Made by a program: the position numbers and the translations under genes. This document shows positions 1 to 8,156 of a stretch of DNA of 8,156 nucleotides, piece after piece. The stretch is taken from contig JBHGNT010001458.1 of NCBI GenBank assembly GCA_043228905.1, positions 1 through 8,156 on the forward strand. Reading direction: 5' to 3'. The stretch is from Azolla caroliniana (lineage: Eukaryota > Plantae > Polypodiophyta). The first letter of the stretch is position 1. Every line of letters begins with the position of its first letter. The notes beneath the pieces are model-generated. The model was not told the DNA's origin and searched no databases. It saw only the letters and a list, made by a program, of their open reading frames with translations.

Positions 1-490
1 TAACGGTGTTTGTGGAAGAGACCCGCGCTAGTGTTTGTGGAAAGCTGATGCAGCAGTTGCACTAATCCACCATCGGATTGTGTGTTTCCAAACAAGAGAG
101 CCCTAAAACAATCGGATGTTGAGGAGTTGCAATGAGATAGAATGTTAATACCTCATGGTGGAGCCCAAATTGAAGTACCAATGGGATAGTGGCTTCAGTA
201 ACTACCCCTGAAGAGAGGACCCGTCCGTCGATAGCTTCAACAGATATGGGATGCGTTGTGTGGACAGTGGGGATTTTATGTGCTCAGACGAACGCAATAT
301 TGATGAAACAAGTGGATGCACTAGAATCGAGCAAGGCATGGGATTTTATTGAAATATACCCAAAACTAAGACTTACTTGCAACGTAAAACCTCTTGCTCG
401 TGTGACTGAATTGTAGGAGCACAGAGAAGTAGGGTGACGGGATGTGTCCAACGACATGGCTCCTACTGCAGCCAGACTTGCTTGTTTTCC
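1..490 (-). pseudogene. pol: pol N-terminus of element A: retropepsin-like aspartic protease, disrupted
   Basis: The -1 frame from GGAAAAC (490-484) reads GKQASLAAVGAMSLD...IKSHALLDSSASTCFINIAFV*AHKIP...VEAIDGRVLSSGVVTEATIPLVL...HPIVLGLSCLETHNPMVD*. The catalytic LDSGA motif is mutated to LDSSA (Asp codon 328-326). There are two in-frame stops. Confidence 0.9.
428..490 (-). promoter_or_regulatory. Putative -1 ribosomal frameshift signal (G_GAA_AAC plus H-type pseudoknot), element A
   Basis: Heptamer 490-484 in the gag frame; 6-nt spacer; stem 1 GTCTGGC (477-471)/GTTGGAC (452-446) with three G-U pairs; stem 2 AGTAGG (467-462)/CCTACT (433-428). The -1 frame is open into the protease motif. Confidence 0.7.
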
Positions 491-1543
491 TGTTGTCCAA
501 AAACCTTCGCAAGACGTGCACGATCGTTTTCTTGTTGTCGAGAAACCTCGACAAGATGTGCACGGTGGGATTCATGACGAGGGCTGCGCATCGGGCAGTG
601 GTGGATGACATGGTGGGGGGCACCACAATAGAGGTAGAGGCCATTGTCACATCAATGTTGCCGTTGGTCATCGGTTAATGGTTGGAACCGAGCATGGTCG
701 TCTCCATTGGGGTACAAGAGTTGACCTCCATCGGGGTAAGAGTATCATTGGAAGACGGCAACCGTGGCGTGCTTGGTGAAACTGATATATATGGCCTTGT
801 GAGTGGAGCATTGCGGAAGGAAGAAGGAAAGCCACGAGTCCCCCGTTCCTCTTGTCGAAGCTCAAAAAGACGATTATCACATTGAACGGCTTGGGAGATT
901 ACCTGGGACAATGATGTGGGCTCCGGAAAGTTTAAGAGAAGAGTCTTGACATCATTTTTGAGTCCTCGACGAAACTGGTCGCATAAAGCTTGGTCATCCT
1001 ACCTGACATCGCACGCGATCTGACGAAACTTTGAAGCATAGACGGAAGCTGGACGAGATCCTTGTTGTAAGGAATAAAGTTTCATGAGAGCCGTTCATTG
1101 CCGATGTGTCTCTCCGAATGTGGCTTCAAGCTCCGCAAGGAAGGCAGGAAAGTTCTCTAAGAGTGGGGATGATGTTTCCATCAATGGTGCAAACCACGCT
1201 TGTGCCGGCCCTGAGAGAAGGGTGCCAACGAGGCTGACCCGAGAGAAATCACTAGCATAACATTGGGGTTGTAAGCGGATGATAAGCCGAATTTGATTGA
1301 TAAAGCCACGAAGATGTGCCCTTGAGCGTTGAATTTGTCAGGTAGGTGGACATTAGGTTCGAGGACATATGAAAGGGAAGAGGAAGGGGTTGGGTTAGGT
1401 GCTAACGGAAGGTGAGGCTCAATGGGTGGAGGATTGTTGGTTGTGCTATTTTGAAGCTCTTGTAATGATTGACGAAGGATTTCATTTTCTAATTGAAGTT
1501 GTTCCAAGGCTGCCATTACTTGGCTTAAGGCTTAGTCGGACAT
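463..1543 (-). pseudogene. gag: gag of element A (capsid plus CCHC zinc knuckle), disrupted
   Basis: Reconstructed translation: MSD*ALSQVMAALEQLQLENEILRQ...LPDKFN/SRAHLRGFINQIRLIIRLQPQCYASDFSRVSLVGTLLSGPAQAWFAPLME...LQQGSRPASVYASKFRQIA...QFRRGLKNDVK...QAVQCDNRLFE...TPME/DHARFQPLTDDQRQH*CDNGLYLYCGAPHHVIHHCP...QENKQVWLQ*. Apparent 1-nt deletions near 1327 and 701. Knuckle at 636-595 has its first Cys changed to Tyr. Confidence 0.92.
481..564 (-). repeat. Imperfect in-frame 42-bp tandem duplication at the gag 3' end
   Basis: Copies at 564-523 and 522-481 encode RAHLVEVSRQQEND and RARLAKVFGQQENK. Confidence 0.85.
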
Positions 1544-1557
1544 GGTAACAAGAAGAG

Positions 1558-1570
1558 AAGGTGAATAAAC
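1558..1570 (-). promoter_or_regulatory. Self-priming type primer-binding site of element A
   Basis: GTTTATTCACCTT follows the LTR end directly, with no TGG tRNA PBS. TTATTCACCTT is complementary at 10 of 11 positions to AAGGTGAACAA (1748-1738, minus), which begins 32 nt after the first base of the TATA box. Confidence 0.7.
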
Positions 1571-1772
1571 TGTCACGGACCAGTAGACAAGGACAAGGAC
1601 AAGTAGGCGAGCTAAATATTAAGACAGAGCGAAAGATAGATATATAGATAGGGAGAGAGTATAGACAAGAGAACAAGAGAGATAGAGGGAGAAGGTAGAC
1701 AAAGAGCAAGAACTAGATTATGCTTTCGTAATTGGTGTTGTTCACCTTGATTGTAATCAAGGTGCACTGAAG

Positions 1773-1780
1773 TATTTATA
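1773..1780 (-). promoter_or_regulatory. TATA box of LTR A
   Basis: TATAAATA on the minus strand, mid-LTR, at a normal distance from the inferred transcription start (~1748). Confidence 0.7.
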
Positions 1781-1810
1781 CAAGAATGTGGTGGTATGCA
1801 TGTAAGCTAG

Positions 1811-1886
1811 GAAACATCTACAGAATTCATGGAAACTTCTAGAGAGTGCATGAAGGTGCATTCTCTAGAAATTTCTTGAAAGTTCT
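1811..1886. promoter_or_regulatory. Heat-shock element cluster in U3 of LTR A
   Basis: aGAAatTTCttGAAagTTCt (1867-1886) is four perfect alternating nGAAn units. Also GAAacTTCtaGAG (1832-1844) and a degenerate run at 1811-1828. Confidence 0.65.
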
Positions 1887-1942
1887 AGTGATTAACTTAC
1901 AATGTAATAATTTGAAACTTATACAATATAATAATGCATAGA

Positions 1943-2013
1943 TTGAATGTAGCTCAATTGCTAAGGTTGCCCAATAAGACCAAGAGGTCATGGGTTCAAC
2001 CCCGTACATTCCA
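1943..2013 (+). other. tRNA-like Pol III type-2 promoter module inside LTR A, antisense to the element
   Basis: A box TAGCTCAATTGC (1950-1961); variable-loop-like AGGTC; B box GGTTCAACCCC (1993-2003); acceptor-like stem TTGAATG/CATTCCA (6/7 paired). The anticodon arm is not canonical. Confidence 0.65.
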
Positions 2014-2027
2014 TCGTGTCTATGACA

Positions 2028-3013
2028 CATTGAGGGAAAGATGACTATGGATGAGTCGATGGTGACCGATGGTGTCGAGGTTCTCCTGACAATTGTTCGT
2101 GAGACCAGAGAGACGGAAGGTGACGACAAGAAATCAAAGGACCGAAACGGCGATGAGGACGATGAACACAGACTAAGGGATCCCTCCACACCGGTTCCGG
2201 AGACTTCAACAATTGTGCACGAGAGCCAACATAAGACCAGAGAGATGGAAGGTGGCAGTGAAGAGATGAGGGTCAAAGCCATCGCATACGGAGGAACGGT
2301 GGCCAACAAGGAGGTCAAGAATAAAGCTTCAATAGAGTTTGATGATGAGCCAAGGAGCGGCAAGAAAGGAAGAACCGGAAGACAATCTGGATAGAAGATG
2401 TCGTGGTTGGTATTCCGACCTGGATGGGAGCTGATCAACCGAGCCCGACCCAACCGAAATGTGGATGGACGCCAACCCGGAGGGAAGCCAATCGTCTCCA
2501 ATTCATCTGAATGCGAATCCGGAAGAAGACCGACCAAGCCCGAAGCTGATTGGTCGAGACCAGTCTAGACACAAGTTGAGTCGGCGAAGCCGGAGGTCGA
2601 AGTAGAGGAGCTGTGACACCCAGTCGAGGCTGCTAAGCATGAGGAAACACAAGCATGAGATGAGAAAGGACGATCAGAGGAAGTTTGATGACCAAGGAGA
2701 TGGTTGGGATGAAGGTGACACATGTAGGGTTACGCTTAGGTGGAGAAAAAGGGCTATGCCAAATGGTCATGGCAATGCGAAGGGCGAGCGAATGATATAG
2801 TTGATCGGGTGGTGACAATGGTTTGGGTGGAAGGAATGCATGTGCTCAAAATGGAGGACAAAGGTTGTCGCAGGCGAAGCGTAAGAAAGAAAGAAATCAA
2901 AGGCCAACCATCTTTGAGTCCACCACATCACTCTTTTCTTCTTGGCACATGCTGGAGGATGTGCGGTTTGGTGGGGGTGGACATCATGATGTTGCGCATC
3001 CAATGGGAGAAAT
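2028..3013 (+). other. Purine-rich spacer with a decayed low-complexity reading frame; possibly the 3' internal region of an older LTR retrotransposon into which A and B inserted
   Basis: The frame of ORF 2041-2394 (E/D/K/R-rich) continues through isolated stops to ~2680. Near the end, GGTGGGGGTGGA (2970-2981) is followed by TGATG (2987), resembling a PPT and LTR start. No domain recognised. Confidence 0.3.
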
Positions 3014-3091
3014 TGTGAAATACTATAGTTCCATGCATATTACACAAACAATTATAAATATGAAAATTAACCTAGGGCCTAGTGGCATTTG

Positions 3092-3163
3092 AGTGCAAGC
3101 AAGATTTGAACCTTGCACCTCCAAGATAGGAGACATTTATCTTACCATTAGGGCTACTACCAA
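3092..3163 (-). other. tRNA-like Pol III type-2 promoter module inside LTR B, antisense to the element
   Basis: Minus strand: A box TAGCCCTAATGG (3156-3145); hairpin AAGATA-9nt-TATCTT; AGGTG; B box GGTTCAAATC (3112-3103) within stem GCAAG/CTTGC; TTTT downstream at 3066-3063. Acceptor stem is weak. Confidence 0.6.
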
Positions 3164-3237
3164 GTACTTTAAATGTTTTCTATTTCTTTTCATATTCAAA
3201 AGGCATAGGAAAACAACCGTACAAACCCGTGTGCCCA

Positions 3238-3265
3238 AAAACCATGGGTCCAAGCCCATGGTTTT
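3238..3265. repeat. Perfect 11-bp inverted repeat in U3 of LTR B
   Basis: AAAACCATGGG-TCCAAG-CCCATGGTTTT. Confidence 0.9.
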
Positions 3266-3291
3266 GTGCATGTTAGAAGCATGGATAGACC

Positions 3292-3298
3292 TATAAAA
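3292..3298 (+). promoter_or_regulatory. TATA box of LTR B
   Basis: cTATAAAA in the LTR, followed ~27 nt later by AAGGGGGGG. Confidence 0.65.
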
Positions 3299-3340
3299 AC
3301 CCTCGTAAGGCTTGTGTAAAGGGGGGGCTCAATATGTGAT

Positions 3341-3408
3341 ATTATCATCATCATTATCACCATCAATATAATAATCTTCTTCTTATTATTCTTGTTTATC
3401 TTCTTCTC
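3341..3408 (+). repeat. Degenerate (ATC/ATT/TTC)n low-complexity tract in R/U5 of LTR B
   Basis: attatcatcatcattatcaccatc...tcttcttcttattattcttgtttatcttcttctc. Confidence 0.7.
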
Positions 3409-3511
3409 GAGTGTAAAATTTTCCGATCTTCTCAAGTGTAGTGCTCATTGTTTCCCCAAATCTTACATTCACATCGTCCTCTTCTCAATAACTCCCTGGT
3501 ACAAGACCCCA

Positions 3512-4435
3512 ATGGTCCCGTTCAAGCGAAGCACGCACGTATGCACATCTTCGCGACAACGCGCTCACAATTCAGAGGATTATTTAATCAGGTACACTTA
3601 GTCATTCAAATGCATCCTTCCCGATACCCCATTGATGCATCCCGAGTAGGCCTACTAGGCACGTTGCTTAGCGGCTCAGCCTTGGCATGGTTCGCTCCGC
3701 TTTTGGAAAAACAATCTCCCTTGCTTAATAACTTTGAAGACTTTATTAGTGAGTTTAAAGCCAACTTTGGAGATACCGACAACATCAGGACGTCGATCAA
3801 CAAAATCTGACGATTGCGTCAAGGCGATCGTCTAGGCTCTGCCTACGCGGCGGATTTCCGTCTACTCGCCTCAGATATCCCCTGGGATGACGAAATACTA
3901 ATGGAGCAATTCCGCTATGGCCTATGAAACGATATCAAAGATTTACTTTTTAACCTTTCCTGAAGAACCAAAATCTCTTCCAGAGGCAATCACTCAAGCG
4001 GTCCGATGCGACAACCACCTTTTGGAGCGACGTTCGAAACGTCAATTTCAATTGCCATGGACTAGGCCAGAGCCCACATAAGCCTCAGTCGCAGCTAAAC
4101 CGGTTGCACGAGATGTATCTCAAGCGAATACTCCGACGCCGATGGAGATCGACATCATGCATCCACGTGGCCCGTTATCGGAAGAAGAAAAACAACGACA
4201 ACGTGCAAATTGATTGTGTCTTTATTGCGGTGGACCAGGAGGGCATATCACCATCAAATGTCCCCATAGGCCAAGAAGACAGGTAAATCAAATCGTAACT
4301 TGTACTAAACCCGAGTCAACTCCCTTAGGAGTGTCTGATAGTATCAATAGTATTGATAGCCCAAGTATCTCAAACAAATTCGAAATCCTTAGTCAATTAG
4401 AGGAAGAGTTAAACAACTAAGTCCAGCCAAAATAG
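3512..4435 (+). pseudogene. gag: gag of element B, disrupted; N-terminal part apparently deleted
   Basis: TRSQFRGLFNQVHLVIQMHPSRYP...FGDTDNIRTSINKI*RLRQGDRLGSAYAADFRLLASDIPWDDEILMEQFRYGL*NDIKDLL/FPEEPKSLPEAITQAVRCDNHL...PTPMEID...GPLSEEEKQRQRAN*LCLYCGGPGGHITIKCP. Stops include 3808, 3925 and 4211; extra T in the run at 3947-3951; knuckle 4217-4261. The start position is uncertain. Confidence 0.9.
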
Positions 4436-4459
4436 GAGCCATTTAGTTGGACAATCCTA
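4408..4459 (+). promoter_or_regulatory. Putative -1 ribosomal frameshift signal (G_TTA_AAC plus H-type pseudoknot), element B
   Basis: Heptamer 4408-4414 in the gag frame; 6-nt spacer; stem 1 GTCCAGC (4421-4427)/GTTGGAC (4446-4452); stem 2 TAGGA (4433-4437)/TCCTA (4455-4459). The -1 frame is the protease frame. Confidence 0.72.
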
Positions 4460-4706
4460 GATCTACGCAACCCATTAGTGGTTCCATTCCCTATAAGCAA
4501 GTTAACAATGTGTTCTTAGCCCAAGCTATGATTAGTACTAAAAGCACCCTTCCAGTACATGTCTTAGCACTTTTAGATTCCGGAGCCAATTCCTGTTTCA
4601 TGGATCGGAAATTTGCCCAAGCTTCTTAGATATCCTTAAGAAAACTTCCTTGCCCCACATCTGTAGTAGTCATTGATGGTCGTCCCATTGCTTCTGGGAA
4701 TATCGT
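4408..4706 (+). pseudogene. pol: pol N-terminus of element B: aspartic protease, truncated
   Basis: VHVLALLDSGANSCFMDRKFAQAS*ISLRKLPCPTSVVVIDGRPIASGNIV, catalytic Asp at 4576-4578. TAG stops at 4444 and 4627. Recognisable homology ends at ~4706. Confidence 0.9.
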
Positions 4707-4734
4707 ATTACTAAGCCACAACCGAGTAATATTA

Positions 4735-6090
4735 CTCAGCTGGATGTGCTTCGTCTTGGTATGATACGCCGCGTTCTTCGCAAGGTGGATGGCACTTTGA
4801 TTGTCGCAATAGAGCCGATATTCCTCTTGCCAGATCCCTAGCTCTTCGATGAAGTCCTTCATCCATAGTATTTCCTTGTCGGCTTCCACAACCTCCATGT
4901 ACTCCGCCTCCGTGGTTGACAATGCAATAGTCTTCTGCAACCTCGATTGCCACGAAACAGCTCCCCCTGCATATGTCATAACATATCCCCATGTTGACCG
5001 GCCGGTATCTGCATCATCCGACATATCCGAATTGGGGAAACCGTCAAGTTGGGGTATACCAGAGCCGAATCGGAGACACATAGTTGAGGTGCCTTTCAAG
5101 TACCGGAGTATCCATTTTACCACATTCCAGTCCTCCTTACCGAGATTGCTCATGAACCGGCTCACCACTCGGACTGCGTATCCGATGTCCGGTCGGGTAC
5201 ACACCATTGCGTAAATTAAGCTCCCGACGGTAGAGGCATATGGTATCTTCATCATATCCACCTTCTTTGCCTTCGTCTTCGGGCTTTGCTTACCAGATAA
5301 CCTGTAGTTTGCCGGGAGTGTCGATCCAACTGGCTTCTCATCTGACATGTTGAACCGCTGAAGCACCTTTGTCACGTATTTCTCCTATGACAGCCACAAT
5401 TGCTTCTCTGACCGGTCCCGGATGATATGCATCCCTAGTATATGTCTTGCCGGACCCAAGTCTTTCATTGAGAAGGTCTGGTTCAGAGCCTTCTTCAGCA
5501 TCCGTATCTTGACTTGGTCTTGTCCGACGATCAACATGTCGTCCACGTATAGGAGGAGTATCAGGAAGTCTCCTCCTTCAAACTTCTTCACAAATATGCA
5601 GTGATCGGCCTGTGTCTTGTGGTACCCTTGATCGGTCATGAAGGAGTCGAACTTCCGGTACCATTGCCGGGGACCCTGTTTCAAACCGTAGAGGCTCTTC
5701 TTCAATCGGCAAACCAGGTGCTCCTTCCCTTTCTTCACAAATCCCTTTGGTTGCTGCATGTAGATCTCCTCTTGGAGGTTGCCATGGAGGAACGACGTCT
5801 TCACGTCTAACTGCTCTACCTCGAGGTGCATGCTTGCTGCTATGCTCAACACCGTTCGGATGGAAGTCATCTTTACTACCGGGGCAAATACCTCGTCGAA
5901 GTCAACGCCCTTCTTCTACTGGAACCCCTTCACCATAATCCTAGCTTTGTATCTCGAGGGGTTTCCGACATCTCCCAGTTTCAGCTTGTACACCCACTTA
6001 TTCCGGAGTGCCCGCTTTCCTTTTGGCAACTCCACCAGTTCATATGTGTGGTACTCATGTAGGGAATCCATCTTGTCTTGCATGGTAATT
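4735..6090 (-). pseudogene. pol: Copia reverse transcriptase and RNase H
   Basis: RT: ELVELPKGKRALRNKWVYKLK, RYKARIMVKGF, QLDVKTSFLHGNLQEEIYMQQPKGF, LKKSLYGLKQGPRQWY, LLLYVDDML (YVDD 5549-5538), CTRPDI. RNase H: RSTWGY, STTEAEY, YCDNQSAIHLAKN, YHTKTKHIQL. Boundaries approximate. Confidence 0.95.
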
Positions 6091-6469
6091 AACCACTTGC
6101 GGCTATGGGTGTCCTCCTTTGCTTCCTCGAAGCTTTCCGGCTCCCCCTCATCGGTTAGCAACACACGCTCTGCATTCGGAAATCTCCGGGGGGGCCTTCT
6201 CTCTCTGAGAGGATATCTTCGTCTTTGGCTTTCGGCGATTGGCTCCTCCATTTGTTCTTCATCCAAATCTGATTCAAGGTCTTGGCCGGTTCCGGTTTTA
6301 GCTTCCTCTTCTTCTTCTTCTGCCGGTTCGGTATCCTCACCATTACCGGCCGGTTCTTCGAGTGTCAACTGGCTCTTAGCCAGGTAGGTCCGAATCTCAT
6401 CGAACCGATCCTTACCGGTCGACTTGGGGTTCATTATCTTCTTCTCCAACTCCTAGTCAGCAAGGGTCT

Positions 6470-7320
6470 TGTCCTCCATGACGATAATATCTCGACTCCG
6501 GAAAATCTTCTTGTCGACCGGATCCCACACTCGGTAGCCGAACTCATCATCGCCGTATCCGAGGAATATGCAAGGCCGGAACTTTGGATCCAGCTTTCCA
6601 CTCCTGTCCTTTGCAACATGCACGTCAGCGAGGCACCCGAAAACCTTCAGATGCCGGTAAGACACTTCCTTATTGGTCCACACTCTCTACGGCGTGTCTC
6701 CGTCCAAGGGCATTGAGGGTGATCTATTTATCACGTACGTCGTTGTTGCCAGCGCCTCAGCCCAAAACGTCTTGGGTAGCTTTGCATGTGCTAGCATACT
6801 CCAGACCCTCTCCATTATAGTCCAGTTCATCCTCTCGGCTAGCCCATTGAGTTCCGGTGACTTCGGCACGGTAAATTCGAGCCAGATTCCCTTCGAGCGG
6901 TAGTACTCTTCGAACTACCCCGGTATTCTCCTCCGTTATTTGCTCGAACCGCCTTCAGGTTCTAGCCGGTTTCTCTTTCCACTCTTGCGTGGAGCTCCTT
7001 GAAGACGGATAAAACCTGATCCTTCATCTTCAACGGTGTGGCCCACAGCTTCCGGCTGTGGTTGTCTATGAACGTCACAAAGTACTACGATCCGGCATGT
7101 GACTTCGTGTCCACTTGACACACATCGGTATGCACCAGCTCTAGTGGTGCATTATGTCTCATCGGTGACCTTGATCAAAAGGAGATCCGGTTTTGCTTAC
7201 CGGCCAGGCAGTCGGTGCATTTCTCAAGTTGCACGTTCTTTACCAGGATGAGGTTGTCTTCGGCAACCCTCTTCATCCCCTTCACCCTCATATGACATAG
7301 TGTCTTGTGCCACAGCTCAT
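6470..7320 (-). pseudogene. pol: Copia integrase (HHCC, DDE core, SH3-like C-terminus)
   Basis: LWHKTLCHM...CTDCLAGKQ, LELVHTDVC, FVTFIDNHSRK, AVRANNGGEY (second catalytic D changed to N), PELNGLAERMN, FWAEALATTTYVINRSP, KLDPKFRPCIFLGY. Confidence 0.93.
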
Positions 7321-7419
7321 CGGCAGTGTCGGATGCCACGTTCACTTCTTCCGGGCATAATCGAGCATTCATCAAGTACAACATGTTGACTTTCTAGGCC
7401 CACGTCACTATTAGACTCC

Positions 7420-8156
7420 CTTTGCTGAATTTCATGACACCATTCCGGATGCTACTCGTGTAGCCTTCATCATCTAGGCGACCGATTGATATCAGGTTCA
7501 GTTGAACCTCCGAAACATGTCGGATATCCTTCAACAACAGCTTACATCCGGTTGGTGTTGTCAACCACACGTCTCTTATGCTGACAATTCGGCATGTACC
7601 TTCATTCCACATCCGGACACAACCGTGCTCACCGGCTATGTAGGATGAGAAGCATTTCCGGTCCAGGGTGAGGTGGAACGATGCTCTGGAGTCAACTACC
7701 CACGTTGCCTTGTCGCTGGCAAGGTTCAACTCACTCTCCTCGGTGATGAACATCAACTCTTCTTCAATTGTCGTGATTGCCGTCGTTCTCTTCTGGTCCG
7801 GTCACCTCCGGTCCGGTGTCCACTTTGAATCGGTACTATTGGTTTCCTTATCTTTTCGGAAGTGCCAACAGTTCTTCTAGAAGTTTCCCGGCTTGCCGCA
7901 ATAGAAGCAAGCAGGCCTCCCCCTTGACTTTGACCGTGTCCCCGACTTTTCCCGGTTCTGGGGACTCCGGTTCCTTTGTCTTTCGCGTTGCGATTCGGTA
8001 AGGAGCGCTTTGGAGTCAGAGCTCGTATCCTTTTCTTTCCGATGTGCCTCCTCATCTAGCAAGCTCGACTTGACTCTTGCCAGGGATAACTATTTTCCTT
8101 CCGGCCCGGCGTTGCCCAAAGTGACAACTAACGTCTCCCAACTATCTGGAAGGGAA
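7420..8156 (-). pseudogene. Copia gag C-terminus with zinc knuckle, and protease
   Basis: LPDSWETLVVTLGNAG...VKSSLLDEEAHRK; CFYCGKPGNF*KNC (7909-7868, His changed to Asn); WVVDSRASFHLT (Asp 7693-7691); NLISIGRLDDEGY. Confidence 0.92.

Follow-up and report, generated by a model that had tools for sequence, protein, structure and literature searches.

An antisense, outward-facing tRNA-like module at the U3 edge of autonomous Tcn1-like chromoviruses, a candidate TFIIIC site

LTR U3 regions normally change too quickly to align. What, then, is to be made of a three-part U3 element that keeps its strand, place and spacing across retrotransposon clades whose Pol proteins are only 54% identical? The question is raised by a stretch of Azolla caroliniana DNA of 8,156 nucleotides, here called the window, in which two LTRs each carry a sequence resembling the internal promoter of a tRNA gene. 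The original prediction, drawn from the letters of the window, had paired these two LTRs as one lineage and had taken the module for a built-in part of them, perhaps an insulator or anti-silencing element or else a source of small RNAs.

The motifs of both modules lie where they had been predicted. Module A, at 1943..2013 on the forward strand, is antisense to its element and begins 14 nt within LTR A, as proposed. Its A box (T8-G19) occupies 1950..1961, its variable-loop motif AGGTC and B box (G53 at 1994) occupy 1985..2003, and upstream, still inside the LTR, an AT-rich TATA-like stretch (1900..1942, +) is a predicted TFIIIB site. At position 1961 the window has C, whereas nearly all other copies have G; this G19-to-C change is private to the window copy, with G at a depth of 103,029 of 103,636 among aligned contigs of run X1. 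Module B lies at 3092..3163 on the reverse strand, with T8 at 3156 and G53 at 3111. Both point out of their own LTR against the transcription of the element, and the tRNA-like distance from T8 to G53 was likewise borne out; it measures 44 nt for module A (1950 to 1994, +) and 45 nt for module B (3156 to 3111, -). Module B lies ~111 nt into its LTR and not the predicted ~78 nt, since LTR B spans 2982-3558.

Are these tRNA genes? Neither ARAGORN nor Rfam called either module a tRNA in the window, and a search of L068, one of the loci of the survey described below, gave no tRNA match. The best case is the module of another such locus, L001, which aligns to the whole Rfam tRNA model (RF00005) with a 7-bp acceptor stem and without the anticodon stem; at 27.8 bits (E 2.9e-4 in a 146-nt search) it stays below the gathering score of 29. 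Even there, a cloverleaf with an anticodon arm, by which ARAGORN or Rfam would recognise a tRNA gene, was not found. The short stem with a 9-nt loop that had been described for both modules is present in the two window copies and is not a fold common to the families.

Four elements are nested in the window: Gypsy A, element C, Gypsy B and Copia. Gypsy A runs on the reverse strand. Its 5' LTR (1571-2027, 457 bp, TGTCA...TGACA) is 94% identical over 450 nt to the 3' LTR of the intact L001, which is bounded by a polypurine tract (PPT), and contains the Pol II TATA (1773-1780) and R-start motif (together 1731..1780, -). A self-priming PBS follows at 1558..1570 (-), complementing the R start with one mismatch in the window copy, and then a broken gag (~1543-466, frameshifted) with the start of the protease (2..1543, -), which extends past the window edge. 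Gypsy A inserted into the internal region of element C, the 3' part of which (2028..2981, +) consists of a broken ORF and a polypurine tract at 2970-2981. LTR B, the 3' LTR of element C, comes next (2982..3558, +; 577 bp, ending in GCGACA, with a TATA at 3292). Element C in turn had inserted into Gypsy element B, a member of the L068 family represented by a 5'-truncated gag and the start of the protease (3559..4707, +). Outside the finding lies a broken Copia element (RVT_2, integrase; 4708..8156, -), which stops abruptly within RNase H at a short inverted repeat (4707-4735) adjoining the Gypsy B protease; a Copia LTR is absent at this junction.

The assignment of LTR B departs from the original prediction, which had given it to the adjacent gag B. 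This is ruled out by three observations. Gag B matches L068 (86.6%) only from 3558 onward and starts abruptly at 3559, without its first ~95 codons; a polypurine tract precedes LTR B; and the R-start motif shared by LTR A and most of its relatives is absent from it. The true family of gag B, L068, has a module of its own. Because LTR B belongs to a different element, the pairing of the two window LTRs as one lineage was wrong as well. The start at 2982 was preferred to 2943, 3014 and 3094, which were dropped on the evidence of the polypurine tract, the TG in most copies and loose ends: the purine tract ends at 2981, TG stands at 2982-2983 in nearly all aligned contigs, and many of these contigs diverge directly after 2981, the GCGACA end of the repeat lying at 3558. 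Contigs also span the join between element C and LTR B from 2931 to 3240.

What kind of element is C? A six-frame Pfam search of it gave no match. Its broken ORF resembles the C-terminal part of a gag-like protein and shares 35% identity with a portion of P0175; P0175 has no Pfam gag match, and its N-terminus scores 0.93 to Retrotrans_gag clusters in the Atlas, a lead from language-model features. Judged from these similarities, element C is probably a non-autonomous, gag-bearing LTR element of unplaced lineage. LTR B is the 3' LTR of a third, unrelated element, and therefore element C is a probable second lineage bearing the same module, unrelated to element A. Summed contig depth over the B box of module B reaches 182,868 in run X1, against 12,464 and 4,648 two bins to either side, and the peak recurs in three other runs from two other samples. 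Such a peak suggests a B-box region common to many repeat families, though summed depth does not measure copy number. The last 39 nt before LTR B (2943-2981) also have very high summed depth, with many differing upstream flanks, which suggests a terminal segment common to many element families. The viral contigs searched contained neither gag relatives nor the module-B pattern.

The identity of the carriers is clearer for element A. In L001 and L068 the domains RVT_1, RNase H, integrase and Chromo occur in that order, and L001 is intact: its gag is open and its pol frame (PR-RT-RH-INT-chromodomain) runs for 1246 aa. The carriers are thus autonomous gag-pol elements of ~5.4 kb with their own Pol II TATA. 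Their PBS complements the start of R over 11-12 nt in 34 of 38 junctions, counting those of at least 7 nt, and the paired sequences co-vary between families: these elements prime themselves. A self-priming PBS has been predicted for the Tcn1 clade, for which an aromatic-cage chromodomain is also given as a feature (PMC6317226, available text); the corresponding Y...W..Y can be seen by eye in the chromodomains inspected. By their sequences, element A and its relatives would be Tcn1-like chromoviruses, the likeness to the reference SM-Tcn1 being judged by eye. In SM-Tcn1 itself the sequence after the 5' LTR complements the start of R by eye, and it appears to self-prime, though no priming evidence was reported by its authors in the accessible part of PMC2864245. 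The R starts of several B-clade families (L052, L053, L054, L071) contain a B-box-like TTCGA(A/G)TC word in sense orientation. The idea that the U3 B box pairs with the start of R was dropped, as a by-eye fit exists in one B-clade family only.

How widespread is the module? Survey loci were taken from a gag alignment (the best 77 of 406 confirmed matches, on metagenome contigs), and LTR starts were set independently of the module by the PPT that follows the chromodomain. This gave 40 starts among the best 77 of 406 loci, 37 of which had at least 110 nt of LTR; with window LTR A they make 38 sequences in 17 families. Among these best 77 of 406 loci, 14 of 17 families have an exact B box (RGTTCRA) antisense within LTR nt 1-110; none of the 17 has one on the sense strand of the same stretch, and for nt 111-220 the antisense count is 1 of 15. 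By comparison, it is present in 312 of 6372 background windows (4.9%) and in 2.7% of shuffles. An A core together with the B box is found in 12 of 17 families from the same best 77 of 406 loci, compared with 51 of 6372 background windows, the A-core pattern having been selected after viewing the data. Because the families share ancestry, their counts are not independent and none of them is a probability.

The module occurs in both LTRs of an element: the B box is present on both sides in all six contigs with a flank-bounded 5' LTR and a PPT-bounded 3' LTR, these being metagenome contigs that may be collapsed. Both major clades have it, although their Pol proteins are 54% identical. Six B-clade modules served to train a two-block profile, which was then scanned along both strands (716,038 positions) and returned 36 matches of at least 20 bits, namely the six training modules, 28 further antisense matches at LTR edges (three of them 5' LTR copies absent from the start list) and the two window modules, A at 22.8 bits and B at 24.2 bits; a profile built from one clade thus recovers the other clade as well as both window modules. 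Outside LTR edges no match of at least 20 bits was found in the best 77 of 406 loci. A/B-like matches at the FHVSLLEP motif of integrase were discarded as coding artefacts.

The families share no SINE body or tail, and some modules stop at the LTR tip. Insertion beside a real host tRNA gene in the manner of Ty3 is rejected because the module lies inside the LTR and occurs in PPT-bounded 3' LTRs too. The outcome that would have overturned the original prediction, with the module missing from most members and its boxes no better conserved than their flanks, was not observed. The modules are real and the feature is lineage-wide; in this the original prediction of a conserved LTR part across an autonomous chromovirus lineage is upheld. 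The module is dispensable all the same, because three of the 17 families have no exact B box (L021, where it is degenerate, L040 and L057), L010 is reduced to the B box, and by-eye inspection of the U3 of the lycophyte SM-Tcn1 found none. L040, from which the module is absent, is the sister of the module-bearing L042, and L057, which also lacks it, sits on a long branch; in L021 and L032 the module is degenerate.

Which parts have been kept? The hand-picked sets used for box alignment, flanks, folding and hairpins (n=17, 13, 16 and 15) omit the module-less L040 and L057, both of which are in the tree together with the short L030. Alignment of the n=17 set on its B box shows conservation at AGGTC (tRNA 44-48), G52/G53-TTCRA, T60 and C61, the B-box columns being conserved partly by construction. 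AGGTC is as conserved as the B box, with A in 15, G in 15, G in 16, T in 16 and C in 11 of 17. In the A box T8, R9 and A14 are kept while positions 11-13 vary; the A-box score is at least 5 in 11 of 17 modules, against a mean of 0.8 and a maximum of 5 in 1000 shuffles. The distance from T8 to G53 is 44-46 nt in 12 of the 15 modules with an A box. In this way three motifs fit tRNA positions 8-19, 44-48 and 52-61 at tRNA spacing; the conserved letters are promoter positions and the region of the anticodon arm is variable.

The surrounding U3 has fared differently. Distant A-clade members share 0.73-0.79 identity with LTR A in the module and 0.57-0.61 in the rest of U3; in close relatives of A there is no difference (0.89-0.92 against 0.86-0.92). 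Only 14 of 105 family pairs have an alignable stretch in U3 nt 96-220. Boxes and spacing have thus persisted across the divergence of Pol while the intervening sequence turned over.

RNA-level features have not been kept in the same manner. The cloverleaf has been lost: fold z is below -2 in 2 of 16 modules, and the structures differ. Pairing in the canonical T-stem register shows no excess, 15% of permutations reaching it. When any of five registers is allowed, hairpins around the TTCRA loop are commoner than in permutations (1.3%; 38% in a cruder test), which hints at an RNA-level or single-strand role. No conserved T4 terminator was found in 32 LTR copies, where the position of the first downstream TTTT ranges from 9 nt within the LTR to >500 nt past its end, and some copies have none within 600 nt. 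With neither a conserved cloverleaf nor a conserved terminator, the module is therefore a promoter-like element and not an RNA gene, and the proposal of a small-RNA source is weakened. The sequence in front of the module, inside the LTR, has promoter-like features too. In 13 flanks, counted from the predicted +1, AT content is 0.75-0.80 at -40..-11 versus 0.53-0.68 further upstream, and a TATA-like word, by a loose pattern selected after viewing the data, falls in -40..-20 in 9 of 13 flanks versus 4, 1 and 0 of 13 in more distant windows. This position agrees with the TATA motif that plant tRNA genes have near -35 (PMC3082873, available text). By eye, the 13 flanks showed no clear conserved CAA motif at -7..-3. 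Between module and TATA, three-unit arrays of TTCnnGAA words, which we take to be heat-shock-element-like, occur in 8 of 17 families, for example at window positions 1822-1884 and in the U3 of L012, L018, L029, L052, L068 and L073.

What could such an element do? It may well be, though we hold this tentatively, that the antisense module at the U3 edge is a selected TFIIIC site serving as a boundary for the Pol II promoter of the LTR. TFIIIC would bind the A and B boxes in this place, and TFIIIB would sit on the AT-rich stretch just inside the LTR. The module would then act as a portable chromatin boundary between the host flank and the Pol II promoter. Its outward orientation would place the TATA-like flank needed by plant Pol III promoters within the sequence of the element and, at the same time, keep Pol III out of the Pol II promoter. 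Such a guard would benefit an element that, through its aromatic-cage chromodomain, is expected to insert in or near heterochromatin. As to its origin, a tRNA or the head of a tRNA-derived SINE would have been captured early in the lineage. TFIIIC-bound sites have been described as barriers and insulators in yeasts (PMC3159450, in the portion at hand). The boundary reading leaves the conserved AGGTC and the register-shifting hairpin unexplained. To our knowledge, the variable-loop motif is not a TFIIIC contact.

Might the module be an active Pol III promoter, with an outward transcript by which the element tunes its own silencing or copy number? Starting in the 3' LTR, such a transcript would cross the polypurine tract in antisense and enter the end of integrase; starting in the 5' LTR, it would enter the host flank. 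Full A and B boxes at tRNA spacing, the AT-rich stretch upstream and the strictly antisense orientation would all suit it, and Cassandra is described as being transcribed from an LTR Pol III promoter (PMC10886601, available sections). Yet the first TTTT varies so widely in position across the 32 LTR copies, or is absent, that there is no defined Pol III product, and no fold is conserved either, so that we consider this explanation unlikely. A different role would lie in the genomic RNA, where the sense U3 would complement the D, variable and T loops of a host tRNA and, helped by the CCHC nucleocapsid, anneal to it for dimerisation, packaging or strand transfer. HIV-1 reportedly has a tRNA-Lys3-like sequence in U3-R that promotes strand transfer. 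Sites that bind tRNA at the 3' end do exist in Ty3 and Drosophila Gypsy (PMC1635307, in its accessible text), and annealing explains the fixed antisense strand, the place next to the PPT and all three kept loop segments, AGGTC included. It fits poorly, however, with the 11-12 nt of complementarity between PBS and R, because elements that self-prime need no tRNA primer. The retention of T8, R9 and A14 alongside the variation at 11-13 is better matched by protein recognition than by pairing with one tRNA, and a similar outward module occurs in the inverted-repeat arms of L076, an element that may have no RNA stage. We find the annealing role rather improbable.

Could the module instead go back to an old SINE or tRNA insertion and have been passed on with the LTR as a neutral or near-neutral relic? 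Its loss or decay in some families, as in L040 beside its module-bearing sister L042, is what one would expect of a relic, as is the lack of any difference between module and other U3 in the close relatives of A; Leu-Glu-Pro codons moreover give chance B-box-like words in these elements. Over longer distances the evidence speaks against this account: the module stays ahead of the rest of U3 in distant A-clade members, and boxes and spacing outlast a U3 that is alignable in 14 of 105 pairs, which makes a relic quite improbable. That the boxes merely resemble those of a tRNA, and are in truth sites near the LTR end to which integrase or a Pol II transcription factor binds, is more improbable still, to the point that we give it little credence. 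In some families the B box does come as close as 10-16 nt to the LTR tip, and in L014-L016 it pairs with the terminal TGTCA in a hairpin, but the distance to the tip ranges from ~15 to 74 nt overall, three motifs stand at tRNA positions and tRNA spacing, and the L001 module fits the full Rfam tRNA model with its acceptor stem.

Has anything like this been described? The cis-element is real and lineage-wide and apparently undescribed, its closest known case being the non-autonomous Cassandra and Helenus. These belong with Ajax to TRIMp3, Cassandra being 5S-derived and Helenus tRNA-derived (Kojima 2024, PMC10886601, available text). As in TRIMp3 and Helenus, tRNA-like A and B boxes lie in the LTR and are kept, usually with no functional tRNA. 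In contrast, TRIMp3 elements are short (under 1.3 kb), non-coding and non-autonomous, which L001 with its gag and 1246-aa pol is not, and their Pol III promoter is proposed to make the template RNA, implying a sense orientation, whereas the module here is antisense (14 of 17 families, with 0 of 17 sense). The autonomous counterparts of TRIMp3, so the accessible text of Kojima 2024 (PMC10886601) argues, must use Pol II. An earlier sighting is possible, because the same paper (PMC10886601), in the text at hand, notes a resemblance to part of a tRNA in 'not a few LTRs' of Repbase, none of them described.

The Tcn1 chromoviruses of mosses and club-mosses resemble the carriers in gag, in the order PR-RT-RH-INT-chromodomain, in the self-priming PBS and in LTRs of ~300-470 bp (PMC2864245, PMC6317226, available parts), and the R-start motif is the same as in SM-Tcn1 (Novikova 2010, PMC2864245, available part). 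The accessible text of these papers on the clade (Novikova 2010, PMC2864245; Neumann 2019, PMC6317226) mentions no tRNA-like element in U3, and neither 'tRNA' nor 'SINE' occurs in the main text of PMC7466625 on expressed Physcomitrium transposons. In the openly accessible literature searched, we found no report of such a module in autonomous elements. By analogy, yeast tDNA and ETC (extra TFIIIC) barriers and SINE insulators would be functional relatives, having A/B boxes without a tRNA product and resembling the module in its proposed boundary role; those are host loci or SINEs, whereas the module has a fixed place in an LTR. The 3' sites of Ty3 and Drosophila Gypsy (PMC1635307, accessible text), like HIV-1 U3-R, are tRNA-complementary sequences near the 3' end of the genomic RNA. 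They match the primer tRNA of their own element, whereas here the elements self-prime and the module putatively fits tRNA-invariant positions and not one particular tRNA.

If the module is bound by TFIIIC, the transposon uses the machinery of host tRNA genes to protect its promoter, and plant TFIIIC barriers become directly testable through a small, naturally varied element that includes module-less families. High-copy LTRs with A/B boxes would, in addition, supply TFIIIC sites in large numbers and give rise to many false tRNA calls in these genomes. If the annealing explanation is true, a tRNA would have a role in an element that needs no tRNA primer. A broader idea, possible though doubtful, is that autonomous LTR retrotransposons of early land plants domesticated a tRNA-type Pol III promoter as an outward portable insulator and that at least two or three unrelated transposon types in the same genomes converged on this terminal design; TFIIIC recruitment would then be a general anti-silencing strategy and thousands of TFIIIC sites would have been seeded genome-wide.

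Related modules occur elsewhere. Between a truncated Gypsy and a Copia fragment, L076 contains at ~2239-3260 a long inverted-repeat element. Its arms reach 92% complementarity over 259 nt, and both carry an inward TATA together with an outward-facing relative of window module B. The occurrence of module B in an unrelated LTR and of a related module in L076 suggests that the module arose at least twice or has moved from one element to another. One subclade has a second antisense A/B-box-like module in the protease-RT linker, ~290-300 nt before RT (L052:2657-2712, L053:~3240, L061:~3537, L055:11403-11451, L071:2957-3005). This stretch is absent from L068 and L075, the pol frame stays open, and in L071 the linker module is called by ARAGORN at a relaxed threshold; either a second capture or a coding coincidence could account for it. 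A Gypsy element in L055 is immediately preceded by ~14 degenerate tandem units (L055:1-9330), which we take to resemble an intron-containing tRNA-Tyr gene.
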